A stretch of 64,000 bases of DNA. It comes from Escherichia phage JSE. Of this stretch, positions 1 through 64,000 are shown piece by piece; positions within the stretch are counted from its first letter, which is position 1; each line of letters starts with the position of its first letter. The translations under genes were made by a program, and so were the position numbers. Under the pieces are notes generated by a model. It worked only from the letters and a program-made list of their open reading frames with translations. It was not told where the DNA came from and searched no databases. The DNA lies in sequence record EU863408. The stretch is one strand, 5' to 3'.

Positions 1-6
1 TGTTAA

Positions 7-444
7 TTATTTGTTGATAACGATCTGATTTCGGCGAATGGTAACATTACTCTTAGAGATGATCAGATCATCCGGCACTACGTTAGTTTTGTATGGCTGG
101 AAGCGAACAAGCATCTGATTGCGTTTAGACCCTTCCTTAATCTTGATTTCCATCTGGATATTGTTGCCTACGTGAGCAACCGCAATTTCACCTTTATTCT
201 CATAGACCCACTTGCTGGTAACGTCTCCTGCAAAAGCCTTAATAACTTGCAATGCTTCGTCGTATGCGGTAGAGCTGTGAACTTTCAGAAGGCCAGCCGT
301 AGCAAGACGGGAGCAGGTGATCGCCGGAGATTGCCAAACATCAACATTAATTTGCTCAATCAGAGTAACACCGCCCTGATCAACTGCTTTGAATGCTTCG
401 AACATTGCCTTTTTCATTGCTACGTGGTTTTTACGGAATTTCAT
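7..444 (-). CDS. hypothetical protein (145 aa)
   Basis: Intact ORF co-oriented with the hoc block; no motif recognised. Confidence 0.45.
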   Translation of the reverse strand: MKFRKNHVAMKKAMFEAFKAVDQGGVTLIEQINVDVWQSPAITCSRLATAGLLKVHSSTAYDEALQVIKAFAGDVTSKWVYENKGEIAVAHVGNNIQMEIKIKEGSKRNQMLVRFQPYKTNVVPDDLIISKSNVTIRRNQIVINK

Positions 445-490
445 AATTAGTCACCTCTATTGATTAGTTATTCAGAATATTAATTACAAA

Positions 491-766
491 TCAGGACATT
501 GCCCGTTTGAATGCGTCCATTATAACAGTGTTATTTGGCTTGTCAACACGTTTTTGAACTTTATTTTTAAATTTTTTGTTGATGTGGTGTTTACGATAAA
601 CAACCTTTTCACGGCTGGCGTAAGCCTCGCGTGCATCTTTTACCATCAACCATGCCTTAGCCGCATCTTGTCCGCTGATCCCGCCAATCTTCTTAGCAAT
701 ATCAACAAAATTAAGACCGTGGTCTTCGCGTAGCATGTAAACCATTAACGCTGTTTTCTTGTCCAT
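491..766 (-). CDS. hypothetical protein (about 91 aa from internal ATG; track ORF extends to 874)
   Basis: ORF-track frame; ATG at 764-766 abuts stop of upstream ORF; start uncertain. Confidence 0.35.
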   Translation of the reverse strand: MDKKTALMVYMLREDHGLNFVDIAKKIGGISGQDAAKAWLMVKDAREAYASREKVVYRKHHINKKFKNKVQKRVDKPNNTVIMDAFKRAMS

Positions 767-963
767 CACTTCGCCCCATTGACGATTAACAGGATAGTGA
801 TCAGTACCGGAAACTGGATCATGACAGTACCAATAAACCGGATAAACGCATTTTCTGACTTCCACACATGACATGCGACTAGCTGATAGACCATTGTTGC
901 AACCAAAGCCAGAAAATACATCTCGATTGGTGCTTCTTTGATCAATCGTACAATCTCATTCAT
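766..963 (-). CDS. small hydrophobic membrane protein (65 aa)
   Basis: ORF with hydrophobic stretches. Confidence 0.35.
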   Translation of the reverse strand: MNEIVRLIKEAPIEMYFLALVATMVYQLVACHVWKSENAFIRFIGTVMIQFPVLITILLIVNGAK

Positions 964-1164
964 ACTTCACCTCATACATTCATAAACACAACAACGAATA
1001 ATACAGTAACAGTTATCAACGCCATTTTCAACCCCATATTCATAATATTTTCTTCGCCTCACTATGGACAGTAGCATGTCGATGCGTGCCATTATAGGCA
1101 TCTAAATCGCTCTGTCAAGCACAAAAACAAAAAAGCCACCCCGAAGGATGGCTGATAGATTTCA

Positions 1165-2379
1165 TTAAGCAGGATGCGTTTCACGAATGCGTAGAACTCG
1201 CTCTAACGTATCTCGGTCCAGTTTATGTAAATCTTTGGAATGATACATGAAACCATTGCGAGATTCCATGCAAGTGCAATCACTATATTGTTCTTCCGCT
1301 GCCGCGATTGTCTCCAGATCTTTGGCGTACTTGCTGGTTGAATAAACTTCTCGATCACGCCACTCTAACCCAGCCTCATTGAATTTAACAATCTCGTCAA
1401 ATACCCACCATCCAATGTAGATAAATGAAGTTTTGCGCCACGGGATCGGGTGTACGTAACGAAACATTTTAACAACTTCCATTGAACATTTTCGGCTTGT
1501 ACTTGCTGCAACTTCTACTGTTTCATCTTCGATCTGTTGATATAGTTTAGCAACACACCAGAATTTGGCTGTGTCATCGTAAGTAGCACTCTCTTTGAAC
1601 AGATGACCGTCTGGCATGATAGAAAATCCTTCCAGTGCTTCGCCGTCCTCACTACCGATTAGAGTCGGTGACAGTTGCCCTTCGCGCTGCAAATACCAGT
1701 TATGTTTGATCGTCAATTCAGGCATACCGCTAGAATCGCCTACAATGTCCTCTGACACAACATAATTAAGTAAGATCTCATTACCTAGTGCCACGGTCTT
1801 TGATTCCACCACATCCTGTTCTACGTTCATTGTTGCCAGCATGATTTTAGTCGATGCGCTATCGGCTGAATTTTCCGACTCACCCCACACTTTTACAGTA
1901 TACACGCCGTTTTTATCTGCTGTAAATTTTTTGATTGTAGTATTCTGTTTTGTGTCTATAACTTCTTCGCCCTTACTCCAACTATAATGTAGTTCATAGT
2001 TGTCTGCTGGAGTCTTCCCACCCGAAAAATTTACTGTTGCATGTAATTCTACGTCTTTTTGTGATGATACGTAGAAATGCGGCGGTTCGGTGATATTTAC
2101 GATTAATTCCGCTTCTTCCATGAGGAAAACTTCAGATTCTACTGATTCCATCGTATCAGTATCTTGTACCTTGACTTTATAGCTACCCGCATTTTCACTT
2201 GTTGCGCCTTCTACAGTTAGCGTAGCTGTGTTATTTTCATGCTGTTGGTCGTCTTTTGTCCATGTATATGTCAAATTGCTTGGTAATGGTTCGTCACCCG
2301 CTAAAGTCGCCGTTAAGGTGAAACCATCTCCAGCAAGAAAACATCTTTTGTTAGATTGTATTGATACTGTGAAAGCCAT
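1165..2379 (-). CDS. hoc: Hoc-like outer capsid decoration protein with Ig-like repeats
   Basis: N-terminus MAFTVSI and C-terminal YVHPIPWRK..IYIGWWVFDEI..ESRNGFMYH resemble T4 Hoc; repeated Ig-like segments. Confidence 0.75.
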   Translation of the reverse strand: MAFTVSIQSNKRCFLAGDGFTLTATLAGDEPLPSNLTYTWTKDDQQHENNTATLTVEGATSENAGSYKVKVQDTDTMESVESEVFLMEEAELIVNITEPPHFYVSSQKDVELHATVNFSGGKTPADNYELHYSWSKGEEVIDTKQNTTIKKFTADKNGVYTVKVWGESENSADSASTKIMLATMNVEQDVVESKTVALGNEILLNYVVSEDIVGDSSGMPELTIKHNWYLQREGQLSPTLIGSEDGEALEGFSIMPDGHLFKESATYDDTAKFWCVAKLYQQIEDETVEVAASTSRKCSMEVVKMFRYVHPIPWRKTSFIYIGWWVFDEIVKFNEAGLEWRDREVYSTSKYAKDLETIAAAEEQYSDCTCMESRNGFMYHSKDLHKLDRDTLERVLRIRETHPA

Positions 2380-2548
2380 ATAAAGCCACTCCCATAGAAA
2401 ATCCGAATTTAATTAATTGAAATAGTTGATTGCCATCAACCAGATAACCATTGCGATATTCCAATACATGAGTATTAGAATAGTGATGCAACGAGGCCGA
2501 AATAGTCTCGATCTCGTCTGGGTATTTGTTCTGTTTGATGTAATACAT
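2351..2548 (-). CDS. small hypothetical protein (65 aa), overlaps hoc start
   Basis: ORF only; weak ribosome-binding site. Confidence 0.2.
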   Translation of the reverse strand: MYYIKQNKYPDEIETISASLHHYSNTHVLEYRNGYLVDGNQLFQLIKFGFSMGVALYGFHSINTI

Positions 2549-2644
2549 TGATTTTGTTAGGCATGTAGTATCCTCTTTTTAATTGCATAACGGAACTACA
2601 ATTAAAATTATAACAAATATTTCACAACTTTTATCACCCAAAAA

Positions 2645-3370
2645 TTACTTGAGTGTGTGGAATTGGCTATGTTTAGTCTCTCGCACCTTGACAGACCCAT
2701 CGCGTTTGATATAATAGATCAGTGACTTGAGGGTGTCGTGTACATACGCGTGCGGGAAACGTTCTGGATACTTCTTCCAATCTGGAGTATTAACGATCCA
2801 GTCGAAAATCCACCACGGGCAGGAGTAGTAACCACGACCGCCACCGATCAAGCAAATGGTCGGACGGAAGCCAGTAAGATCGCAAAATGAATCAGTGTCA
2901 TGTGCTAGGGAACGATGCTCTGCTTCGTCAGAGAAAATGTTTGCTACCGGAGATTTCACTTTAACTTCCGGTGCTTCTTCAACATCTGACTTAACTTCTT
3001 CGACCACTGGTTCAACTGCTGGAGATTCTTCTTTTGTTTCTTCAATGACGATCTCAGGTTCTTTCATTGCTTCAACCAGAGACGGATCAACTTCGTCGAA
3101 TACTATTTTATCATCTGCGGTGTCTGCTGCCAGAATAAGATCGTTAATACTGGTTCCTTCTGCCGGAGTTTCTTCTTCCATTTCGGAAGCCAGTTTAGTT
3201 AATTCGGTTTCTACGAACTCGATCATGTTCTCTAGTGATAAAGTCTTTTTGACCTTAATATCAAATTGTTTTGCGTAGTCAGCTAATTCTGTTTTAGCTG
3301 TTTTCTGTGCTTCTTTGTCGTCGGACGCCGCAATAGCGCGGAGTTCTTCGAAATATTCTTTATCAAACAT
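2645..3370 (-). CDS. acidic hypothetical protein; occupies the position of T4 inh (call by synteny only)
   Basis: 241-aa ORF between hoc and uvsW; acidic central region. Confidence 0.45.
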   Translation of the reverse strand: MFDKEYFEELRAIAASDDKEAQKTAKTELADYAKQFDIKVKKTLSLENMIEFVETELTKLASEMEEETPAEGTSINDLILAADTADDKIVFDEVDPSLVEAMKEPEIVIEETKEESPAVEPVVEEVKSDVEEAPEVKVKSPVANIFSDEAEHRSLAHDTDSFCDLTGFRPTICLIGGGRGYYSCPWWIFDWIVNTPDWKKYPERFPHAYVHDTLKSLIYYIKRDGSVKVRETKHSQFHTLK

Positions 3371-3396
3371 GTTATTCTCCTGATTGGGGGTGTTTG

Positions 3397-3404
3397 TATA
3401 AATA
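3397..3404 (+). promoter_or_regulatory. T4-type late promoter motif TATAAATA upstream of uvsW
   Basis: Exact TATAAATA about 37 nt upstream of the uvsW ATG. Confidence 0.6.
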
Positions 3405-3440
3405 TTTGTATACTGTATTTATTGAGTGAGGCTATTCGCT

Positions 3441-4943
3441 ATGCAAGATATTAAAATTCACTTTCTGAACTATTCCCATGTTCAAATTGAATGTAGCGAT
3501 TCAATTTTATTAGAAATGCGAGATTATTTTAGTTTTGAAGTCGAGGGAGCGCGGTTTCAAAAACGAGTAAAATACGGAGGCTGGGATGGGCGTATTCGTC
3601 TTTTAGATTACAACGGAAAGCTGCCAATCGGCCTAACTAAAACCGTGGGAATCTTCGCTAAAAATATGGGCTATAGTGTATGGGTAGATCCTCGCTTATT
3701 CGAAAAAGAACAAGTTACAGAAGAAGAAATTACAAAATGGTGTAATGCCTTAGAATTATATTCCGGTGCTAACAGGATCACCCCGCATTGGTATCAATCA
3801 AAGGCTGTCTTTGAAGGTATCCATCATAAACGCCGTATGTTAGTTTTGCCTACGTCCGCTGGTAAATCTGCGATTGCTTGTATGTTGTCTCGCTGGTACT
3901 TAGAGAACTACGAAGGGAAAGTGCTGATCATCGTTCCTACCACGTCGCTAGTGCTGCAAATGCGTGATGACTTTGTTGATTATCGCCAGTTTCCTTATGA
4001 AGCAATTCATACTATCATGAGCGGTACTAGTAAACACGTAGGTGATCGCCTGATCGTTGTTAGTACGTGGCAATCTGCATGTAAACAACCTCGTGAGTGG
4101 TTCCAGCAATTTGGGATGGTTATTGTTGACGAATGTCACAAAGCCACTGCTAAAAACCTGCTAAACATCGTTACTGATATGGATCATTGCCAGTTTAAGA
4201 TCGGCATGACTGGTTCCCCTCGTGACGGGAAAGCTAACATGATGCAGTATGTCGGGCTTTTCGGTGATATTTCTAAGATCGTGAGTATTGACCGCCTGAT
4301 GGAAGAAGGGCAGGTGACAAAACTGAAAATTAACTGTCTTTTCCTTCGTTATACCGATGAGGAATGTAGCGCGGTTAAGGGGCGAGAATATGCGGAAGAG
4401 ATCAAGTATATTACATCTAACCCACGACGAAATAAGTTTGCTTGTAATTTGGCGCTAAAACTCGCTAAGAAGGGCGAAAACGTATTCCTGATGTTCCGCA
4501 ACACTAAGCACGGAAAACTTATGTATGACGCGTTACAGAAGGTACACGACAAGGTTTATTATATTGACGGTGGAGTTAAGACAGAAGAACGAGACGAGTT
4601 CAAAAAATTAGCGGAAGGGGAAACAGGGATCATTTGTGTTGCGTCTTATGGTGTATTCTCTACTGGTGTTTCAATTAAGAATTTGCATCATGTTATTTTC
4701 GGTCATCCAGTGAAGGAATCAACTATCGTTCGTCAGAGTATCGGTCGTGCATTGCGTAAACATGGTTCTAAGGATATTGCAACGGTCTGGGATCTTATCG
4801 ATCATTTGGCGGTTAAGACAAAGAGCAAGAATGCTAAGAAACAGTTTAGCCACCTTAATTATGCTCTTAAACATGCGCTTGAAAGAATAAAAATTTACAA
4901 CACCGATCGATTCGAATATGTCACGAAAACAATCGAGATCTAA
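3441..4943 (+). CDS. uvsW: UvsW DNA/RNA helicase
   Basis: Strong similarity to T4 UvsW along the whole length (DIKIHF.., GRIRLLDYN, LPTSAGKS, DECH, late YVGLFG and HLNY regions); ATG at 3441 with GAGTGAGG RBS (track ORF starts at GTG 3426). Confidence 0.9.
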   Translation: MQDIKIHFLNYSHVQIECSDSILLEMRDYFSFEVEGARFQKRVKYGGWDGRIRLLDYNGKLPIGLTKTVGIFAKNMGYSVWVDPRLFEKEQVTEEEITKWCNALELYSGANRITPHWYQSKAVFEGIHHKRRMLVLPTSAGKSAIACMLSRWYLENYEGKVLIIVPTTSLVLQMRDDFVDYRQFPYEAIHTIMSGTSKHVGDRLIVVSTWQSACKQPREWFQQFGMVIVDECHKATAKNLLNIVTDMDHCQFKIGMTGSPRDGKANMMQYVGLFGDISKIVSIDRLMEEGQVTKLKINCLFLRYTDEECSAVKGREYAEEIKYITSNPRRNKFACNLALKLAKKGENVFLMFRNTKHGKLMYDALQKVHDKVYYIDGGVKTEERDEFKKLAEGETGIICVASYGVFSTGVSIKNLHHVIFGHPVKESTIVRQSIGRALRKHGSKDIATVWDLIDHLAVKTKSKNAKKQFSHLNYALKHALERIKIYNTDRFEYVTKTIEI

Positions 4944-4949
4944 TAAATA

Positions 4950-4973
4950 GGGGCTTTAATGCCCCTTTATTCT
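4950..4973 (+). terminator. rho-independent terminator-like hairpin after uvsW
   Basis: GGGGC-loop-GCCCC followed by T-rich tract. Confidence 0.5.
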
Positions 4974-4986
4974 ACGGAGATTAAAA

Positions 4987-5223
4987 ATGATTAGCTTTAA
5001 ACGTTTTTTGGTTGAGGCCGCTATTGACGGTTTCATGAGTAAGATTTATTCTTGTAATACTATCGAGGGATTAAATGAACTTGAGGCATATTATGAGAAG
5101 CGCAAGAAAGAAACAGAATTGAAACCTGCTGATGACATTTCGATCCGTGATGCTATCGCTGGACGCCGTAAGCAACTGGAAGCGGACAACGAGCCAGAAG
5201 AGGAGCCGGAAGAGGATTTTTAA
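4987..5223 (+). CDS. uvsW.1: UvsW.1-like small acidic protein
   Basis: 78 aa; resembles T4 UvsW.1 (FLxEA.IDxFM..I.SC.T.EGL.ELEAYY...ETELK). Confidence 0.7.
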   Translation: MISFKRFLVEAAIDGFMSKIYSCNTIEGLNELEAYYEKRKKETELKPADDISIRDAIAGRRKQLEADNEPEEEPEEDF

Positions 5224-5226
5224 GAT

Positions 5227-5253
5227 ATAAAAAAGCCCCATCAATGATGGGGC
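5227..5253 (-). terminator. rho-independent terminator downstream of uvsY (minus strand)
   Basis: GCCCCATC-loop-GATGGGGC hairpin followed on the minus strand by a T-run. Confidence 0.55.
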
Positions 5254-5286
5254 AAAATAAACCAATTAAAATCGGTTATCAACAAA

Positions 5287-5463
5287 TTACATTAACAGCA
5301 TTGTTTGCTCTACGAGTTGTTCTTGTTCTTCGCCGTTCGCATCTTCACTAATCGAACGTTCTGTTACTAGCTGTAAGCAGTAGCCAGTGTGAACAACGCC
5401 GTTTTCTGTCTGGACTGATAACGCATCCTCGACAGGTTGTTTACAACAAATACAGATTTTCAT
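5287..5463 (-). CDS. small Cys-rich protein (58 aa), uvsY-adjacent
   Basis: Hand-translated ORF MKICICCKQP..; AGGAGG-like RBS; not in the ORF track (under 60 aa). Confidence 0.4.
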   Translation of the reverse strand: MKICICCKQPVEDALSVQTENGVVHTGYCLQLVTERSISEDANGEEQEQLVEQTMLLM

Positions 5464-5484
5464 AAAAATTCCTCCTGCATGTAT

Positions 5485-5892
5485 TTAGCGACCAGATTCC
5501 AGCATACGCAATTCTATAGCATTCTTGATCGCAAATCCACGAGATTTAACGATATCAAGTGCGCGACCAGCAAAATCCATTACCATCTGGTAATATGCAA
5601 TTTTCGTATCAAGCGGTAAGATCTCGTCGTCTGCTGCCATGACAACTTTCAATTCTGATTTCTCATATTCAGCACGACACCAGTCATCACTACGGTTAGT
5701 GTAAAAGTCAAGACGATTTTTCATAGCCTTTTTCTTTTTAGCCTCAAGAGCAATCGTCTCTCTTTTCGCCTCGCTGTAAATCCTTAACCACTTTGAGTAT
5801 ACTACCGGATTATTCAGCGCCTCCCATTGCAACTTAGTCGCATCGATCTTCATGTCAGCTTCTAATTGTTCTTTCAAATCGTTTAGGTCCAT
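5485..5892 (-). CDS. uvsY: UvsY recombination mediator
   Basis: 135 aa; similar to T4 UvsY (LQWEA.NN..YSKWL, KSRGFAIK). Confidence 0.85.
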   Translation of the reverse strand: MDLNDLKEQLEADMKIDATKLQWEALNNPVVYSKWLRIYSEAKRETIALEAKKKKAMKNRLDFYTNRSDDWCRAEYEKSELKVVMAADDEILPLDTKIAYYQMVMDFAGRALDIVKSRGFAIKNAIELRMLESGR

Positions 5893-5939
5893 AATATCCC
5901 CTTATTCACACTAAGACCTATATCATATCACACACAAAA

Positions 5940-6338
5940 TCACTTTGCAAGTCTTATGCGTAGTTGTTCAAGATCATCTGGGTTATCTATTACTGAAAAG
6001 TAGATTGATACTATGATTGAGTTATCGTCGTACTGCGGAGTTACTTCTACTGTCAGGTTTCGGACCCGTGGTTCATAGTTTCGGATCGCCTCATTGATGT
6101 TTTTTGATAAGGTATCCACTGTCAGTGGGTTCATGTTCTCAAACAGTGATTTATTGAGATCGCATCCAAACAGTGGATCAAATGGACGAGATCCCTTGCG
6201 AGTAGTCACGATCAGTAGAATAGAATCTTTAACCGCTTTAATCCCTATGTTCTTTTTAACGTCGTTATTCCACGATCTGGATATATTGAGATCCAAATCA
6301 GTATACATCTGATTAATAGTTGCCATGTTATACCTCAA
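5940..6338 (-). CDS. 25: baseplate wedge subunit gp25
   Basis: 132 aa; TTRKGSRPFDP.FGCDL, RNYEPR, FSVIDNPDD match T4 gp25. Confidence 0.9.
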   Translation of the reverse strand: MRYNMATINQMYTDLDLNISRSWNNDVKKNIGIKAVKDSILLIVTTRKGSRPFDPLFGCDLNKSLFENMNPLTVDTLSKNINEAIRNYEPRVRNLTVEVTPQYDDNSIIVSIYFSVIDNPDDLEQLRIRLAK

Positions 6339-6964
6339 AGAATTTTAAGGAAACTGGATAGACCTGATAATGAATATACACCAGATTCCCCGCATTCGCA
6401 CTTGATCGGTACTGCCAGCGTGATTTGATTTCTTGTTAGCTCGTCGATCACTTCTTCCACTTTATCCGTGGTAAGCATATCCAGCACGCGGTCAAAGTCC
6501 TGTGCGTTCAGGTCGTCTATATTGAATTGCTGATCGCCGATCACGATATATTCGATACATGCAATTACCATCTGCATAATATCAACATCTTCTGTAAACT
6601 TAGGTTGACGAAACTTGATTTTTACTTGTCCTAAGTCCAGAATATACGGTTCAACTTCTGGTATCTGTGTGCGTGAAACATCAAGAGAGTATACTTTCTC
6701 TTTATTGCATACACCACACACCCAAGTAGCATCAATTTTCATCTTATTGAGGCTGTGACACCATAAGAGAAGAAAAATATATTCTGCTTCGCATTTCTCT
6801 AGCTCTAATGCATTGATCCCCGTACATTCATGTATGATCTCTATAACAACCTCTGACAGCTTGCCAGTCTCTTTTGCTGCTACCAGTTTTTGAAATTCGC
6901 CGAAGGTGAAAGCACGGGCGTGTATCAACTTTTCGCCTAATTGGATCTTGAAAAAGTATTGCAT
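6335..6964 (-). CDS. 26: baseplate hub subunit gp26
   Basis: 209 aa; position and size match T4 gp26; overlaps gp25 by 4 nt. Confidence 0.7.
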   Translation of the reverse strand: MQYFFKIQLGEKLIHARAFTFGEFQKLVAAKETGKLSEVVIEIIHECTGINALELEKCEAEYIFLLLWCHSLNKMKIDATWVCGVCNKEKVYSLDVSRTQIPEVEPYILDLGQVKIKFRQPKFTEDVDIMQMVIACIEYIVIGDQQFNIDDLNAQDFDRVLDMLTTDKVEEVIDELTRNQITLAVPIKCECGESGVYSLSGLSSFLKIL

Positions 6965-7006
6965 AATAAAACACCCTTTATAAACACATAGAATTATTTA
7001 GTATTT

Positions 7007-7014
7007 TATAAATA
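7007..7014 (+). promoter_or_regulatory. T4-type late promoter motif TATAAATA upstream of gene 51
   Basis: Exact TATAAATA 21 nt before the gene 51 ATG. Confidence 0.6.
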
Positions 7015-7034
7015 CCCGAAAGGGGGATTATACC

Positions 7035-7805
7035 ATGAATATTATCCGAATAAAACTGCCGGAAGGTGTGCAGAGATTTAAACCATTCACGGTAAAAGAT
7101 TATAGAGATTTCCTTCTGGTGTCAACTGAAATTAAGATGAATCCAGAAGAAGAACAAACGATTCTGGATGAGCTATTAGAAGAAATATATCCAGAAGTAG
7201 ATCCGGCATTTCGTGAATATATTTTCCTGAATGTCTTTACTAGCTCAATTGGTAAAACAAAGATACCGCTTTGTTTTACTTGCCCGACTTGCAACAAAGA
7301 AAGAAAAATGTTGCTTAACTTACAGGTTGAAGCACTAAAACCAATCGTTCTAGAGGCCGCAGGGCTTAAAATAACTTTCCGGTATGTTAAACCATCAACC
7401 GACTATGCAAAAACGTTTCTGGATGCGATAGAGCGTGTATCTGATGGTATTAATGATTATCTATGGACTGAATTACCGGAAGAAGTTAGAGAACAGGTTA
7501 TCGATTCAATCTCATTTGCTGAATTTGAAGAAGTTGTTAAGCAGATGCACACAATCAAGATCGAACAAAAGATATCTTGTTGTGAAAGTCATGACCTGAA
7601 ATACATAGGTCTTCTTCCATTATTCAAATTGTTGTTGAATCCAGATGAGTTATTCATCTTTTATCGAATAAACCATCTATTGGCAAAATCAAATTATTCT
7701 ATCAGTGATCTTATGGATATGTTACCGATTGAGAGAAACATTGCACTGACACTGGTCGAGAAAGACGTAAAAGAGGCAAATAATGCAAAGAACGGGGTTT
7801 CCTAA
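7035..7805 (+). CDS. 51: baseplate hub assembly protein gp51
   Basis: 256 aa; synteny 26/51/27; Cys pairs CPTCNKE. Confidence 0.7.
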   Translation: MNIIRIKLPEGVQRFKPFTVKDYRDFLLVSTEIKMNPEEEQTILDELLEEIYPEVDPAFREYIFLNVFTSSIGKTKIPLCFTCPTCNKERKMLLNLQVEALKPIVLEAAGLKITFRYVKPSTDYAKTFLDAIERVSDGINDYLWTELPEEVREQVIDSISFAEFEEVVKQMHTIKIEQKISCCESHDLKYIGLLPLFKLLLNPDELFIFYRINHLLAKSNYSISDLMDMLPIERNIALTLVEKDVKEANNAKNGVS

Positions 7806-8893
7806 TGTCTCAATAAAACTTTATCAGGATTATGAGGCATTTCTAAATCATCGCTTTATAGAGTTGGGTGCTACCTTTGTTACAATGACTCTGCGTGATT
7901 CGATTCGTGGGGTGAATGAAGGATTGTTGCAATTCTATGATAATAAGGCGATGCATACAAAATTAAACGGGAGAGAGATCATTCAGATTTCGCTATCCAC
8001 TGCTAATACAGATGAAGTGTTTAACCGAATCTATGGGATCTCTCATAGTAATGTAACAATTGACCAAAAATCCGACAACATTTTAACATTCCAGTTAAAG
8101 AGCTATCACGAAACACTAAACCTTAAATTTTCTCGCTCATTGACAAATAACGCGGTTAATAACGTAACTAGCATGATTGATGCCATCTATAAGGAAGTTC
8201 CTTTATGGAAACCTACTATAAAGGGTGATAACGTTGTTATTCCTCGTTGTCCGTGGGTTAGTACCATAAATGACTATATGGATTTTGTTAGGGCATACGG
8301 GCAAAGCGTAGAAACCGAGTCTTTCGTGTATTGCTGGGAAGATTTTGATGGTATAACGATTGCTGGATACGATACAATATTAAAAAATGAGCCAATACCA
8401 GCTATAATCTGTGAGCCTAGACTCATGGGGCAATTTATTGATATGTCGCCTAATCTGATGGTTTTTAATTTTGAGTGGCAGACTAAGAGCAATGCTAAAG
8501 TTAAAAAATTCATTTAGCAATGTGACATACACCACTATTGATTTTGTTACTAAGCAGTATAATAAAATTATTGTTGGTAATGGGGATAATATTGCACACT
8601 TTGCTCATGGTGGCGCTTATGGCGATTTAACTTATAAGAATGCGTTTTTGGAAGGTTCTAAACTTGCCACAATAGAACAATATGATTCATATGCTACCGC
8701 CGTGTGTCACGGTAATTTTTCGTTGCGCCCCGGTATGGTTATTCGATTCTTTGATGAGAAGCAACAAGCACGCAATGATTTTATTGTTGACGAAGTGGTG
8801 CATGAAATTAGCCGAGAGCAATCATTAACTCACCTGTATATGATCGGTAACAGCGAAGAATTACAGGAAGTCAAATTTGAAGGTAAGATATAA
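7783..8893 (+). CDS. 27: baseplate hub subunit gp27, reading frame broken by an apparent 1-nt insertion in an A6 run (8503-8508)
   Basis: Two overlapping ORFs (7783-8517, 8471-8893) together align colinearly with T4 gp27 (MLQRPGYPN.., TKSN.., HLYM); junction at a homopolymer. Confidence 0.8.
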
Positions 8894-9411
8894 TGACAGA
8901 AACTAAACCTATGTTAAAATTTGTTGTTCCTGTAAAAAAATTAGAGATAAACGGGAAACATATTAAGATCCCAAAAATGGGGATTAAGCAACATCGATTA
9001 TTAAAAGATGTTCGTAGCTGTGATGAAACATTAAAGATTCTTCTTGATTCAATCTGTCCTGGGTTAAACGCAGCCGAGTCTGAGTTGGTTATGCTTAACC
9101 TTTGTGCGTTTAATGGTAAGTGTCTGGAAGAAAAAGATGGTCTTAAGTTGTCTGATGTATATATTTGTACAGAGACTGAATTTACTTTAAATGGTAAAGT
9201 CTTTAAATTTAAAAATCCAATGTATACTTCTGACCCCATTATCGATGACGCTGATTTCTTGAGTCATCATTATCACGATCCTAGCGTAGACTTCCATGAT
9301 TTCCCAGCTTTTATTATGGATTGGGCTACAGGATTAAGAAAAACTATTGCACTGGATACACCGGAAGGTACTATCTATGGTGGAATTAACATATTGGATC
9401 GCCTATCATGA
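8893..9411 (+). CDS. 28: baseplate hub distal subunit gp28
   Basis: 172 aa; synteny; start overlaps gp27 stop. Confidence 0.75.
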   Translation: MTETKPMLKFVVPVKKLEINGKHIKIPKMGIKQHRLLKDVRSCDETLKILLDSICPGLNAAESELVMLNLCAFNGKCLEEKDGLKLSDVYICTETEFTLNGKVFKFKNPMYTSDPIIDDADFLSHHYHDPSVDFHDFPAFIMDWATGLRKTIALDTPEGTIYGGINILDRLS

Positions 9412-11141
9412 ATGACGCATTAACATCATTTCGCGGGATGCGCAAGGAAGCGGAAGAAAACCCGATTGATAAACTTAACAAATTAGATAAACTTAATTCT
9501 ATTGATAATTTGCAAGCCGCTACCGAATTGGTGGCAGAGACAGTAGAGCAAAAATCTAATGAAGTTGTTGGTGCGGTCGAGGATAACACCGCAGCCAATG
9601 AATTGACGGCAGAAAATACACAATCTACCGCTGGCAATACCCAAAAAACTTATGAAGAATTGCAAAAACTCAATAATTTCTCTTCTCAGATGAATGAGAA
9701 ATTACGTGGTTTTGGTGTTATGATGGAACGTAGATTTGGTGTTGTCAGTAAAATGGCTAGCGGTATTGGTGCGATTGAAGAAGCATTGAAAAAACCGGAA
9801 CAACCGCAAACAATGCCATCACCTCAGCCAGTTTTGCCTACTGTACCGGAACAGCCTAACAATGACAACTATCAAGGTCTTCCAAAGAAAAAACCAGATG
9901 CTGATGACCGAAAGAAAAAGAACGCCACAGATAAGCGTAATGCTGATTCTATGGAAAATCTTCTTAAAGTTGTTCGTGGAGGATTTAAAGAAACCATAGG
10001 TATCTCTAATAAGGTCTTAGGGATGTTATTTAAGATCACTTTGACCGCTATGGCAGAAGCCGCAAAATGGGGTGCTATTTTGATGGGTATTGTTTTTGTC
10101 ATTGATACCCTGATGGTTCATTTCAGATATTGGAGTGATTTATTCGAAACAAAATTCAATGAATTTATGGATAAGGCCGGAGGATGGGCTGGTCCTATTA
10201 GCGATATTTTAACTACTGTTCGTCAGGTTCGAGATTATTGGTCTAAAGGCGAATATGGAGAGTTAATTAAATCTCTTGTTATGGGTATTGGTGATGCATT
10301 CTATAAAACCTTTATCCAACTTGATCGAATTATCACTACGGGTATTGCTAAAATTCTTCGTATGATCCCTGGCATGGGTGATTATGCCGATAAGTTAGAA
10401 TATGGTGCTTTAAAATCTGCTGTCGCTCAAGGCTATACGCCAAATGAAAGAGAACTCGAATTAATGGATAAGGTCGAGTCTGAACACGAAGAAGACAAAT
10501 ATGGAGAGCGCACAGGGTGGACCGGAAAAGCCCGTGATATTGGCGAGGCCATAGGCGAATCTATTAAGGATAAAGTTAACGAAGGTCTTGTTAGTCTGGG
10601 CTGGAGAGATCAAAAGGATGTTGACGCAGAGAAACGACAAGAAGAATTAAAACGCGGAGAATATAAGTCTGTTTCTGCTGAACAACGATCTGCTAGTCGT
10701 AAACTTAGAATTAAAAGCGAGGGCGCGATCAATAATATTAATGAAGTTATGGAGAATTTGAGCGGTGACTATGACAAAGAAAGAATGGGAGAGTTGAAAA
10801 AGGATATTGATGTTTACCGTGAGCAAGTTCAAGATCCTACATTAGTTGAAAGTGATCGTTCTCAGTTAGAGCGTCTTATTGAAAAATTTGATGAGATGTA
10901 TGCTGATAAAACTAAGGGTGTGGTTCCAACTAAATCTGTTCCGGCAACTGAAACGGAAACAGCAAAACAAGCGGAACGTACTGAACAAATGCAGAAACAA
11001 GCTGCAATCCAGCAACAAACGACAAATCAGACCTCAAACGTAAATAATACACAAATTGTAACAAACAATAGAACTATTAAACAGGGTGCACCAACAACTA
11101 GAATTGATGCCCCAGGTACAATTAATATGGGGAACTTTTAA
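9408..11141 (+). CDS. 29: baseplate hub subunit / tail length determinator gp29
   Basis: 577 aa; synteny and size as T4 gp29. Confidence 0.8.
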   Translation: MNDALTSFRGMRKEAEENPIDKLNKLDKLNSIDNLQAATELVAETVEQKSNEVVGAVEDNTAANELTAENTQSTAGNTQKTYEELQKLNNFSSQMNEKLRGFGVMMERRFGVVSKMASGIGAIEEALKKPEQPQTMPSPQPVLPTVPEQPNNDNYQGLPKKKPDADDRKKKNATDKRNADSMENLLKVVRGGFKETIGISNKVLGMLFKITLTAMAEAAKWGAILMGIVFVIDTLMVHFRYWSDLFETKFNEFMDKAGGWAGPISDILTTVRQVRDYWSKGEYGELIKSLVMGIGDAFYKTFIQLDRIITTGIAKILRMIPGMGDYADKLEYGALKSAVAQGYTPNERELELMDKVESEHEEDKYGERTGWTGKARDIGEAIGESIKDKVNEGLVSLGWRDQKDVDAEKRQEELKRGEYKSVSAEQRSASRKLRIKSEGAINNINEVMENLSGDYDKERMGELKKDIDVYREQVQDPTLVESDRSQLERLIEKFDEMYADKTKGVVPTKSVPATETETAKQAERTEQMQKQAAIQQQTTNQTSNVNNTQIVTNNRTIKQGAPTTRIDAPGTINMGNF

Positions 11142-12199
11142 TGAAAATTAGTGTTATCAATGATGCCGTTGATAGCTTTAAAGCGGGGGTTAAAACCTCC
11201 GCTGGTTTTACCTCAAAAAATAAAGGGAAAACATTAACCGCTCAATTCCCCGCTGAACGTGCTAGCGGTAATGATGCTAGCGGTTATTATATCAACGACT
11301 TATATAATAATGGTCTGTTATTCACTGCATACGATTACACATCCCGTACTACTGGATCGTTGCGTGATTTCAGGAAAAAGAAAAATGTTGCTAGCGGTTT
11401 TGGCGGTAGCGTTAATATCGCTGGTTTTGATTTAAATTTGGGTGGGAGAAATGCTGCATTTGACCGAGAGGCAATTGCTAATATTCTTCTTCCTCGTAGT
11501 CAATCTGACGTTGACGCTGCCAGCCATAAGTTTAATGATGTTGGTGAATCTGTTATTTCTCGCGGCGGTGGTACTTTAGGCGGTGCTCTTTCTAATATGG
11601 CATCTACTGCCGTTTTTGGTGGTATCGAAAGTATTACTGGTGGATACCTTGCCGATCACGGTGAACAGATTTATAATACTGCGCGAAGCATGTATGCGGG
11701 TGCTGACGCACGAACGAAAAACTACGTATGGCATCTAACCCCACGTAGTATTGAAGACCTTCGCAATATTCTGATCATATACGAAACGTTTTTAGAGTTG
11801 TCTTATGGTTCTAGTGGTATTTCCAGCACCGCAAAAGAATTAAAAGCGGAAGTTGATGCGTGGTATAAAAATACACTATTGAGCAAATCCACTCCAGCCG
11901 AGGCAAAGAGAAATGATACGCTGTTTGAAGGGATCACCGATTTTCTATCCAACGTAATTACTGTATCTAACCCGACAATATGGATGATCTCTAACTTCGG
12001 CAAGCGTACATCGTTTGAAGGGCGTAGCGATGCATTTGGTCCCGCTCAGATCTCAAGTGTACGTCTGGACAAGTCGCCTGATGGTAAGTTTAATGGCCTT
12101 GCTATTTCTCCTAACTTGCCGAGTACCTTTGTTCTGGAAGTATCATTTAGAGAGATCTTGACACTTTCCCGTGGTACTATATTTGGGAGTGCGGCATAA
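11141..12199 (+). CDS. 48: baseplate tail-tube junction protein gp48
   Basis: 352 aa; synteny; coupled start/stop ATGA. Confidence 0.8.
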   Translation: MKISVINDAVDSFKAGVKTSAGFTSKNKGKTLTAQFPAERASGNDASGYYINDLYNNGLLFTAYDYTSRTTGSLRDFRKKKNVASGFGGSVNIAGFDLNLGGRNAAFDREAIANILLPRSQSDVDAASHKFNDVGESVISRGGGTLGGALSNMASTAVFGGIESITGGYLADHGEQIYNTARSMYAGADARTKNYVWHLTPRSIEDLRNILIIYETFLELSYGSSGISSTAKELKAEVDAWYKNTLLSKSTPAEAKRNDTLFEGITDFLSNVITVSNPTIWMISNFGKRTSFEGRSDAFGPAQISSVRLDKSPDGKFNGLAISPNLPSTFVLEVSFREILTLSRGTIFGSAA

Positions 12200-13131
12200 T
12201 GTTTGATTTAAATGACTTTAACGAACAAGCCGCTAACCTTGACTTTCAGCGATCTAACTTATTCAGCGTGGCATTTGCCACCACTCCAAGTAATAAGACA
12301 CAAGCGATCCTAGAAAGTATGGGTGGTGCGGTATATGATATTATACCAAATGCATTAAATGACTATTTCGGGATTACTCGTGGTGATTATACTGACGCAT
12401 TAACAAATCTTGCTGTACAGGGTGTTAGGCGTGCTGTTGATTCATCTGGTGTCAAAAAGTATCTTTTAGGTGCAATGTCATCCCGCGTAGTTCAATCTCT
12501 TCTGGGGCAATTTGATGTTGGTACATATGCGCTTGACTGGTTCAATATGGCATATAAGACAAGCGGTCTTCTGGTGTATGCTGTTAAGGTTCCAGAAAAC
12601 AGATTGAATTATGAAATGGACCGTAACCACAATGCGCCAAACATTCGAATTACCGGACGTGATTTTGATCCGCTTGTATTGAGCTTTAGAATGGACTCTA
12701 GCGCATCAAACTATAGAGCAATGCAGGATTGGGTTAACTCAGTAGAAGACCCCGTTACAGGGCTTCGTGCGCTTCCTGTTGACGTTGAAGCAGATATTCA
12801 GGTCAACTTACATAACCGAATGGGAGTTCCTCACACGATCATGATGTTTAATGGTTGTGTTCCTGTTGGTGTGAGTGCACCGGAATTAAACTATGAAAAC
12901 AACAACGAAATCACAACATTCGATGTTACTTTCGCATATCGTTCTATGCAAACTGGTGCTGTAGGAGAGCAAGCCGCGCGAGAATGGATTGAGGATAAGG
13001 CAATAAACGCAATAACAAACACTTTCGGTAATAATTTACTTGATAGTGGGTTATCTGCTGCTGGTAATGCTTTATCGCGTCTAAATGGCGTTGGTGGGCG
13101 TGTGGTGAATACTGTCACTAACTGGTTCTGA
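12199..13131 (+). CDS. 54: baseplate tail-tube initiator gp54
   Basis: 310 aa; synteny. Confidence 0.8.
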   Translation: MFDLNDFNEQAANLDFQRSNLFSVAFATTPSNKTQAILESMGGAVYDIIPNALNDYFGITRGDYTDALTNLAVQGVRRAVDSSGVKKYLLGAMSSRVVQSLLGQFDVGTYALDWFNMAYKTSGLLVYAVKVPENRLNYEMDRNHNAPNIRITGRDFDPLVLSFRMDSSASNYRAMQDWVNSVEDPVTGLRALPVDVEADIQVNLHNRMGVPHTIMMFNGCVPVGVSAPELNYENNNEITTFDVTFAYRSMQTGAVGEQAAREWIEDKAINAITNTFGNNLLDSGLSAAGNALSRLNGVGGRVVNTVTNWF

Positions 13132-13140
13132 TAATCGAAA

Positions 13141-13168
13141 GGCGGGGATAATCCCCGCCTTTTTATTT
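13141..13168 (+). terminator. rho-independent terminator after gene 54
   Basis: GGCGGGGA-TAAT-CCCCGCC hairpin followed by TTTTTATTTT. Confidence 0.7.
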
Positions 13169-13648
13169 TGCTAAATCATTGCAATATTTTAGTGCCTTAG
13201 TTTGAAATTCTGCGCTGTTAAGTTCTTCATAACGGTCATAATCACCGTTTAATGCTGCCTTTCTTGCTTCTTGCTCTATCTGCATGTCAGACATGATAAT
13301 ACAGCGATCCCGTGCTTTCATCTTCTCAAGTTGTATAGACTCTTCTTTCTGTTTGCGCAATTCTTCTTGACGCTTCTTTTCTTCTCGTGCTTTCTCTTCC
13401 CGCGCTTCTTTGATTGCATCCTTGAACATCTGCGTTTGTGGTGCTAAACCAACTTTAACGCGATCCACGTCTCGACGTTCCATTTTAGAAATAAAGCATG
13501 ATTCGATCTGATCATCACTTGCATATGCTGCTTTACATTCACGAAGCAAGAAAACCGGATCTGATTTAGCATTCATCATAGCTTCCATGTTAGCACAACC
13601 AGTAAGAATGAATGCAGCCGCAAGACCAATCAGTTTAATCATTTTCAT
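13163..13648 (-). CDS. predicted lipoprotein (161 aa)
   Basis: Signal peptide with lipobox LTGC; Lys/Glu-rich coiled region. Confidence 0.6.
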   Translation of the reverse strand: MKMIKLIGLAAAFILTGCANMEAMMNAKSDPVFLLRECKAAYASDDQIESCFISKMERRDVDRVKVGLAPQTQMFKDAIKEAREEKAREEKKRQEELRKQKEESIQLEKMKARDRCIIMSDMQIEQEARKAALNGDYDRYEELNSAEFQTKALKYCNDLAK

Positions 13649-14469
13649 TTAGTCACCTCACCGAAAATTGTAAATTGTCTACGATTCTCATCGCCGAAAG
13701 ATTCTACTACGTCGTTTACCTTGACGCAAGTCCCGCGCGGTAAAATTACTTCACATTCGCAAGGGTTCCATGCAATGGACCCAACAACAAAACCTTTATG
13801 ATCTTTTACATCAATCACCCATGATACATTACAAGAATGTTGCATCTTTCCGGTCATTGATTCATATCGATTCTCACAATAAAGGCTAGTGCTGTTTGAT
13901 AGCCATCCTCCAAAGATGATCGGTGTCATGCTGGTCGATACAAAGTTTTTAAAGGTAAACTCCTTATCTTCAATGATGCGCTCTATTGTCTGAATGTCAA
14001 GATGTTGACCGCGATAAAGAGTACCGTTTAACTTTTCGGTTTTATCCATGACGCAATCCATCAAATCAACAATCTCTGATATCTCATCGGTCATGTCTTC
14101 TTCGCCTAAGAGAGCACCATTTACCCATTCGTATTGTTCAGACACATAATCACAGATTGCAGTATATTCTTCTGGGGTTATGTTGTTATGTTTGTAATGT
14201 TTGAATACATTATCTCCAAAGTCTTCGGAGTGTACTTCATACATCACATTAATGATTTTCTTGACAAATCCATAATCTTGTGTCTCACGCTCAAGGAAGC
14301 GGATAACCTTCACATAATCATCAAAGTTAATCTGATCGCTGATCATCTCAGTGATCATGTAACCATTAATCCCCTCAATGTCATATGTTTCGATGTAATT
14401 ATCCATACGTTCCATCATTGATTCGCGTGATTCTTCCGAAAGACGAAAATCCTGTAATTGTTTGAACAT
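13645..14469 (-). CDS. Alt-like ADP-ribosyltransferase paralog (274 aa)
   Basis: Shares with the Alt C-terminal domain the ART motifs LYRG, FKNFVSTS, IFGGW and ECEVILPRG. Confidence 0.7.
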   Translation of the reverse strand: MFKQLQDFRLSEESRESMMERMDNYIETYDIEGINGYMITEMISDQINFDDYVKVIRFLERETQDYGFVKKIINVMYEVHSEDFGDNVFKHYKHNNITPEEYTAICDYVSEQYEWVNGALLGEEDMTDEISEIVDLMDCVMDKTEKLNGTLYRGQHLDIQTIERIIEDKEFTFKNFVSTSMTPIIFGGWLSNSTSLYCENRYESMTGKMQHSCNVSWVIDVKDHKGFVVGSIAWNPCECEVILPRGTCVKVNDVVESFGDENRRQFTIFGEVTK

Positions 14470-14490
14470 TTTAAACCTCCCATATAACAG

Positions 14491-14522
14491 AAAACGGGGC
14501 TAGTATAAAACTAGTCCCCGTT
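14491..14522 (-). terminator. terminator-like hairpin between alt and the alt-like gene
   Basis: ACGGGGACTAG-loop-CTAGCCCCGT followed by a T-rich tract on the minus strand. Confidence 0.45.
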
Positions 14523-14547
14523 TGAGTCAACCATTATTTCTTAAAAA

Positions 14548-16599
14548 TTACATTTTAAATTTATCTGGCATTGCGTCTACAGATACCAGATCAGCGATAA
14601 GCTGACGTAGAGTTGCCTTATCTGCTTTCTTACGTTCGGTTTTAGCTTCGCTAATGAAGCTGGAGAAAGACAGGTCAGAAGCAGGTTTAACAACACCTTC
14701 ACGGATGAATGCATCACCGTCTGCGATCATCTCGCCAGATTCTTGTAATGCTGCCAGTTCATTTTTGTTCATAATATGTGCCTCAATGTAATAAGTTTCT
14801 TGTGAATCCGTCGATGCCGTAGCACGAGTTACCGTATCAAAGGATAACACAACACCGCGAGGAAGTAAAATCTCGCATTCTTTGTAAGCAAATGCTTTGT
14901 TACCTACTGGCAATACAGGGATGTTTTCCGCGCCAGCAATGGAGAAAGCAACATTAGCGCCACCTTCACCGCGAGAGCCAGCCATAGAATCAACACCAGC
15001 AACGGCACTAGCCACGTTTGCATTCCAGCCGCCAAAAATGTTAGGTGCAAGGGAAGTGCTCACATAGTTTTTAAAGTAAAACGCTTTTTGCTTACGTGCA
15101 GTTTCCCACATTTGCGACCGGAAGTCCATACCACGATACAGAATAGTACCCGGATCAAGTTTAACGCCATAGTTGGAGAAGGCATTATCCAGTGCATCGC
15201 ACATCTTGACCAATTCTTCTGGATCTGAGATTCCTTCAAACTCTTCCAGCTTACGGTCGGTTAGGAAGTTGTTCATATTGATGTATGCTGCATCGGCATA
15301 TTCGCTCAACACAAAACCTTCCGCGCCTGGCAGATCAAGATCAATATTTGCCATCATTTCACCCATGTTGCTAGCAATTGCTTCAAACATACCGGAAGCA
15401 ACATTACGTAGGGCATCGGTTTTAATCTGGGTGATATTACTACGCAGCATTTCAGCTTTTACATCTGCTGGCATAGACTGGTCTACTCGATCCATTGCCA
15501 GTGCGGTGATCTTGTTTTCGAATACTTCCTCGCTCATGATTTCTTTTAAGCGTTTGATTGATGCTGCGATAACTTCCGCAGACAACGGATCATATTGATC
15601 CTGAACTTTTACCAGTTCGCTTACTGCGTATTTTGCATCGGCTTCGCTTTCAAAAATAGTACGCATGAAACCATAGCGAGTGATAATATCACTTGTCCAG
15701 TCATTCAGAGAACGGGCGGTTGAACGTTCTAAGGCTTGACGATCAATCAGAGTATTAAACTGTTTCTTAGGTTCTGCTTCGGTGATATCTTCTTCCGGTT
15801 TAAGATTAATTTTTTCTGGATGATTCACATAGTCGCTGTTATAGGTCGCTTGAGTTTTCAGCATTTCTTCTTTAGTCAAACGAGATTTAGCCGCTACGCG
15901 TTGTTCCGCTTCCGCGTTTCGTTCTTCTTCTGACACAAGACTAGCCGCATACGCTTCATCTTTAGTCAGAGATTCACCAGTAGCCTTAGATACCCAGCGA
16001 TCACCTAAATCACTTTCTACTTTAGTGAACAAGGAATCATCAAGTTTAATCCCTTTAATCTTATCAATCGCCATACCGCGACGCTTGACAACAACTAAAG
16101 CGATCTTTTTGCTGGTCATTACTTCCTGCTGGAATACTTCAAACTTCGGTGTACGACGCACCAAACGCTCTATAACGCGCTTAACCAGTTCGGTCTTACC
16201 TTTCATGCGGGATACGTTAAAACGGAACATAACAGCGTCTAGTTGCGCTTTACGGGCTGTTTCCATAACCACATCAAAAGCACTTGACATAACTGCAATC
16301 GGGTTATCGCCTAGACCATTTTTAAGCTGTACAATACGACCGCTTTTGTTCATTTCGCACAGTACAACATGTGCGGTCTTGTCACCCATACGAATGATTT
16401 TAGGTGTTTTGTTGGTGAAGTTACAAAGACGGACAATCACATCTTTATCGCGTGTCTGTACTGCAAAAAGCTGTTTAGGATTCTGCTTAGGCTTTAAGCA
16501 CTGTACCGGGGCAATACTACCAAAGTTTTCTTCCTCTTCCGTCAACAGCCATTTCTCGAAAGATTCAATCATTAGATCGTCGATTTCTAAGTTAAACAT
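14548..16599 (-). CDS. alt: Alt ADP-ribosyltransferase (packaged RNA polymerase-modifying enzyme)
   Basis: 683 aa; C-terminal ART motifs YRG, YVSTS, ECEILLPRG; size and position as T4 alt. Confidence 0.85.
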   Translation of the reverse strand: MFNLEIDDLMIESFEKWLLTEEEENFGSIAPVQCLKPKQNPKQLFAVQTRDKDVIVRLCNFTNKTPKIIRMGDKTAHVVLCEMNKSGRIVQLKNGLGDNPIAVMSSAFDVVMETARKAQLDAVMFRFNVSRMKGKTELVKRVIERLVRRTPKFEVFQQEVMTSKKIALVVVKRRGMAIDKIKGIKLDDSLFTKVESDLGDRWVSKATGESLTKDEAYAASLVSEEERNAEAEQRVAAKSRLTKEEMLKTQATYNSDYVNHPEKINLKPEEDITEAEPKKQFNTLIDRQALERSTARSLNDWTSDIITRYGFMRTIFESEADAKYAVSELVKVQDQYDPLSAEVIAASIKRLKEIMSEEVFENKITALAMDRVDQSMPADVKAEMLRSNITQIKTDALRNVASGMFEAIASNMGEMMANIDLDLPGAEGFVLSEYADAAYINMNNFLTDRKLEEFEGISDPEELVKMCDALDNAFSNYGVKLDPGTILYRGMDFRSQMWETARKQKAFYFKNYVSTSLAPNIFGGWNANVASAVAGVDSMAGSRGEGGANVAFSIAGAENIPVLPVGNKAFAYKECEILLPRGVVLSFDTVTRATASTDSQETYYIEAHIMNKNELAALQESGEMIADGDAFIREGVVKPASDLSFSSFISEAKTERKKADKATLRQLIADLVSVDAMPDKFKM

Positions 16600-16644
16600 T
16601 TTATATCCTCTAGTTGATAACCTATAAACCTATATTTATGAAAA

Positions 16645-16668
16645 CGGGGCTTAACGCCCCTTTTTATT
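16645..16668. terminator. terminator-like hairpin
   Basis: GGGGC-TTAAC-GCCCC followed by TTTTTATT. Confidence 0.45.
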
Positions 16669-16879
16669 ATAATGCACCATCGAGCAATTGCTCTAAGGTG
16701 TATCCTGAATAGTCTTTTTCAATCAGGATATATTTTCCTACTCGTTTAATACAACCGCGCATTTCAACGTATTCTGCGTAGTTGATGGTACGAGTTGTTC
16801 CATCTTCCAGTAATGCAGTACCGATTTCGTTAATGCGGTCATAAGTTACGTCGGTAATGATGATTTCGATGTTAGCCAT
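16667..16879 (-). CDS. hypothetical protein (70 aa)
   Basis: ORF with GGAGTA RBS and PeSL-type promoter upstream. Confidence 0.45.
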   Translation of the reverse strand: MANIEIIITDVTYDRINEIGTALLEDGTTRTINYAEYVEMRGCIKRVGKYILIEKDYSGYTLEQLLDGAL

Positions 16880-16912
16880 TTGATACTCCTTAGTAGTTCG
16901 TTTCTGTATGGG

Positions 16913-16944
16913 TGTATTATGATATACACCCTCTGTTATGTCAA
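16913..16944 (-). promoter_or_regulatory. PeSL-type early promoter (variant)
   Basis: TTGACA, 17-nt spacer, CATAAT; inverted repeat GGGTGTAT..ATACACCC. Confidence 0.45.
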
Positions 16945-16950
16945 CAACTT

Positions 16951-17130
16951 TTAGAACATTTTTGAAATTAATTCTGCTTTGATTTCGCAGAGAACATCTA
17001 AAGATTTCTCGTCACCCGCTTTTGCTGCTTCTGCTTGCATTTTTGAAATGGCTTCAATCTCAGTGCAATTATAAGCCGCTTGAACTTTAGCGATTGCGAT
17101 GATTGCCGATTCGATGGTTAAGTGTTTCAT
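16951..17130 (-). CDS. small hypothetical protein (59 aa)
   Basis: Hand-translated ORF MKHLTIESAII..; GGAGAATCAAA RBS; not in the ORF track. Confidence 0.35.
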   Translation of the reverse strand: MKHLTIESAIIAIAKVQAAYNCTEIEAISKMQAEAAKAGDEKSLDVLCEIKAELISKMF

Positions 17131-17162
17131 GTTTGATTCTCCTTTCGTTTCGGTATGTGTGT

Positions 17163-17191
17163 ATTATAGGGGATCGATGATCCCCTGTCAA
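17163..17191 (-). promoter_or_regulatory. PeSL-type early promoter with palindromic spacer
   Basis: TTGACA, spacer GGGGATCATCGATCCCC, TATAAT. Confidence 0.6.
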
Positions 17192-17199
17192 CAACTTTT

Positions 17200-17718
17200 T
17201 TAGTTATTTTTTAATTGCTCATCTTGCAATAGGGCAATCACATGCTGGCGATGTTCTTCCGATTGAGGCACACCGAAAAAGTTTGTTTTGTAGAAATACT
17301 CTAATCGGTCTTCTCGTGTGCTCTCTTCCATCATGATCGCGGGTAGTCCGAGATTTCGGAAACGTCGCTTTTCTGCTGGCGTAAAATCACTGTAATACAA
17401 CATAGAATCATCATTACCAGCAATGCTAAACTCATCCTTCATAAAGGAGAATATTGCGTTTAAACGCTGTTTACCGTCCACGATTTCGATCTCATAGCGA
17501 GAGCCATCATCAATCTTAGCCATTGCGATAGCACCAACCGGAAAATCATTAATCAGGTTTTCGATAAACATACGTTTGTTTTCTGTGTCCCATACTAAAG
17601 GACGCTGATAATCTGGGTTCATGTTGATATAGCCATCTTCTAACCATGCATCATAAACAGAGATGACAAAGTTTTTAGTATTGGTATAGTAACGGCGTTT
17701 AGGCGTTAAACGGTTCAT
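17200..17718 (-). CDS. DUF262 (ParB-like NTPase) domain protein
   Basis: Motifs PDYQRPLVW, FPVG, IVDGKQRL typical of DUF262; start taken at MNRLT with GGAGAC RBS. Confidence 0.6.
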   Translation of the reverse strand: MNRLTPKRRYYTNTKNFVISVYDAWLEDGYINMNPDYQRPLVWDTENKRMFIENLINDFPVGAIAMAKIDDGSRYEIEIVDGKQRLNAIFSFMKDEFSIAGNDDSMLYYSDFTPAEKRRFRNLGLPAIMMEESTREDRLEYFYKTNFFGVPQSEEHRQHVIALLQDEQLKNN

Positions 17719-17719
17719 G

Positions 17720-18049
17720 TTATAGTCTCCTGAATGGATCATCACGTAAATCAATATCTTTTAAGAACTCATCCCATGAATGCCGGATATTGTTCTTAAT
17801 TCTCCAGATAAGCGCAGGGATTGAACGCTCTCCCATCTGGAAGTAAGGATCATATGATCCGTATGCCCAATATGCTACTACAATTCCACAATCAGCGCAA
17901 TAGTATTCTATTTCACTTGCTGGCGACCAAAGTCCATCAATATGATCGGTGATCTTGCTTTCGATGTTATGGCTATGACAATCAGGGCAACGGATGCAAT
18001 GACCTTGTTTATCGTAATTTGACGTTAGCGAATACTTAAACAATCTCAT
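17720..18049 (-). CDS. zinc-ribbon protein (109 aa)
   Basis: CxxC..H and CxxC pairs (CIRCPDCHSH, CADCG); translationally coupled to neighbours. Confidence 0.5.
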   Translation of the reverse strand: MRLFKYSLTSNYDKQGHCIRCPDCHSHNIESKITDHIDGLWSPASEIEYYCADCGIVVAYWAYGSYDPYFQMGERSIPALIWRIKNNIRHSWDEFLKDIDLRDDPFRRL

Positions 18050-18765
18050 TATAGATCCTTATTTGCTTCAAATACTGCCTTTGCGAATCCTCGCGGGGTA
18101 AGTGACCTTATAGTCTTTGTTTTCGTTCCTTTCCCGCCTAGCTTAGAATGCTGTTTACTGTACCCTTTATTAATCTGCAACGGTTTCTTTTCTGGCATTA
18201 TAAAGCCTTGTCCGGACCATAAGCAAGTCTTTTTCGGGTACATATCACGGGCGGCAATATACTCAGGAAACGTAGGATGCTTATCATCTTCCGGCAAATA
18301 ACCGCCATATTCCCACGGATGGAACATATAATCAGGCTTACGCCACATGCTAGAGATAACGCTTACAGGATTCTCTATCATGTAGGGAACTCCTAGCCAT
18401 TCACCCAAATAAGCGGTTATTTTAGCTGCCCTTACATCATGAACTTGAATCAATGGTCCTTGCTCTCGTTTCTTTCGTTCAAAGTGTGCAGCGCCACTAA
18501 CAGCTAAATTGGTGCACGGTGGGAATGCAAAGATAATATCCGGTTTCCCCCATTCAAGGTCCATTGCTCTTTCCAGCCAGTTCAAATCAATCCAGGTGTT
18601 TACATAGGTAATGTTTGGATGTTCAAATCTGGTATTATACTTTTTGTATGTACCGTGGTCGGCGTCATCCGCATTAAAGCAGACTACCTTATGACCTGCT
18701 TTAGCCCATTCTAGCCCCATTATCCCCGATCCGTCAAAGTTGCAGAATATTAATTTTTGTTTCAC
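18049..18765 (-). CDS. compact C5-cytosine methyltransferase-like protein (238 aa)
   Basis: Motif I-like FCNFDGSG, motif IV-like FPPC..SG, motif VI-like ENP; too short for a canonical target-recognition domain. Confidence 0.45.
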   Translation of the reverse strand: MKQKLIFCNFDGSGIMGLEWAKAGHKVVCFNADDADHGTYKKYNTRFEHPNITYVNTWIDLNWLERAMDLEWGKPDIIFAFPPCTNLAVSGAAHFERKKREQGPLIQVHDVRAAKITAYLGEWLGVPYMIENPVSVISSMWRKPDYMFHPWEYGGYLPEDDKHPTFPEYIAARDMYPKKTCLWSGQGFIMPEKKPLQINKGYSKQHSKLGGKGTKTKTIRSLTPRGFAKAVFEANKDL

Positions 18766-19013
18766 GCTGCCCCCATTGGTTTGATAGTAACAGAATCTAA
18801 AAGACCTTTGTTAGCCAGTTCGCGGCAAGTTTTCAGATCCGCAACTTCCCAGCCAGCCGCAATCAGGTTATCAATGAGGCTGTTAGCAACTTCTTCGCTC
18901 ATGAAAGAGCACTGTTTGCCGATGGTGTAGCGTACACGCTGTAATTTCAGTTTACGGAAGCCTTTAACGTTCAGGTCTTTAGCGATTTTCTTTGCGGTTT
19001 CGATGTTAGCCAT
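18762..19013 (-). CDS. hypothetical protein (83 aa), first gene of the DUF262 operon
   Basis: ORF; ATGA overlap with downstream gene; GGAGAATCAAA RBS. Confidence 0.45.
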   Translation of the reverse strand: MANIETAKKIAKDLNVKGFRKLKLQRVRYTIGKQCSFMSEEVANSLIDNLIAAGWEVADLKTCRELANKGLLDSVTIKPMGAA

Positions 19014-19053
19014 TGTTTGATTCTCCTAAGTGGTATCTCGTCTTGATGGTTGT

Positions 19054-19082
19054 ATTGTAGGGGAGTTATCCTCCCCTGTCAA
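19054..19082 (-). promoter_or_regulatory. PeSL-type early promoter
   Basis: TTGACA, palindromic spacer GGGGAGGATAACTCCCC, TACAAT. Confidence 0.55.
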
Positions 19083-19096
19083 CACTTTTTATAAAA

Positions 19097-19264
19097 TTAT
19101 TTGTTAATTTCTGGTGCGTTGCTAGGATAGTAACCTTCTTTAACTCCGAGATATTTCGCAACCATCCCTACAATCTTCTGTGCTACTACAATGTCAAATT
19201 TCAGATAATCTTCGCCGTGGGTTTCAATGATATATGCTTCACATGCTGCTTTAGTCTCGAACAT
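19097..19264 (-). CDS. small protein (55 aa), copy 1 of a duplicated gene
   Basis: MFETKAACEAYII..; about 85 percent nt identity to 22576-22743; not in the ORF track. Confidence 0.45.
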   Translation of the reverse strand: MFETKAACEAYIIETHGEDYLKFDIVVAQKIVGMVAKYLGVKEGYYPSNAPEINK

Positions 19265-19297
19265 TTTGATTCTCCTATTTCGTTTCGGTATGTGTGT

Positions 19298-19326
19298 ATT
19301 ATAGGGGATCGGTGATCCCCTGTCAA
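19298..19326 (-). promoter_or_regulatory. PeSL-type early promoter
   Basis: TTGACA, spacer GGGGATCACCGATCCCC, TATAAT. Confidence 0.6.
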
Positions 19327-19332
19327 CAACTT

Positions 19333-19644
19333 TTAGCGACGGCGACGATGTTTTTTGCGAGTTGCCTTTTTGTATGCTTTATATGCCTTTTTACCGTTTT
19401 TATATGCTTTTTTGGTATATGATTGATTTTTCTTATTGTTTTTGTATGTTTCCCGGTCAGTATTAATTTCGTTACATTCCACGAAACGGTGTCGATGTTC
19501 TTGTGGTATGATCAAACATTTATCATAATTAACCATTTCGTTTTTCGTTGTTTGTGGTTTCTTTGGTGTGTTGTTTGCACTAACAGACCCAGCAAAGAGA
19601 ATGAGTATAGCGGTCATTAACGCAAACATTGTTTTCTTAATCAT
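19333..19644 (-). CDS. secreted basic protein (103 aa)
   Basis: N-terminal signal peptide (..AGSVSA/NN); Lys/Arg-rich C-terminus. Confidence 0.5.
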   Translation of the reverse strand: MIKKTMFALMTAILILFAGSVSANNTPKKPQTTKNEMVNYDKCLIIPQEHRHRFVECNEINTDRETYKNNKKNQSYTKKAYKNGKKAYKAYKKATRKKHRRRR

Positions 19645-19702
19645 AATATTCTCCTTTAGTTTCTGCGGGAGTGTGAATATAACACTCCCTTAATATTTTG
19701 TA

Positions 19703-19984
19703 TTATTCGTGATTAGTTTCGATGTTGTGCATTTTGCACCAGTTCAGCCAATCGCCCAGATCTTGATAGTTAATGCTTTTATCTGCTGCCATCGTTTTTG
19801 TCTTGATACCCATATGTGCGTTATGAGTAAGCATTTTTACAGTGAACTCGATTTTATCGCCTTTAGCTTTAACATCAACCAGTTTGGTCCACTGGCTACC
19901 AGCACCGCGAATGTTCATACCAACGATGTTTCCGATGTATGCTTCTTTGTTTTTCAGGATTTCGGTTGCTTTGATGAATTTCAT
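19703..19984 (-). CDS. hypothetical protein (93 aa)
   Basis: ORF with RBS and upstream PeSL. Confidence 0.45.
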   Translation of the reverse strand: MKFIKATEILKNKEAYIGNIVGMNIRGAGSQWTKLVDVKAKGDKIEFTVKMLTHNAHMGIKTKTMAADKSINYQDLGDWLNWCKMHNIETNHE

Positions 19985-20017
19985 TTTTGATTCTCCAGTT
20001 CGTTTCGGTATGGGTGT

Positions 20018-20046
20018 ATTATGCTATGTTCTTACTTTGGTGTCAA
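20018..20046 (-). promoter_or_regulatory. sigma70-like early promoter
   Basis: TTGACA, 17 nt, CATAAT. Confidence 0.5.
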
Positions 20047-20055
20047 CAACTTTTT

Positions 20056-20325
20056 TTAGATATTTTCAGAAATAAATTTTAAAACTTGACGTAAATGTTT
20101 CTCATCTTTGATGGTAGCCGGAAGTTCTTCTTTTACTTCCTGTGCAAGATAGATATTTCCGTTCCAAGTGAAAGATCCGTCTTCGTTTACTCGATAGCTG
20201 AACATCCACTCGCAATCATTTTCGATTTCATATACACACAGAAGGGTGTAATCGTTAAAGCTATTGATTTCAAGGTCGAAGCCGTGACGTTTTGCAAAGT
20301 TGGTAGTGGTTTTAGTCAGTACCAT
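20056..20325 (-). CDS. hypothetical protein (89 aa)
   Basis: ORF with GGAGAATCAAA RBS. Confidence 0.45.
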   Translation of the reverse strand: MVLTKTTTNFAKRHGFDLEINSFNDYTLLCVYEIENDCEWMFSYRVNEDGSFTWNGNIYLAQEVKEELPATIKDEKHLRQVLKFISENI

Positions 20326-20364
20326 TGTTTGATTCTCCTAAGTGGTATCTCGTCTTGATGGGTG

Positions 20365-20393
20365 TATTATGCTATACACAGGATCTGGTGTCA
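20365..20393 (-). promoter_or_regulatory. sigma70-like early promoter
   Basis: TTGACA, 17 nt, CATAAT. Confidence 0.5.
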
Positions 20394-20416
20394 ATGCCTT
20401 TTTTAAAATTTTATGC

Positions 20417-20442
20417 AATAAAAAAGCCGACGCTAAGGTCGG
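20417..20442 (-). terminator. rho-independent terminator (minus strand)
   Basis: GCCGAC-loop-GTCGGC hairpin followed by T6 on the minus strand. Confidence 0.55.
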
Positions 20443-20454
20443 CTAATAAAATCA

Positions 20455-20759
20455 TTTAGACAAATAATCATTCAGTGCAATCCGGTCGGCGTATGCTGGT
20501 GTTACGTCAATCGCAATCACTTTAACGCGTGCTTTCTTGCGACCTGGGTTTTCTCGTAACCAGTGCTCATGACCGTGAACATTTTATACTGCGATGCTTC
20601 TTCGAAAGTACGGATCGGACAAGGGTAATCAGCGTAAAGGATCTCTAGGTCTTCGGTGATGTAAAAATATACATCATAATTACTGTTCTCTAGTTTAAGC
20701 AGAGACTTTCGGAACATTGGGAGATTTTCGCGGGTAAATTCAAAGATATTATCTTTCAT
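20455..20759 (-). pseudogene. HxHW-family small protein, frame broken at a T4 homopolymer (about 20581-20584)
   Basis: N-terminal 80-aa ORF; family C-terminus VHGHEHW..VKVIAIDVTPAYADRIA continues in another frame. Confidence 0.35.
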
Positions 20760-20783
20760 AGTATTATCCTCAATAGTTGGATG

Positions 20784-20806
20784 AAAAGGGGGGCTTAATG
20801 CCCCGT
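20784..20806 (-). terminator. terminator-like hairpin
   Basis: GGGGCATTAAGCCCC hairpin with a short T tract. Confidence 0.3.
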
Positions 20807-20809
20807 ATA

Positions 20810-21097
20810 TTAAAACAGTCCTTCCTGTACACCGTAGTAGAGTTCATCGCTGATAATTTCATTAATGCGACGGTGTGCATATTCCTGATTTGCGAAGTTG
20901 TCAGCAAGTTCTACTTTAGTTTCGCCATCATGAGTCCATTTAGTGATAACTTTACCATCGGCAAATTTGAAGTTGAACTCTTTAGCTACCGCATCGCGTA
21001 CCAGACGTGCAAACTTATTGTTGCGGATTGCATTGTCGGTTTCGTGTGCAGCGTGAGCGAATTTGTTAACTTTCAGAGTGATAGTAATGTATGCCAT
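20810..21097 (-). CDS. hypothetical protein (95 aa), paralog of 24231-24542
   Basis: Shared motif NAI...R.VR.A.AKEFN.K. Confidence 0.45.
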   Translation of the reverse strand: MAYITITLKVNKFAHAAHETDNAIRNNKFARLVRDAVAKEFNFKFADGKVITKWTHDGETKVELADNFANQEYAHRRINEIISDELYYGVQEGLF

Positions 21098-21143
21098 AAT
21101 TTGATTCTCCTAGTTAGAAAGTGTATCTCGTTTCGACGGGTGT

Positions 21144-21172
21144 ATTATGCTATACACCCGATCCATTGTCAA
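21144..21172 (-). promoter_or_regulatory. PeSL-type early promoter
   Basis: TTGACA, 17 nt, CATAAT; palindrome GGGTGTATAGCATAATACACCC. Confidence 0.5.
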
Positions 21173-21504
21173 CGCCTTTTTATAAAATAATTTTCGATAT
21201 CTTTATGATGTTTTTCTCGTGCTTGGTCTGCCTCGGCTGGCGATACGTTGGAAGCGATAATCTTCACTACTGTTGCACCTTTTTCGGTGTCCGACACCCA
21301 ATGATTATGGAAACCGCTATTATTAAACACTTGATAAGAAAATGATTTAATGTTAGGGAAATTATAAGTGTAATAACGTACCCTTAATTCTGAATCTACG
21401 TATAGATAGATCACCGCACCTAGATAGACCGTCTCACTCGTTCCGTCAACTAACAGTAGAGTATTTCGCAATTCTTCTAAATTGTCTTTTGTAAGAAAAA
21501 TCAT
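21169..21504 (-). CDS. HxHW-family small protein (111 aa)
   Basis: C-terminal FHNHWV..VVKIIASNVSPAEADQARE. Confidence 0.5.
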   Translation of the reverse strand: MIFLTKDNLEELRNTLLLVDGTSETVYLGAVIYLYVDSELRVRYYTYNFPNIKSFSYQVFNNSGFHNHWVSDTEKGATVVKIIASNVSPAEADQAREKHHKDIENYFIKRR

Positions 21505-21518
21505 AGTATAATCCTCAA

Positions 21519-21854
21519 TTAAACCAAATTAACTTTGGTGTTGTGGTGGTTTTCTCGTGCGTCGTCCGCTTCTTCCGGTGTCACGTTACGAGCGACGACA
21601 ATAACACTTGCTGCCTCTCCGTGATGATAGATCTCTACCCAATGGTTATGATTTGCGAATCCGTGTTTTATTGCGTAAGCGAACGGCTTAGACGTCCAGT
21701 AGTAACTATAATATCGTACATTTAGATCGCTATCAATGTACAAATATGTGCTGTCGTTTACATTGCCACTAACAACAAAAACAAGACAATTGCGAAGATC
21801 TGACAATATTTTGTCTGTCAATTTTATAATGTGACTGTTCATAATTAACACCAC
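21519..21854 (-). CDS. HxHW-family small protein (111 aa), tandem paralog
   Basis: C-terminal NHNHWV..VIVVARNVTPEEADDARE; VRYY.Y motif shared with 21169-21504. Confidence 0.5.
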   Translation of the reverse strand: MVLIMNSHIIKLTDKILSDLRNCLVFVVSGNVNDSTYLYIDSDLNVRYYSYYWTSKPFAYAIKHGFANHNHWVEIYHHGEAASVIVVARNVTPEEADDARENHHNTKVNLV

Positions 21855-22060
21855 TCAAGAGTTTTTGAAAACACATCTATCCATTGTTGAGTATATGCGG
21901 TTTCTTTCCATGACACAATACCAGTCGAATAATGGTTTTTGTTTCCAGAAAAGGACGGGCATTTTGATGCATCTTCCATCATCTTTTCGGCGAACTCTGG
22001 TTCGTATACCCGCAGAATCTGTTGATATGCTTTGTATTCTTTAAATTTGCTCATAATCAT
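21845..22060 (-). CDS. hypothetical protein (71 aa)
   Basis: ORF only. Confidence 0.35.
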   Translation of the reverse strand: MIMSKFKEYKAYQQILRVYEPEFAEKMMEDASKCPSFSGNKNHYSTGIVSWKETAYTQQWIDVFSKTLEWC

Positions 22061-22319
22061 TCACTACCTTATCAGCTTCTTTTGTTGTTTTTACATCAAC
22101 TGCGATAACCCGTAAAGGTTCGTCATGGTTCCACCAATGATCGTGAATATCGGCTTGTGATTTATCACCAAAGGAATCACGAATATCATTTTTACATTTA
22201 TAGCTAATGTGACCGTCATAGTCAACATAAAGGTAATTATCGAAAATCGGCGTTTTTAAGATCATACCGAAAAATCTTTCTTTGTGTGTCTTATCCAGTG
22301 TTGCAGTAATTCGCATCAT
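22041..22319 (-). CDS. HxHW-family small protein (92 aa)
   Basis: C-terminal IHDHWW..VIAVDVKTTKEAD. Confidence 0.45.
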   Translation of the reverse strand: MMRITATLDKTHKERFFGMILKTPIFDNYLYVDYDGHISYKCKNDIRDSFGDKSQADIHDHWWNHDEPLRVIAVDVKTTKEADKVVNDYEQI

Positions 22320-22331
22320 AATATATTCCTC

Positions 22332-22511
22332 TTAGAAAGGGATGGTCATTTCTTGAGCTTGTACATTCTCGTTAGGATTAAACTTCATCCAACCGATATT
22401 GTCTACCAGCATATGCACATTTTTATCATATCCTACGTGGGTAGTCAATACTGTATGTGCTTTACCTTCAACGATGATTTCCATGTACTTCTGAACTTCG
22501 ATAGCTTTCAT
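22332..22511 (-). CDS. small hypothetical protein (59 aa)
   Basis: Hand-translated ORF MKAIEVQKYMEII..; GGAGAATCAAA RBS. Confidence 0.35.
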   Translation of the reverse strand: MKAIEVQKYMEIIVEGKAHTVLTTHVGYDKNVHMLVDNIGWMKFNPNENVQAQEMTIPF

Positions 22512-22537
22512 TTTGATTCTCCGTTTGTTGTCTTGAT

Positions 22538-22572
22538 GGGAGTATCTTACTACTCCCTTTAATCATTGTCAA
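22538..22572 (-). promoter_or_regulatory. PeSL-type early promoter
   Basis: TTGACA, 17 nt, TAAGAT within palindrome GGGAGTAGTAAGATACTCCC. Confidence 0.5.
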
Positions 22573-22575
22573 CTA

Positions 22576-22743
22576 TTATTTGTTAATTTCCGGTGCGTTG
22601 CTTGGATAGTAGCCTTCTTTAACACCCAGATATTTTGCAACCATTCCGGTGATCTTCTGTGCTACTACGATATCGAATTTCAGGTAGTCTTCACCGTGGT
22701 TTGCTACAATGTATGCTTCGCATTCTGCTTTAGTCTGGAACAT
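22576..22743 (-). CDS. small protein (55 aa), copy 2 of the duplicated gene
   Basis: MFQTKAECEAYIV..; start at the ATG with GGAGAATCAAA RBS rather than the longer track ORF. Confidence 0.45.
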   Translation of the reverse strand: MFQTKAECEAYIVANHGEDYLKFDIVVAQKITGMVAKYLGVKEGYYPSNAPEINK

Positions 22744-22777
22744 TTTTGATTCTCCTATATCTCGTTGGTATGTGTGC

Positions 22778-22806
22778 ATTATAGGGGATCACCGATCCCC
22801 TGTCAA
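22778..22806 (-). promoter_or_regulatory. PeSL-type early promoter
   Basis: TTGACA, spacer GGGGATCGGTGATCCCC, TATAAT. Confidence 0.6.
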
Positions 22807-22811
22807 CAACT

Positions 22812-23106
22812 TTATAATGCTTTATATGCGTATTTCATAAATTTGTCTGCCACTTCATTGGCATGTTCAGATTCTACGCCTGATTCGAGAACAATAGCTA
22901 GGTCGGTTTCGTCATTCCCGCCGTACCAATGATTTGATGTTCGATTTTTTTCAATTGGAAATTGGTCACTTTTATCTGTGCGACAAAATACATCTAAATG
23001 CTCATCGATGTAAAAGATCCAATCTTCATAAAGAATAACGGGTATTAGCAAGATTTTTATTGCCTTCAACGAAAGGTTCGGCTACAAACAAATTAGTATG
23101 TTCCAT
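22812..23106 (-). pseudogene. HxHW-family small protein, frame broken at a T5 homopolymer (23054-23058)
   Basis: ATG at 23104-23106 with GAGGAAA RBS opens a 26-codon frame that joins the track ORF (SNHWYGG..AIVLESGV) only after a 1-nt correction. Confidence 0.3.
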
Positions 23107-23122
23107 AGTAATTTCCTCAAAA

Positions 23123-23314
23123 TTATACAGCTTCGTAAACTTCCCAATGTCCAACACCAGCACGCTTAACGAAAAGGTTTTCTTTGATGTTATTCATAAA
23201 CGTCTGGATGGATTTAATGCGGTTTGAAGGTTTCCATTCTTCGTTGGAATTGCGGCGATACATAATAACATTACCAGTTCGCTTATATTCAGCAACCATT
23301 TTAAGACAACACAT
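23123..23314 (-). CDS. hypothetical protein (63 aa), ends in GHW
   Basis: ORF; possible truncated family member. Confidence 0.35.
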   Translation of the reverse strand: MCCLKMVAEYKRTGNVIMYRRNSNEEWKPSNRIKSIQTFMNNIKENLFVKRAGVGHWEVYEAV

Positions 23315-23370
23315 AATATTATCCTCAATTTGTGGGAGAGTATTACCCCTCCCGATGTTGTTATATTACA

Positions 23371-23691
23371 TTACACAAAATGGCGTGTCAATGCTTCTTT
23401 TGCGGTTCCGCTAAGACTTTCGATCTCGCCTGGCATAACATCAACCGCCAGAACTTCTACAACATCCTCGGACCCTAACCAGTGAGTATGGCCTTTGTAG
23501 AACTTGATAACCAGACTACCTTCCTCGTCCCATTTAACGCTATCGCTAGCCCACCACACATCACCGTCGATAAAGTTGATGTAAAGCACACTACGCCACA
23601 TTGAATTAATTACTTTCAATACTGCGCCTTTCATCTCTTCCACGGTATGGTCTTCCATTTTGAAGACCTCACCTACCTGAACTTTTGCCAT
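23371..23691 (-). CDS. HxHW-family small protein (106 aa from MAKVQV)
   Basis: C-terminal KGHTHW..VEVLAVDVMPGEIE; start placed 2 nt after the upstream stop. Confidence 0.45.
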   Translation of the reverse strand: MAKVQVGEVFKMEDHTVEEMKGAVLKVINSMWRSVLYINFIDGDVWWASDSVKWDEEGSLVIKFYKGHTHWLGSEDVVEVLAVDVMPGEIESLSGTAKEALTRHFV

Positions 23692-23692
23692 G

Positions 23693-23959
23693 TTACATGC
23701 TCCGAATATGTTTAGCTGCATCTTCCAGTTCGTCGATAGTGACACTGTGTGCCAGTAAGTGTACTGGTTGTGGTTCTTCACCTTCCATAGTATTGATCAG
23801 ATGACCGTTTCCTGGGTGGAATGTATCGTTGCCGTTCCAAATAGCATACACATCATCTTCTGTTACGTAGATAATAAGTCCAATCGGTGATTCTGGTAAT
23901 TGAAAAATTTTACCCACTGCATCTTTGCGATTGTTTACGATATCTTTTACTGTCTTCAT
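23693..23959 (-). CDS. hypothetical protein (88 aa), possible divergent family member
   Basis: ORF; weak resemblance (GNGHLI..VHLLAHSVTIDELEDA). Confidence 0.4.
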   Translation of the reverse strand: MKTVKDIVNNRKDAVGKIFQLPESPIGLIIYVTEDDVYAIWNGNDTFHPGNGHLINTMEGEEPQPVHLLAHSVTIDELEDAAKHIRSM

Positions 23960-23978
23960 TTAGTTACCTCTCGTTAAA

Positions 23979-24158
23979 TTACATCACAATCACGCCAGCC
24001 GTTGAAAGTTGATGTTTCAACTGAGCATTTTCTGCTACTGTCAAATCAATGATTTCTTGTGACGCTGCAATCATATAGCCATTGGTGATATTGTTTTGCA
24101 TCAGTTCAATGGTTTCTTCGTTGTAGCGGATTTTAGCGATGATTTCGTTGAAGTTCAT
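23979..24158 (-). CDS. small hypothetical protein (59 aa)
   Basis: Hand-translated ORF MNFNEIIAKIRY..; GGAGAATCAAA RBS. Confidence 0.35.
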   Translation of the reverse strand: MNFNEIIAKIRYNEETIELMQNNITNGYMIAASQEIIDLTVAENAQLKHQLSTAGVIVM

Positions 24159-24192
24159 GTTTGATTCTCCTAGTTCGTTTCGGTATGTGTGT

Positions 24193-24222
24193 ATTATAGG
24201 GGAGTTTAACCTCCCCTGTCAA
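24193..24222 (-). promoter_or_regulatory. PeSL-type early promoter
   Basis: TTGACA, spacer GGGGAGGTTAAACTCCCC, TATAAT. Confidence 0.55.
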
Positions 24223-24230
24223 CAACTTTT

Positions 24231-24542
24231 TTAAAGTTTTTCCATGATAACGGTCATAATTACATCTTCTGCGCGAGCGGTCAGATTATCAGCGTCAGCA
24301 TGTGGGCGGTTGGTTGTTACAGAGATAACACCGTTGCGCACTGGTTTGATATTGATATCAAGATGATCCGCGAAACGTTCGCCAGTTACAGAATGAATTT
24401 TGGTGTTAAATTCTTTTGCCAGTGCCTTGCGAACTTCACGAATCAGGATAGCGTTTTTCAGTTGGTTCTCCGCGCTCATGGTCTTCTGGGTGTTCATGGT
24501 TCCGTCGAAGTCAATCATTGGCAGCGTTACGATGTATTTCAT
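24231..24542 (-). CDS. hypothetical protein (103 aa), paralog of 20810-21097
   Basis: Shared motif NAI.IREVRKALAKEFN.K. Confidence 0.45.
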   Translation of the reverse strand: MKYIVTLPMIDFDGTMNTQKTMSAENQLKNAILIREVRKALAKEFNTKIHSVTGERFADHLDINIKPVRNGVISVTTNRPHADADNLTARAEDVIMTVIMEKL

Positions 24543-24587
24543 TTTTGATTCTCCGTTTAAGAAAGTGTGTTTCGTTTTGATGTGTGT

Positions 24588-24616
24588 AGTATAGGGGATA
24601 CGTGATCCCCTGTCAA
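24588..24616 (-). promoter_or_regulatory. PeSL-type early promoter
   Basis: TTGACA, spacer GGGGATCACGTATCCCC, TATACT. Confidence 0.55.
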
Positions 24617-24629
24617 CAACTTTTTTGAA

Positions 24630-24974
24630 TTATTTTTTCATGAGCTTAATGGCTTCTTCCATAGCCAGCACATTTCGATAGTTAGGGTATCGTGTTAGAT
24701 CGTCATACATTCGCTTAAGGGTGGAAACTTCCTCAAACTCTGGGTTTTCTAGATACAGTTGAACAAATTGTTTCTCTACCATCTCGGCTTTTAGCTTGTC
24801 TGCTTGTTCCTGTTCATATGATTTCGTTGGACCCAACACCAACAAAATGATAAAGGTGATCAACGGGCTAATGATCAATGATAGGATAACATAACCGATA
24901 ACGCTACGGTTTAAACGGCTTGCGTACATGCCTACCAGGAAAACAAAAAGGATATAGATAAACAGAAAGAACAT
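24630..24974 (-). CDS. membrane protein (114 aa)
   Basis: Two N-terminal hydrophobic helices. Confidence 0.5.
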   Translation of the reverse strand: MFFLFIYILFVFLVGMYASRLNRSVIGYVILSLIISPLITFIILLVLGPTKSYEQEQADKLKAEMVEKQFVQLYLENPEFEEVSTLKRMYDDLTRYPNYRNVLAMEEAIKLMKK

Positions 24975-24981
24975 ATAATAG

Positions 24982-25455
24982 TTACTCCTTATTTTCGCGC
25001 TCGTACTTTTCGAAATAAAATTCTACTGGCTGGTCATGAATTGACAGCAAGCCAAAGCGTTTAGCCGCTCGCAATCCCATATTGCGCTGAATATACTTCT
25101 GGAAGTTCTCGCGTATACACTTACGCCAGTATTCTAAGCCCATACAGCTTTTATAAAGATTGCATTGTACACACGCCGGATTCATGTTATCAAGTATATC
25201 ATGTTCCGGTTTATGCATTCCTACGACCTTATACTTCCACGATCCATCATCATTACGGGCAATTCGTCCATTTTCATCATAGACTACCTTTGAGCGTCGC
25301 AATACTGGTTTGATGTGGTCTGCGTGCCAGCGATCCCCTAGTTCCTCGCCACAATAGGCACAACGTCCACCATATTTCATTTTCAGGATCTGGCGTTGCT
25401 CTTTCTTTGACAATTTTTTAGGTTTAGGGGCTTTCGCCCCTTCATTATCACACAT
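24982..25455 (-). CDS. HNH endonuclease
   Basis: HNH/zinc-finger motifs CAYCGE, WHADHIKP, NMNPACVQCN. Confidence 0.7.
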   Translation of the reverse strand: MCDNEGAKAPKPKKLSKKEQRQILKMKYGGRCAYCGEELGDRWHADHIKPVLRRSKVVYDENGRIARNDDGSWKYKVVGMHKPEHDILDNMNPACVQCNLYKSCMGLEYWRKCIRENFQKYIQRNMGLRAAKRFGLLSIHDQPVEFYFEKYERENKE

Positions 25456-26950
25456 CGAATACCTCTTTTACTGTATTTGCAGTGGTCTTGTCGTAGCGAA
25501 TACGTTTGATGATTGGGAGAAATAAAGAGAACTCCGGTTCATCTTCTTTACGTGATTTGCTGCGGATATACCCGTTGCATGTCATCTCAATGACTTTTCC
25601 AATCAGGTTATGACGGTCAGCCCATAACATTTCTCGGTCGAGTTCATTTCGACGATCGAACGGAATTACACGTTCAGTACCATCATCACCTTTTTCGGTT
25701 GTAGTGTCGGTTAATCCCGATCCGGTGTTAGTCATCATTCGTCCGCACGCACTACGGACAGTAAAACCGCCTACCTTATTGGGGTCTTTACTATGCGGAT
25801 ATACATCAACAATTTCCGCGTCGAAGTCAATCACTTCTTTAAATTTAACCTGATCTTTACTACGGCGATCTTCAAATACACCATGTAAATTTTTAAGGAT
25901 AATACCTTCTAAGCCCATGTTTACATAGCGATGATATACTTCGCGAGCTTCATCTATATTGTTAACTACAGTGTTTTCGATTATCTGAACACGAGGATCG
26001 TTAAGTTCTTCAACAATCTGTTTTAGTTCTTCGAATCGATCTTTATATTGCTTCGTTGCTTTCTCGTTTCCGTAATACACATCACGGTCGATAACATCCC
26101 AGACAGTGTAAACAATACATTGGGCTTCTTCTTTTGGAATAGTTCCTTTCAGTGATTTGTTGAGGATACCATTTACGGTCTGACGATCTGCAACAACGGA
26201 TTCTTTTACTGCTTCCGCTACTGGCGTTAATGGCATTTCCTCTTCTTCAAATATCCATGACAGAGTACCATCATAAACGCTTTCAACGAAGTTCTGCGCT
26301 GGTGTTTGCGAAAGGGTAGGCATATATACCAATTCCCCATCTAGAACAATTCCACGGCCTCGTAGACGCTCTAAAACAGCAAACAAATCATCCAGCCCCT
26401 GATAGGTATTACCTGAACGGGTATAGATTGCTAATGTTTCCCCGTCAATATCAGCCATCCCACGAGCGCCATCGCTTTTAAGTTGTGCATACGCCGGATA
26501 CTTGATATTAGCAATAGTCTTATCAGAACATGACGATGCAAGGTGACACGGTTGCTGGGGGATCAGTTTCTTCCATACCTTGTTTGCAGTGGTAGCTGAA
26601 CAGCCGCATTCCAGATCACGATTCAGGACCATCATTGCAACTTTAGCATCATCCTCTGACAAGCAAGTCAGAGTATCGGTAACTAGCTGTAATGCTGCAT
26701 TACCAGTTACTTGACGCGTGGCAAGTTTATTTTTAAAGACCTGTAATGCACCGGATAAAGACAATACAGACGAATAACGCGATGGTTTATCGTATTTCTT
26801 TACGCCAAACGTAACCTGTTTGCAATATGCCAGATAAAAACATTCTTTCAGTGTTTCATTGCTTGCAGATTCTTTCAGGATCTTTTCTTTCAGCGATGTT
26901 TTGTCTGTTGCTGCAAGCTGGTTAATGATATTAAGAATTGACATTTTCAC
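25448..26950 (-). CDS. 30: ATP-dependent DNA ligase gp30
   Basis: 500 aa; KxDG adenylation motif (QLKSDGARG); size and position as T4 ligase. Confidence 0.9.
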   Translation of the reverse strand: MKMSILNIINQLAATDKTSLKEKILKESASNETLKECFYLAYCKQVTFGVKKYDKPSRYSSVLSLSGALQVFKNKLATRQVTGNAALQLVTDTLTCLSEDDAKVAMMVLNRDLECGCSATTANKVWKKLIPQQPCHLASSCSDKTIANIKYPAYAQLKSDGARGMADIDGETLAIYTRSGNTYQGLDDLFAVLERLRGRGIVLDGELVYMPTLSQTPAQNFVESVYDGTLSWIFEEEEMPLTPVAEAVKESVVADRQTVNGILNKSLKGTIPKEEAQCIVYTVWDVIDRDVYYGNEKATKQYKDRFEELKQIVEELNDPRVQIIENTVVNNIDEAREVYHRYVNMGLEGIILKNLHGVFEDRRSKDQVKFKEVIDFDAEIVDVYPHSKDPNKVGGFTVRSACGRMMTNTGSGLTDTTTEKGDDGTERVIPFDRRNELDREMLWADRHNLIGKVIEMTCNGYIRSKSRKEDEPEFSLFLPIIKRIRYDKTTANTVKEVFDV

Positions 26951-27410
26951 CTCGTTTTGTTAAACGTTCACGAATATCATTGAGGATACTACAAAATTCC
27001 GATTCAGTCAATATAGTCTTTAACGGATCAGTTCCACCTATGCTATGACGTAATTTCTTATTTCCTGTAGCGAGTAATGCTTTACAAAATTCTGGGTTAT
27101 TCCGTGCCATCGTAACAAATGCCAGATGTACCAGTCTGTAATAATGCTCACTCATTCGATGAATCGGGCGACCCTGAAAATATAACATGTGATTCTCAAT
27201 CTTTTCAGTTCTTCCGGTTCTTTTTGCTTTGCCACCGTGCATCAAAAAGATTTCTCTTTGTCTCTGAGGGTTCTTAAATCTTAGCCCCTGTAAAAATCCT
27301 TCTGTGCTGTTAATATCGCAACCAAATAGACGGAATGGTCTTTTATTGAAATTACTCAATTCACCCGATGGATAAGGTCCACCCGCATAGATATCAATTT
27401 CAGAAGTCAT
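26931..27410 (-). CDS. NADAR (DUF1768, YbiA-like) domain protein
   Basis: LSNF motif, STEGFLQGLRF and ALLATGNKKLRHS segments resemble YbiA/NADAR. Confidence 0.55.
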   Translation of the reverse strand: MTSEIDIYAGGPYPSGELSNFNKRPFRLFGCDINSTEGFLQGLRFKNPQRQREIFLMHGGKAKRTGRTEKIENHMLYFQGRPIHRMSEHYYRLVHLAFVTMARNNPEFCKALLATGNKKLRHSIGGTDPLKTILTESEFCSILNDIRERLTKRGENVNS

Positions 27411-27564
27411 TGAAACTAATCTCGCTAATCAGAGAGAACGGATCATAATCGTCATTAGGAATATCGATAGTAATCGAATGAGGATTTACCCATACACCAA
27501 ACTGGTCTTCTTCGGTGAATACTTCGGTATGGATTTCGTGGATGTTTACATTCATAGTTTTCAT
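27400..27564 (-). CDS. small acidic protein (54 aa)
   Basis: Hand-translated ORF MKTMNVNIHEIH..; AGGAAT RBS. Confidence 0.3.
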   Translation of the reverse strand: MKTMNVNIHEIHTEVFTEEDQFGVWVNPHSITIDIPNDDYDPFSLISEISFNDF

Positions 27565-27646
27565 AATAAAATTCCTTAATAATCAATAACTTACAAAATC
27601 ATATAGCCAAAATATAGGCGGGATTATTTCCCGCCGTTTAAAATCA

Positions 27647-27970
27647 TTAACCGTAAACTACCACAATATTCTGTTTGTGTGTTACAGTCCATTTCAGGTC
27701 GATCTCTTCTTCCTTCTTAACGCCGTTAATAACGTCTGGGTGAGGAACTTTATTCATCTTGCCATGTGGCAGTAGAACAGTTTTACCCAGCAATTCTTTA
27801 TCTACAGTCTCGCCAATATCAATAATCTTACCTACCAGCGGAATCTCGCCCATAGTGCGCTTTTGCTCAATAATGATCCCCATAGAGCTTTTTACTTCGG
27901 TCCCTGCGCTTTCTGCTTTAGCTTCGATAATTACATAATCACCAAGTGCTTTAGGAGTTTTAACGGTCAT
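27647..27970 (-). CDS. 31: co-chaperonin gp31 (GroES-like)
   Basis: 107 aa; GroES-like mobile loop and fold pattern; synteny with 30 and cd. Confidence 0.8.
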   Translation of the reverse strand: MTVKTPKALGDYVIIEAKAESAGTEVKSSMGIIIEQKRTMGEIPLVGKIIDIGETVDKELLGKTVLLPHGKMNKVPHPDVINGVKKEEEIDLKWTVTHKQNIVVVYG

Positions 27971-28011
27971 AATTTTATTACCTCTTCAAATCAATACAGT
28001 TTAATGATGAA

Positions 28012-28332
28012 TTATTTATAAATTTCGACGATCTGCGCGGGAGTCAGCCCATCTACATTAATCAGACTATCAAGCCCAAAACTACGGAAACCTTCAACTG
28101 CAATTTCATATACTGGCAAAGATGTTTCTGATTCTTTACGCGGTTTTTCAACATTCGGAACTAACCACTTTTCGTATGTTTCGAACGGCATCAGTGCCGG
28201 ATCTCGCGTGGCGATCATCTCACGGACAGTACCATCTTTCTTAGTAAACTGCAAAGAGTGAGTACCGACCGAAAACATTTTCTTTAGTGCTTCACGAAGT
28301 GCGATATTATCAACTTGTTCAGTCATTATCAA
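28012..28332 (-). CDS. hypothetical protein (106 aa)
   Basis: ORF between 31 and cd. Confidence 0.45.
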   Translation of the reverse strand: MIMTEQVDNIALREALKKMFSVGTHSLQFTKKDGTVREMIATRDPALMPFETYEKWLVPNVEKPRKESETSLPVYEIAVEGFRSFGLDSLINVDGLTPAQIVEIYK

Positions 28333-28825
28333 TACCCTTCAAATCAGTCAATAATGCTTTTGGAATACGCGTGATCGTAATATCTGCATTATTCAGAATA
28401 TCAGCCCAATCACGCCCACCATTTCGATCATATGTGTCGCAATAGTATAGATGTTTAATTCCACTGTTTGCAATTGCTTTAGCGCAATCTGGACACGGTG
28501 AAGCAGTACACCACATACTAGCGCCTTCAATCGATACACCGCTACGGGCAGCAAACAAAATAGCATTTAATTCAGCGTGGATCTCGTTTTTCTGTGACCA
28601 TGCACTATGCTCTGGTCGTTTTTCTGGGATCATTTTGCCGTCATCATCCAGCCAACCGTTTTTATGTGCATGACAGCTACAATTTACTTGCCCTGCTGGA
28701 GTTCCGTTAAATCCAGTAGAAATGATTCGCCCGTCTTTTTCGATCAGTGCGCCTACCTTCCACGAAACACATTTAGAGTTCTTTGCGATTAGATAGGCGA
28801 TCTGCATGTAAGTTTGTGACAACAT
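28319..28825 (-). CDS. cd: dCMP deaminase
   Basis: Zinc-deaminase motifs HAELNAI and PCPDCAKAI; similar to T4 Cd. Confidence 0.85.
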   Translation of the reverse strand: MLSQTYMQIAYLIAKNSKCVSWKVGALIEKDGRIISTGFNGTPAGQVNCSCHAHKNGWLDDDGKMIPEKRPEHSAWSQKNEIHAELNAILFAARSGVSIEGASMWCTASPCPDCAKAIANSGIKHLYYCDTYDRNGGRDWADILNNADITITRIPKALLTDLKGIDND

Positions 28826-28846
28826 AATATAATCCTCACATATTAA

Positions 28847-29050
28847 TTAACCGTATACGCGAAAGTATTCTACCGATCCGTCGCTATACTGTTTTACATT
28901 GAATGTATTCACACCATGATCATTGCTCATAATGACATATACACTGCGACGCTCATCACCAAACGGGTTAACTGGTGCGGGTTCAATTTCAACATTAAAA
29001 CCACGTTTAGCAAGTGCTTCGCCTAATTGCTTGAGTTTATCGGTAAACAT
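28847..29050 (-). CDS. hypothetical protein (67 aa)
   Basis: ORF only. Confidence 0.4.
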   Translation of the reverse strand: MFTDKLKQLGEALAKRGFNVEIEPAPVNPFGDERRSVYVIMSNDHGVNTFNVKQYSDGSVEYFRVYG

Positions 29051-29928
29051 TAAAAGTCTCCGTAGTTAACCTGAAAACATTCTACACCAATTGAGCGGTA
29101 CATGTCAACCACTTGATCACGGTCATCTACTGCCAAAACAACATGATAACGCGGTGCAATTTCCGAGAAGAAGATCTCTTTCTTCACTTCATGGTCTGGA
29201 CGTCGATCATTAGTTTCACGCTGGAAGTGATCGCTAGGTTCAATACCCTGTTCACGCAGCCATTGCAGAGTATCTTCTTCGCAAACATCCTCACGCCCTG
29301 AGCATGTAATGATACGATAACCATTATCACGATACAGTTTAAGCATTTCGATCACTTGCGGACGCGGTTTATCTTCTTTGACCTTTGTCCAGTCAAACGG
29401 ATGACGACCGCCCTTATCCGCTAATGTCCCATCAATATCAAAGATCACCGCTTTCGGTAGCATGGTATTCGGTTTGTATACTTCTTGACCCATATATTCC
29501 TGCATAAGATAAAATTGGTTGCGCAGATGAGAAAGTGGAATTGCTTTCTCGCCGCGATAGAAATTACGTTTCTTTAGTGTCTCAAATGATTCATTGAACA
29601 CTTGTTCAGTATACACCGCGTTAAATTCTTTTGCAAGTTCTTTGTAGAATACACGATGTTTTTCTTTCAGGTTGGTATCAGAGATAATGATACTCAATCC
29701 GCGTGATAGAGTCTCGCGAGCAATCATTCTCTGAATAGACTCTACCAGCTTTTCTTTTTCCTTAGTATACTTGTATTTCAAAAGTGAGTCAACACCAAAC
29801 AACATAAGACGAAGATCATCACGATTCACATTACGATAATTACTAAACCGTTTACATGTTTCCATAGCCCATGTAGTTTTACCGGACCCAGAACAACCAA
29901 CGGTTAAAATCACTTCACATTTCGGCAT
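29050..29928 (-). CDS. pseT: polynucleotide 5-prime kinase / 3-prime phosphatase
   Basis: P-loop GCSGSGKTT and HAD motif VIFDIDGTLA; start taken at MPKCEVIL. Confidence 0.85.
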   Translation of the reverse strand: MPKCEVILTVGCSGSGKTTWAMETCKRFSNYRNVNRDDLRLMLFGVDSLLKYKYTKEKEKLVESIQRMIARETLSRGLSIIISDTNLKEKHRVFYKELAKEFNAVYTEQVFNESFETLKKRNFYRGEKAIPLSHLRNQFYLMQEYMGQEVYKPNTMLPKAVIFDIDGTLADKGGRHPFDWTKVKEDKPRPQVIEMLKLYRDNGYRIITCSGREDVCEEDTLQWLREQGIEPSDHFQRETNDRRPDHEVKKEIFFSEIAPRYHVVLAVDDRDQVVDMYRSIGVECFQVNYGDF

Positions 29929-30380
29929 TATTTCTCCTTCGGTTTGCACCGTTCCTCATTAAGTTCTTTGCGATAATAACACATGATCAACTTACTTTCA
30001 AGTGTATATCTCTTAATATCAGCCAACCAGACTCTAAATTTTTGGGAGTCCTCCCACGACATAGAAACTCTAGGTTTACCGTCTATTGTATCCACTTTCA
30101 GGTCAATGTCAACTTTTTCTATTGGTGCTGGTAGTGGAGGATGTAATTTCGGTTCCTGTGAATAATGGTCCATTGTACACGAAGAAAGAGCAAATACAAT
30201 AGGTACAGCGAAGACATGGATTATGGCGGTCTGAAAATTCTTATGTGCTTTCTTAAACAACCAGTGTATCACGAAAATTGAAAACACCATAAGGATAATA
30301 ATGCTTGCACCTATCCCCAGATAATCAACCAGATTAAAATTGCTTATCTGCTCTTGCGTAGGCAATATTTCTATGCTCAT
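29928..30380 (-). CDS. membrane protein (150 aa)
   Basis: Hydrophobic helices. Confidence 0.45.
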   Translation of the reverse strand: MSIEILPTQEQISNFNLVDYLGIGASIIILMVFSIFVIHWLFKKAHKNFQTAIIHVFAVPIVFALSSCTMDHYSQEPKLHPPLPAPIEKVDIDLKVDTIDGKPRVSMSWEDSQKFRVWLADIKRYTLESKLIMCYYRKELNEERCKPKEK

Positions 30381-30751
30381 TTAGTAGCCTCCTTTAATTC
30401 TTCGGTAAACTCCTTAAATGAATCATTAAGCTGTTTCTCTACCAACTTGGGTTTTTGTGCTACTACATAGCCTCGTGTAGCGTCTTTCATTGCTTTGTTT
30501 TGTTCTTCTGCAAACTTAGTTCTTATTCCGTACATCTCCTTTTGTAGTGAGTCTACGACCTTCATCTTTTCATCTGTCTTTTTCTTATACTCTGTAAATT
30601 CCTGATTTAATCGGTCCACCTCCTTTTTATTTTCCCACCACATATTGCCACCTACCCCCAGCAACACAGATATGATAACAATGTATATCAGCTTTGACAT
30701 ATTACCCCCAACGACAAAAGGCGGGGAACTAGCCCCGCTTATTATTACCAA
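30377..30751 (-). CDS. membrane protein (124 aa)
   Basis: N-terminal hydrophobic helix; coiled C-terminus. Confidence 0.45.
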   Translation of the reverse strand: MVIISGASSPPFVVGGNMSKLIYIVIISVLLGVGGNMWWENKKEVDRLNQEFTEYKKKTDEKMKVVDSLQKEMYGIRTKFAEEQNKAMKDATRGYVVAQKPKLVEKQLNDSFKEFTEELKEATK

Positions 30752-31863
30752 TCAATCTTATCAGCCGGAATCAGTTTCTTATAATTCCGTAGATAGTAAG
30801 TTTTCATTGAAGCCAGAATACGGTCATAATCAAGACCATCAAATGCAATCATCAGACACATGAAAATATATGATTGTGCATCACCATGTTTACGTGATTC
30901 GATAGTCGCATTGGATGCATATGTCTTTCTGTCTTCTCCCGCGTGTGCGTTATAAAATTCTGTTGCTGTCGTAAAGGCATTGCGAAGAATGGACCTGAAT
31001 GCTTCCTCGAATAGCTCAATTCGTTCCAGTGCTTCCGGTTCGCCTTCATATGCAGCACGCAAATCATCGGTTTCGCTTTCTACGACATAGTAGATCAGGT
31101 TATTAGGAAACATCGATGTGTTTTTAATGTTATGCACACCAATATACCATTCACTCTTCACCTTGAACATTTGACCGTCTTTAGTGCGTGCAACAATTCC
31201 TTCGATACCTTCTGCGGTCCGAACTTCATCAAGAATATTGCTAAAACGCGCTGAATCAACCTGTAACGCATTTACCAGATGAGGACGTAGGATTGCGTCA
31301 GCAAATAGCATTTGATGCGGTACGTACTCTCCTGTGACGTTATGGCGTACATTCAGAAGTGTTAGCGACGGTTCAGAATATTCTACAACAATTCGGTTGC
31401 TGGGTGCTGTATATTCAAAGTTGAAAGTATAATCAGACCCAATATCGGCGATCTTAGCGCGTAGATCCGCATACTTCTCTGAATACAGAAGACCGTTTGC
31501 TCTCTCTGCCTGGCTTGAGTACAAGGCCGCTTTAGACTTCAACTGAACATAGCCGTTATCAATGTATGTGCTTACTAGACTACCGTCCATTTTGTCCATG
31601 ACCATTTCCACATCTTCCGGCTTAAAGCGAGCGCGATCATTCTCACCCAAATTAAAAAACTTCTCCATAGGACGAGATGCAATGCGGACAGGTCGGTCTT
31701 TATCATCGATTTCAAACATGATCCCGCGACACTCTAACGCATCTGGTTTATTCCACATTTCCGGTTTGCTCAAGTACAGATAACTAAAAATGCGCATACG
31801 GGTTTGCATCGCCGTAATTTCATCTTTGTAATAGAACGTATCAGATCCGTCACATAGTGCCAT
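30745..31863 (-). CDS. rnlA: RNA ligase 1
   Basis: Nucleotidyltransferase KxDG motif (KMDGSLVSTY) and overall similarity to T4 Rnl1; start set at ATG 31861-31863 to avoid overlapping denA, uncertain. Confidence 0.8.
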   Translation of the reverse strand: MALCDGSDTFYYKDEITAMQTRMRIFSYLYLSKPEMWNKPDALECRGIMFEIDDKDRPVRIASRPMEKFFNLGENDRARFKPEDVEMVMDKMDGSLVSTYIDNGYVQLKSKAALYSSQAERANGLLYSEKYADLRAKIADIGSDYTFNFEYTAPSNRIVVEYSEPSLTLLNVRHNVTGEYVPHQMLFADAILRPHLVNALQVDSARFSNILDEVRTAEGIEGIVARTKDGQMFKVKSEWYIGVHNIKNTSMFPNNLIYYVVESETDDLRAAYEGEPEALERIELFEEAFRSILRNAFTTATEFYNAHAGEDRKTYASNATIESRKHGDAQSYIFMCLMIAFDGLDYDRILASMKTYYLRNYKKLIPADKIDW

Positions 31864-31880
31864 CAGATTTTTGAACAATG

Positions 31881-32312
31881 CTAAAACTTTTTTTGTTGTT
31901 TTCTTTTGTTGACATAATTTGTGTTCCATTCTGGTTTAAATTTGGTGATCAAAACAGGTTCTTCGATATCGGCAGTGCTTATAATATCTTTACCCGTTGG
32001 ATTCTCGATGTACAACTCAAAGCATTGGCGGTAATAGAATGTTACTGTCTTACCTTCCTCTAGCGCCTTATGAATATTCTTACTCTTGCGAGTATCCGCT
32101 GTTGGTGTTTGTCTGTTAATGCTCGTCCGGTAATAATTGATCCGCTTTCTGAGATTAACAGTCTGACCAATGTATACCAGTTCATCATCAACCACAATAG
32201 CGTAAAGAACATTTAAACGGTTTTTCTGAGGCGGTAGAATCACATCACCATCTTTACACTCTAAACATGAATATTTAACGAATCCATAGTTTTCTATTAG
32301 CTCATTAATCAT
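31881..32312 (-). CDS. denA: endonuclease II (GIY-YIG family)
   Basis: Close match to T4 EndoII (VLYAIVVDDELVYIGQT, NLRKRINYYRT). Confidence 0.8.
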   Translation of the reverse strand: MINELIENYGFVKYSCLECKDGDVILPPQKNRLNVLYAIVVDDELVYIGQTVNLRKRINYYRTSINRQTPTADTRKSKNIHKALEEGKTVTFYYRQCFELYIENPTGKDIISTADIEEPVLITKFKPEWNTNYVNKRKQQKKF

Positions 32313-32362
32313 TATCCTTTCCTCACGTCACAACAAAGGCGGGATTTCTCCCGCCCACCTTA

Positions 32363-32761
32363 TTAACTTTCCAGAATATCGCGAGCTTCGTTACGCTCCT
32401 TGATGATTTTCAGGACAAATTCCAGTTTTTCTTTGTTCAGTGTTCCGTTTTCCATTGCTTCTTTGACGGTAAACACTCCGCCACCTTGCCCGTATACAGT
32501 GACAGTGATTTCACCTAACATCGTGGTATGAAAACCGCCAATTTTCGGTGATTCGAAAGAAACAATCACCTCACGGATAGTATTGCCATCGTTGATTTCT
32601 TCCAGCGTAATATCGCTTTTGTAAGCGGTTGCTTTAACCATACGGATCAGCATAGTCTGATCTGGGGAGATGGTCATTTTGTCCATTGCATGTTGCAATG
32701 CAGCGTAACCGAAAACTTTAACGAAGTCCAGAACGTCTTTGCGAGTTTGAAATTTAATCAT
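32363..32761 (-). CDS. hypothetical protein (132 aa)
   Basis: ORF with RBS and PeSL upstream. Confidence 0.45.
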   Translation of the reverse strand: MIKFQTRKDVLDFVKVFGYAALQHAMDKMTISPDQTMLIRMVKATAYKSDITLEEINDGNTIREVIVSFESPKIGGFHTTMLGEITVTVYGQGGGVFTVKEAMENGTLNKEKLEFVLKIIKERNEARDILES

Positions 32762-32796
32762 CTTGATACTCCTTAGTAAGTTAGTTTCGTTTCGAT

Positions 32797-32830
32797 GGGG
32801 TATCTTACTACCCCCGTTTCAGGCTGTCAA
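32797..32830 (-). promoter_or_regulatory. PeSL-type early promoter
   Basis: TTGACA, 17 nt, TAAGAT within palindrome GGGGTAGTAAGATACCCC. Confidence 0.5.
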
Positions 32831-33049
32831 CTACTTTTTAATGACAAGTTCGAATTTTGCTACCTTACGTCCTCGTTTATTGAAAGCAACCCACGGACGG
32901 TTTTCAATGTAGAACAATTCTTCGCCAATAATGAATACTGGCTGATTGTAAAGGCGACCCATCAGGTCACGCTGGCGAATGGTAGTAGATTCGTATACTT
33001 CGCCTACTACAAAGTGTTTGCTGATAGAGTCGGTGCAAGTAAATTTCAT
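32831..33049 (-). CDS. hypothetical protein (72 aa)
   Basis: ORF with RBS. Confidence 0.4.
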   Translation of the reverse strand: MKFTCTDSISKHFVVGEVYESTTIRQRDLMGRLYNQPVFIIGEELFYIENRPWVAFNKRGRKVAKFELVIKK

Positions 33050-33076
33050 TTTGATTCTCCTGTGTTTCGTTTCGAT

Positions 33077-33112
33077 GGGGGTATCTTACTACCCCCCGCT
33101 ATTCAGTGTCAA
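33077..33112 (-). promoter_or_regulatory. PeSL-type early promoter
   Basis: TTGACA, 17 nt, TAAGAT within a GC palindrome. Confidence 0.5.
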
Positions 33113-33119
33113 CTACTTT

Positions 33120-33338
33120 TTACTTGTTGTATTCATTCCACCATTGAGTGAGCTTATCAATTATTTTTGTGTTTCTATCCAACTTATCCCACCGTTTTCG
33201 AGGGTTTATCAACCGGAATAGGTAAGGTGTACTTGTTAAGTGAACTCGGTCACTGTAGTGATTGATGTACTGCTTTTCAATTCTAAGTTTCATCTTTTTA
33301 CGATGAAAATATGCAATGACTTGTTCTTCTGTTTCCAT
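33120..33338 (-). CDS. hypothetical protein (72 aa)
   Basis: ORF only. Confidence 0.4.
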   Translation of the reverse strand: METEEQVIAYFHRKKMKLRIEKQYINHYSDRVHLTSTPYLFRLINPRKRWDKLDRNTKIIDKLTQWWNEYNK

Positions 33339-33362
33339 ATGTTCCTCCGTTTCGATGTGCGT

Positions 33363-33391
33363 ATTATGCTATGGTAAGATCCGATTGTCAA
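33363..33391 (-). promoter_or_regulatory. sigma70-like early promoter
   Basis: TTGACA, 17 nt, CATAAT. Confidence 0.45.
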
Positions 33392-33439
33392 CACCCAATA
33401 ACAAAAAAAGTCGCCACTATGGGCGACTTTGAACAAACA

Positions 33440-33916
33440 TTAATCATGACCGTGATTTGCAATATCCGCTCGTGTCGTGTCTTTGTGATTACCTACGTCA
33501 AAGACACGATAACCATTTTCACGAAGAACTTTAATCACTTCTGGGTTATCCTCAAAGACTCCGACAACTTCATCTTTATCAAAGGATTTAATTACCTCTA
33601 ATTTGATGTGATAGTCTTTACGGGAATCATTGCGACCTCTCATAAAGATTTTATCGAAACACACATCATTAGCGATCAACCATTCCACCGTTTCCATGTA
33701 AGCATGTGAACTTCGTCCGGTGAGGATGTAAATCAAATGCCCGTTGTCGGAAAGAGCATTGATAACACGGATTACATCGTAAATGGGGGAATCTCCCCCA
33801 CATGCCTTGTTATATTCGATCCATGACTCGACTTTATCAAGATTTTCGGTTGGCATCTTTGCTAGTCGATGTGTTGGATCTGTGATCGTAAAATCTAAAT
33901 CGACAAAATATATCAT
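33440..33916 (-). CDS. HAD-superfamily phosphatase-like protein
   Basis: N-terminal DxDxT motif (FVDLDFTIT); overlaps nrdB start. Confidence 0.45.
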   Translation of the reverse strand: MIYFVDLDFTITDPTHRLAKMPTENLDKVESWIEYNKACGGDSPIYDVIRVINALSDNGHLIYILTGRSSHAYMETVEWLIANDVCFDKIFMRGRNDSRKDYHIKLEVIKSFDKDEVVGVFEDNPEVIKVLRENGYRVFDVGNHKDTTRADIANHGHD

Positions 33917-35079
33917 AGATATTTCCCGAATCGGTTGTAGTCATCGTCTGTTAAATCGGTATTAACCTGAGACACCAGATACATAATCTCTACTTCCTGC
34001 GCTGCATTCTGCACTTCGTCAGAGTTTAACCACTTACGCATCCACGGTAAAGGATGACGACGAACACTAAACGGGCTTTTCAGTCCGGCAGCACGCATAC
34101 GGGAATCTGCCAGGTATTCTACATAGGTTTTCAGAATTTCCGGTGACAGGTTAGGAATTGCCCCCATTGCGAATAGGTGGTCTACCCATTCTTTTTCTTG
34201 CTCGACAACATCCAGAAAGATTTTCGTTGCTTCGCCTTCAAGTTCTTCCGCAATCTGTTTCCACTCATCACCATCAACCCCCGTTTGCCATTGACGAATA
34301 ATGTATTGTGTGCCTTTTAAGTGAAGTTGTTCATCACGCGCAATAAATTTCATGATCTTCGCGTTACCTTCCAGTAAACCACGTTCGGCAAAGCTGAAAG
34401 TACATGCAAAGGACACATAAAAACGAATTGCTTCCAGTGCGTTGACGCAGTGTGCACACAGATAAATCGAAGCCATCAGATCTCGTTTTGTATCTTCAAA
34501 AAATCTTCTTGCATCATCTAATGCTGTCTGGTCGTCTCGTTCTTCCCAATAGCGGAGATCTTCTTTTGCATTCTCATACTTACGAATCCAATAAAGAACA
34601 TCATCATAATATTTCCCGATAGATTCCGCTCGCTTCATGATAGCAGGGTTATCGATGATCTGGTCGAACTCACTAGCCGGATCAATGAAACAGTTACGCA
34701 TAATGTGTGTATAGCTTCGGCTATGAATCGTTTCGCTGAATGTCCATGTTTGCAACCATGTATCGAGAGTTGGATCAGATACAATTGGACCAAATGCTGC
34801 GGACGGTGCGCGACCTTGAATAGAATCAAGTAATGTCTGATACTTCAAGTTTTCAGTAAAGAAACGCTTTTCAACGTCACCCATATTAAGATATTGAATG
34901 CGGTCGGTTGCAAGTGAAATTTCTTCTGGACGCCAGAAAAATGACAGAGATTTTTCAATTAATTCTTCAAATACTTGATGACGCTGAATGTCATAACGAG
35001 CGATACCTAAACCGCTACCCAGAAACATCGGTTCATTCATAATATCAACGTGTTCACGATTAAATACCGTATTTCCCAT
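33913..35079 (-). CDS. nrdB: ribonucleotide reductase small subunit
   Basis: 388 aa; di-iron/tyrosyl radical signature region; uninterrupted (no intron). Confidence 0.9.
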   Translation of the reverse strand: MGNTVFNREHVDIMNEPMFLGSGLGIARYDIQRHQVFEELIEKSLSFFWRPEEISLATDRIQYLNMGDVEKRFFTENLKYQTLLDSIQGRAPSAAFGPIVSDPTLDTWLQTWTFSETIHSRSYTHIMRNCFIDPASEFDQIIDNPAIMKRAESIGKYYDDVLYWIRKYENAKEDLRYWEERDDQTALDDARRFFEDTKRDLMASIYLCAHCVNALEAIRFYVSFACTFSFAERGLLEGNAKIMKFIARDEQLHLKGTQYIIRQWQTGVDGDEWKQIAEELEGEATKIFLDVVEQEKEWVDHLFAMGAIPNLSPEILKTYVEYLADSRMRAAGLKSPFSVRRHPLPWMRKWLNSDEVQNAAQEVEIMYLVSQVNTDLTDDDYNRFGKYL

Positions 35080-35727
35080 TCACATATTCCTCATTTTACA
35101 GTTATCAAAGTGCCATCGTAGAGCATTGCCTTTATTGGTAATTTTACCGCAATGCGGACAAGGATCTGCCATTGTTGCTTCCTTTGTCCGTTGTGAAATC
35201 AGCTTTCTCATTTCCTCGCTATGTGGTATTCCTTTAGTTGGCGATGGTTTCCCAAACATAGGATTTTTACTTCCCATTCTAGCTTTTGAAATGTTTAACG
35301 CGTGCTCCTTTGTTTTTGGCTTACGCATTTTAGCTTTTGTCTCTTCTGATTTCAATACACCTTTCGAAGATTCGCTAATCTTTCTTCGCGTTTCTTCTTT
35401 CATCGGCTTGCCCTTTCTTTGTTCAGAGATAAGTACCCTAGCTTGTTCATATACCCTAGACGAAACAATATAATCTCTTTTATTGGTCTTCGCATTTTTT
35501 GCTAAACACATCATACCAAATGCTTGTGCCATAGGTCCACCATGAATTTTGGCCAGCAGATGATGAATCACGAAATGTTCTTTTGCTGTCAACTCAATCA
35601 GGTTATCAACTTCATCACCGCCACCCATAGATCGCGGTAAAATATGATGTGTTTCCTTATATCCTTCAACGGTTCCTCTGATCTTTGCTTTTTCTATGAT
35701 TGCGTCATGTAGTTTTTGTAAGTTCAT
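35080..35727 (-). CDS. HNH homing endonuclease (MobE-like position between nrdB and nrdA)
   Basis: HNH motif HHILPRS..NLIELTAKEH and NUMOD-like repeats; C-terminal CPHCG. Confidence 0.7.
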   Translation of the reverse strand: MNLQKLHDAIIEKAKIRGTVEGYKETHHILPRSMGGGDEVDNLIELTAKEHFVIHHLLAKIHGGPMAQAFGMMCLAKNAKTNKRDYIVSSRVYEQARVLISEQRKGKPMKEETRRKISESSKGVLKSEETKAKMRKPKTKEHALNISKARMGSKNPMFGKPSPTKGIPHSEEMRKLISQRTKEATMADPCPHCGKITNKGNALRWHFDNCKMRNM

Positions 35728-35796
35728 GAATTAATCCTCTTTTCTGTATACCATTATTTATCAGGTATCCAGAAGAAGGATTAATTCACCTCACTA

Positions 35797-35964
35797 TTAT
35801 CCGACAACCTCAAAACATTTATCATCAGGAAGAATAGCCCATTCTACGCCGTATTCATCCTCAACGTAGTAGCAAGTCCCATCATGTCGAGCATCATATT
35901 CATCACCGACAACAAAGCTATCAGCTAGCTCAAAATCTACAGCAACACATTTTAATTTGGTCAT
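35797..35964 (-). CDS. small hypothetical protein (55 aa from MTKLK)
   Basis: ORF with GAGGAT RBS downstream of a PeSL promoter. Confidence 0.35.
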   Translation of the reverse strand: MTKLKCVAVDFELADSFVVGDEYDARHDGTCYYVEDEYGVEWAILPDDKCFEVVG

Positions 35965-35995
35965 AATAAAATCCTCACTTGTTTTTGATGGTTGT

Positions 35996-36024
35996 ATTAT
36001 AGCGGGGATTTCTCCCCGCGTCAA
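35996..36024 (-). promoter_or_regulatory. PeSL-type early promoter
   Basis: TTGACG, spacer CGGGGAGAAATCCCCGC, TATAAT. Confidence 0.5.
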
Positions 36025-36032
36025 CACTTATT

Positions 36033-38276
36033 TTACAGCTTGCAAGATGAGCACTCGCTAGCGTCTTCCGTACCATCTGCACCGTCGCGAACGTTCGCAT
36101 AATACAGGGTTTTCAGACCGTAATATTGAGCAAACAACATATCATCTAACACATCAGCAATATCGACTTTACCAGTCTTATAAGTGCTTGGATCGTATGA
36201 TGTATTGGAACTAATCGCCTGATCCACAAACTTCTGCATGATCGCTGCCAGTGTGAGATAAGGCTTGTTACCTTTCTTGATCAGTGTCCAAAGCAGGTCA
36301 ATAACATCAGCATTATTCTCTACGTTCGGAATAACCTGATTAAATTGCCCTTCTTTCGATCCTTTAACCGATACAATCCCGCGAGGCGGTTCAATACCGT
36401 TTGTGCTGTTAGATACCTGAGAAGACGACTCACAAGGCATCAGCGCCGACAGTGTACTGTTACGAATGCCATATTTTTTCAGGTCTTCGCGCAGTTCTTC
36501 CCAATCCATCTCATACACCGGATCAACCAGTTCATCTACTGTCTTTTTGTACCAGTCGATAGGAAGTTCACCGCGACCATAGCGTGTTTCGTGCATCAGT
36601 TCGCAAGCACCCTTCTCTTTAGCCAGTCGCACACTAGCCTTAATCAGAGCATATTGCAAGCGTTCAAACGTTTTATGCGTAAACTCGTTAGCGTCTTCAT
36701 ATGTGAAGAAATTATCTGCTAGATATGATGCAAAGTTAGTCACACCAACACCCAGAGAGCGACGTTTTTTGGCTGTCAGAGCTTGTTCTACAGGATAATC
36801 CTGATAATCTAACAGGTTGTCAAGTGCACGCACCATAACCATAGCAATGCGTTCTACTTCTTCCATATTTTCGATATCGAAATTACCTAAAACATATGCT
36901 GCCAAAGTACATAGGCTAATTTCTGAATCATCACGACCCATCGGTTTTGTAGGCAGAGCAATTTCACAACACAGGTTAGATTGTTTAATCGGTGCTACAT
37001 TACGAATAAACGCCCCGTGATTGTTCATGTTGTCTGTGAACGTTGGGTAGATTCGACCAGTGTTAAAACGTTCAATTGCCACCGCTAAAAACAGGTCTTC
37101 GGCTTTAACACGAGTTTTACGAACACTCGGATCTTTTTCCAGTTTTTCGTAAAGCTGGCGGAAACCTTCCTCGTCTCGGAAGTACAGATCCCACAACAAG
37201 CCACCCGCAACATCTGGACTAAACAGAGTAATGTAATCCCGTTTAAGGAATCGCTCTACCATCAGGTTATTAATCTGTACGCCGTAATCAAGATGACGAA
37301 TGCGGTTATCTTCCACCCCCTTATTGTTCTTTAACACAATCAGACTTTCAAACTCTAAATGCCATATTGGGTAATAGAGAGTCGCCGCCCCGCCACGAAT
37401 GCCGCCTTGTGAGCATGACTTAACGGCCGTCTGAAAATGTTTCCAGAATGGGATAACGCCAGTATGACGAACTTCACCATGCCCGATCTTAGATCCTTCC
37501 GCGCGAATCATGCCAGCGTTGATACCGATACCAGCACGCTTGCTAATATACTTGATGATTGCATTTGCTGTTTCGTTGATGCCCTGCAATGAGTCATCAC
37601 TTTCGATCACCACACACGAACTAAATTGGCGTGTTGGGGTACGCACACCTGCCATAATCGGAGTAGGTAGAGAGATTTGCTTATTCGCAACAGCATTATA
37701 AAAATCAATCACATGTTCAAGTCGATTTTCTGTCTCTTCTTGATGCAAGCACATACCGATCAGCATATACGCAAATTGTGGTGTTTCGATGATTTTCTTA
37801 GTGCTGCGATCCTGAACAAGATATTTCTCTTTTAACTGCATCGCACCAGCATAGGTCATTTTAAAATCAAGTTTATGGTCGATGAATTTCTCCAGATATT
37901 CCACTTCTTCATGGGAATACTTTTGCAGAATTTCGCGATCATATTTTCCGGTTGCAATATTACGCTCAATATGGCTGTAAAAATCAATCGGTTGGAATTG
38001 ACCGTATACTGATTTGCGAAGCGCGAACATTGCAAGGTTACTTGCTACATATTGATAATCGGGTGTTTCTACAGTAATGTTATCTGCTGCGACCTTAATC
38101 AATACTTTCTGGATATCGTTGGTAGACATACCTTCTGTCAGAAGTGGTTCAACCATATCAAACAATTCATATGGATCAACGTTATGACCTTCGGCTGCCG
38201 CTTCCAGAATTTTCATTACTTTTTCTTTTTCAAACGGAACAGTCAGACCGGAAGACTTAACAACATTTTTAATCAT
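36033..38276 (-). CDS. nrdA: ribonucleotide reductase large subunit
   Basis: 747 aa; ATP-cone N-terminus, catalytic Cys region and C-terminal Cys pair typical of class I RNR. Confidence 0.9.
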   Translation of the reverse strand: MIKNVVKSSGLTVPFEKEKVMKILEAAAEGHNVDPYELFDMVEPLLTEGMSTNDIQKVLIKVAADNITVETPDYQYVASNLAMFALRKSVYGQFQPIDFYSHIERNIATGKYDREILQKYSHEEVEYLEKFIDHKLDFKMTYAGAMQLKEKYLVQDRSTKKIIETPQFAYMLIGMCLHQEETENRLEHVIDFYNAVANKQISLPTPIMAGVRTPTRQFSSCVVIESDDSLQGINETANAIIKYISKRAGIGINAGMIRAEGSKIGHGEVRHTGVIPFWKHFQTAVKSCSQGGIRGGAATLYYPIWHLEFESLIVLKNNKGVEDNRIRHLDYGVQINNLMVERFLKRDYITLFSPDVAGGLLWDLYFRDEEGFRQLYEKLEKDPSVRKTRVKAEDLFLAVAIERFNTGRIYPTFTDNMNNHGAFIRNVAPIKQSNLCCEIALPTKPMGRDDSEISLCTLAAYVLGNFDIENMEEVERIAMVMVRALDNLLDYQDYPVEQALTAKKRRSLGVGVTNFASYLADNFFTYEDANEFTHKTFERLQYALIKASVRLAKEKGACELMHETRYGRGELPIDWYKKTVDELVDPVYEMDWEELREDLKKYGIRNSTLSALMPCESSSQVSNSTNGIEPPRGIVSVKGSKEGQFNQVIPNVENNADVIDLLWTLIKKGNKPYLTLAAIMQKFVDQAISSNTSYDPSTYKTGKVDIADVLDDMLFAQYYGLKTLYYANVRDGADGTEDASECSSCKL

Positions 38277-38323
38277 ATTACCTCACTTCATATTTTAGCA
38301 GGAACAAGTTTATCCTCCATATT

Positions 38324-38339
38324 GGGGGCTTTCGCCCCC
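38324..38339 (-). other. GC hairpin with GAAA tetraloop at the 3-prime end of td
   Basis: GGGGGC-GAAA-GCCCCC on the minus strand; identical hairpin after gene 34. Confidence 0.4.
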
Positions 38340-38343
38340 TTTG

Positions 38344-39567
38344 TTATACTGCCATTTGAGCGGTGATCGCTGGATGGCTTTGATAGTTGTGAATTTTAAA
38401 ATCTTTCGGAGTCTTTGTCAATACCTCATCTAAAGATTTAAATTCCGGCAACTCAATTATTGGTTTATCAAACGGAACACGGCTTAACTGTTCCATAACT
38501 TGATCAAAATGGTTTTTGTAAATGTGGCAATCCCCACACTGATAAACCAGTTCGCCAACTTCTAATCCGCAAATCTTCGCGATGATATGCGTTAACAGTG
38601 CATAGCTCGCTACGTTGAACGGATTCCCTAAAAAGAGATCATTCGAACGCATGAAAAATAAACAACTCAATTTGTTGTCGTTGGAAACATAAAACTGTAC
38701 CATCGGATGACATACACCTAACACAGCATTATGCGTTTCCTGTACGTTCCATGAATCAATGATAATACGACGACTATATGGATCATTCTTGATCATGTCA
38801 ATAACTTTTTGTAACTGGTCTTCCCAAATCTTCGGGCGATAGACATATTCTTCATCGTCTTTAGTGCTTGATGTGTCTACGTCCATACTAACAAACATCG
38901 TGGTATCCGGTGCTATAATATCCCCACCCAGATAATCACTATCAAGCAGATAACCGAAATAACCATCATCTACCCATTCCTGGAATCCCCACAAGCAATA
39001 TGCATCATTAACAAAATTAGATTGAGTCTTCCAGTGGTCTGCTACCAGAATATAATCAAACTCTTCATAACGCATACCACGCCAGATAGCACATAAACGG
39101 TCTTCTGTTTCATTGGTTGGTGTAAAGTCTTCTACCCACGGGTGCTTAAATGTATGTGTATATTTGCTCTTAACGCGCTTAATTTTGATTTCACCGTGTG
39201 GATGAATCGGTTTTCGTCGCCATGCCATACCATACATATTACCGACATTATAACCATTGAATCGCAAGGGATTCTTTTCTTTCATATCAAGACAGTTGCC
39301 GCGCCAAATATCAAAGGCTTCCTCGTCAAACTTGCCGCGTGTAATTTCCTGTAAGCGACGGCGGTCAAGTGATCCCTCCATAAACCATAGCAATTCGCCA
39401 ATTACAGAGGCTGTAGCCATCTTTTTAGTGGTCAGTAAGGGGAAACCCTTGCTTAAATCAATTCGCATTTCTGCACCGAATTTAGAGAGCGTACCTACCC
39501 CAGTTCGGTCTTCACGAGGCCAGCCATTATCAAGAACATCACGCAATAGTTTCAAATATTCTTTCAT
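38344..39567 (-). CDS. td: thymidylate synthase with a large in-frame insertion
   Basis: ThyA motifs (DRTGVGT, FPLLTTKK, CHPMVQFYV, LFLGNPFNVASYALL) interrupted by an extra segment of about 130 aa between YGMAWRR and QLQKVIDMIK. Confidence 0.8.
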   Translation of the reverse strand: MKEYLKLLRDVLDNGWPREDRTGVGTLSKFGAEMRIDLSKGFPLLTTKKMATASVIGELLWFMEGSLDRRRLQEITRGKFDEEAFDIWRGNCLDMKEKNPLRFNGYNVGNMYGMAWRRKPIHPHGEIKIKRVKSKYTHTFKHPWVEDFTPTNETEDRLCAIWRGMRYEEFDYILVADHWKTQSNFVNDAYCLWGFQEWVDDGYFGYLLDSDYLGGDIIAPDTTMFVSMDVDTSSTKDDEEYVYRPKIWEDQLQKVIDMIKNDPYSRRIIIDSWNVQETHNAVLGVCHPMVQFYVSNDNKLSCLFFMRSNDLFLGNPFNVASYALLTHIIAKICGLEVGELVYQCGDCHIYKNHFDQVMEQLSRVPFDKPIIELPEFKSLDEVLTKTPKDFKIHNYQSHPAITAQMAV

Positions 39568-39808
39568 CCCACACCACCTTTTTCTTATTGATTGCTTTCT
39601 TACGCAGTTTTGCTACTGTCTCGTCAATGTCTATAAAGATAACACCACGGTCGAATACAGTTGCAGGTCTTGAGATATCGCTATTTTCTTGCACAGGAAG
39701 CCATGATGCGCTCGCTTCATCATAGAGATATTGTAAACCGTAATAATCTACGGCTACTGCGTAGTTTTCACTGGTAGCCGTCCATAATTGAATAATACCG
39801 ACTTTCAT
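39539..39808 (-). CDS. hypothetical protein (about 89 aa from MKVGII)
   Basis: ORF-track frame; start uncertain; 3-prime end overlaps td start. Confidence 0.35.
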   Translation of the reverse strand: MKVGIIQLWTATSENYAVAVDYYGLQYLYDEASASWLPVQENSDISRPATVFDRGVIFIDIDETVAKLRKKAINKKKVVWDERIFETIA

Positions 39809-39900
39809 TATTGTTCCCGTCCACAATGTAAACACCGACTACCAGCAAACATCAAAGATTCACCACAATGTTTGCACTCATAATCTGTCAGAATTTTCAT
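39808..39900 (-). CDS. small zinc-ribbon peptide (30 aa)
   Basis: Hand-translated ORF with CxxC..CxxC (CKHCG..CLHCG); translationally coupled. Confidence 0.3.
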   Translation of the reverse strand: MKILTDYECKHCGESLMFAGSRCLHCGREQ

Positions 39901-39901
39901 G

Positions 39902-40483
39902 TTACGCCTTCTTACGTTCTAAAATTTGTTCGCTGATCAGGTAATCATCAAGGAAGTAATTATGTTCTTCTTTTGTTGCAAAATCAAAATATAATTCCTG
40001 AATCATTTCCTTAGAGATACCAACATCATATTCGAACGGATCATTAATTCCTGCTCGTTGAACATATGTTAACACAATACGGTCCGCAAAGTCAACCGCT
40101 TTTTCAATCAGGGAAGGTCCACCAATAACGCTTACCAAACCTTGCAATTTCTCTATGACTTCTAATAATTCCTTCAATCCACCATCATTAGTAATCGCGG
40201 TATACACATCTGGTTGGTCGCCGTTTTTTGCTTTCGGTGCTGGCTTACTGGTATCGGTGCTAACAACCACATTCACACGACCTTCCAGTGCTTTAGGAAG
40301 ACTTTCAAAGGTATTACGTCCCATTACCACCGCCGCAAGATCAACATCTCCCATAGTGCGCATTTTAAAGTTTTCCATGTCCTTTTTGATTGGACGACCC
40401 CACGGTAAACCGCCTTTAAAACCAAAAGCCCAATTTTCATCCGACATTTTAGTGTCACCAATCGCAAATACACATTGAATCAT
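39902..40483 (-). CDS. frd: dihydrofolate reductase
   Basis: 193 aa; GLPW motif and DHFR fold pattern. Confidence 0.85.
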   Translation of the reverse strand: MIQCVFAIGDTKMSDENWAFGFKGGLPWGRPIKKDMENFKMRTMGDVDLAAVVMGRNTFESLPKALEGRVNVVVSTDTSKPAPKAKNGDQPDVYTAITNDGGLKELLEVIEKLQGLVSVIGGPSLIEKAVDFADRIVLTYVQRAGINDPFEYDVGISKEMIQELYFDFATKEEHNYFLDDYLISEQILERKKA

Positions 40484-40498
40484 AATATAAATCTCCTA

Positions 40499-40828
40499 TC
40501 AAACCAGCTTGAGATAGTTTTCGTTAACGTTTTCTTCTGTGATCTCGGTTTTAAACTCATTACCAACATCAGGAGAAACATAATAGCGTTCGGAATAATC
40601 ACGCCACATTTTCAGTAGGCTGACACCAACATTAACACCATTTTCCCAGAAACGGAAGATAATTTTATTTGCGGTGTAGCGGTAATCGCTTTGAATCAAG
40701 CTGCCATCACCGCGACGTGATTCATAAACCGTAATACATTCACGGTTAGCGGCTTTAAGACATTCTTCAATAGTGCCGCATGAGATAATTTCGGTTGAGT
40801 CGTTTACGATTTGTTCTACAGTCCACAT
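40499..40828 (-). CDS. hypothetical protein (109 aa)
   Basis: ORF with upstream PeSL. Confidence 0.45.
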   Translation of the reverse strand: MWTVEQIVNDSTEIISCGTIEECLKAANRECITVYESRRGDGSLIQSDYRYTANKIIFRFWENGVNVGVSLLKMWRDYSERYYVSPDVGNEFKTEITEENVNENYLKLV

Positions 40829-40859
40829 AATATAATCCTCTCTTTGTTTCGATGTGTGT

Positions 40860-40887
40860 ATTATACATTACCACATAAGCATGTCAA
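40860..40887 (-). promoter_or_regulatory. sigma70-like early promoter
   Basis: TTGACA, about 16 nt, TATAAT. Confidence 0.45.
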
Positions 40888-40949
40888 CACCTTTTTCATA
40901 AATTTTTAGGCAATAAAAAAGCCTCCCCGAAGGAAGGCTTTAAAATTCA

Positions 40950-41924
40950 TTACATCCCTAACAGAGCGTCAAGATCATCCAGATCAGAAGCGGAGGAAGT
41001 ACCGCCACCCAGATCCAGCGATGCCATCAGGTCATCAGCGGAAGAATCTAACGCCGTGCTAGCTGCGTTAATACCAACTACAGTGCTAGCTGCGTTAATA
41101 CCAGCATCGAATGCATTCATCTGTGCGTCAAAATCGTCAAGCTGGCTGTTAATCGCTGCCGCAGCACTGGAAGCCGCAGCACCAGCTACCATAGAAACGC
41201 CCATAGTTTTCTTAAATTTGGTTTCCAGTTCATCGAACGGTTTAAACTGGCTAGGCGCTACAATCTCACTCAGGTCAACCATGTTTTCCATCAGATATTT
41301 CTGATATGCTTCGTCTTCAATTTTCGGAAGCTGTGATTGCTGCATGAAACGAGAATCATCATAGTTCTGGTGTTTATCAACCTTCTTAGCTTTCAGGAGG
41401 AAGTTAGCACCGGAGAACACACAAGTTACATCTACCGGAACTTCGCCCATATCGGTATTCACGTTCACCATTGCAACGATCTTATCATAAATTTTCTGAC
41501 CGAAGCGGAATTTGAATACCTTACCTTCATTTTCTGGTGCTTGAGGATCTTTCAGTACCAGAATATTTGCGTAGTAAGAGGCTTTACGCTTAATCAGTTG
41601 CCATTCGGTTTTATCGGTATTGTACAGATCTTTTTCGTTAATATATTTGCACACAGGGCAAGAATCAAAATCACCGTGGGTGCTGGAGCAGTTTTCCCAA
41701 TACCATTTGCCATTAACTTTGAAGGAATGGTTTACCAGTTTCACAATCGGCAGACCGTCTTCTGTCTTAGACGGCAGGAAGCGAATCAGGGCTTCACCGT
41801 TACCTGCTGCATCAGTCTTAATCTTCCACTCTTTCGGATCTTCTTTGGAGAAACCGTTGCCACCTTTCAGTGCGGCCAGTTGAGCTTGCAGTTTGGAAGA
41901 ATCTTGGCGTTTAAACATATTCAC
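40950..41924 (-). CDS. 32: single-stranded DNA-binding protein gp32
   Basis: Similar to T4 gp32 (IRFLPSK, zinc site [24 protein letters not shown]); acidic C-terminal tail. Confidence 0.9.
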
Positions 41925-41978
41925 TATTCCTTCTTTTGATTAATTTACTAGACTATTATACAGATTTAAATTTACTTG

Positions 41979-42659
41979 TCAACTATTTGTTTCTGTTTTT
42001 AATTGAGATATTTCTTTACACTCTTTAACTACTTTAACAAATAATGCTCTTGCTTTTGCGGCGTCAATAACAAGTAGTTTCTTGTACGCCTTCATTTTAA
42101 CACTATAAGTTTGCCAAATCAAGTCTTTGGCTACCTTGTCGTGTTCGTCGATTATATTTAGAAAGCTATCTAACAACATAAACGACTCAAACGATATAAT
42201 CCGATTTTGCAGTAGTTTAAAGATACCGCTAGTTTCGGTTGCGGGATTGTATGTAATTAGCTCTTTAAGAGTAACCCCGCGTTTCTCGGAGAAGTATACC
42301 AGACTTTTAATGTCATCGTCAAATCGTGTTGCTGCATCGGTTATCTTTCCTATGTATTCCATATAAAAGCCGTATGCGTCAACATCAGTGATTTCACCTA
42401 CCCATGCATCGGTATTAGCTACCAGATTGCTTAGGAATAGGAAGTATAATTCTCTTAGATTGTACTTTTCCGCTAATTTTGCGAAATAATACTTATCTCT
42501 GCGTTTATTGAATGCGGCATCAGACAACCGCATCCTCCAATTGTATTTTACGCAATCATAACGCCCGTTCATGTGAGCTTTCATCATGCAATATAACATA
42601 TACACAGATTTAGCATTAATTCGCATATCTGGATCTGGAGGAAGACGGTTTCTGATCAT
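41979..42659 (-). CDS. 59: helicase loader gp59
   Basis: Similar to T4 gp59 (KYNWRMRLSDAA, IFKLLQ..ISFE, LLDSFLNIIDEHD). Confidence 0.85.
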   Translation of the reverse strand: MIRNRLPPDPDMRINAKSVYMLYCMMKAHMNGRYDCVKYNWRMRLSDAAFNKRRDKYYFAKLAEKYNLRELYFLFLSNLVANTDAWVGEITDVDAYGFYMEYIGKITDAATRFDDDIKSLVYFSEKRGVTLKELITYNPATETSGIFKLLQNRIISFESFMLLDSFLNIIDEHDKVAKDLIWQTYSVKMKAYKKLLVIDAAKARALFVKVVKECKEISQLKTETNS

Positions 42660-42668
42660 ACATACCCC

Positions 42669-42938
42669 TTAAATATCGAGAGTGTTGGTCGGTTCGTCGA
42701 TCACTCCCTTCCTGAGCGTTCTATTTACTATACATTCTTGTGTGATCTTGTCAATAATGGACACCGGAATATACTTCTGATAGTGACCATATTCGATAGA
42801 GTTTTCCTCTACAAACTGCGTTGTCGCTTCAAGATAAGTCAATCCCTCTTCAACAACCAGTTTTTCGATTGCAAGACCGTTTGCTGTTTTGTTCGCGGCT
42901 TTTACCGCATGTTCATTAAGCATTGAACACCCGATCAT
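42669..42938 (-). CDS. 33: late transcription co-activator gp33
   Basis: LTYLEATTQFVEENSI resembles T4 gp33; synteny. Confidence 0.7.
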   Translation of the reverse strand: MIGCSMLNEHAVKAANKTANGLAIEKLVVEEGLTYLEATTQFVEENSIEYGHYQKYIPVSIIDKITQECIVNRTLRKGVIDEPTNTLDI

Positions 42939-43191
42939 AGAGTTCTACCGCTTCGTCGCGTTCTGCTTCGAAGGTTTCGCGCTGTTGCTGGTGATACAGT
43001 TTAAACAGAATGCCCCACATTTTACCATCGACGCCTAATTCTTCTTTAGCACGCTGTTTGATCTCTTTGATCTTATCGCCGTATGCTTCTTGAATGGTTT
43101 TCTGATCGCTGGCTTCTTTAATCAGTTGTGCCAGGGTATTTCCGTGCACTGCTTCGTCAAATACTACTTTTTCTTTTTTCTGTTCAGTCAT
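42916..43191 (-). CDS. dsbA: DsbA-like double-stranded DNA-binding protein
   Basis: 91 aa; position as T4 dsbA. Confidence 0.55.
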   Translation of the reverse strand: MTEQKKEKVVFDEAVHGNTLAQLIKEASDQKTIQEAYGDKIKEIKQRAKEELGVDGKMWGILFKLYHQQQRETFEAERDEAVELYDRVFNA

Positions 43192-43195
43192 AATA

Positions 43196-43792
43196 TTAAC
43201 CCTCTTTCGTCATTAATTGAAAACCACGTTCAGCTTTTGAAATTTCGCTAGGACTTAAATCGTCACCAACATATTCTAGCATCATTTCTCGGATAATGTC
43301 AAGTGCTTTTTCATCACCTGATTTTAACTCGAACTCAAGTTCATAGTGAGCCTCTCCCATTCTTTCGCCGACTTTGCAATAATAGAAAGTGTCTTTGCAC
43401 ATTTCCACTATAGCACCCTCAAGGTCAAGTGTCAATGACTTGCGGTATGTCATTACTTGCAATAAAGGAACGATAAGGTCGGAGTTTACGCCTAGACTAT
43501 CAACATAATGATAGAAATCATCCATTGTTGAAAAAGTGATTTCTTCTCGGTTGAATAGTCCAGATTCACTATCACCTATTTTGACCATAATCAATGATCT
43601 ATTAACGTCAAGTCGAGCATAAATTCCTTTTCGACGCATTGCATGATCTTCGGTATCATAATAAAATTCGTGTTTTAGAGTGTTAGCACGATCTACTAGA
43701 TTGTACCCGTCATACATTGCTACCCACAAATCACAGATTGTTTCGACGCCAATTTGTGAGTGTGCATAGTATTTTAATTCAAGTTCTTTCAT
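43196..43792 (-). CDS. CYTH-like (triphosphate tunnel metalloenzyme) domain protein
   Basis: N-terminal ExExK (KELELK), YYDT, basic Arg cluster, C-terminal ELEFELK. Confidence 0.45.
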   Translation of the reverse strand: MKELELKYYAHSQIGVETICDLWVAMYDGYNLVDRANTLKHEFYYDTEDHAMRRKGIYARLDVNRSLIMVKIGDSESGLFNREEITFSTMDDFYHYVDSLGVNSDLIVPLLQVMTYRKSLTLDLEGAIVEMCKDTFYYCKVGERMGEAHYELEFELKSGDEKALDIIREMMLEYVGDDLSPSEISKAERGFQLMTKEG

Positions 43793-43802
43793 ATGTCAAC
43801 CC

Positions 43803-44750
43803 TTAGAACTCACCAATTTTCTGCAACATTTTAACTAACGCATTGGTTACAAAATAGTTATAAATTTTACCGCGTGGTGCTGGTTTAGATTTCTCCCATG
43901 CTAACAAAATTTCATATTCGATGTTATCAGGAATAAATTCAAAATCAATAAGTTCGCGGTTTTCGTCAAAGCGTAGTGCTTCTTCCTCTGTCATCAAAGA
44001 CTTTGGATCTTCGGCATCGAAAATTTGCTCTAACCATTTGGTTGCAATTGGTTTAGCTCGTTCCCCTTCCAGTCGTGAGATAATGAAATCACTACGGCAC
44101 TTGATAGAAGCTACACCGTCTTTTGCGTCACCCTTAACACATTTTACCATAAGGTCTTTGTAAGGGCTACCATATTTGCATTTCTTCCATGCTTTCTGTA
44201 CTGGCGCCCACTGTTTCACGTTTTTGTATTTGTGCAACTGTGTGTAGTCACCATCGCCGGAGTTGATTAGCACCTGGCGACCTTCTACAGAAAACTTTTT
44301 AGTTAACACAGCGATTATATCATCTGCTTCAACTTTGTCAACCTTAATAACGTGATAAGGCATGTTCTCTTTAAACTCTTCGGTGATCTTATTGATCGCA
44401 GCAAAGATCATCTCCCAATCACGCGGATCTGCGTCTCGTTTTTCCTTACGGTTGCGTTTATAGTAAGGGGCGATATCACGTCGCCAGTAACCTTTACTTG
44501 AATCAAAGGCAAGTACCGTAATTGGGTATTGCTCTTTGAATTTTGTCATATTATAACGCATGGTGTCAAGGATAAGATGACGAATCATGCCTTCATTAAT
44601 AGGATCTTCCGGTTTAAAGGTATGCGAGATAGTAGCAATCATAAGCTGCGACATATCAATCAAATGCACACCTTCCGGCAGTTTATCTTCTGGATCATCG
44701 AAGAAATCATTAAGTGTAGCGGTAGTTTTTGTAAACGGGTTATACGTCAT
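43803..44750 (-). CDS. rnh: RNase H (FEN-1-like 5-prime nuclease)
   Basis: Similar to T4 RNase H (GYWRRD, YHVIKVDKVEADD, SGDGDYTQLHKY, VQKAWK). Confidence 0.85.
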   Translation of the reverse strand: MTYNPFTKTTATLNDFFDDPEDKLPEGVHLIDMSQLMIATISHTFKPEDPINEGMIRHLILDTMRYNMTKFKEQYPITVLAFDSSKGYWRRDIAPYYKRNRKEKRDADPRDWEMIFAAINKITEEFKENMPYHVIKVDKVEADDIIAVLTKKFSVEGRQVLINSGDGDYTQLHKYKNVKQWAPVQKAWKKCKYGSPYKDLMVKCVKGDAKDGVASIKCRSDFIISRLEGERAKPIATKWLEQIFDAEDPKSLMTEEEALRFDENRELIDFEFIPDNIEYEILLAWEKSKPAPRGKIYNYFVTNALVKMLQKIGEF

Positions 44751-44752
44751 AA

Positions 44753-44938
44753 TTAAGTTCTCTCCACTCTCACAACAACATATTCGCCAAACGAGTTAGA
44801 TACTTCACGATCATACCCGTATTTCTCCATAACTCGCAGAATTGCATTGTTTAATTCGGCACGGAAATAATTATAATCCTTATCAGGGATTCTGTCAACT
44901 ACCCATTTTGCACCTTCTGACAAATCAACTTTAACCAT
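44753..44938 (-). CDS. hypothetical protein (61 aa)
   Basis: ORF only. Confidence 0.4.
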   Translation of the reverse strand: MVKVDLSEGAKWVVDRIPDKDYNYFRAELNNAILRVMEKYGYDREVSNSFGEYVVVRVERT

Positions 44939-44976
44939 AATATATCATCCTCTTTTGTTTCTATCAAGCCTCATTT

Positions 44977-44984
44977 TATAAATA
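44977..44984 (+). promoter_or_regulatory. T4-type late promoter motif TATAAATA upstream of gene 34
   Basis: Exact TATAAATA 29 nt before the gene 34 ATG. Confidence 0.6.
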
Positions 44985-45012
44985 TGAACATACTATAAAA
45001 GGAGACCCAATA

Positions 45013-48000
45013 ATGGCAGATTTTTCTCAACATTTCAAGGCCACATTTGGCTTTGACGCTGGTAATGAAAAGGTCGTCAATGTAGCATACGCAGATAAAA
45101 ACACATCAACGGATGCGGTCAACGTTGAATTTTTCAATTACCATAATGGTATTACTCAGTATGACACAACTCGCGGTTATGATCAATACGGAACTACAAT
45201 CTATCAAAACCGTCCGTATTATGCAAAAGAAGATATCACAAAGCCAGCAGGTGATTTTGACCCGACTAAATGGCAAGCACTGCGCACGGACCCACGTTGG
45301 GATTATATTGCAGCAACTTCCAGTGATACTCCTTTAAAGTCTGGTGATTATATCGCAGCAGATGGTCAATTTGCAAACTTGACTTTCTCTATGCCAACTA
45401 AACCAGCAGAGGGAGACACTATAACAGTAAAAGATATCGGTGGCAAGTGTGGTGTTAACGAATTATCGTTCTTGAGTTCAGGACATGAGTTTTACCATAA
45501 CGGTAATGTGTATAACCGAAAATGGTATTGCACTACCCCGTATGCAATGAACTATTTCATCTTTGTTCGGAATCGTTGGCATGTTTATCAGACGGGAACA
45601 GAGCCGCGCGGTGTATACGCACAGCCAGCGATTGATGCTATTCAAATGCAGAATGGTGATCAGGTATTTCGTCGTAGTTCGTTGGGTAATATTACCTTAG
45701 TGCTTCCTAAGTTTGCCAACAATGGCGACATGATCCAGACTACAGACCTTGACGGATTAACCGCAACCAACCACGTTACGGTTAAAGTTCATGAGCACGC
45801 AGAAGAACAATCAATTGGCACGTCCGGTCTAAAAGAGATTATCGGTAAGCGTAGCGGTCATGGTGTATTCATCTTTGACAAGACGGAAAACTTATGGCGT
45901 TTGTGGGATGGTGATCAGTCTGTTCGTCTTAAACCGATCATCGATGACACTCGCTTGCAACCTAATAGCTATGTTGCTGTATTTGGTGGTCGTGATGTTA
46001 CTCTGACGCTGCCGACCAATGTCGAGCCGGGTGATCGTATTCAAGTTTCTATGCAGTATATGCAAGGAAACCAGAATTGCCGTATTATCACCGCCACAGA
46101 GGATACAAAAATCCTTATGCAGAAAAACATGGTTCAGTTTCCTAAGCGTAGCGAGTACCCATTCAATGGGACTGATACATGGACTGGAGTGTCTGAATTG
46201 TCTTTCAACGCTGCAAATGATTATGTACCTTATCTGGAGTTCTCTTATTCAGAAGGTGATGATGGTAAGAAATACTGGTTGGTGGCACATGCTCACCCGA
46301 TTGTAGAACGAGTAGATCCGACTCGTAAAGATCGTGTTGGTGTAATTGCACTGGCTACCCAAACTGAAACGAATAAAAACCATGAAGAGAATCCTAGCGA
46401 CGAAGTTGCAGTAACACCAAAAATGCTGGCTAATAAAACCGCCAACGAAACTCGACGCGGTATTGCTCGCATTGCGACTCAAGCGGAAACGCATCAAGAT
46501 ACTGGTTCCAACTTCCTGGATGATGTTATCGTTACGCCTAAAAAGTTAAATGACTGTGTTGCTACCGAAGCCCGTCGTGGTGTGATGGAAATTGCAACCC
46601 AGCACGAAACCAATGAAGGTTTAGACGATACCCGCGCTATTACTCCTAAGAAATTAGAAGAACGTCGCGCTTCCGAAGATCTCGCTGGTATTGCTGAAAT
46701 TGTTCAGGCTGGCGGCAGTGCTGCCGCTCGACGTGGCGAAGCTGGTACAGGGATCTATAACATCAATGACCATGCTAAAATTGTTACGCCAAAAAACATC
46801 AACGAAGTCAAGGCGACCGAAACTTCCCGTGGTGTTGGCTATCTGGCAACTGACGCGGAAGTGCAAGGGGCTACAGAATCAACCCCGCAAGATGCTTTAC
46901 TCATCACGACTCGCACGCTAACGAAACGTACTGCTACCGAATCGCGCACTGGTATCGCTGAAATTGCAACTCAGGAAGAAACAAACTTAGGTCAAAGTGA
47001 TAACCATATCATCACGCCTAAAAAGTTGCATACTCGCCGCGCAACGGAAACTTTACACGGTTTAGCAGAAATTGCAACTCAGCCGGAATTTGACGCAGGT
47101 CTTGACGATGCTCGCATTTCTACCCCATTGAAGATTAAAACCTTCTTTGAGAATGCACAGCGTTTGAAAGTCGATCCGACTCAGGGGCTTAACCTTACTG
47201 GTGATTTGTGGCAAGGTATCACGATTCGCGGTTTGGATGCAACCGAAGATACAAAAGGTGTCGCTAAAGTTGCTACTACTCAGCTTACGGATGCTGGTCA
47301 AGATGATACTACAATCATCACGCCTAAAAAGCTGCAAGGCAAAAAGGCCACCGAAGGTAAAGAAGGTATTATCCGAGTTGGTACTCAAGCCGAAACCGTG
47401 GCTGGTGCACTGGCTAATGTAGCAATTTCTCCGAAGAACTTCAAATATGTTGTTCAGACAGAGGATACATGGAAAGCAACCGAAGCGCGTCGTGGTTTCT
47501 TGAAAGTTGCTACTCAGGAAAACTGTTTTGTTGGTGATAATCTGCAAGGTTCTACTCAAGAACTAGGAAACTACCAGCATGACGGAATTGCTGTTACCCC
47601 TAAAGGATTAAACTACGCACTTGCTAATTTCTTACCTAAGATGGCAACCGCTCAGAATAGTTTGAAATTGGGTAACGTAGAGGCCGCTAAATGGGCGCGT
47701 AGAGACATTGACCAGACCATAGAGAGCAATTACACGTTTAATAAAAACGTTAACGTGAAGGGCGATTTAGAGTGCTTAAAATCAGGTTCCTTTGAAACTC
47801 TGTCTGTGACTAAGAACTCAACCGACGATCCGAGTAATGGTCATCTGGTGTTGGGTGAGCGTGGAGTTGACGGTCACACCGGAATTACTCTGCATGGCAC
47901 AACCGCATCGGAAGGCATGAAAAACTCGTGGTCTATTATCGTTGGTGGTACTGGAACAGCGCAAGTTGTTGATAGTGATGCTATCGCTTTCGGTAAAATC

Positions 48001-48753
48001 AATGATGGTGGAGTCGTCGAGCATTACGCCTTTGCTATGGAACACAATGGCGACGCGACAGCATATAGAGACTTTATTGCAGGTCGTAACCTGTATGCGA
48101 AACAAGGCGGTTTATACATTGTTGACCAGTCTAATCCGGCAATGACTCGTTCCCCAGATGGTATGCTGAATATCGGTCACGGTGGAAGTGTTAACATCAA
48201 GGCAGGTCATCAAACGTTAACTACAGAGATCGCCGGACAGAAATATCAGATCGTACACGCAGGAAACGCTGATGAAGTTCTTAACCGTCAGTTTGTTAAG
48301 AATGCTGGCGATACAATGGTCGGTAAGCTGACTATGGATAATGCGCCTATTGTTTCTGTTAAGCATGAAGCTAGCGCGGCAACCGCTCCGGCAATCAGCA
48401 ACATCGGTTTCTGGAATATGCGCGTTACTACCCAGAACATCAAAGAAACTTATCCAGAGAAGAAAAACGGTACTCTGATGCAATGGGGTACTGACGCGGA
48501 CGGGCTTACCCAGCTTTGGTCCCCAGATGGTACTCATAAACATTATATCCGTTCCGGTACTGGTGGTCAATGGACCGCATGGGGTGAAATTTACACCAAA
48601 CAGAATAAGCCTACCGCTCAGGAAATCGGGGCAGTAGTTGCAGAAGGTGGTTTAATGAACTCTATGACGGTGCGTGACTGGATCAAAGTTGGTAATGTTA
48701 AAATCATCGCCAATAATCTGACTCGTACCGTAGACTTTATCTGGGAAGACTAA
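45013..48753 (+). CDS. 34: long tail fiber proximal subunit gp34
   Basis: 1246 aa; N-terminus and repeated ATE.RRG.A.IAT and ITPKKL segments match T4 gp34. Confidence 0.9.
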   Translation: MADFSQHFKATFGFDAGNEKVVNVAYADKNTSTDAVNVEFFNYHNGITQYDTTRGYDQYGTTIYQNRPYYAKEDITKPAGDFDPTKWQALRTDPRWDYIAATSSDTPLKSGDYIAADGQFANLTFSMPTKPAEGDTITVKDIGGKCGVNELSFLSSGHEFYHNGNVYNRKWYCTTPYAMNYFIFVRNRWHVYQTGTEPRGVYAQPAIDAIQMQNGDQVFRRSSLGNITLVLPKFANNGDMIQTTDLDGLTATNHVTVKVHEHAEEQSIGTSGLKEIIGKRSGHGVFIFDKTENLWRLWDGDQSVRLKPIIDDTRLQPNSYVAVFGGRDVTLTLPTNVEPGDRIQVSMQYMQGNQNCRIITATEDTKILMQKNMVQFPKRSEYPFNGTDTWTGVSELSFNAANDYVPYLEFSYSEGDDGKKYWLVAHAHPIVERVDPTRKDRVGVIALATQTETNKNHEENPSDEVAVTPKMLANKTANETRRGIARIATQAETHQDTGSNFLDDVIVTPKKLNDCVATEARRGVMEIATQHETNEGLDDTRAITPKKLEERRASEDLAGIAEIVQAGGSAAARRGEAGTGIYNINDHAKIVTPKNINEVKATETSRGVGYLATDAEVQGATESTPQDALLITTRTLTKRTATESRTGIAEIATQEETNLGQSDNHIITPKKLHTRRATETLHGLAEIATQPEFDAGLDDARISTPLKIKTFFENAQRLKVDPTQGLNLTGDLWQGITIRGLDATEDTKGVAKVATTQLTDAGQDDTTIITPKKLQGKKATEGKEGIIRVGTQAETVAGALANVAISPKNFKYVVQTEDTWKATEARRGFLKVATQENCFVGDNLQGSTQELGNYQHDGIAVTPKGLNYALANFLPKMATAQNSLKLGNVEAAKWARRDIDQTIESNYTFNKNVNVKGDLECLKSGSFETLSVTKNSTDDPSNGHLVLGERGVDGHTGITLHGTTASEGMKNSWSIIVGGTGTAQVVDSDAIAFGKINDGGVVEHYAFAMEHNGDATAYRDFIAGRNLYAKQGGLYIVDQSNPAMTRSPDGMLNIGHGGSVNIKAGHQTLTTEIAGQKYQIVHAGNADEVLNRQFVKNAGDTMVGKLTMDNAPIVSVKHEASAATAPAISNIGFWNMRVTTQNIKETYPEKKNGTLMQWGTDADGLTQLWSPDGTHKHYIRSGTGGQWTAWGEIYTKQNKPTAQEIGAVVAEGGLMNSMTVRDWIKVGNVKIIANNLTRTVDFIWED

Positions 48754-48758
48754 TTAAA

Positions 48759-48774
48759 GGGGGCGAAAGCCCCC
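48759..48774 (+). other. GC hairpin with GAAA tetraloop after gene 34
   Basis: GGGGGC-GAAA-GCCCCC just before the gp35 RBS. Confidence 0.4.
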
Positions 48775-48786
48775 TATGGGGTTATT

Positions 48787-49926
48787 ATGACACAAGATAT
48801 AGAATTACGCAACACTGGAATTAGGTTTGCGCATTTCGACGAAGACTCTGCGACATTTACCAGCATTTCAGAAAATAACTCTGTGATGTATAAGCTGGAA
48901 GTGCGCGGATCTAATGCGGATTCGACCAAACCAGCAAGGATTAGATTTAATGGAGTGGAGATCGTTGGCACTGGCTATGAAAATGGCCTAAATTTTAAAG
49001 TTCTTACTCCAACTGGACAACTACACGAAGAAAAGGTATTCTATGGTCGCGGTGCTGTTTTGGCAATGCGTGATTATCTTTATTTGCTGAAAGGTGACTA
49101 TATCATTGCGATGGCAACACATGGAGAATTGTTTGCAGATCCGATAAGTGATGATATATTTTCTAAGCTGGGATCTGTATCATTCCCGAATCACATTTTG
49201 TTACAGCAAATGCCTCGTGTATCCTATGCAGCAATTTATTCTACTAAAATGGGTAAAATTGTGTGCGAAGGGATGCAAGCAACGCACGGAGAAGGTCAAG
49301 ATTCGTCTATACAAATTGAGAAAGTTTATGATACTATAGACGATCTTGCAATAACAGGAACACCACAACGATTTTTAGATTATCCGGTTGAATATGTTAG
49401 CGAAGATGCCGAACATTTCGAGCTAATACAATGGCCTCATGATGAGATCAGCGCACCACTTGAATATTTTAACATAAAGGCAGGTGACAAACTATCAATA
49501 TCCTTTGAATTGTTCCGTGATAGTGCCGCAGCCGCAGCCAACGTAACAGCGCGTTTCTATCACAACTACTTCACTGATGGACAATATCAAACTGGCGTTC
49601 GTTATAATACCAGCCAGAAGGATCAATGGGAAAAGTTTGAAGCCGTCTATACCGTACCGGAAGGAGTTGATAGTGTTACCACTGGTTGTATCAGATATCC
49701 AACCAACTCAAATGAAGGTATTGTTAAAATTAGAAACATACTAATAACGCCGATCAGCGGAGTCGTCAAAACTACTGGTCCGACTTCATTTGGTGTTAAT
49801 GGTGTTAGAACAACTCATATTCAGGATAACGGTGATTTTACTAACCCTGTAATGAGTCTTCTTAAACTGCCTAGAGATAATAAACACATCACATCCAACA
49901 ACTTTAAAGAGTTCGATGTTGATTAA
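48787..49926 (+). CDS. 35: long tail fiber hinge protein gp35
   Basis: 379 aa; synteny between 34 and 36. Confidence 0.75.
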   Translation: MTQDIELRNTGIRFAHFDEDSATFTSISENNSVMYKLEVRGSNADSTKPARIRFNGVEIVGTGYENGLNFKVLTPTGQLHEEKVFYGRGAVLAMRDYLYLLKGDYIIAMATHGELFADPISDDIFSKLGSVSFPNHILLQQMPRVSYAAIYSTKMGKIVCEGMQATHGEGQDSSIQIEKVYDTIDDLAITGTPQRFLDYPVEYVSEDAEHFELIQWPHDEISAPLEYFNIKAGDKLSISFELFRDSAAAAANVTARFYHNYFTDGQYQTGVRYNTSQKDQWEKFEAVYTVPEGVDSVTTGCIRYPTNSNEGIVKIRNILITPISGVVKTTGPTSFGVNGVRTTHIQDNGDFTNPVMSLLKLPRDNKHITSNNFKEFDVD

Positions 49927-49940
49927 CATTTTTAACAAGC

Positions 49941-49968
49941 CGATCCTCGTGGTCGGCTTTATTTTTAT
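49941..49968 (+). terminator. rho-independent terminator after gene 35
   Basis: GCCGATC-loop-GTCGGC hairpin followed by TTTATTTTT. Confidence 0.6.
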
Positions 49969-50087
49969 ACAGTTGGTTAAAACATAACCGAAACGAAGAA
50001 AGATCTTTAGAATAATAGAAAATTTGTTTCGGTTAAAAAATAGTCAGTGCCTACGGCACGTCGCGAAGCGATATTTTGTTAACATTC

Positions 50088-50095
50088 TATAAATA
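50088..50095 (+). promoter_or_regulatory. T4-type late promoter motif TATAAATA upstream of gene 36
   Basis: Exact TATAAATA 34 nt before the gene 36 ATG. Confidence 0.6.
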
Positions 50096-50128
50096 CTCGG
50101 AACTATAACTAATTTTTGAGGTTACTTT

Positions 50129-51619
50129 ATGGCAGATTTGAAACATGGATCTACTGTAGGCGGATCTCCCATTTGGACGCAAGGAAACTTGACGATCCAG
50201 CCAGCGGGGGATCAGCTTTTCTACAAAGGTCATAAAATCTATACCGCTTTTGATAAACCTTCGGCTGCCGATTTTGATGCTGTTAGTGCTAAAGACGGTG
50301 GCACATTTCAAAAGCAGGTCCATTTTGAGGAAGGTTTAAGCGTAGGTAGCGCATCGGCTGGAGAAACCAAAAAGAACGGGATCTTTAAAGGAAATAGTGA
50401 TGCGGCTAACTTTGATGGTGTAAGTTGGGGTTTGCATTCGTGGAAATCTATTGGTTTTGTTAATGCCCGTGATGGCGTTATCATGGCTTATATTGACACT
50501 ACCACAGGTGATTTTAAAACTAAAGGGACTATCGAAGGGACAACCATTAAAGACACAGGTCAACGCGTCTATAGCCCTGTTAATAAACCAACGAATAATG
50601 ATTTAGATTTGGTGTCTCGTCGCGGTGATACCCTCACAGGAACATATAATTTAAACACTGTCACTGTTAAACTATCGGTTGATTCGAAATTAATTGCAAG
50701 GGAACGTGATTTAATTAATTTTGATGCGACTAAGATCTATTATGGTAACGTTCTTGATACGTTGGTCTTCCGAAGTAAAGATGAGCCTACCATTTTTGTT
50801 AATGGCAGAGAAGGTCGTTTTTATCACACCAACAATAAACCAACTAAAGCCGATGTTGGGCTAGGCAATGTCACCAATGATGCACAGGTTAAACGTGCTG
50901 GTGATATTATGGAAGGTAACTTGCAAGCGCCTAGAATGTTGGCGACAAACGATCCGGCTGGTCCTAATGAATTGGTTCGTTTGAGCTACTTTGAGAGAAA
51001 ATCAATGGTAGCAAATCCAACCATCATTGGAAACGTTGATTGGAACACTCTTATTAATCGCGGTATCTATCGTGTGGAAAATGCTGGGTCAGGTACTAAT
51101 AAACCGTCTGATAGCTATTATAACGGCGTTTTGATGGTATATCGCCCAGAAGATGCGGTCGGTACTCGTCGAATTGTTCAGGTGTATTATCCTGAATCTA
51201 TTGACCATCCGATGTGCTGGCGTTCGTGTTCTAATGAATCATGGACTGCATGGAACTATGTAGATCACCGTAAATTAGCCGATATTCGCTATGTTAACGT
51301 AACTGGCGATACCATGACAGGACCGTTAACTGTTCCGGCTGCAAACGGTGTTAGAACAGCTAGAGGTGCATATAATGGTGATAACTACTATGCTGGGTTA
51401 AATAGTGCCGATGGCACGGCTATGATTCACCGTATCAGCGATATTAAAGCCACTGAAAAATTGGGTATTACACATGATTCGAAAGCTGTTTTCGTTAAAT
51501 CGCGTGGAAATACTCAAGCCACAGACCGCTATGAACTTTACCACGAAGGGCATAAACCTACCCCTGCCGAAGTTGGCGCGGTTCCACTTAATGCGGTGAT
51601 TGATTTTGGTACTTTCTAA
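50129..51619 (+). CDS. 36: long tail fiber distal-half connector gp36 (extended, 496 aa)
   Basis: N-terminus MADLKHGSTVGGS..W.QGN resembles T4 gp36; repeated NKPT segments. Confidence 0.75.
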   Translation: MADLKHGSTVGGSPIWTQGNLTIQPAGDQLFYKGHKIYTAFDKPSAADFDAVSAKDGGTFQKQVHFEEGLSVGSASAGETKKNGIFKGNSDAANFDGVSWGLHSWKSIGFVNARDGVIMAYIDTTTGDFKTKGTIEGTTIKDTGQRVYSPVNKPTNNDLDLVSRRGDTLTGTYNLNTVTVKLSVDSKLIARERDLINFDATKIYYGNVLDTLVFRSKDEPTIFVNGREGRFYHTNNKPTKADVGLGNVTNDAQVKRAGDIMEGNLQAPRMLATNDPAGPNELVRLSYFERKSMVANPTIIGNVDWNTLINRGIYRVENAGSGTNKPSDSYYNGVLMVYRPEDAVGTRRIVQVYYPESIDHPMCWRSCSNESWTAWNYVDHRKLADIRYVNVTGDTMTGPLTVPAANGVRTARGAYNGDNYYAGLNSADGTAMIHRISDIKATEKLGITHDSKAVFVKSRGNTQATDRYELYHEGHKPTPAEVGAVPLNAVIDFGTF

Positions 51620-51623
51620 TTTT

Positions 51624-51649
51624 AGCGGGGATTATCTCCCCGCTTTTCT
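51624..51649 (+). terminator. terminator-like hairpin after gene 36
   Basis: AGCGGGGA-loop-TCCCCGCT followed by TTTTCT. Confidence 0.5.
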
Positions 51650-51689
51650 AAATAATATTATTCTAATAACCGTTTAAGGATTTTATAAA

Positions 51690-54599
51690 ATGGCAGATTT
51701 AAACAGAATCCAATTTAAACGTACTAGCACGAAAGGTCGTAAACCTGATGCTACTACAATGACGCAAGGTGAACTTGCTATCAACCTGCATGATTATTAT
51801 TTGTTTACAAAAAATGACTCTGGTTCTATTATTAACTTAAGCTGTCCTCCGATCTATGACCGCGATGTTATCATGGCTGGTAAAGTAAAGGGAGATTATT
51901 ACATTTTAGGTAAAACCGCCAATTATCTTGAAGATCAGACAGCGAGAGACCTTAACCGTTTTGGAGCATTCCGTACCAACGGTCTAGATGGATTTTTAGA
52001 TTTGACCTTGCATGTTCCTCATTCTGCTGGCGTTCAACATGGTCGAGGATTTACTTTCCGTTATGCGACTGGCGGATCTCGTGTTGAAACATATGGGTAT
52101 AATGCACAGGGACAAAAAGCATTTAGCTATAAAATGTATCATGAAGGTGATAAACCAACTCCAGGAGAACTGAACGTTTATAGCAAACAAGAAGTAGATA
52201 GAATGTTTGTTAAAAACGTTAAACTTTCTACAGGTTCTGGTGATATCGTTGACGGTTATTTTAAATTAGCGACTGCGATGATTCCACAAGACGGTCGTAG
52301 TGTATTTTTCCGTATTCATGGTGGTAACGGATATAACATTACTGCATACGATCAAGTTGATATTGTAGAAATTGTTATTCGCAGTGGAAATAATCGTCCT
52401 AAAGGTGTTAACGTTATTGCATACCGCCGAAATACAAACAAAGCATTTGATGTTTTGGCTGTTAATACTTCTGGTGATAACTATGATATCTACGTGAAAT
52501 ATCAGCGTTACACTGATAACGTTATTGTTGAATTTGGTAAAAGTGTTGATGTTAATCTGGTAGTCCATGACGTTCCAGACTTTGTTGTTGATCGTCCTGT
52601 TGGCGATAATGTTATTGGCGGTCGCGCGGTAACTCTTTTCAACACCGAAAACAAACGAGGTGTGTTGAGTTTTGACGACAATACACAAAACAGCTATGAT
52701 ATTGTTCACATGAGTAATGATAAAGGTACTGGACGAAAATATATTCGTAAATTCCGTAGTAACTATAATGAAATGATCTGGCATGAGACGGTTCAAGGTA
52801 ACGTATATCGTTTAGCTACTGGAACTACCGACGCAAACGAAGTTCTCAAAATTACCGACCGCACGTTGCAAACTGGCAATGCTGTTTTTGACGGTGGTAA
52901 TAATAATGTTCGTTTACATCGTAAAACCGGAAAAAGTAACTATCTGGAATATTATGATGCCCGTGACGGAGCAAATAAACGTCAGGGATATATTGGGTAT
53001 GGCGATGCCACAACTAACCAGTTGTCAATTATTAACGAACTCTCCGAAGGTAATAACTCGATTTTCTTTAACGAGACAGGTCAAATTTCACTTAACGTAG
53101 GAAAGACAAAAATTGTTCATAGCAACGGACAATATATTTCTACCAACGCCGATAACTATCGTATAATTTATGGTAATTATGGAACATTCTGGCGAAATGA
53201 TAGCGTTAAACTTTATCTCATGTCCACTGCCGAAAATGATAAATGGGGTACTTGGAATAGCTATCGACCATTCATTTACAACCTAACCAGCGGCGATGTT
53301 CAATTGGGTGGTGATGGTAACGAATCGGCATTAACGTTAGAATGTGCTTCTCGTGCCGCTCGCTTTAGTAATGACGTTTACATTAAGAAAGGGCTTTTGA
53401 CTTTCGACGCTGGGCGATTAGGATCTCGCGATTATATTAGATTTAATCATTGGGGCGATAGCAATAACGGTCGCGATAACATCCTACAGATTGAAGACAG
53501 TCAGGGCGCACATTTTACCACTGAACGTGCTATGGGTACTGGTAACATAACAGCACGTTTTAAAGGCTTTGTTCGTGTTGAGTCTGGTGAGATTGCATTT
53601 GATGCTAATCGGGGGTCGCAGTCTCAATTTACCTTACACACATGGGGTAACGAGCAACGCAAACAGGTTTTTGAATGTAAGGATGCTACAAGTTATCACT
53701 GGTATACTGAACGTACTCAGGGTGGCACTGGACCTATTCTGTTCGTTATGGCGGGTAGTCTAAACGTTGGTAGCAATATCACAACAACTGGTCCGGATAT
53801 TACGTTTAAACGCGCTGGCAATAAGCACATCTGGTTTAGAGATCCAAACGGCTTAGAGTTAGGCTTGATGTACTGCGATGATGCTGGTGCTATTCGCTTC
53901 CGTGGTCAGAAACAAGCCCAGGCGTGGAAATTTGCAGATAAAATGATCCAGTTGGAATCTGGCACTGTATCCGGTGGCGGTAATGGCCTGATTCGTGGTG
54001 AAGTTGCTGGCGGTAGTTGGGCTAGCTGGCGTGACCGTGCTGCTGGCCTTATGGTTGGGTGTCCTCAATCAACCAATTCCGCTCATAACATCTGGAAAGC
54101 TACTCATTGGGGTCAATATCACATTGCAGCAATGGGTGTACATGTTCCTAACGGTACTATCGGTGATGCTATAGCTCGCCTAAACGTTCATGACGCCAAC
54201 TTTGACTTTAGCGCCTCCGGTGACATGTCGGCAGGGCGTAACGGTTCGTTTAACGATGTTTATATTCGTTCTGATGCTCGCCTTAAAATCAATAAGGAAG
54301 AGTATAAGGAGAATGCCACTGATAAAGTTAATCGCTTGACTGTGTACACCTACGATAAGGTTAAATCTTTAACTGACCGTAGTGTTATCGCCCATGAAGT
54401 TGGTATTATTGCTCAGGATCTTGAGAAAGAATTGCCGGAAGCAGTAACAACTTCTAAGGTCGGCGACCCAGATAAACCAGAAGAGATCTTAACAATTTCT
54501 AACTCTGCTGTCAACGCTCTTTTAATTAAGGCGTTTCAGGAAATGAGCGAAGAATTGAAAGCCGTTAAAGCTGAACTAGCGGAACTTAAAAAGAATTAA
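51690..54599 (+). CDS. 37: long tail fiber distal subunit gp37 with C-terminal intramolecular chaperone-like domain
   Basis: N-terminus MADLNRIQFKR..GELAINL resembles T4 gp37; C-terminal segment with SDARLK motif and terminal coiled coil. Confidence 0.8.
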   Translation: MADLNRIQFKRTSTKGRKPDATTMTQGELAINLHDYYLFTKNDSGSIINLSCPPIYDRDVIMAGKVKGDYYILGKTANYLEDQTARDLNRFGAFRTNGLDGFLDLTLHVPHSAGVQHGRGFTFRYATGGSRVETYGYNAQGQKAFSYKMYHEGDKPTPGELNVYSKQEVDRMFVKNVKLSTGSGDIVDGYFKLATAMIPQDGRSVFFRIHGGNGYNITAYDQVDIVEIVIRSGNNRPKGVNVIAYRRNTNKAFDVLAVNTSGDNYDIYVKYQRYTDNVIVEFGKSVDVNLVVHDVPDFVVDRPVGDNVIGGRAVTLFNTENKRGVLSFDDNTQNSYDIVHMSNDKGTGRKYIRKFRSNYNEMIWHETVQGNVYRLATGTTDANEVLKITDRTLQTGNAVFDGGNNNVRLHRKTGKSNYLEYYDARDGANKRQGYIGYGDATTNQLSIINELSEGNNSIFFNETGQISLNVGKTKIVHSNGQYISTNADNYRIIYGNYGTFWRNDSVKLYLMSTAENDKWGTWNSYRPFIYNLTSGDVQLGGDGNESALTLECASRAARFSNDVYIKKGLLTFDAGRLGSRDYIRFNHWGDSNNGRDNILQIEDSQGAHFTTERAMGTGNITARFKGFVRVESGEIAFDANRGSQSQFTLHTWGNEQRKQVFECKDATSYHWYTERTQGGTGPILFVMAGSLNVGSNITTTGPDITFKRAGNKHIWFRDPNGLELGLMYCDDAGAIRFRGQKQAQAWKFADKMIQLESGTVSGGGNGLIRGEVAGGSWASWRDRAAGLMVGCPQSTNSAHNIWKATHWGQYHIAAMGVHVPNGTIGDAIARLNVHDANFDFSASGDMSAGRNGSFNDVYIRSDARLKINKEEYKENATDKVNRLTVYTYDKVKSLTDRSVIAHEVGIIAQDLEKELPEAVTTSKVGDPDKPEEILTISNSAVNALLIKAFQEMSEELKAVKAELAELKKN

Positions 54600-54639
54600 G
54601 GAAACTCCCAGGGAAGGGAACTACTAAGGAGAAACGGCT

Positions 54640-54879
54640 ATGGTCTATAATATCGTCATTGGTGCTTTGTCTAATTTCGGAATGAAATTATTGTCAAAGT
54701 TAATTAGTGAAAAGATGCTCACTAAAATTTTCTTCTATTGCGCTCGTCGTCTTGCGGCTTATACCAATACGCCAATTGATGATCGTTTTGTGGAAGAACT
54801 TTATAAGGAGTTTAATAAAGATCAGTCAGAAGATAGTAACGAGCAAGATAAACCTAGTGATAGTCAACTACCTAAATAA
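54640..54879 (+). CDS. small hypothetical protein (79 aa)
   Basis: ORF between gene 37 and t; hydrophobic N-terminus. Confidence 0.4.
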   Translation: MVYNIVIGALSNFGMKLLSKLISEKMLTKIFFYCARRLAAYTNTPIDDRFVEELYKEFNKDQSEDSNEQDKPSDSQLPK

Positions 54880-54912
54880 GAGTACACTGTCATAGTTATC
54901 TTAGGGCATTAT

Positions 54913-55569
54913 ATGCAAGTTTCTGAAAAAGGGAAAGACTTTGCTATCTCAAATGTCCTGCGCGCTATTTTCACAACTAAAAGCACGGAGTTGCTCGTAC
55001 TTCGTGTTTTTGCTGCCGTCGTGTTGTCCATATTGGCATTTGTCGTTTATAGTAAAAACGAGTTATTTGCGCTTTATAAAGAGACTCGTTATGAGACTTA
55101 TGCTCACATTCTCCAGGTAGAGAAAGACCGCAATTTTGATAATGCAGCACAGGAGCAGTTACAGATAGTTCATGTATCGGCTGATGCCGATTTTTCTGCT
55201 GTTTTTAGTTTTCGTCCGAAAAACCTAAACTATTTTGTTGATTTGGTGGCATATGAAGGAAAGCTACCGCATACAATCGATGAAAAGAATTTAGGCGGAT
55301 TCCCTATCAATAAAACGAGTGAAGAATATCGTAGGCATCTTTTAGGTAAATCATATTTTACCGATAAAGATTTCCAGTATATTCCATCAAGAGAAAAGAA
55401 ATTAGAGAGTATCGATATAGGGGTTATGTATTCTTGTCCTATATTCAATCTCGACAATGTCTATTCTGGTAGTATCTCCATTGCATGGAAGAATAAACCG
55501 GATATTGACATTGAGAATTTAGATACTCTTTGCAATCAATCTGCCAGAATCCTCGGAAGGATTAGATAA
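54913..55569 (+). CDS. t: holin
   Basis: 218 aa; close to T4 holin T (LQIVH.S.DADFSAV.SFRPKNLNYFVD..AYEGKLP, YSCP.FNLDN.Y.G, ARILGR). Confidence 0.85.
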   Translation: MQVSEKGKDFAISNVLRAIFTTKSTELLVLRVFAAVVLSILAFVVYSKNELFALYKETRYETYAHILQVEKDRNFDNAAQEQLQIVHVSADADFSAVFSFRPKNLNYFVDLVAYEGKLPHTIDEKNLGGFPINKTSEEYRRHLLGKSYFTDKDFQYIPSREKKLESIDIGVMYSCPIFNLDNVYSGSISIAWKNKPDIDIENLDTLCNQSARILGRIR

Positions 55570-55574
55570 CTTAA

Positions 55575-55610
55575 AGGGGAAGCCTTTAGGCCTCCCCTTC
55601 TTTTTATTGG
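55575..55610. terminator. terminator-like hairpin after holin t
   Basis: GGGGAAGCC-loop-GGCCTCCCC followed by TTCTTTTTATT. Confidence 0.45.
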
Positions 55611-55852
55611 CGCATAGAAGCCCCTGAATCACATTTTGACGCTGTATGATGAAAACAGGTAGCGTACCAGTCATCGGCTTGTTTGTCTTCGTCAGAAAAC
55701 GCGTAATTGCGTTGTATACCGTTTTCTACTTTGACCAGTGCAATAGCTGTTTCTGGAAGATCAATCAATCGGACAAAATCACCATCTTCCCACTCTACAC
55801 GAGCAATATCATAGCCCATCTCAAAGTATACAATCGCTTGTTCTAATTTCAT
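55604..55852 (-). CDS. hypothetical protein (82 aa)
   Basis: ORF only. Confidence 0.4.
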   Translation of the reverse strand: MKLEQAIVYFEMGYDIARVEWEDGDFVRLIDLPETAIALVKVENGIQRNYAFSDEDKQADDWYATCFHHTASKCDSGASMRQ

Positions 55853-56172
55853 TCTGGAAACTTCCCGTAAACATTCTCTGCCAACTTACGTGCATCTTTT
55901 ACAATATCTTTCATGTAATGACTATAATTTTTAGCTAGATCAATGATGCAATCAACAAAGAAGTAATAGCGTCGCAGTGCTACCAGCTCAACATCTTCAA
56001 GATGACCATTTTCTCCAATCGCTGAAATGTGTTTAAATTCCTTTCGGATCGCGTCCATCGCTACATTAACTTCTTTTATAATATCTTTCGTATTATATGC
56101 ACCTCGACTAATCAAAATTTTGGTTAGGTCTTCTGCTTTTTCTTGAAAGTTGTCAATTTCAAACTCGATCAT
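55849..56172 (-). CDS. hypothetical protein (about 108 aa), paralog of 56287-56619
   Basis: Shared C-terminal motif A..ENVYGKF / ENIFGKF; ATG with GAGAGGTGA RBS. Confidence 0.45.
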   Translation of the reverse strand: MIEFEIDNFQEKAEDLTKILISRGAYNTKDIIKEVNVAMDAIRKEFKHISAIGENGHLEDVELVALRRYYFFVDCIIDLAKNYSHYMKDIVKDARKLAENVYGKFPE

Positions 56173-56284
56173 AATCACCTCTCATAATTTCACGCTGTTG
56201 TTTCAACATTTTTTCGTGGTTTGCTAATTCTATACCTTGTAATAGCATAACCAGTGCAATTTTCAATGATTCATCATCTTTCAT
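56159..56284 (-). CDS. small hypothetical protein (41 aa)
   Basis: Hand-translated ORF overlapping the downstream start. Confidence 0.25.
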   Translation of the reverse strand: MKDDESLKIALVMLLQGIELANHEKMLKQQREIMRGDYDRV

Positions 56285-56286
56285 AA

Positions 56287-56619
56287 TCAAAATTTACCGA
56301 AAATATTCTCTGTCATAATTCTTGCTTCGTCGATTATTTTCGTCATGTTCATGGTGTAGTTATGATCATTTAGTGCTTTAATAACAACGAGCAAGGAATC
56401 TAAAAACACTCGATACCGGGTATATTCTACGCTATTTGTGAATACCGATGTTTTCTCGACTTTATCGATCAGATAGCCTAAAACCGATAGCGCCTCGTTT
56501 ACTTCCCTTGTTACTTTATCGGCGCTAAACAACACCGGATAAAGACGCGGTGTGATTAACCGCGCTGCCTCTTTCAATTCGGTCGCTTTCCATGATTCAT
56601 ATTTGTCATAGTTAAACAT
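56287..56619 (-). CDS. hypothetical protein (110 aa), paralog of 55849-56172
   Basis: Shared C-terminal motif. Confidence 0.45.
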   Translation of the reverse strand: MFNYDKYESWKATELKEAARLITPRLYPVLFSADKVTREVNEALSVLGYLIDKVEKTSVFTNSVEYTRYRVFLDSLLVVIKALNDHNYTMNMTKIIDEARIMTENIFGKF

Positions 56620-56631
56620 TATATAATCCTC

Positions 56632-56964
56632 TTACAGATGAAAACCTGTTACGATCACCGCATCGATCATACCGCTAGGAATAAACGGTTCGCCCTCTTT
56701 TATTTCAACTTTGAATTGATGCCATTTCGCTAATACTTCTTCCGGTACACCCAGCGATTCGGCGTCTGCTTTAGTTTCATCCATAATCCAACTAGGCTGC
56801 ATGAGCGCATAGTTTACATAGTCCATTTCTGGGGTCATGTCATCAATGTTAATATATTTGCAGTTGACGCGTTTCAGAATTTCAAATTCTTTATTATCAA
56901 CCTGTACCATGTATAATTCAGTAGTTTCTGGGATCAGTTCCCACACAATCAGTACATTTTTCAT
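56632..56964 (-). CDS. hypothetical protein (110 aa)
   Basis: ORF only. Confidence 0.45.
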   Translation of the reverse strand: MKNVLIVWELIPETTELYMVQVDNKEFEILKRVNCKYINIDDMTPEMDYVNYALMQPSWIMDETKADAESLGVPEEVLAKWHQFKVEIKEGEPFIPSGMIDAVIVTGFHL

Positions 56965-56972
56965 AGTTCACC

Positions 56973-57341
56973 TCACTTAACAAAGATTTTCTTTAATGCT
57001 TTCAGGATCGTTGCTTCCGGCGCTTCTTCCGGTGGAGGAAGCAATTCTACCACTTCCTCTTCCAACTCGATATAGTCTACCAGATATTCTACATAGAATG
57101 CAAGTGCTTCCATGAAATTAGATGCTACATCCGATTCACCACAAGCGCCTACATGCATTGTATAAACATCACTGCGATCAAGTTTGTGGATGCTTCCCAG
57201 ATAGTTTCGGTTATACCAGACTTCCCACACTTTCAGCTTTCCGGTTTTGGTTGCTGTTTTATAATCGGTTTCGTAATGATGCAATTGACGTTGCAAATCA
57301 TTGATAATAACACATTTTTCGTAATTGTTTTGAATTTCCAT
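56973..57341 (-). CDS. hypothetical protein (122 aa)
   Basis: ORF only. Confidence 0.45.
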   Translation of the reverse strand: MEIQNNYEKCVIINDLQRQLHHYETDYKTATKTGKLKVWEVWYNRNYLGSIHKLDRSDVYTMHVGACGESDVASNFMEALAFYVEYLVDYIELEEEVVELLPPPEEAPEATILKALKKIFVK

Positions 57342-57351
57342 GATGTAATCC

Positions 57352-57543
57352 TCACTTATCGTTAAGAAGTTCTAAAACTTTCTGTCGTACTTTGTCAATA
57401 TTAGTTGATTCAAAAACTGTACGGTATCCCCAGCTTTGACCGTATGATCGCGAGCAATCCCCATATCCCCATTGTTCAACCTGATAGTATTCAAGGAATG
57501 GGTGCTGCCGAACTATGATACCATCGCGATTAAAAATTACCAT
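57352..57543 (-). CDS. hypothetical protein (63 aa)
   Basis: ORF only. Confidence 0.4.
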   Translation of the reverse strand: MVIFNRDGIIVRQHPFLEYYQVEQWGYGDCSRSYGQSWGYRTVFESTNIDKVRQKVLELLNDK

Positions 57544-57566
57544 AATATAATCCTCACGTCAACAAC

Positions 57567-57851
57567 TTATTTTCGGTTGTACTTCTGCCACTTTCGGTAA
57601 TACTGTTTGTAAAATTGTTTTACGTTTTCACCATCTTTACTATACATGTTATCTACCATCAAGTCAATAAGACCTCCCGGTGTCTGGTAGTTCCCCGCTC
57701 GGATAAGTTCTTTAATTAAAGTGTCCTGATGATCTTTGTATACTACGTTAATGATGGTCTTTTCTGCTTTCTTCGTCCCGACCATCCGGTGATTAGCTTT
57801 CATCGCATCCCACCAATCTTTTGTGATCTTCATGTTATTAAATTTCATCAC
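57567..57851 (-). CDS. hypothetical protein (94 aa)
   Basis: ORF only. Confidence 0.45.
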   Translation of the reverse strand: MMKFNNMKITKDWWDAMKANHRMVGTKKAEKTIINVVYKDHQDTLIKELIRAGNYQTPGGLIDLMVDNMYSKDGENVKQFYKQYYRKWQKYNRK

Positions 57852-58666
57852 TTAACCTCTTCGCAAGTATATCTCCACTCAATACGTTTTTCGTTTCCAC
57901 CGCGCTCAGCATCATAGATATGACGGAATGTCAATTTGCTTTCATCATCAACAAGTTTATTTCCTTCGAATTTAGCGCCATGTTTTGCAGAGAATATCAA
58001 TCCGATTTTATAATCTTCGCTGTTGATCATAGTTCCGTTATCTGTGATTTCAAAATCCATAACTACAGGGTCTTGCATTGTGCTGGAGATCATGATTTTA
58101 GCAATGTCACCTCTCTTAGAAACTTGAATTTTTGCATTTCGTTTCATAATATCATCATCTTCTACACTCATTCCATTGATTGTAGTAATTTTAACAACTT
58201 TCGGGCAAATGTAGGAAAACGTGGTTTTCTTCGGATTAATTACTTCCGGCTGTTTCTCTTCAACCTTCGGTTCTTCCACCACTTTTTCTTCCTGTTTCGG
58301 TTGTTCTTCTTCAACCTTCGCAGAAGTCTCTGAATCGCTTTCTGGTGCTGTTTCTTCTTTAGGTAATACATTCATCAAGTTTTGAATTTGAGCGTTATAT
58401 ACAGCCTCCAGTGGCTGAATCTGCCCGATATTGATCATTGTATCACGAACAGTTTTATTCCAGTTGCGTTGCTCTTGTTTCAGAGACGGATCAATCTTAA
58501 CAGCCTTAACATACACCTCATGAAGTTTAGAGTCCAGTGCGGAGATTGACTCATTAGCACAAATAAACTTCTCTGATTTGGTAGTAGCTTTAGCGCAATC
58601 AAAGGACGCAGCGTTAGCACCGAAAGCAGTAGCAGAAAGAACGATAGCAGCGATAATGTTTTTCAT
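57848..58666 (-). CDS. secreted protein with DUF1311/LprI-like N-terminal domain
   Basis: Signal peptide (..FGANA/AS); SFDCAKATTKSEKFIC...L.D..L..VY and W-containing segment typical of DUF1311; Glu/Lys-rich linker. Confidence 0.5.
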   Translation of the reverse strand: MKNIIAAIVLSATAFGANAASFDCAKATTKSEKFICANESISALDSKLHEVYVKAVKIDPSLKQEQRNWNKTVRDTMINIGQIQPLEAVYNAQIQNLMNVLPKEETAPESDSETSAKVEEEQPKQEEKVVEEPKVEEKQPEVINPKKTTFSYICPKVVKITTINGMSVEDDDIMKRNAKIQVSKRGDIAKIMISSTMQDPVVMDFEITDNGTMINSEDYKIGLIFSAKHGAKFEGNKLVDDESKLTFRHIYDAERGGNEKRIEWRYTCEEVK

Positions 58667-58700
58667 AATATATTCCTCAGTGTTTTGTCTTGATGGGAGT

Positions 58701-58729
58701 ATCTTACTACTCCCTTAATCCGGTGTCAA
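58701..58729 (-). promoter_or_regulatory. PeSL-type early promoter
   Basis: TTGACA, 17 nt, TAAGAT within palindrome GGGAGTAGTAAGATACTCCC. Confidence 0.5.
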
Positions 58730-58737
58730 CTACTTTT

Positions 58738-58893
58738 TTAAATTTCTTCTACAGTAAAATCTTCAATGTTGTTGTGCTCGGCGAACGTTGCAAGACCAGC
58801 ATTCCATGCATCATCCTCAGAGAAGAATACACCGTAACGTTCATATCCTTTAGCGCCTTCAAATTTAACCATTAATTTGTGAGTATGTTTCAT
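58738..58893 (-). CDS. small hypothetical protein (about 51 aa from MKHTHK)
   Basis: ORF-track frame trimmed to the ATG with GGAGAATCAAA RBS. Confidence 0.35.
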   Translation of the reverse strand: MKHTHKLMVKFEGAKGYERYGVFFSEDDAWNAGLATFAEHNNIEDFTVEEI

Positions 58894-58924
58894 TTTGATT
58901 CTCCTTCGTTGTCTTGATGAGTTT

Positions 58925-58953
58925 AGTATAGGGGATCGCCGATCCCCTGTCAA
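58925..58953 (-). promoter_or_regulatory. PeSL-type early promoter
   Basis: TTGACA, spacer GGGGATCGGCGATCCCC, TATACT. Confidence 0.55.
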
Positions 58954-58963
58954 CAACTATTTT

Positions 58964-59176
58964 TTAATTTTTACCCGCTCGTGCATTAATACGCATTTTC
59001 TGCATAGCCATGATCTGGCTTACTGCTTCTTCTTTACGTTCTTGCGTGATAACGTGACCAGATTCCGCAAACTCTCCCGCAACTTCTTCTACGATCTCGC
59101 GAACTTGAGAACGTCCAAAGATGCGGTTTCCTTCGTAGCTCATAAATTCTGTTACTACTTGCTCGATAGATTTCAT
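58964..59176 (-). CDS. hypothetical protein (about 70 aa from MKSIEQ)
   Basis: ORF-track frame trimmed to the ATG with GGAGAATCAC RBS. Confidence 0.4.
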   Translation of the reverse strand: MKSIEQVVTEFMSYEGNRIFGRSQVREIVEEVAGEFAESGHVITQERKEEAVSQIMAMQKMRINARAGKN

Positions 59177-59205
59177 GTGATTCTCCTTTCGTTTGGTATG
59201 GGAGT

Positions 59206-59234
59206 ATAATACTACTCCCATTTCTTTACGTCAA
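59206..59234 (-). promoter_or_regulatory. PeSL-type early promoter
   Basis: TTGACG, 17 nt, TATTAT within palindrome GGGAGTAGTATTATACTCCC. Confidence 0.45.
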
Positions 59235-59237
59235 CAA

Positions 59238-59400
59238 CTATTTTAAATTATTTTCGACCTTCACCCATTCCGCGTATTCTTGCGCGGCTACTTTCGGATT
59301 TAGGCCGTCTTCGTACATTGCTTCAAGTAATTCTTCGTCGGTGGGCTTATACCCTAGATAAGCCTCCACCTGATTTTTCCAAATTTTATACCAGTTCATA
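59238..59400 (-). CDS. small hypothetical protein (about 54 aa from MNWYK)
   Basis: ORF-track frame trimmed to an internal ATG. Confidence 0.3.
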
Positions 59401-59403
59401 TTA

Positions 59404-59676
59404 TCACCAGTCAAGAGCGCGTGTCTCTGCGTCTTCCCATGCTTGATCCATAACAGCCTTGAAAACATATTCTAGAGTATCATCTTTAGAGAATCCGAAG
59501 ACTTTAGACGGAATATCTTCAATTGCTACTCCAGCAACTTCTGCATTACGCGCTTGGCAATAATGCAACTCTAAGTTATCGAGATAGCGACCGCCTAATT
59601 TCTCCATATCATCCCAGCATTTCCAGTAACCTACTTTATTTGCAATTACTAACACTTTGCTGTTTTCGTTGCTCAT
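59404..59676 (-). CDS. hypothetical protein (about 90 aa from MSNENSK)
   Basis: ORF-track frame trimmed to the ATG with GGAGAATCAAAG RBS. Confidence 0.4.
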   Translation of the reverse strand: MSNENSKVLVIANKVGYWKCWDDMEKLGGRYLDNLELHYCQARNAEVAGVAIEDIPSKVFGFSKDDTLEYVFKAVMDQAWEDAETRALDW

Positions 59677-59707
59677 CTTTGATTCTCCTTTTGTTTGGTA
59701 TGTGTGT

Positions 59708-59736
59708 ATTATGCGAGTCTGGATTCGTGAAGTCAA
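59708..59736 (-). promoter_or_regulatory. sigma70-like early promoter
   Basis: TTGACT, 17 nt, CATAAT. Confidence 0.45.
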
Positions 59737-59750
59737 CAACTTTTTAAAAT

Positions 59751-59786
59751 AAAAAAGCCGACCACAAGGATCGGCTTAATAATCAG
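59751..59786 (-). terminator. rho-independent terminator (minus strand)
   Basis: GCCGATCC-loop-GTGGTCGGC hairpin followed by TTTTTTATTTT on the minus strand. Confidence 0.65.
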
Positions 59787-60182
59787 TTACTTACTAAATT
59801 TCTTTTTGGCTTCGTCTACCGCATGAGATGCCAGTACCGCAGCCGCATGTGCACTTTTATCTGTGTTGCAGAGAACGCCCAGATAAACATCACGCCAAAG
59901 TTTAATCATCTCGTAGATCATATCAATATCATTTTCTTGTTTGTTGGCGATGCTATTCGTCGTTATCTGGTAAGGTAACGGCTTGATCTGTACTGGTTCC
60001 GCCATCGGGCTAATCGGTTTCGGATCAGTCATAATAGGTGCTGTTGTGGGTGGTGTTTTCCATACACCATTATTCCACGGTTTAATCGTTGTGTCGTAAA
60101 GTTTATAAGGATTTTTGTCTGGGTCAACCATCCATGCATGATGAGTACCCAAACCATTTGAAGTGATGCGTCGTTCAGTCAT
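59787..60182 (-). CDS. hypothetical protein (131 aa)
   Basis: ORF only. Confidence 0.45.
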   Translation of the reverse strand: MTERRITSNGLGTHHAWMVDPDKNPYKLYDTTIKPWNNGVWKTPPTTAPIMTDPKPISPMAEPVQIKPLPYQITTNSIANKQENDIDMIYEMIKLWRDVYLGVLCNTDKSAHAAAVLASHAVDEAKKKFSK

Positions 60183-60185
60183 AAT

Positions 60186-60389
60186 TTATTTCCTCTCTGA
60201 AAATTCTTTCATCAAGCTGTCGATCTTTGCTCTGTGTTCTGGTGTGTTTGTCATCTCTGCTAATTTGCTCAGAGATTCACTGGTGATCCGGTTGGATTCT
60301 TCCAGTGTTTCAACGACCATTGGCACAATCTTTTTATTTTTGTACACAAATGCAATATAACCGCCTTCTGGATATTCTTTCATAATCAA
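60186..60389 (-). CDS. hypothetical protein (67 aa)
   Basis: ORF only. Confidence 0.4.
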   Translation of the reverse strand: MIMKEYPEGGYIAFVYKNKKIVPMVVETLEESNRITSESLSKLAEMTNTPEHRAKIDSLMKEFSERK

Positions 60390-61765
60390 CCCTTCTTAAG
60401 TTCTTTAAGATCTTTCTTATATTCCTTCATTGCGGTCGTCTTTGTCCAATACTCATATTCACTATGATGTTTATCGGCATCTTTGACCAGTCGATCATAC
60501 TCTTCTTGAGTAACGCTATACAATGGCATAGAAACTAGCTTATCGGCGTATGGACGCAGTTTTTCATGTCCATTGATGGATTGCATTACCTCGGCCTTTT
60601 TCTTGCCCTGTAGCTCGATTTCGCCCTTAATTACGCGATCGATAAATTCGGCTTTAGCCATTGCATAATTGTATGCTTCCAGCGTTTCCGCTTGCATCAA
60701 TTCAATGCGTTTATCGACATACCCTAATCGGATTTCGACGAATCGACGGATCAGATCGCTCGCTTTCTCGAATACTTCTACTAAACCACGTTCATTAACC
60801 ACTACTATATTCTGGGCTACTAACTGTGTTAGTTTAAAATCCTTCATGATTTGCTCATGTCGAGCGGATTCATCTTCGCTTTTGAAATAATCGCGTTTCA
60901 GTGTTACTTCAAATCTGAATCCATCCTTAGAGCAACGGTCATTATACGATACAATCAGATCTTTTTCTTCCAGTGCATCCAGTACCGCTACATATTCTTC
61001 ACGGTCGAACTTATAAGGAACTTCTGATATTGTCAGCTTAGTCTTGCCGTTTAGTTCATATGTACCCTCAAGAATCACACCATCGCGGTCATCACGAGGG
61101 ATAACTTTACCCGTGAATTTCGGGAATTGAACACTAGGTTCTTTATCCAGTTTTCCGGCAAGTGCTAGCTCTGTGCATTCAATAAGGCTTTCCAGTGAAT
61201 GCGGTAAAATGTCAGTTTTATACCCTGTAGCAATACCACTAATACCATTAGCCAATACCATTGGCACAACTGGCAAGTAGAACGCTGGCGGGATGTGTTC
61301 CAGATCTTCGTGCTTAGGTGCGCAATTCATATCTTTATAGATTTTAAAGAAGTTTTCATGCACACGAGCAAAGATATAACGTGCCGCACCTGCTTTCTGG
61401 ACTAAACGCGATCCGAAGTTACCTTGACCGTCAAGCAGTGGAGTATTATTGCTCCATGTATTCGCCATGAGTGATCCGGCTTCTACGGCATTAGTTTCCC
61501 CGTGGTGATAACCCAACTCAGCAACACCAGATCCAATATCTGCCATCTTACGGAATTTCTTACGGTCGCCTTTACTCTTTTGAAGTGCGCACTCCATAAC
61601 AAAGCGTTGCACTGGTTTAAGTCCATCCACCAATTGAGGAATCCCGCGTTCCTCGGCAGAATAGATCGCATATTCCTTAGCTTCATTATGTACAATGCTT
61701 TCAAGGCTGCGGTAAGTAAATGTGTTTACAATTTGACTAATTTTATCCATCTTCACCTCATACAC
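60386..61765 (-). CDS. 52: DNA topoisomerase II medium subunit gp52
   Basis: GyrA-like motifs (DGLKPVQRF, active-site Tyr region, GQGNFGS); size as T4 gp52. Confidence 0.85.
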   Translation of the reverse strand: MYEVKMDKISQIVNTFTYRSLESIVHNEAKEYAIYSAEERGIPQLVDGLKPVQRFVMECALQKSKGDRKKFRKMADIGSGVAELGYHHGETNAVEAGSLMANTWSNNTPLLDGQGNFGSRLVQKAGAARYIFARVHENFFKIYKDMNCAPKHEDLEHIPPAFYLPVVPMVLANGISGIATGYKTDILPHSLESLIECTELALAGKLDKEPSVQFPKFTGKVIPRDDRDGVILEGTYELNGKTKLTISEVPYKFDREEYVAVLDALEEKDLIVSYNDRCSKDGFRFEVTLKRDYFKSEDESARHEQIMKDFKLTQLVAQNIVVVNERGLVEVFEKASDLIRRFVEIRLGYVDKRIELMQAETLEAYNYAMAKAEFIDRVIKGEIELQGKKKAEVMQSINGHEKLRPYADKLVSMPLYSVTQEEYDRLVKDADKHHSEYEYWTKTTAMKEYKKDLKELKKG

Positions 61766-62120
61766 GCTTACAAATCACATTCTTTACTTTATCAGATTTA
61801 TCAGCCCAATCCAATAGCCATTTTAACGGAAGGATTGACACAATAAACGGGGCAGCAATCAAAGCAAACATGATACACCTGATAATCAGGAAAACGCAAG
61901 TGACAAAACTAGCGATAGTGATCCCGACAAAACAAAATACCATAGAAAACAGAGTAATGATATAGAAAGGCCAGAATACCCACTCCCGCATCTTAACGCC
62001 TTTGTATTCTCTGAATTGCTTAAAATCTACAAACAACTCTCGGATAGACGCGTACAGGACCGAAAAATCATCTTTCATTGCTCTGAATGAGCAATCTTCT
62101 ATTTTAGAATGACCTAGCAT
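61758..62120 (-). CDS. membrane protein (120 aa)
   Basis: Central hydrophobic helices. Confidence 0.45.
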   Translation of the reverse strand: MLGHSKIEDCSFRAMKDDFSVLYASIRELFVDFKQFREYKGVKMREWVFWPFYIITLFSMVFCFVGITIASFVTCVFLIIRCIMFALIAAPFIVSILPLKWLLDWADKSDKVKNVICKRV

Positions 62121-62122
62121 TA

Positions 62123-62416
62123 TTAACCGCCTTTCATCATTGATACAGGAATTGTTTTCTGATTTGTGTATAATTGGCCTACTTCAATTTTTTCTTGAAT
62201 CACCACGACGTTACAATATCCACTGTCTTTAAGTTTTCTGATAATGACTCGCTTTTGTTCGTCGGTGATAGGATTGACTGTTCTCACCAATTCACCGCAA
62301 ATAATAGCACCATCTTTACAATTGCCAGTAACTTTCATGCTACGACCGTGAACAACAACCACGTCACCGTAAATCACATTTTCGTCGTCGTATTTGGTAA
62401 TAACCGTGACCGTCAT
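62123..62416 (-). CDS. hypothetical protein (97 aa)
   Basis: ORF only. Confidence 0.4.
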   Translation of the reverse strand: MTVTVITKYDDENVIYGDVVVVHGRSMKVTGNCKDGAIICGELVRTVNPITDEQKRVIIRKLKDSGYCNVVVIQEKIEVGQLYTNQKTIPVSMMKGG

Positions 62417-62461
62417 AATGTATTCCCTCTAAGAAAGGCCGCGCAAAGCGGCCTATGTTGA

Positions 62462-62788
62462 TTATTGTTCTACAGTATAACCGTTGTTTTCAAGCCATGC
62501 AATAACAATCTTTTCGCCAATTTCATCGAGCATTTCATCAGCGCCGTATTCTTTAATGAAAGTAGATGGATCATTATTGCTTACTACGTGCTGGATCACA
62601 ACATGTTCAGGAATTGCGTCTAGCAGTTCACTATGATCATACTCATTAACGATATCTTCAACACTAACATTATTAACCAAATCAACATCATCCATCGTCA
62701 CAGTAACGCGACCGGACGGACGCAATGAATATTGGCTACTTTCAACTTCAACATGTGCACTTTCGCAAGTAACTTTCATATCAATCAT
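62462..62788 (-). CDS. hypothetical acidic protein (108 aa)
   Basis: ORF only. Confidence 0.4.
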   Translation of the reverse strand: MIDMKVTCESAHVEVESSQYSLRPSGRVTVTMDDVDLVNNVSVEDIVNEYDHSELLDAIPEHVVIQHVVSNNDPSTFIKEYGADEMLDEIGEKIVIAWLENNGYTVEQ

Positions 62789-62802
62789 AATTAATTCCTC
62801 TG

Positions 62803-63804
62803 TTAGTAATGGCTAAACCCTTCGGTCACATCTTCAACCACATAGTAACGATGACAGCGCATTTTGGCATTCGCATAATCTTTCGGGATACTTACAACGT
62901 GACGCGGATCAACTTTACATTTAATGATTCGGCCTCGTCCACCGCCATAGTGCGGAATATAGTGTTTCGCTGCAACGTGGAGGCCATTAGAGCAAGTGCG
63001 ATCATCATCTGGGTCCACGTCTTTACGATTCATTTTAACCGTGCGCCCTGGGCTATTATCAAACGTATGAGTAAAGAAATCTTTATAATCAACATCAACA
63101 CGTTTCCATGCATAGAAACAACCATCTTCCCCGATCTCAATGTCGTTGTGCTCTAAGAAGTCAAATAGACGATCTACCGCCTTACGGCTAGGGTTTTTCT
63201 TGCACTTCTCAAAGAAATTCAGATAGTGCGTATATGGCTTATTCTCTTTAATCGACTCAACAACTCGACGAGTCAGATTATTATCAAGAACAATATTATG
63301 ATAATACACAATACCATTTTCGATACGGAAAGCACCATGATAATATACTTCAACCGCTTTCTTAATGTCAATCAGCGTAATAGCTTTGATGAAATCATTA
63401 TGTTTAATCGCTTCCAGTGCTTCATTAAAGTTAACATGCGACGGATCAGCAGTATAAACAATGTCACCACATGTAATAGTAATAAACTTAGTTGAGGCTA
63501 TTGCTACGATTTTTGAGGAAGTAGTCACGGGCTTTTTTGCGCGTTCACCGCCTTTTCCTTTACTGGTTTTACGGCGTGCTTTACGTTTTTCTAGTGCCTT
63601 GCGACCTTCCGCTACAGCGTCTTTCTGAATCAGTAATACACGGGAGGCAGTACGACGAGATACCCCAAATGCTGCCGCAAGTGCTTCGCGGGTAGTAAAC
63701 TTACCTTCGCCCCACTGTTTAGCCAGTTTGATTTGTTTCGCAGAATCCAGGCATTGAACGTTACGGTCAGAGACGGTAATTTTTGCTTTAGACATAGTAT
63801 TCAT
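62803..63804 (-). CDS. rIIB: rIIB-like protein
   Basis: N-terminal HTH-like segment and C-terminal KAVDRLFDFL..DIEI.EDG.FYAWK, TFDNSPGR.VKM, VVSIP.DY.NAKMR, VVEDVTE resemble T4 rIIB from memory; position next to gene 52 block. Confidence 0.55.
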   Translation of the reverse strand: MNTMSKAKITVSDRNVQCLDSAKQIKLAKQWGEGKFTTREALAAAFGVSRRTASRVLLIQKDAVAEGRKALEKRKARRKTSKGKGGERAKKPVTTSSKIVAIASTKFITITCGDIVYTADPSHVNFNEALEAIKHNDFIKAITLIDIKKAVEVYYHGAFRIENGIVYYHNIVLDNNLTRRVVESIKENKPYTHYLNFFEKCKKNPSRKAVDRLFDFLEHNDIEIGEDGCFYAWKRVDVDYKDFFTHTFDNSPGRTVKMNRKDVDPDDDRTCSNGLHVAAKHYIPHYGGGRGRIIKCKVDPRHVVSIPKDYANAKMRCHRYYVVEDVTEGFSHY

Positions 63805-63857
63805 TCCTCTATTAGTTGGGCGACTATCGCCGCCCGATTCACATCATTATACCAGAA

Positions 63858-63987
63858 TTATTTTGCTTCTACAACCTTGCGGATTGTGCGGTCTGATACA
63901 TTATAGATTCGTGCCAGTTCGCCTTTAGTCAAGCCGCGAGCGTATTGTTTACGGATGGTTTCTTTCTGGATAGCGGTCAGTTTAGTC
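63858..63987 (-). pseudogene. small HTH protein gene at window edge, frame broken at a T5 run (63959-63963)
   Basis: ATG with GAGGTG RBS opens MTKLTAIQK; HTH-like continuation TIRKQYARGLTKGELARIYNVSDRTIRKVVEAK lies in the next frame. Confidence 0.3.
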
Positions 63988-64000
63988 ATAATATCACCTC

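Follow-up and report, generated by a model that had tools for sequence, protein, structure and literature searches.

MobE, encoded at the nrdA/nrdB junction of T4, is a classic case of a homing endonuclease in this position. On nrdB of phage T2, MobE-dependent nicks map to nucleotides 122 to 126; the polymorphic region of that gene spans nucleotides 114 to 131, and its codon 42 is AAG in T2 as in every phage that lacks mobE (PMC2790892). A block of T-even nrdB coding for FFWRPEE was proposed to be the DNA-binding site of the enzyme (PMC2790892). Only a nick in vivo was demonstrated for T4 MobE, and the authors left an indirect role possible; deletion of the HNH motif in T4 abolished both nicking and high-frequency inheritance (PMC2790892). 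The T4 gene is promoterless, overlaps the nrdA stop codon and contains an intrinsic terminator near the 5′ end of its ORF (PMC2790892, PMC2988022). For I-TevI, I-TevII, I-TevIII, segB and mobE of phage Aeh1, translation is prevented on read-through transcripts of the early and middle periods but permitted on late transcripts (PMC2988022). JSE has already been credited with two mob-like genes for HNH homing endonucleases by Petrov et al. (PMC2993671, Table 5), who list one “other HNH” for RB49 and one for phi1.

We analyzed a stretch of 64,000 nucleotides (the window; record EU863408) from Escherichia phage JSE, a member of Krischvirus, the RB49-like T4 relatives of the Straboviridae. A first-pass annotation of its sequence had taken two HNH proteins, one between nrdB and nrdA and the other at the 3′ end of the DNA ligase gene, to be free-standing homing endonucleases. 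We consider it highly probable that the two differ in nature, the first (HNH 1) being encoded by a MobE-family homing endonuclease gene and the second (HNH 2) being a resident, genus-wide nuclease, which is co-translated with the ligase and probably acts as a nicking enzyme. Population comparisons were built on GenBank records, with 57 Krischvirus records that are 97 to 98% identical to the window region; searches of IMG/VR with nrdB and ligase yielded two Krischvirus contigs only. The features of the first locus are as follows.

36033..38276, minus strand: nrdA, 747 aa, upstream neighbor of HNH 1 (ORF and domain search)
35996..36024, minus strand: early-type promoter with a stem-loop between −35 and −10 (TTGACGCGGGGAGAAATCCCCGCTATAAT; 11/12 match to the sigma-70 consensus, pattern search)
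35797..35964, minus strand: small ORF of 55 aa, RB49p233 homologue, between nrdA and the insert described below (phrog_16302, alignment)
35080..35727, minus strand: HNH 1, mobE-like gene for a free-standing HNH homing endonuclease, 215 aa (ORF, Pfam, PHROGs)
33913..35079, minus strand: nrdB, 388 aa, host and predicted target gene of HNH 1 (ORF and domain search)

The order on the minus strand is thus nrdA, promoter with its stem-loop, 55-aa ORF, a 52-nt leader, HNH 1 and nrdB, and the stop codon of HNH 1 runs into the nrdB ATG with no gap (TGAATG). These coordinates, together with the NUMOD3 match given below, agree with the 215-aa HNH ORF with NUMOD-like repeats that had been noticed between nrdB and nrdA. 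The early-type promoter is the likely source of read-through transcripts into the HNH 1 gene. Two mutually similar small ORFs of RB49, p232 and p231, are missing from the window, a difference of 342 nt. By pattern search, the window contains seven promoter stem-loop cassettes.

HNH 1 matched the Pfam NUMOD3 model over two stretches (E 9e-10) and phrog_655, “homing endonuclease” (E 1e-55), and scored 16 bits against the generic Pfam HNH model, below the cut-off of 21.4. The protein comprises an N-terminal HNH domain (H27/H28, N42, H51), NUMOD3 repeats at about residues 100 to 180 and a C-terminal CPHC...H...C zinc finger. Sequence searches against solved structures returned marginal HNH-motif matches only, for HNH 1 as for HNH 2. 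The first-pass annotation had proposed that missing catalytic His-Asn-His residues would refute its reading; HNH 1 has them, since in alignments with solved HNH domains and with MobE proteins H27-H28, N42 and H51/H55 take the matching positions. It had also recognized the position of HNH 1 as that of MobE, and to this can be added full-length homology: in tblastn, MobE of T6 (Tequatrovirus, annotated mobE) is 51% identical to HNH 1 over 214 of its 215 residues. The full-length MobE matches, which range from 51 to 54% identity, come from T6, KM16 (Moonvirus, 54%) and the Acinetobacter phage Berthold (Lazarusvirus), and in all three mobE occupies the nrdA/nrdB junction and adjoins the start of nrdB. 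The T4 RefSeq record divides this protein between mobE (141 aa) and nrdB.1 (83 aa), two ORFs whose products are 46% and 57% identical to HNH 1.

Three stretches stand out as conserved in the MobE alignment: the HNH core ETHHI.PR..GGSD..(D/E)NL..LT..EHF..H, the NUMOD3 stretch MRKPKT.EH..NI, and the C-terminal zinc finger CPHCGK...NKGNALRWH.DNC, which is kept across genera. HNH 1 is identical to ACL78186.1, “Homing endonuclease” of Escherichia phage JSE, and is thus already known as an annotated member of the well-studied MobE family. Its ORF is intact in all copies, i.e., in six GenBank carriers and the window. Among these copies 41 codons vary, 33 of them by synonymous changes only, a codon pattern that shows purifying selection on the HNH 1 gene. 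Cleavage activity is predicted from these sequence features.

Comparison of the nrdA/nrdB junction with that of relatives devoid of the gene, a check proposed in the first-pass annotation, revealed empty sites in 51 of the 57 Krischvirus records. The HNH 1 gene is present in the other six (FL15, AV108, PTE-Eco09, phiS, SSG23 and SFHK24), with at least 97.7% identity. In RB49 and the other non-carriers the small ORFs run straight to nrdB, leaving a precise empty site, and the alignment delimits the insertion.

35068..35779, minus strand: 712-nt insert relative to RB49 (alignment of the window, AV108, PTE-Eco09 and RB49)

The RB49 junction reads ...GTGAGGTGAATTAAT, GAGC, GTATTTAAC..., and in the window the four nucleotides GAGC are swapped for the 712-nt insert, which consists of the 52-nt leader, the 648-nt ORF and 12 nt with a new nrdB start (ATGGGAAATACG). 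Because the insert ends in this new start, the N terminus of NrdB is MGNT in place of MS. With the insert in place, the Shine-Dalgarno sequence of nrdB (GAGGA, 35088-35092) falls within the HNH 1 ORF, at its 3′ end. As the insert brings both a new Shine-Dalgarno sequence and a new start codon, nrdB expression would be preserved.

The sequence of nrdB next to the insert also sets carriers apart from non-carriers.

34947..35067, minus strand: divergent nrdB 5′ tract, a putative co-conversion tract always found with the HNH 1 gene (fixed differences)

We contrasted six carrier with six non-carrier sequences over 3.2 kb, which included 600 nt of nrdA, the intergenic region and nrdB. All 14 fixed differences between the two groups fall at nrdB +21 to +133, with none elsewhere in the 3.2 kb (the 600 nt of nrdA, the intergenic region and the last 1 kb of nrdB). 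From +13 to +140, carriers differ from each other by 0 to 3 nt and from non-carriers by 15 to 19 nt. The densest cluster of fixed differences sits on the codons homologous to nucleotides 114 to 131 of T2 nrdB, which take in codon 42 and the nick site at nucleotides 122 to 126. On their nrdA and nrdB flanks, in contrast, the carriers are scattered: the flanks of SSG23 are nearest to the non-carriers ECD7 and IMGVR_033703, and those of the window to the non-carriers FL04 and Sf20. Such flanks show the carriers to be polyphyletic in distribution. Since the carriers have a common tract and dissimilar flanks, the element and about 135 nt of nrdB appear to move as a unit between backgrounds, and this apparent joint movement of the HNH 1 gene and the tract is what homing predicts.

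Independent carrier lineages are few, so that a single ancient import, with ordinary recombination afterwards, is possible. Under a rival reading, HNH 1 would be a passive passenger with an inactive nuclease that entered once from a diverged phage, through illegitimate or cassette recombination, and was reshuffled or deleted later by homologous recombination. RB49-type genomes are indeed known mosaics with promoter stem-loop cassettes such as the seven found here, and other small ORFs nearby come and go as well. We nevertheless find such a passenger improbable, because the nrdB side of the insert has no promoter stem-loop, the fixed differences are confined to 113 nt beside the insert with their peak at the homologue of the MobE nick site, the ORF is intact and under apparent purifying selection in every copy, and the element occurs on unrelated flanking haplotypes. 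Homing, the reading that we prefer, makes a prediction about the codons at that peak.

34945..34962, minus strand: predicted MobE target in its immune form, codons L40-L45, TTA ATT GAA AAA TCT CTG (T2 homology)
34921..34941, minus strand: FFWRPEE-coding block adjoining the target (codon table)

We compiled a codon table that spans 45 nrdB loci. In all Krischvirus and T-even nrdB genes shown, the amino acids of the FFWRPEE block are identical and its codons differ by synonymous changes only. At and beside the predicted target, Krischvirus non-carriers read CTG ATC GAA AAG CAA TTG TCA TTT TTC TGG and carriers read TTA ATT GAA AAA TCT CTG TCA TTT TTC TGG. At the two codons of the Lys-Gln pair, AAG CAR is the reading in all six mobE-lacking Krischvirus alleles and in 28 of the 34 other mobE-lacking nrdB loci that have the motif of this site. 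Outside the Krischvirus carriers, AAA TCT was found only in T6, itself a carrier, among the loci compared. Where CAA is replaced by TCT, none of the bases of the codon is retained although the genomes are otherwise 97 to 98% identical, and this indicates import rather than point mutation. The exact MobE target in Krischvirus nrdB is a prediction by homology, and its alleles, together with the tract, display what is expected of the family: a target polymorphism that would be protective, and probable co-conversion.

A tentative extension, possible but on balance doubtful, is that the Tequatrovirus and Krischvirus MobE proteins, about 51% identical, recognize the same Lys-Gln codons of nrdB, immediately upstream of the FFWRPEE block, and that both genera escape via AAA TCT (Lys-Ser). 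The AAA TCT allele is not universal among carriers, since KM16, which has a mobE homologue, keeps AAG CAG. If the extension is true, homing into a coding sequence that hardly varies carried the MobE family across genera, and the non-carrier target of T6 MobE could be cut by the JSE enzyme, and vice versa.

The codon data also bear on the caveat of Wilson and Edgell for T4 MobE, whose activity in vitro could not be shown (PMC2790892). The MobE-like protein might act mainly in another capacity, as a regulator of nrdB expression or as a helper of another nuclease, with its spread as a by-product; that the insert rewires the nrdB translation start would fit such a role. This is highly improbable in our view, as the HNH residues are conserved across four genera, nicking and high-frequency inheritance were both lost upon deletion of the HNH motif in T4 (PMC2790892), and the carrier changes at the nick-site codons are those that target immunity predicts.

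The leader and the start of the HNH 1 gene are also predicted to form a structure that would bear on expression of this gene.

35718..35794, minus strand: leader hairpin, 19 bp (RNA fold)

In this hairpin, the old nrdB Shine-Dalgarno and translation-start sequence (GTGAGGTGAATTAATCC..., GAGGTGAATTAATCC...) pairs with the Shine-Dalgarno sequence and AUG of the mobE-like gene (...GGATTAATTCATG). Its predicted folding energy is −32.1 kcal/mol (z −5.6), and none of 200 shuffled sequences was as stable; the six GenBank carriers retain the hairpin, with energies of −28 to −33 kcal/mol. Within the loop, at 35755-35762, is GATAAATA, a 7/8 match to the T4 late promoter box that is present as a single copy in the window. 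The sequence TATAAATA showed no enrichment in the window (5 occurrences versus 5.7 expected). From its match and position, we infer that GATAAATA may serve as a late promoter. No terminator-like site was found inside the HNH 1 ORF. As both this internal terminator and the overlap with nrdA are absent, regulation of HNH 1 would differ from that of T4 mobE. We treated T4-style expression as a T-even feature that is not required for membership in the MobE family.

A plausible course of events can be proposed. A carrier and a non-carrier phage would co-infect one cell, where the enzyme would bind the conserved FFWRPEE-coding block in the nrdB gene of the non-carrier and nick or cut within a few bases on its upstream side, close to the AAG codon for Lys (codon 41 of RB49 nrdB, codon 42 of T2). 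Repair on the carrier template would transfer the 712-nt insert and, with it, about 135 nt of the 5′ part of nrdB in its carrier form. The carrier's own nrdB would be protected because its codons are GAA AAA TCT CTG and not GAA AAG CAA TTG. On read-through transcripts, the 19-bp hairpin would bury the Shine-Dalgarno sequence and AUG, so that expression looks restricted, and the late-promoter-like box in the loop could start shorter, translatable transcripts.

The same junction harbors a different gene in another Krischvirus. Phage G37-3 has an ORF of 179 aa with HNH_3 and AP2 domains, accompanied by its own divergent nrdB 5′ tract. This ORF is unrelated in sequence to the MobE-like protein and is absent from the window. 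Its presence indicates that the nrdA/nrdB junction is contested by different endonuclease genes in Krischvirus. In T-even phages, hef reportedly replaces mobE at this junction, as Sandegren et al. are said to have described in 2005. G37-3 resembles this HNH-AP2 or hef case, as it holds an alternative HNH-AP2 gene at the mobE site.

As the first-pass annotation had stated, the group I introns of T4 are absent: neither nrdB nor td is interrupted, and in a scan of the whole window no Rfam model, those for group I introns among them, attained its gathering score. A large in-frame insertion between conserved blocks brings the td product to 407 aa; td of RB49 is comparable in length (1233 nt). We rejected an intron or intein as the explanation of this insertion, given the single continuous ORF and the lack of an Rfam match; it lies in a region where solved thymidylate synthases vary in length (264-aa versus 316-aa enzymes). 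A GIY-YIG ORF at 31881-32312 was likewise considered as a gene for a homing endonuclease and rejected, since it is denA, which encodes endonuclease II and which none of the 57 relatives lacks.

We then compared the second HNH gene and its neighbor in the same manner.

24982..25455, minus strand: HNH 2, stand-alone HNH/zinc nuclease, 157 aa (ORF, Pfam, PHROGs)
25448..26950, minus strand: ATP-dependent DNA ligase (gene 30), 500 aa (ORF, domain search)

The ligase gene shares its last 8 nt, stop codon included, with the beginning of the HNH 2 gene (ATGTGTGA). HNH 2 matched the Pfam HNH model PF01844 with 27 bits (cut-off 21.4) and phrog_2118, “HNH endonuclease” (E 3e-54), and it is identical to ACL78168.1 in the JSE series and AAQ15441.1 in the RB49 series. 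Among 41 aligned sequences, residues C32, C35, D46, H47, N90, C95, C98, N99 and K102 are invariant. Both the HNH motif and the overlap with the ligase 3′ end had been pointed out correctly in the first-pass annotation; the homing character that it assigned to HNH 2 was not supported by the refuting condition that it had itself set, conservation of the ORF at its position in all relatives with no empty sites, as the gene is at the ligase junction in 57 of 57 Krischvirus records, with at least 96.8% amino-acid identity, and none of these 57 records has an empty site. A metagenomic relative, in which the ligase is 71% and the HNH protein 70% identical, keeps the start/stop overlap. Pairwise comparisons yielded 2 to 10 synonymous and 0 to 2 non-synonymous codon changes in HNH 2, a pattern like that of the ligase gene and one that is indicative of purifying selection. 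A 114-aa membrane ORF just downstream of HNH 2 (24630-24974) is polymorphic, being present in 20 of the 57 records.

HNH 2 could still home as a free-standing endonuclease, having become fixed by a sweep in the sampled Krischvirus lineage, with gene 30 of relatives that lack it as its target. It does have an HNH catalytic core, and its start/stop overlap with a conserved replication gene is shared by several T4 homing endonuclease genes (PMC2988022); Petrov et al. (PMC2993671) listed an “other HNH” in RB49 and phi1, the equation of which with HNH 2 is an assumption, and the downstream 114-aa ORF is polymorphic. We hold this to be unlikely. Against it stand the uniform presence and high identity in the genus, the codon changes, nearly all of which are synonymous, and the distant relative, where overlap is maintained while HNH protein and ligase have diverged about equally. 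The affinities of HNH 2 argue in the same direction. Among the matches listed, all phages other than Krischvirus are records of 12 to 68 kb and are not of the T4 type. Next in relatedness to HNH 2, at about 44% identity, come short HNH proteins from small siphoviruses and prophages, likewise stand-alone; one of these, a 44%-identical homologue in Bas79, is encoded three genes upstream of the large terminase gene.

An AlphaFold model of HNH 2 (pLDDT 91.6) had no match at E 0.001 in a fold search against solved structures. The best match, a weak one, was Gme HNH (4H9D), a prophage nicking enzyme (E 0.037, TM 0.31/0.48), and it too counts against a homing role. The idea that HNH 2 is the equivalent of endonuclease VII was dropped, as T4 endonuclease VII ranked 20th with a probability of 0.13. 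Judged by its distribution and substitutions, HNH 2 is in our view a resident nuclease that is fixed throughout the genus and not demonstrably mobile. That HNH 2 and the ligase form a functional nick-and-seal pair is a weaker possibility.

The present finding at the nrdA/nrdB junction is mostly confirmation, and its details are incremental. The natural contrast between Krischvirus carriers and non-carriers points to the very nrdB codons that were mapped experimentally in T2. Modest additions are the same putatively protective allele in T6, the predicted hairpin-style control of the Aeh1 and I-TevI kind, and the rival HNH-AP2 gene of G37-3. Crosses between JSE and RB49 would offer a ready system for target recognition by MobE, which has so far been resistant to in vitro work. 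For annotation, HNH 2 shows that a motif by itself is insufficient to call a ligase-adjacent gene a homing endonuclease.

HNH 2 compares best with the HNH nicking endonucleases of small phages and prophages, which often adjoin terminase genes (Gme HNH, 4H9D; Xu et al. 2013, PMC3592412). It resembles Gme HNH in size, in the CxxC...DH...N...CxxCN core and, with the reservation that the match is weak, in fold class. Unlike enzymes of that type, HNH 2 follows the ligase gene and has no terminase gene nearby, and an insertion of 35 aa and a conserved helical part at the C terminus set it apart from Gme HNH. T4-type phages package their DNA by a headful mechanism.

HNH 1 has the layout of T4 and T6 MobE, with HNH, NUMOD3 and a CCHC zinc finger (Wilson and Edgell 2009, PMC2790892), and its gene is likewise located directly 5′ of nrdB and patchy among relatives. 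It differs from these proteins by about 49% divergence in sequence and by its genus, Krischvirus, and unlike in T4 there is no nrdB intron to mobilize in trans. In contrast to T4 mobE, the HNH 1 gene does not touch nrdA, as a promoter and a small ORF lie in between, and it is preceded by a 52-nt leader and a Shine-Dalgarno sequence of its own. With mobE of Aeh1, I-TevI, I-TevII, I-TevIII and segB it shares a predicted hairpin that would bury the Shine-Dalgarno sequence and AUG, with a late-promoter-like box inside; unlike Aeh1 mobE, which splits nrdA, it lies between intact genes. Finally, as with T6 mobE, the carrier allele reads AAA TCT at the codons where T2 nrdB is nicked.

At the MobE site, the junction directly 5′ of nrdB, Escherichia phage vB_EcoM_G37-3 (MK327941.1) harbors a gene of its own:

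L058:1577-2116 (G37-3 locus), HNH_3 + AP2 ORF of 179 aa

This ORF is unrelated to the mobE-like gene and occupies the identical junction. The 5′ tract of nrdB in G37-3 differs at 15 to 20 of 128 nt from the Krischvirus alleles that carry the mobE-like gene and from the empty alleles alike. The G37-3 ORF is thus a second endonuclease gene in competition for the MobE site. In the T4 RefSeq record (NC_000866, L059:4217-4917), the MobE reading frame is annotated in two parts, mobE with 141 aa and nrdB.1 with 83 aa; combined, these two ORFs can be aligned to the full-length proteins of T6 and the window.

The interval between nrdA and nrdB also varies independently of the endonuclease insert. In RB49, PTE-Eco09, phiS and SSG23 it includes an additional pair of small ORFs, similar to each other, which are missing from the window, AV108 and FL15, a difference of 342 nt. 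A terminator-like element was scored by the scan in the FFWRPEE-coding sequence. These features are as follows:

L001:2090-2430 (RB49 nrdA/nrdB locus), RB49p232 (57 aa) and RB49p231 (55 aa); corresponding point in the window, 35795-35800
34921-34941, minus strand, FFWRPEE-coding sequence TTTTTCTGGCGTCCAGAAGAA with a perfect 6-bp inverted repeat, TTCTGG/CCAGAA

Silent changes disrupt this repeat in some relatives, and it is thus probably incidental to coding.

Two other genes of the window were considered:

31881-32312, minus strand, GIY-YIG ORF, denA (endonuclease II)
38344-39567, minus strand, thymidylate synthase (td), 407 aa

The reading of the former as a seg-type homing endonuclease was rejected, as it is denA, present in all 57 Krischvirus relatives. 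Thymidylate synthase contains an insertion between conserved blocks, at roughly residues 87 to 249, far longer than in any matched solved thymidylate synthase; RB49 td is of comparable length (1233 nt). The insertion is in-frame and is not an intron.

Ligase was found at 95% identity or more in 58 phage-collection records and its junction with HNH 2, the HNH gene overlapping its 3′ end, in only 57; the remaining record may be incomplete or truncated at this junction. HNH 2 is followed immediately downstream by another ORF:

24630-24974, minus strand, 114-aa ORF matching phrog_25625 (function unknown)

Its N-terminal half is hydrophobic and, as judged by eye, resembles two membrane helices. Only 20 of the 57 Krischvirus records contain it; in ECD7 it is cleanly missing, and the final HNH 2 codons differ. 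Downstream of the ligase region, a 103-aa ORF of RB49 contains a tandem duplication of 18 nt (CGAACGTTTCGCGGATCA twice; L004:about 680-720); the duplication is absent from the window (about 24370-24400) and from ECD7.

Finally, the window contains seven sigma-70-type promoters:

17163-17191, 19298-19326, 22778-22806, 24193-24222, 24588-24616, 35996-36024 and 58925-58953, all minus strand

In all seven, a GC stem-loop separates the −35 and −10 elements (TTGACAGGGGA...TCCCCTATAAT), against a chance expectation of none in the window. In phage Whisky, the absence of one gene coincides exactly with the interval between two of these promoters. Promoter-early stem-loop cassettes have been reported for RB49-type phages, and the seven window promoters look like such cassettes.

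Follow-up and report, generated by a model that had tools for sequence, protein, structure and literature searches.

A predicted triphosphate tunnel phosphohydrolase encoded between rnh and dsbA in Krischvirus phages

Introduction

Phage enzymes that hydrolyze phosphates on small molecules have repeatedly proved to be tools that rewire host metabolism or disarm nucleotide-based immunity. Within a 64,000-nucleotide stretch of the genome of Escherichia phage JSE (EU863408; here called the window) there is an open reading frame (ORF) between dsbA and rnh that a preliminary description, made from the sequence alone, had assigned to the CYTH-domain proteins, with the suggestion that its product might make or destroy a nucleotide second messenger or hydrolyze triphosphates during infection. 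What class of enzyme does this gene encode, and on what kind of substrate might it act?

The assignment of the domain has been public since 2003–2006, and is hence not new. The RefSeq record of the RB49 protein carries the note 'similar to P45267, P30871, HI1598, ygiF', and Table 3 of Nolan et al. 2006 (PMC1524935) contains the entry 'RB49ORF244c CYTH domain 0.0026'. The corresponding protein family, PHROG 14893, is still annotated as 'unknown function'. In the literature we found no characterized phage CYTH or triphosphate tunnel metalloenzyme (TTM) protein, and no study of a Krischvirus triphosphatase beyond the Pfam table of 2006. What is new here is the exclusion of a cyclase from sequence determinants, a variant YxRxD motif and a cassette-like structure of the alleles.

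At present both the domain and its genomic position are known already, and the function is a predicted one. Since no phage CYTH enzyme has been characterized, identifying the substrate would extend the range of phage tools of this kind, and would also correct inconsistent public annotations; the importance would rise if that substrate were an organic triphosphate that plays a part in infection or immunity. Phage-therapy collections now make wide use of this genus, all members of which carry the gene, and an apparent laboratory loss, together with swapped alleles that keep a constant active site, makes knockout and allele-swap work practical.

The gene and its neighborhood

The window is from a Krischvirus genome, belonging to the RB49-like Straboviridae. 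In the ORF list of the window the CYTH gene is an ATG-initiated frame of 198 codons plus stop, lying at 43196–43792 on the minus strand. It is the orthologue of RB49p245 (RB49ORF244c), which occupies the same slot between rnh and dsbA and shows no substantive difference. The encoded protein is 98% identical to that of RB49 (NP_891816.1) and matches PHROG 14893 over its full length (E = 4e-132), and the gene has 97–99.5% identity with those of FL15, kaaroe, KFS-EC and RB49.

Directly upstream is rnh (43803–44750, minus strand; Pfam RNaseH_C and 5_3_exonuc_N), encoding the RNase H / 5'-3' exonuclease, with 10 nt between its stop codon and the ATG of the CYTH gene. Directly downstream, after a gap of 4 nt, lies dsbA (42916–43191, minus strand; Pfam Phage_DsbA), encoding the dsDNA-binding protein of late transcription, and the genes for gp33, gp59 and gp32 come after dsbA on the same strand. 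The packing is such that the ribosome-binding site of dsbA (AAAGAGGGT) is encoded within the last codons of the CYTH gene. In T4 dsbA and rnh are adjacent with a gap of 8 nt, and relative to T4 the CYTH gene is therefore inserted, as the preliminary description had said.

A promoter scan found a perfect match (12/12) to the sigma70-type sequence TTGACA-17-TATAAT at 44870–44898 on the minus strand, upstream of rnh. This is a candidate early promoter for an rnh-CYTH-dsbA transcription unit. From this match and the tight packing between rnh and dsbA we infer that the CYTH gene is probably expressed early, and it is probably co-transcribed with its two neighbors. A further sigma70-like site (11/12, with an extended -10) is present at 43302–43273 in the 3' third of the CYTH gene, some 75 nt before dsbA. 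On the minus strand between 42600 and 45100 there are 18 promoter-like sites of the sigma70 type, compared with 7.7 ± 2.3 in shuffled sequences, and a second perfect 12/12 match is located inside rnh at 44341–44314.

The protein is predicted to form a triphosphate tunnel

The Pfam CYTH family (PF01928) is matched over residues 41–190 with a score of 24.9 bits (E = 2e-5), a narrow margin above the gathering score of 23.2, and precomputed matches to PF01928 are found on most family members in the protein database. When a profile of 20 family members was searched against the sequences of the PDB the sole match was E. coli YgiF, and this match runs end to end, with residues 3–195 on chain positions 6–201. 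The AlphaFold2 model (pLDDT 90.9, pTM 0.83) contains eight long strands and a C-terminal helix, arranged as a closed eight-stranded antiparallel beta-tunnel with the helix as its plug. In a Foldseek search the top match was YgiF bound to tripolyphosphate and Mg2+, on which the model superposes (E = 4.9e-13, TM 0.79, 24% identity), followed by plant TTM3-type enzymes, Bacillus CYTH proteins, SaTTM, thiamine triphosphatases (ThTPases) and class IV cyclases. Both the profile match and the predicted structure thus place the protein in the CYTH / TTM superfamily, in agreement with the original assignment.

In an exhaustive HMMER comparison with 1.84 billion protein representatives only 209 matched at E ≤ 1e-3, six of them at E ≤ 1e-10. 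By sequence the phage proteins form a small isolated clade, with YgiF-like CYTH and CYTH-CHAD proteins as the next relatives. There was no match in NCBIfam even at E ≤ 10, so that the phage protein cannot be counted as an equivalog of any curated enzyme.

The catalytic residues are conserved

Residues were mapped using a MAFFT alignment of 96 sequences, including 88 outgroup proteins, and invariance within the phage family was assessed in 20 members. The ExExK motif of strand beta1 (E-L-E-L-K, codons 3–7; 43772–43786, minus strand), within the N-terminal MKELELK that had been recognized at the outset, is invariant in the family (20/20) and present in 87 of the 88 outgroup proteins. E3 and E5 correspond to E4 and E6 of YgiF, which are ligands of metal site 2. 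ELEFELK in strand beta8 (codons 151–157; 43322–43342, minus strand) contributes E153 and E155, equivalent to YgiF E160 (the metal-1 Glu) and E162 (the metal-2 Glu), with Glu in both columns in all 88 of the outgroup proteins. This motif had been taken as the end of the protein. It is real, but is followed by 41 further residues that form the plug helix. The helical segment SKAERGFQLMT (codons 185–195; 43208–43240, minus strand), modeled as helix from 186 to 195, carries K186 (YgiF K191) and R189 (YgiF R194), whose columns are Lys in 88/88 and Arg in 77/88 outgroup proteins respectively.

In YgiF, metal site 1 is completed by E160, and E4, E6 and E162 make up metal site 2, whose role is to activate the attacking water; the catalytic residue is R56, and K69 binds substrate (Martinez et al. 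2015, PMC4641920). The corresponding residues of the phage protein are E153, E3, E5, E155, R60 and K71, none of which varies within the phage family; the preliminary description had proposed the acidic tunnel residues as a check, and acidic and basic tunnel residues alike prove to be invariant. Also conserved are K7, R82, E84, R117, E130, D134, E151, K186 and R189, and E42-F-Y44 stands in the place of the DxY motif that positions the beta-water. The last of these leads into the YYDT segment (residues 44–47), which is present as had been described, together with a following cluster of basic residues. The cluster itself (R53-R54-K55) is not conserved, and the conserved functional arginine is R60.

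R60 lies in the sequence Y-A-R-L-D (codons 58–62; 43607–43621, minus strand), and it is here that the phage family departs from its relatives. R60 aligns with the catalytic R56 of YgiF, and of the 88 outgroup proteins 86 have Arg in this column. D62 aligns with YgiF R58; its column is Arg in 85/88 outgroup proteins and D or N throughout the phage family. The column of Y58 is A, S or G in 75/88 outgroup proteins. The motif G[IV]YAR[LIV]D is found in 39 of 45 family proteins, and in P0044 and P0045, the relatives furthest removed, V or I stands in place of Y58. Pairwise HMMER alignments had suggested that Y58 replaces the catalytic arginine. This was ruled out by the 96-sequence alignment, which is anchored on a conserved Gly four residues upstream (position -4) and places R60 on R56 and D62 on R58.

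The conservation is consistent with the mechanism solved for YgiF, AtTTM3, ThTPase and SaTTM. By homology with these enzymes a triphosphate-metal complex would bind in the center of the closed beta-tunnel, with metal site 1 completed by E153, the beta-gamma bridge activated by R60, the phosphates held by K7, K71, R82, R117, K186 and R189, and the beta-water positioned by E42-x-Y44. The homology, together with the conservation of every catalytic residue, gives good support to a predicted chemistry of two-metal hydrolysis, in which a triphosphate loses its terminal phosphate. In vitro the protein would be expected to liberate Pi from tripolyphosphate, from nucleoside triphosphates or from both, in a reaction dependent on Mg or Mn. 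The gene itself is part of the cluster for early replication and late transcription.

A probable phosphohydrolase rather than a cyclase

True class IV adenylate cyclases (AC-IV) have HF four residues before the ExExK motif (HFxxxxExExK), a small neutral residue where xRxR would have its first Arg, and ExA in place of ExE (Vogt et al. 2021, PMC8233210). The phage protein lacks the HF motif, with only M-K preceding the ExExK that starts at residue 3; it retains the central arginine as the invariant R60; and on beta8 it has E153-x-E155, not ExA, with E155 invariant. It differs in all three respects from CyaB and YpAC-IV (PDB 2FJT, 3N0Y), and its structural likeness to the cyclases is the weakest among the bacterial TTMs (TM 0.46–0.52, 13–14% identity). 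Since all three determinants are absent, the sequence marks the protein as a predicted phosphohydrolase-type TTM and not a class IV adenylate cyclase, and the 'adenylate cyclase' labels in GenBank appear to be wrong. The probability that this is a CyaB-type adenylate or nucleotidyl cyclase, making a cyclic nucleotide to manipulate the host, seems to us minute. Of the functions first proposed, hydrolysis of triphosphates is supported and synthesis of a second messenger is not.

On the evidence of sequence and model together, we estimate a probability of about three in four that the protein is a stand-alone, catalytically competent TTM related to the N-terminal domain of YgiF, acting as a phosphohydrolase and not as a cyclase.

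The public labels for this gene disagree with one another. Most are hypothetical, some are 'adenylate cyclase' and some are 'inorganic triphosphatase'; inconsistently annotated records include MK573636 (PHB13), OR352938 (AV108), OR525698 (KMB43) and MN709127/MN894885 (Makalu phages).

Distribution of the gene

The CYTH gene was found in 57 phage records, and an adjacent dsbA in exactly the same 57, and so the gene is universal in Krischvirus. Searching with tblastn revealed no detectable homologue in any other cultured phage. Distant homologues of metagenomic origin, 48–34% identical, occupy the same slot next to a DsbA that is 70–82% identical to that of the window (the T4 protein is 58% identical). 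Common placement beside a related DsbA points to a single acquisition of the gene in a Krischvirus-related clade, in which it has been kept in place. IMG/VR yielded only two loci of the family; P0044 and P0045 had none there, and their context was taken from the encoding contigs.

In one phage, vB_EcoM_G2494 (MK327935.1; locus L014, positions 601–1196), a deletion of 1 nt at codon 59, outside any homopolymer run, splits the CYTH gene into ORFs of 66 and 130 aa. Unless this is a sequencing error in the record, the gene is dispensable in laboratory culture.

The core of the gene is probably exchanged as a cassette

In two metagenomic Krischvirus contigs (L002 and L004) and in the GenBank phage Skers (L010) the rnh, dsbA, gp33, gp59 and gp32 proteins are 97–100% identical to those of the window, yet the CYTH protein is only 56–58% identical. 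The difference lies in a variable core cassette of 420 nt (codons 10–149; 43346–43765, minus strand), for which at least three deeply divergent allele types exist in near-identical Krischvirus backbones. In bins of 30 nt the identity falls from ~29/30 to ~15/30 right after codon 9 (MKELELKYY), and returns to ~29/30 exactly at codon 150 (Y-ELEFELK). These junctions are exact in all three allele types, so that the coding sequences of the two catalytic Glu motifs mark the limits of the variable segment. Between allele types the cores are 39–42% identical, compared with 98–100% for the C-terminal thirds, a divergence equal to that between the core of the CYTH gene in the window and that of a phage with a backbone only ~80% identical.

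Synonymous sites in the core are saturated (pS ~0.76), whereas dS in the flanks is 0.07–0.2. The 3' third of the gene (codons 150–198; 43199–43345, minus strand) has the divergence of the backbone, the same as dsbA, with dS of 0.0–0.2 like that of dsbA and rnh. An intermediate allele of the ECD7 type has a core dS of 0.45 against 0.07. The ratio dN/dS for the core is 0.27–0.40 overall, 0.04–0.15 for tunnel-facing codons and 0.32–0.68 for helices and loops, and it never exceeds 1. Within the core, tunnel-facing positions are more conserved than those facing outward (p = 1e-5). The simplest reading of these comparisons is that old allelic lineages change places through homologous recombination at the two ends, where the conserved motifs are encoded, while the active site stays the same in each allele.

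Other origins for this pattern were considered. Hypermutation in place, or a diversity-generating mechanism, is ruled out by the saturation of synonymous sites as well and by the exact recombination junctions. Pervasive positive selection on the exterior is unsupported, with dN/dS of 0.08–0.68 in all non-tunnel classes, and a special constraint at the nucleotide level on the 3' third, such as an embedded RNA or promoter, is unneeded where dS is no different from that of dsbA and rnh. Balancing selection, perhaps through recognition of the surface by the host, might maintain the polymorphism.

The nature of the substrate

The closest relative, YgiF, is an inorganic triphosphatase (PPPase) of CYTH-CHAD architecture (PDB 5A60/5A61). 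The phage protein, at 198 aa, ends three residues past the plug helix, with neither the linker nor the polyphosphate-binding CHAD domain, and it has no Pfam CHAD match. Within the tunnel G54 and R58 of YgiF become Y58 and D62, and L36, H79, G145, V147 and I156 become K40, F80, F136, Y138 and H149. The YgiF-type proteins of SSN cluster 1 (Vogt 2021) have [ASG]-x-R-x-R on beta3, where the phage protein has Y58-A-R60-L-D62. Residues Y9, K40, F80, C132, F136, Y138 and H149 are conserved in the phage family, differ from those of YgiF-like proteins and would face the tunnel, an assignment made from strand parity anchored on known catalytic residues, not from coordinates; they may cluster at one mouth of the tunnel.

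An aromatic residue at the position of Y58 is a feature of the ThTPases, which have W/Y-x-R-x-R; it stacks on the thiazolium ring, and only one other CYTH cluster has such an aromatic, with a small residue in all the others (Vogt 2021, PMC8233210). [quoted passage not shown] Identity with the mammalian 25-kDa ThTPase (PDB 3BHD, 5A64) is only 14–17%, the ThTPases form a metazoan cluster, and the phage family clusters by sequence with YgiF-like proteins; among the 1.84 billion representatives the nearest were YgiF-like, with ThTPase matched only at E ~2e-3 in an alignment covering part of the profile. Taken together, Y58-x-R60-x-D62, with an aromatic at the ThTPase position and one clamp arginine lost, and the residues Y9, F80, F136, Y138 and H149 lean towards a triphosphate with an organic 'tail' rather than bare tripolyphosphate (PPPi). 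A nucleoside triphosphate, ThTP and 5'-ppp RNA are speculative candidates.

One alternative is that the protein is a strictly tripolyphosphate-specific PPPase like YgiF, clearing PPPi that arises during infection from sources such as dNTP triphosphohydrolases or polyphosphate turnover, with the changes of motif functionally neutral. YgiF is the nearest relative by both sequence and structure, and nearly every stand-alone CYTH protein of bacteria or archaea that has been assayed prefers PPPi. Placing Asp at the second clamp position could weaken triphosphate binding, but mutation of the equivalent arginine in AtTTM3 had little effect on PPPase activity (PMC4641920). Set against this, in the phage family an invariant aromatic takes the place of the A, S or G of PPPases and an invariant Asp that of their Arg, and the CHAD domain that accompanies YgiF is absent. 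The benefit to a coliphage is also unclear. YgiF adds only marginally to the PPPase activity of E. coli, the bulk of which is due to inorganic pyrophosphatase, and PPPi is undetectable in the cells (Kohn et al. 2012, PMC3440374), so that a pure PPPase role would seem redundant. We regard strict PPPi specificity as possible though rather unlikely. Of the organic substrates, pppRNA ends would place the enzyme with the RNA 5'-triphosphatases, acting on the pppApC-initiated Okazaki primers that are removed by the neighboring RNase H, or on host or phage transcripts so as to direct them to 5'-end-dependent decay. Adjacency of genes in T4-like genomes is weak functional evidence. There is no match to the Cet1-like Pfam family mRNA_triPase (PF02940), and the protein is much closer to the TTMs that act on small molecules, in which a plug helix shuts one mouth of the tunnel. 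We know of no bacterial CYTH protein that acts on RNA ends, and consider the role quite improbable.

The allele structure bears on two further readings. The protein could be catalytically dead, or irrelevant as an enzyme, and act by binding, either as a sponge for a molecule that contains a triphosphate or as a module for protein-protein interaction like Med18/Med20, in which case the variable surface would be the functional part. The exterior does vary greatly between alleles (~40% identity), one clamp arginine has become aspartate, and Mediator Med18/20 shows that the fold is able to lose catalysis. But across alleles in which synonymous sites are saturated there is no change in any metal ligand, in the catalytic arginine or in the residues that position the water, and tunnel-facing codons have the low dN/dS given above. 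Without selection for catalysis such invariance would be difficult to account for, and we give a dead enzyme very little weight. More elaborate is the joint reading in which the protein is no housekeeping PPPase, and a phage-specific hydrolase with a tunnel re-tooled through YxRxD and the conserved aromatic and histidine residues at one mouth destroys an organic triphosphate relevant to infection, with the surface polymorphism, generated by cassette exchange, reflecting a host factor that recognizes or inhibits the protein. Its candidate substrates would be the E. coli starvation metabolites ThTP and adenosine thiamine triphosphate, an immune or stress triphosphate nucleotide, or 5'-ppp RNA ends. 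There was no match to the defense and counter-defense families of PADLOC-DB at E ≤ 10, and we found no paper linking a phage CYTH protein to defense or anti-defense. As a whole, this combination must be considered doubtful.

Other features of the region

Homing nucleases drive local gene conversion. They are found close to the CYTH gene in relatives of JSE, in the area of the genes for gp32 and gp59 (40499–42659 in the window; compared in L001, L010 and L013). RB49 encodes a homing endonuclease of 485 aa after gene 32, T4 has SegG, and Skers has an HNH gene between 59 and 32; the window has no homing endonuclease there. Where present, these enzymes could promote local gene conversion, and may add to the mosaicism.

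Upstream of the CYTH gene, between rnh and gene 34, is an ORF of 61 aa (44753–44938, minus strand) belonging to PHROG 3594, of unknown function. At the corresponding position in T4 there is a spacer of 104 nt with no annotated ORF. Downstream, the acidic C-terminal tail of gp32 (40950–41924, minus strand) contains a near-duplicated peptide, GINAAST...GINAAST, beneath which Tandem Repeats Finder detected no tandem repeat in the DNA. The ORF for gp59 (41979–42659, minus strand) has 226 aa in the window and in metagenomic contigs, compared with 215 aa as annotated in RB49, which is probably a difference in the choice of start codon during annotation.

Follow-up and report, generated by a model that had tools for sequence, protein, structure and literature searches.

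The long-tail-fiber locus described here very probably encodes a tip of the T2/T6/S16 type, whose adhesin gene g38 in this phage's genus lies about 55 kb away and outside the window (the 64-kb stretch of DNA that was analyzed). The phage belongs to the genus Krischvirus, the RB49/Phi1-like T4-type coliphages. The distal subunit gp37 ends in an intramolecular chaperone that is expected to cut itself off. The receptor-binding tip is most likely gp38 rather than the cleaved gp37, because relatives keep a displaced g38 and because RB49 host-range mutations lie in gp38. A self-cleaved gp37 capped by gp38 whose gene has moved is an arrangement that has already been described.

No record in the phage collection matches the window more closely than ~93-98%, and an exact-sequence search of public assemblies with its gp37 returned no contig. 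Genes run in the order g34-g35-g36-g37, a small ORF (RB49p252/Dc5) and t, as in RB49, Phi1 and JSE of the genus Krischvirus. The gp37 ORF (51690-54599, + strand, 969 aa) matches PHROG 1699, 'long tail fiber protein distal subunit' (E 6e-189), and carries a Gp34_trimer domain at residues 458-530. Holin t bounds the locus on the downstream side (54913-55569, + strand; Pfam Phage_holin_T, E 1.6e-60).

The last 109 residues of gp37 (S861-N969; 54270..54596, + strand; 12.2 kDa) are a Peptidase_S74 intramolecular chaperone. The first-pass annotation had proposed such a domain, and a profile search bears this out: PF13884 matches residues 861-920 over its full length (model positions 1-58/58) with E = 1.1e-11 and 45.2 bits, and matches the isolated 109-aa piece with E = 4e-13 and 49.9 bits; the gathering score of the model is 22. 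The domain begins, as also annotated, with an SDARLK motif (54270..54287, + strand) that is read directly from the sequence as NGSFNDVYIR-SDARLKINKE. Within the motif, Ser861 (54270-54272, + strand) is the predicted scissile and nucleophilic residue and Lys866 (54285-54287, + strand) the predicted general base; an alignment of 32 homologs shows no variation at S861, D862 or K866. T5 pb1 has the same Ser(i)/Lys(i+5) spacing in its Ser1264/Lys1269 dyad (PMC4690869). A profile built from the 32-homolog alignment matches gp37 of S16 (6F45_A, E 5.8e-12) as well as the tail fiber 8JOV and the MyRF ICA domain 7DC3.

Structure prediction gives the same assignment. The AF2 model of residues 780-969 (pLDDT 83.9) finds 7DC3 (probability 1.00, E 7e-5), 3GUD and 3GW6 as best Foldseek matches, all of which are intramolecular chaperones and the latter two phage chaperone structures. 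The model ends in a 31-residue helix, NSAVNALLIKAFQEMSEELKAVKAELAELKK, at residues 938-968 (54501..54593, + strand; positions 159-189 of the 190-aa query, block pLDDT 88-95). This helix, annotated earlier as a coiled coil, is the expected building block of the chaperone's trimeric coiled coil; in T5 and K1F, a trimeric coiled coil lies at the center of the chaperone (PMC4690869).

Self-cleavage is predicted at R860^S861 because this junction aligns with the experimentally defined site of S16 (DLNVS^SDRRIKK) and with the sites of the fPS phages (DVYIR^SDGRLKI) (PMC7917993). Residue 860 as the end point is taken from that alignment and agrees with the cut near this residue that the annotation had anticipated. 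The predicted mature gp37 (residues 1-860; 51690..54269, + strand; 95.8 kDa) would thus end in a ...GSFNDVYIR strand. The junction GNGSFNDVYIR-SDARLKINKEE is ~90% identical to that of T6 gp37, GNGSFSDVYIR-SDSRLKINKEE, and the T6 gene is directly followed by a gp38 adhesin gene. The tip region also aligns with the S16 gp37 chain of the gp37-gp38 complex 6F45. In S16, autocleavage of the last 113 aa of gp37 exposes the docking surface for gp38 (PMC7917993; PMC6851490).

Conservation varies along gp37, which is 79% identical to its Phi1 counterpart overall. The distal 265 aa, chaperone included, are the most conserved part (~95%), whereas the mid-shaft varies: segments at residues 385-530 and 600-705 are swapped relative to Phi1 and look like fiber sequences from lambda-like E. 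coli prophages. One search of genome contigs with a lambda-like prophage fiber as query gave no match. Lambda-like E. coli prophages with the same fiber tip also carry a Gp38_N-bearing protein. A conserved distal part combined with a variable mid-shaft would fit a docking surface rather than a host-range determinant.

No gp38 is visible within the 64-kb window; the annotation had noted none between g37 and t. A tblastn search with Phi1 gp38 returned no significant match, HMMs for the whole gp38 protein and for its N-terminal domain alone found nothing above 5.7 bits in the six-frame translation, and the T4-type gp38 chaperone reached a best E of 0.55 against the same six frames. This absence holds for the window and says nothing about the whole genome. 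A T2-type gp38 adhesin (PF05268 and PF21721) is encoded ~55 kb from g37 in at least 20 of the 25 closest Krischvirus records, counted among the matches listed, and the literature covers a 21st, Brandy. The gp38 matches have 82-100% identity; TB34 and SAP (98.5%) are among the records concerned. In Phi1, g38 occupies 44989-45765, ~55 kb from g37, and its product matches PF05268 (237 bits), PF21721 and S16 gp38 (6F45_D, E 3e-50). TB34 has its g37 at 74.3 kb and its g38 at 132.5 kb. The displaced locus of the relatives falls at least 45 kb past either end of the window.

Published work on Krischvirus agrees with this placement. RB49 g38 has been described as "displaced to a distant locus", and a small ORF as filling its slot (PMC3157838). 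The RB49 host-range mutations E230K and Y231S fall within gp38 (PMC9569957), and Krischvirus gp38 variants set the use of Tsx, OmpF or OmpA (PMC12032242). Krischvirus g38 has moved and is not lost; judging from these relatives, the gene of the phage analyzed here probably lies outside the window too. The 2.5 kb that precede the displaced g38 of TB34 contain no canonical TATAAATA late promoter, so sequence does not explain how this gene is expressed late.

The interval between g37 and t holds one ORF, of 79 aa (54640-54879, + strand), which is preceded by an AAGGAG ribosome-binding site; the ORF list agrees on this with the first annotation. Neither a terminator nor a late promoter separates it from g37, and it appears to be co-transcribed with that gene. 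The product matches phrog_402 (E 5e-20), a PHROGs family of unknown function, and has the precomputed family PF26925, of which the literature searched makes no mention. NCBIfam yielded nothing and the Pfam copy used gave a sub-threshold match only. The protein is 97-100% identical across Krischvirus records, and homologs occur in Ounavirinae, where they likewise sit after a tail-fiber gene, and in phiEco32-like phages, where they sit between capsid and tail genes. AF2 predicts three helices at low confidence (pLDDT 58.6). The ORF encodes a small predicted three-helix protein in the slot that g38 occupies in T2, T4 and T6, and it is not a gp38.

Two further assignments of this ORF were rejected. 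It has the 7-mer EELYKEF in common with T4 gp38, which is encoded in the same genomic slot; the match (E 0.55, 6 bits) is taken as chance because it is not significant and because the motif is unconserved within the ORF's own family. Ounavirinae homologs lie upstream of holins, an observation that prompted the idea of a membrane role. The maximum hydropathy of 1.31 over 19 aa was judged below typical transmembrane values, and the phiEco32-like homologs are not beside lysis genes.

The mechanism that we propose draws on homology for its steps; domain identity, the catalytic residues, junction homology, the lack of g38 in the window and the displaced g38 of relatives come from the present analysis. 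The gp37 protein would be synthesized as a 969-aa precursor, and its C-terminal S74 chaperone would direct both trimerization and the folding of the distal beta-helix. After correct folding of the trimer, Lys866 would activate Ser861 to cut the R860-S861 bond of every chain, whereupon the 12-kDa chaperone would depart as a trimer. The cut would expose a flat tip built from three DVYIR strands. A single gp38 adhesin may then dock in this tip via the attachment domain at its N-terminus (Pfam Gp38_N, which has conserved tryptophans), and its polyglycine-sandwich loops would bind OmpA, Tsx, OmpF or certain O antigens and so set host range. In Krischvirus this adhesin would be supplied from a gene ~55 kb from g37, with a small unrelated ORF left between g37 and t.

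In the absence of a visible gp38, the first-pass annotation had proposed that the self-cleaved gp37 tip binds the receptor itself; on this model the phage lacks a gp38 adhesin. Some fibers that carry an S74 chaperone, T5 pb1 for example, do bind their receptors directly (PMC4690869), and the whole 64-kb window is free of gp38. This reading is nevertheless very unlikely: the closest relatives inspected have gp38 at a displaced locus beyond the range of the window, the DVYIR tip strand is a conserved gp38 docking element, the distal 265 aa are conserved relative to Phi1 while the shaft varies, and the RB49 host-range mutations map to gp38 (PMC9569957). The annotation thus stands as regards the chaperone and the expected self-cleavage, and is not supported as regards gp37 as the receptor-binding tip. 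There is also little chance that this particular phage has lost g38 and adsorbs by a bare DVYIR tip or by another Gp38_N-bearing protein encoded outside the window. Such a loss, if true, would be a natural case of an adaptor-type fiber tip reverting to a receptor-binding one. In a weaker variant, the conserved 79-aa ORF (phrog_402/PF26925), which follows tail-fiber genes in several phage groups unrelated to one another, would have an unrecognized role in fiber assembly.

It is just as improbable that the 79-aa ORF stands in for gp38 as a small adhesin or fiber-specific chaperone. Its position in the g38 slot, its apparent co-transcription with g37, the tail-fiber gene that precedes its Ounavirinae homologs too, and the EELYKEF 7-mer would speak for such a role. 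Yet it lacks Gp38_N and shows significant similarity to neither kind of gp38 (best E 0.55), EELYKEF is unconserved in its family, its sequence is 97-100% identical among Krischviruses that differ in gp38 and host range, its phiEco32-like homologs lie between capsid and tail genes, and every relative checked has a true gp38 as well. An inactive S74-like domain that is retained on the mature fiber has the lowest probability of all and would be a considerable surprise. The literature search found no direct demonstration of cleavage and no published virion proteomics or cleavage data for any Krischvirus gp37. Against retention, Ser861, Lys866 and the junction as a whole are conserved in T6 and S16, two phages with documented processing, and a retained chaperone would obstruct the docking surface for gp38.

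A cleaved gp37 that is predicted to serve as the attachment point for gp38 places the locus with the tips of T2, T6 and S16. Shared features are a C-terminal S74 chaperone with an S-D-x-R-[LI]-K motif, a beta-strand just before the cut that forms the gp38 docking tip, and a gp38 that in Krischvirus has the Gp38_N attachment domain and polyglycine sandwich. Krischvirus differs in that g38 lies ~55 kb from g37 on the opposite strand, with the unrelated 79-aa ORF in its slot, and, upstream of about residue 835, the shaft of this gp37 bears no relation to those of T6 and S16. T5 pb1 and the K1F endosialidase share the S74 family, the Ser/Lys(i+5) dyad, the fold with its terminal coiled-coil helix and the release of the chaperone after trimer folding, which is predicted for the gp37 studied here. 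However, their matured proteins bind or degrade the receptor, whereas this gp37 tip is a predicted adaptor for a separate adhesin; its distal part is conserved and relatives have that adhesin, which sets it apart from a self-sufficient fiber of the pb1 type. T4 has the locus at the same genomic position and the same gp34-37 long-tail-fiber architecture. Unlike the protein described here, T4 gp37 lacks an S74 domain, is itself the receptor-binding needle and needs a Tfa-like gp38 chaperone. The window contains neither a homolog of that chaperone nor the gp37 needle domain, and a search of the PDB with its gp37 gave no match to the T4 gp37 tip.

The main value of these results is a correction, and the current picture of T-even fiber assembly is unchanged. 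The case illustrates that a gene absent from a window is not thereby absent from the genome: reasoning limited to the window ("no gp38, so gp37 binds") would choose the wrong receptor-binding protein. For RB49-like phages, host-range prediction should read gp38, whose gene lies well away from the fiber operon, and not the gp37 C-terminus or the small ORF that follows it.

The window encodes a long-tail-fiber operon of the T4 type that comprises gp34 (45013-48753), gp35 (48787-49926), gp36 (50129-51619, 496 aa, versus ~220 aa in T-even phages according to Trojet et al., PMC3157838) and the distal subunit gp37 (51690-54599, 969 aa). A 79-aa ORF (54640-54879) and holin t (54913-55569) follow. Megablast assigned the window to the genus Krischvirus (relatives RB49, Phi1, ECD7, TB34, SAP and others), with identities to its records of 85-93% from g37 to t and 96-98% farther downstream, and none is an exact match. 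Downstream of t lies a 272-aa ORF (57848-58666, minus strand) with a hydrophobic N-terminus, possibly a signal peptide, a Glu/Lys/Pro-rich linker, and a marginal match to the lysozyme inhibitor domain LprI (PF07007, 24.4 bits, cut-off 22).

The last 109 residues of gp37 had been proposed to form a chaperone-like domain that begins with SDARLK and ends in a coiled coil, and a profile search confirmed the domain. Pfam Peptidase_S74 (PF13884) covers residues 861-920 end to end (45.2 bits), and the isolated C-terminus scores 49.9 bits against a gathering score of 22. Residue 861 (position 54270) opens SDARLKINKE, directly after NGSFNDVYIR, and S861, D862 and K866 are invariant among 32 aligned database homologs. 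A profile built from this alignment matches S16 gp37 (6F45_A, E 5.8e-12), 8JOV (also a tail fiber) and 7DC3, the ICA domain of eukaryotic MyRF and a known relative of S74. In an AlphaFold2 model of residues 780-969 (mean pLDDT 83.9), a mixed alpha/beta unit leads into a terminal helix of 31 residues (938-968). A Foldseek search of the PDB with this model gave confident matches to 7DC3, 3GUD and 3GW6 only, all of them intramolecular chaperones. Because the Pfam match, invariant residues, profile matches, model and Foldseek hits agree, we conclude that the S74 domain and its terminal helix are real.

The self-cleavage near residue 860 that the first-pass annotation envisaged is likewise a sound prediction, by homology at R860^S861. 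The junction (GNGSFNDVYIR/SDARLKINKEE) is that of T2/T6/S16 and aligns with T6 gp37 (GNGSFSDVYIR/SDSRLKINKEE), whose gene is directly followed by that of the gp38 adhesin. The region also aligns with the S16 gp37 construct that was crystallized together with gp38 (PMC6851490). In S16, autocleavage at DLNVS^SDRRIKK removes the last 113 residues and exposes the gp38 docking surface, and the equivalent site in fPS phages is DVYIR^SDGRLKI (PMC7917993). The same Ser(i)/Lys(i+5) chemistry has been described for T5 pb1 and K1F (PMC4690869). A cut at R860^S861 would yield a mature gp37 of 95.8 kDa and a chaperone of 12.2 kDa.

With only the 79-aa ORF between g37 and t, the annotation had read gp38 as missing and gp37 itself as the receptor-binding tip. 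The first part of this reading holds within the 64 kb. A tblastn search with Phi1 gp38 found nothing significant, HMMs built from the whole of gp38 or from its N-terminal domain alone reached at most 5.7 bits against the six-frame translation, and the best match of the T4-type gp38 chaperone had an E-value of 0.55. The gene is present in relatives. Phi1 carries gene 38 at 44989-45765 on the minus strand and g37 at 151643-154585; its gp38 has glycine-rich motifs, PF05268 (237 bits) and PF21721, and matches S16 gp38 (6F45_D, E 3e-50). Among the tblastn matches listed, at least 20 of the 25 Krischvirus records nearest to the window have a gp38 of 82-100% identity; that of Brandy is described as divergent (PMC9569957). 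By synteny the window corresponds to Phi1 positions ~100 kb to ~164 kb, and the g38 locus would therefore lie at least 45 kb beyond either window end. Displacement from g37 is known in RB49 (Trojet et al., PMC3157838) and was seen in every Krischvirus record inspected, including TB34 (g37 at 74.3 kb, g38 at 132.5 kb). Judged from these genomes, the genus has gp38 and the gene has moved. In isolates FL04, FL15 and FL20, but not FL37 or FL38, gp38 is reported near the holin (PMC12032242); this may come from the way the genomes were linearized, or the genus may have a second arrangement. The displaced g38 is a virion gene set among early-strand genes; in TB34 a terminator-like hairpin lies immediately 5' of its start codon, and the 2.5 kb upstream hold no canonical T4 late promoter (TATAAATA).

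The second part, gp37 as the tip, is not supported; the T2/T6/S16 junction, the gp38 of relatives, the literature and the pattern of conservation all point away from it. In RB49, a gp38 monomer attaches to gp37 after the self-cleaving chaperone has acted, and the host-range mutations E230K and Y231S map to gp38 (PMC9569957); Krischvirus gp38 variants determine the use of Tsx, OmpF or OmpA (PMC12032242). Compared with Phi1, gp37 residues 705-969 are ~95% identical and residues 385-530 and 600-705 are replaced. A conserved distal part and a variable mid-shaft thus fit an adaptor, not a receptor-binding tip.

The 79-aa ORF has its own Shine-Dalgarno sequence and resembles neither kind of gp38. 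Neither a terminator nor a late promoter (TATAAATA) lies between it and g37 or between it and t; the closest late promoter, at 50088, precedes g36. It belongs to phrog_402, a family of unknown function (E 5e-20; precomputed family PF26925), and is 97-100% identical across Krischviruses. Homologs with 30-45% identity follow a tail-fiber gene and precede the holin in Ounavirinae, and lie between capsid and tail genes in phiEco32-like podoviruses. The conserved core comprises F13, E24, FF31-32, TxT42-44, DD47-48 and F50. The AF2 model, of low confidence (pLDDT 58.6), consists of three helices with a disordered, acidic tail. Our best guess is a late-module accessory protein. The family (here and at L003:3492-3686, L009:2992-3201, L008:3001-3192 and L010:3004-3186 of the compared loci) also extends to a Vibrio phage and is always found in blocks of late or structural genes. 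The Ounavirinae members directly precede an annotated or presumed holin, as does the ORF in the window. A 7-mer, EELYKEF (54784-54804, around ORF residues 49-55), is shared with T4 gp38 (~113-119), encoded in the same genomic slot. We rejected this match, which is not significant (E 0.55) and involves a motif not kept in phrog_402.

Most of gp37, including DVYIR/SD and the chaperone, is shared with ~1200-aa fibers in ~35-kb lambda-like prophage contigs (gpA-type terminase, lambda-like tail tube). Relatives of these in the protein database carry E. coli or Shigella names. Two genes downstream of one such fiber, L033:14309-14815 (IMGVR_UViG_3300029516_000235) encodes a protein of 168 aa that starts with a 45-residue Gp38_N domain (PF21721, E 3.9e-15), 59% identical to Phi1 gp38 in this stretch; its C-terminal part differs and has no polyglycine sandwich. 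Short Gp38_N adhesins are not new: the Stx phages P13374 and phi191 have an annotated 'tail fibre adhesin', to which this protein is 45% identical. Since the DVYIR tip and a Gp38_N protein occur together in prophages, dock and plug travel as a pair across phage types, which independently supports the gp38-capped tip. The chimeric P0031 (303 aa, from a 25.7-kb contig and named as E. coli; precomputed PF13884, PF05268 and PF21721) joins the gp38 attachment domain, beta-helix and first glycine-rich motifs, in its N-terminal half, to a fiber tip (CNDVYIR/SDRRLKIN) and a full S74 chaperone; either recombination or an artifact of assembly could explain it. gp37 itself is mosaic. Its divergent segments lie at window 52840-53280 and 53490-53805, and the latter is nearly identical to the prophage fibers (L012, L028, L033), which suggests that temperate siphoviruses and a virulent phage of the T4 type have recently exchanged fiber modules. 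A Gp34_trimer domain (PF21446, E 6e-23) at residues 458-530 (53061-53279), which also matches structures of T4 gp34 and of fiber S from phage Mu (4UXE, 5NXF, 5YVQ), is a further sign of modules shared between fiber subunits.

The likeliest mechanism for the JSE fiber is thus that the S74 chaperone would fold gp37 and then be cut off, and that a gp38 adhesin, its gene at another locus, would then cap the exposed tip. Such a scheme is the already known textbook T2/S16 model, in the known RB49 gene arrangement.
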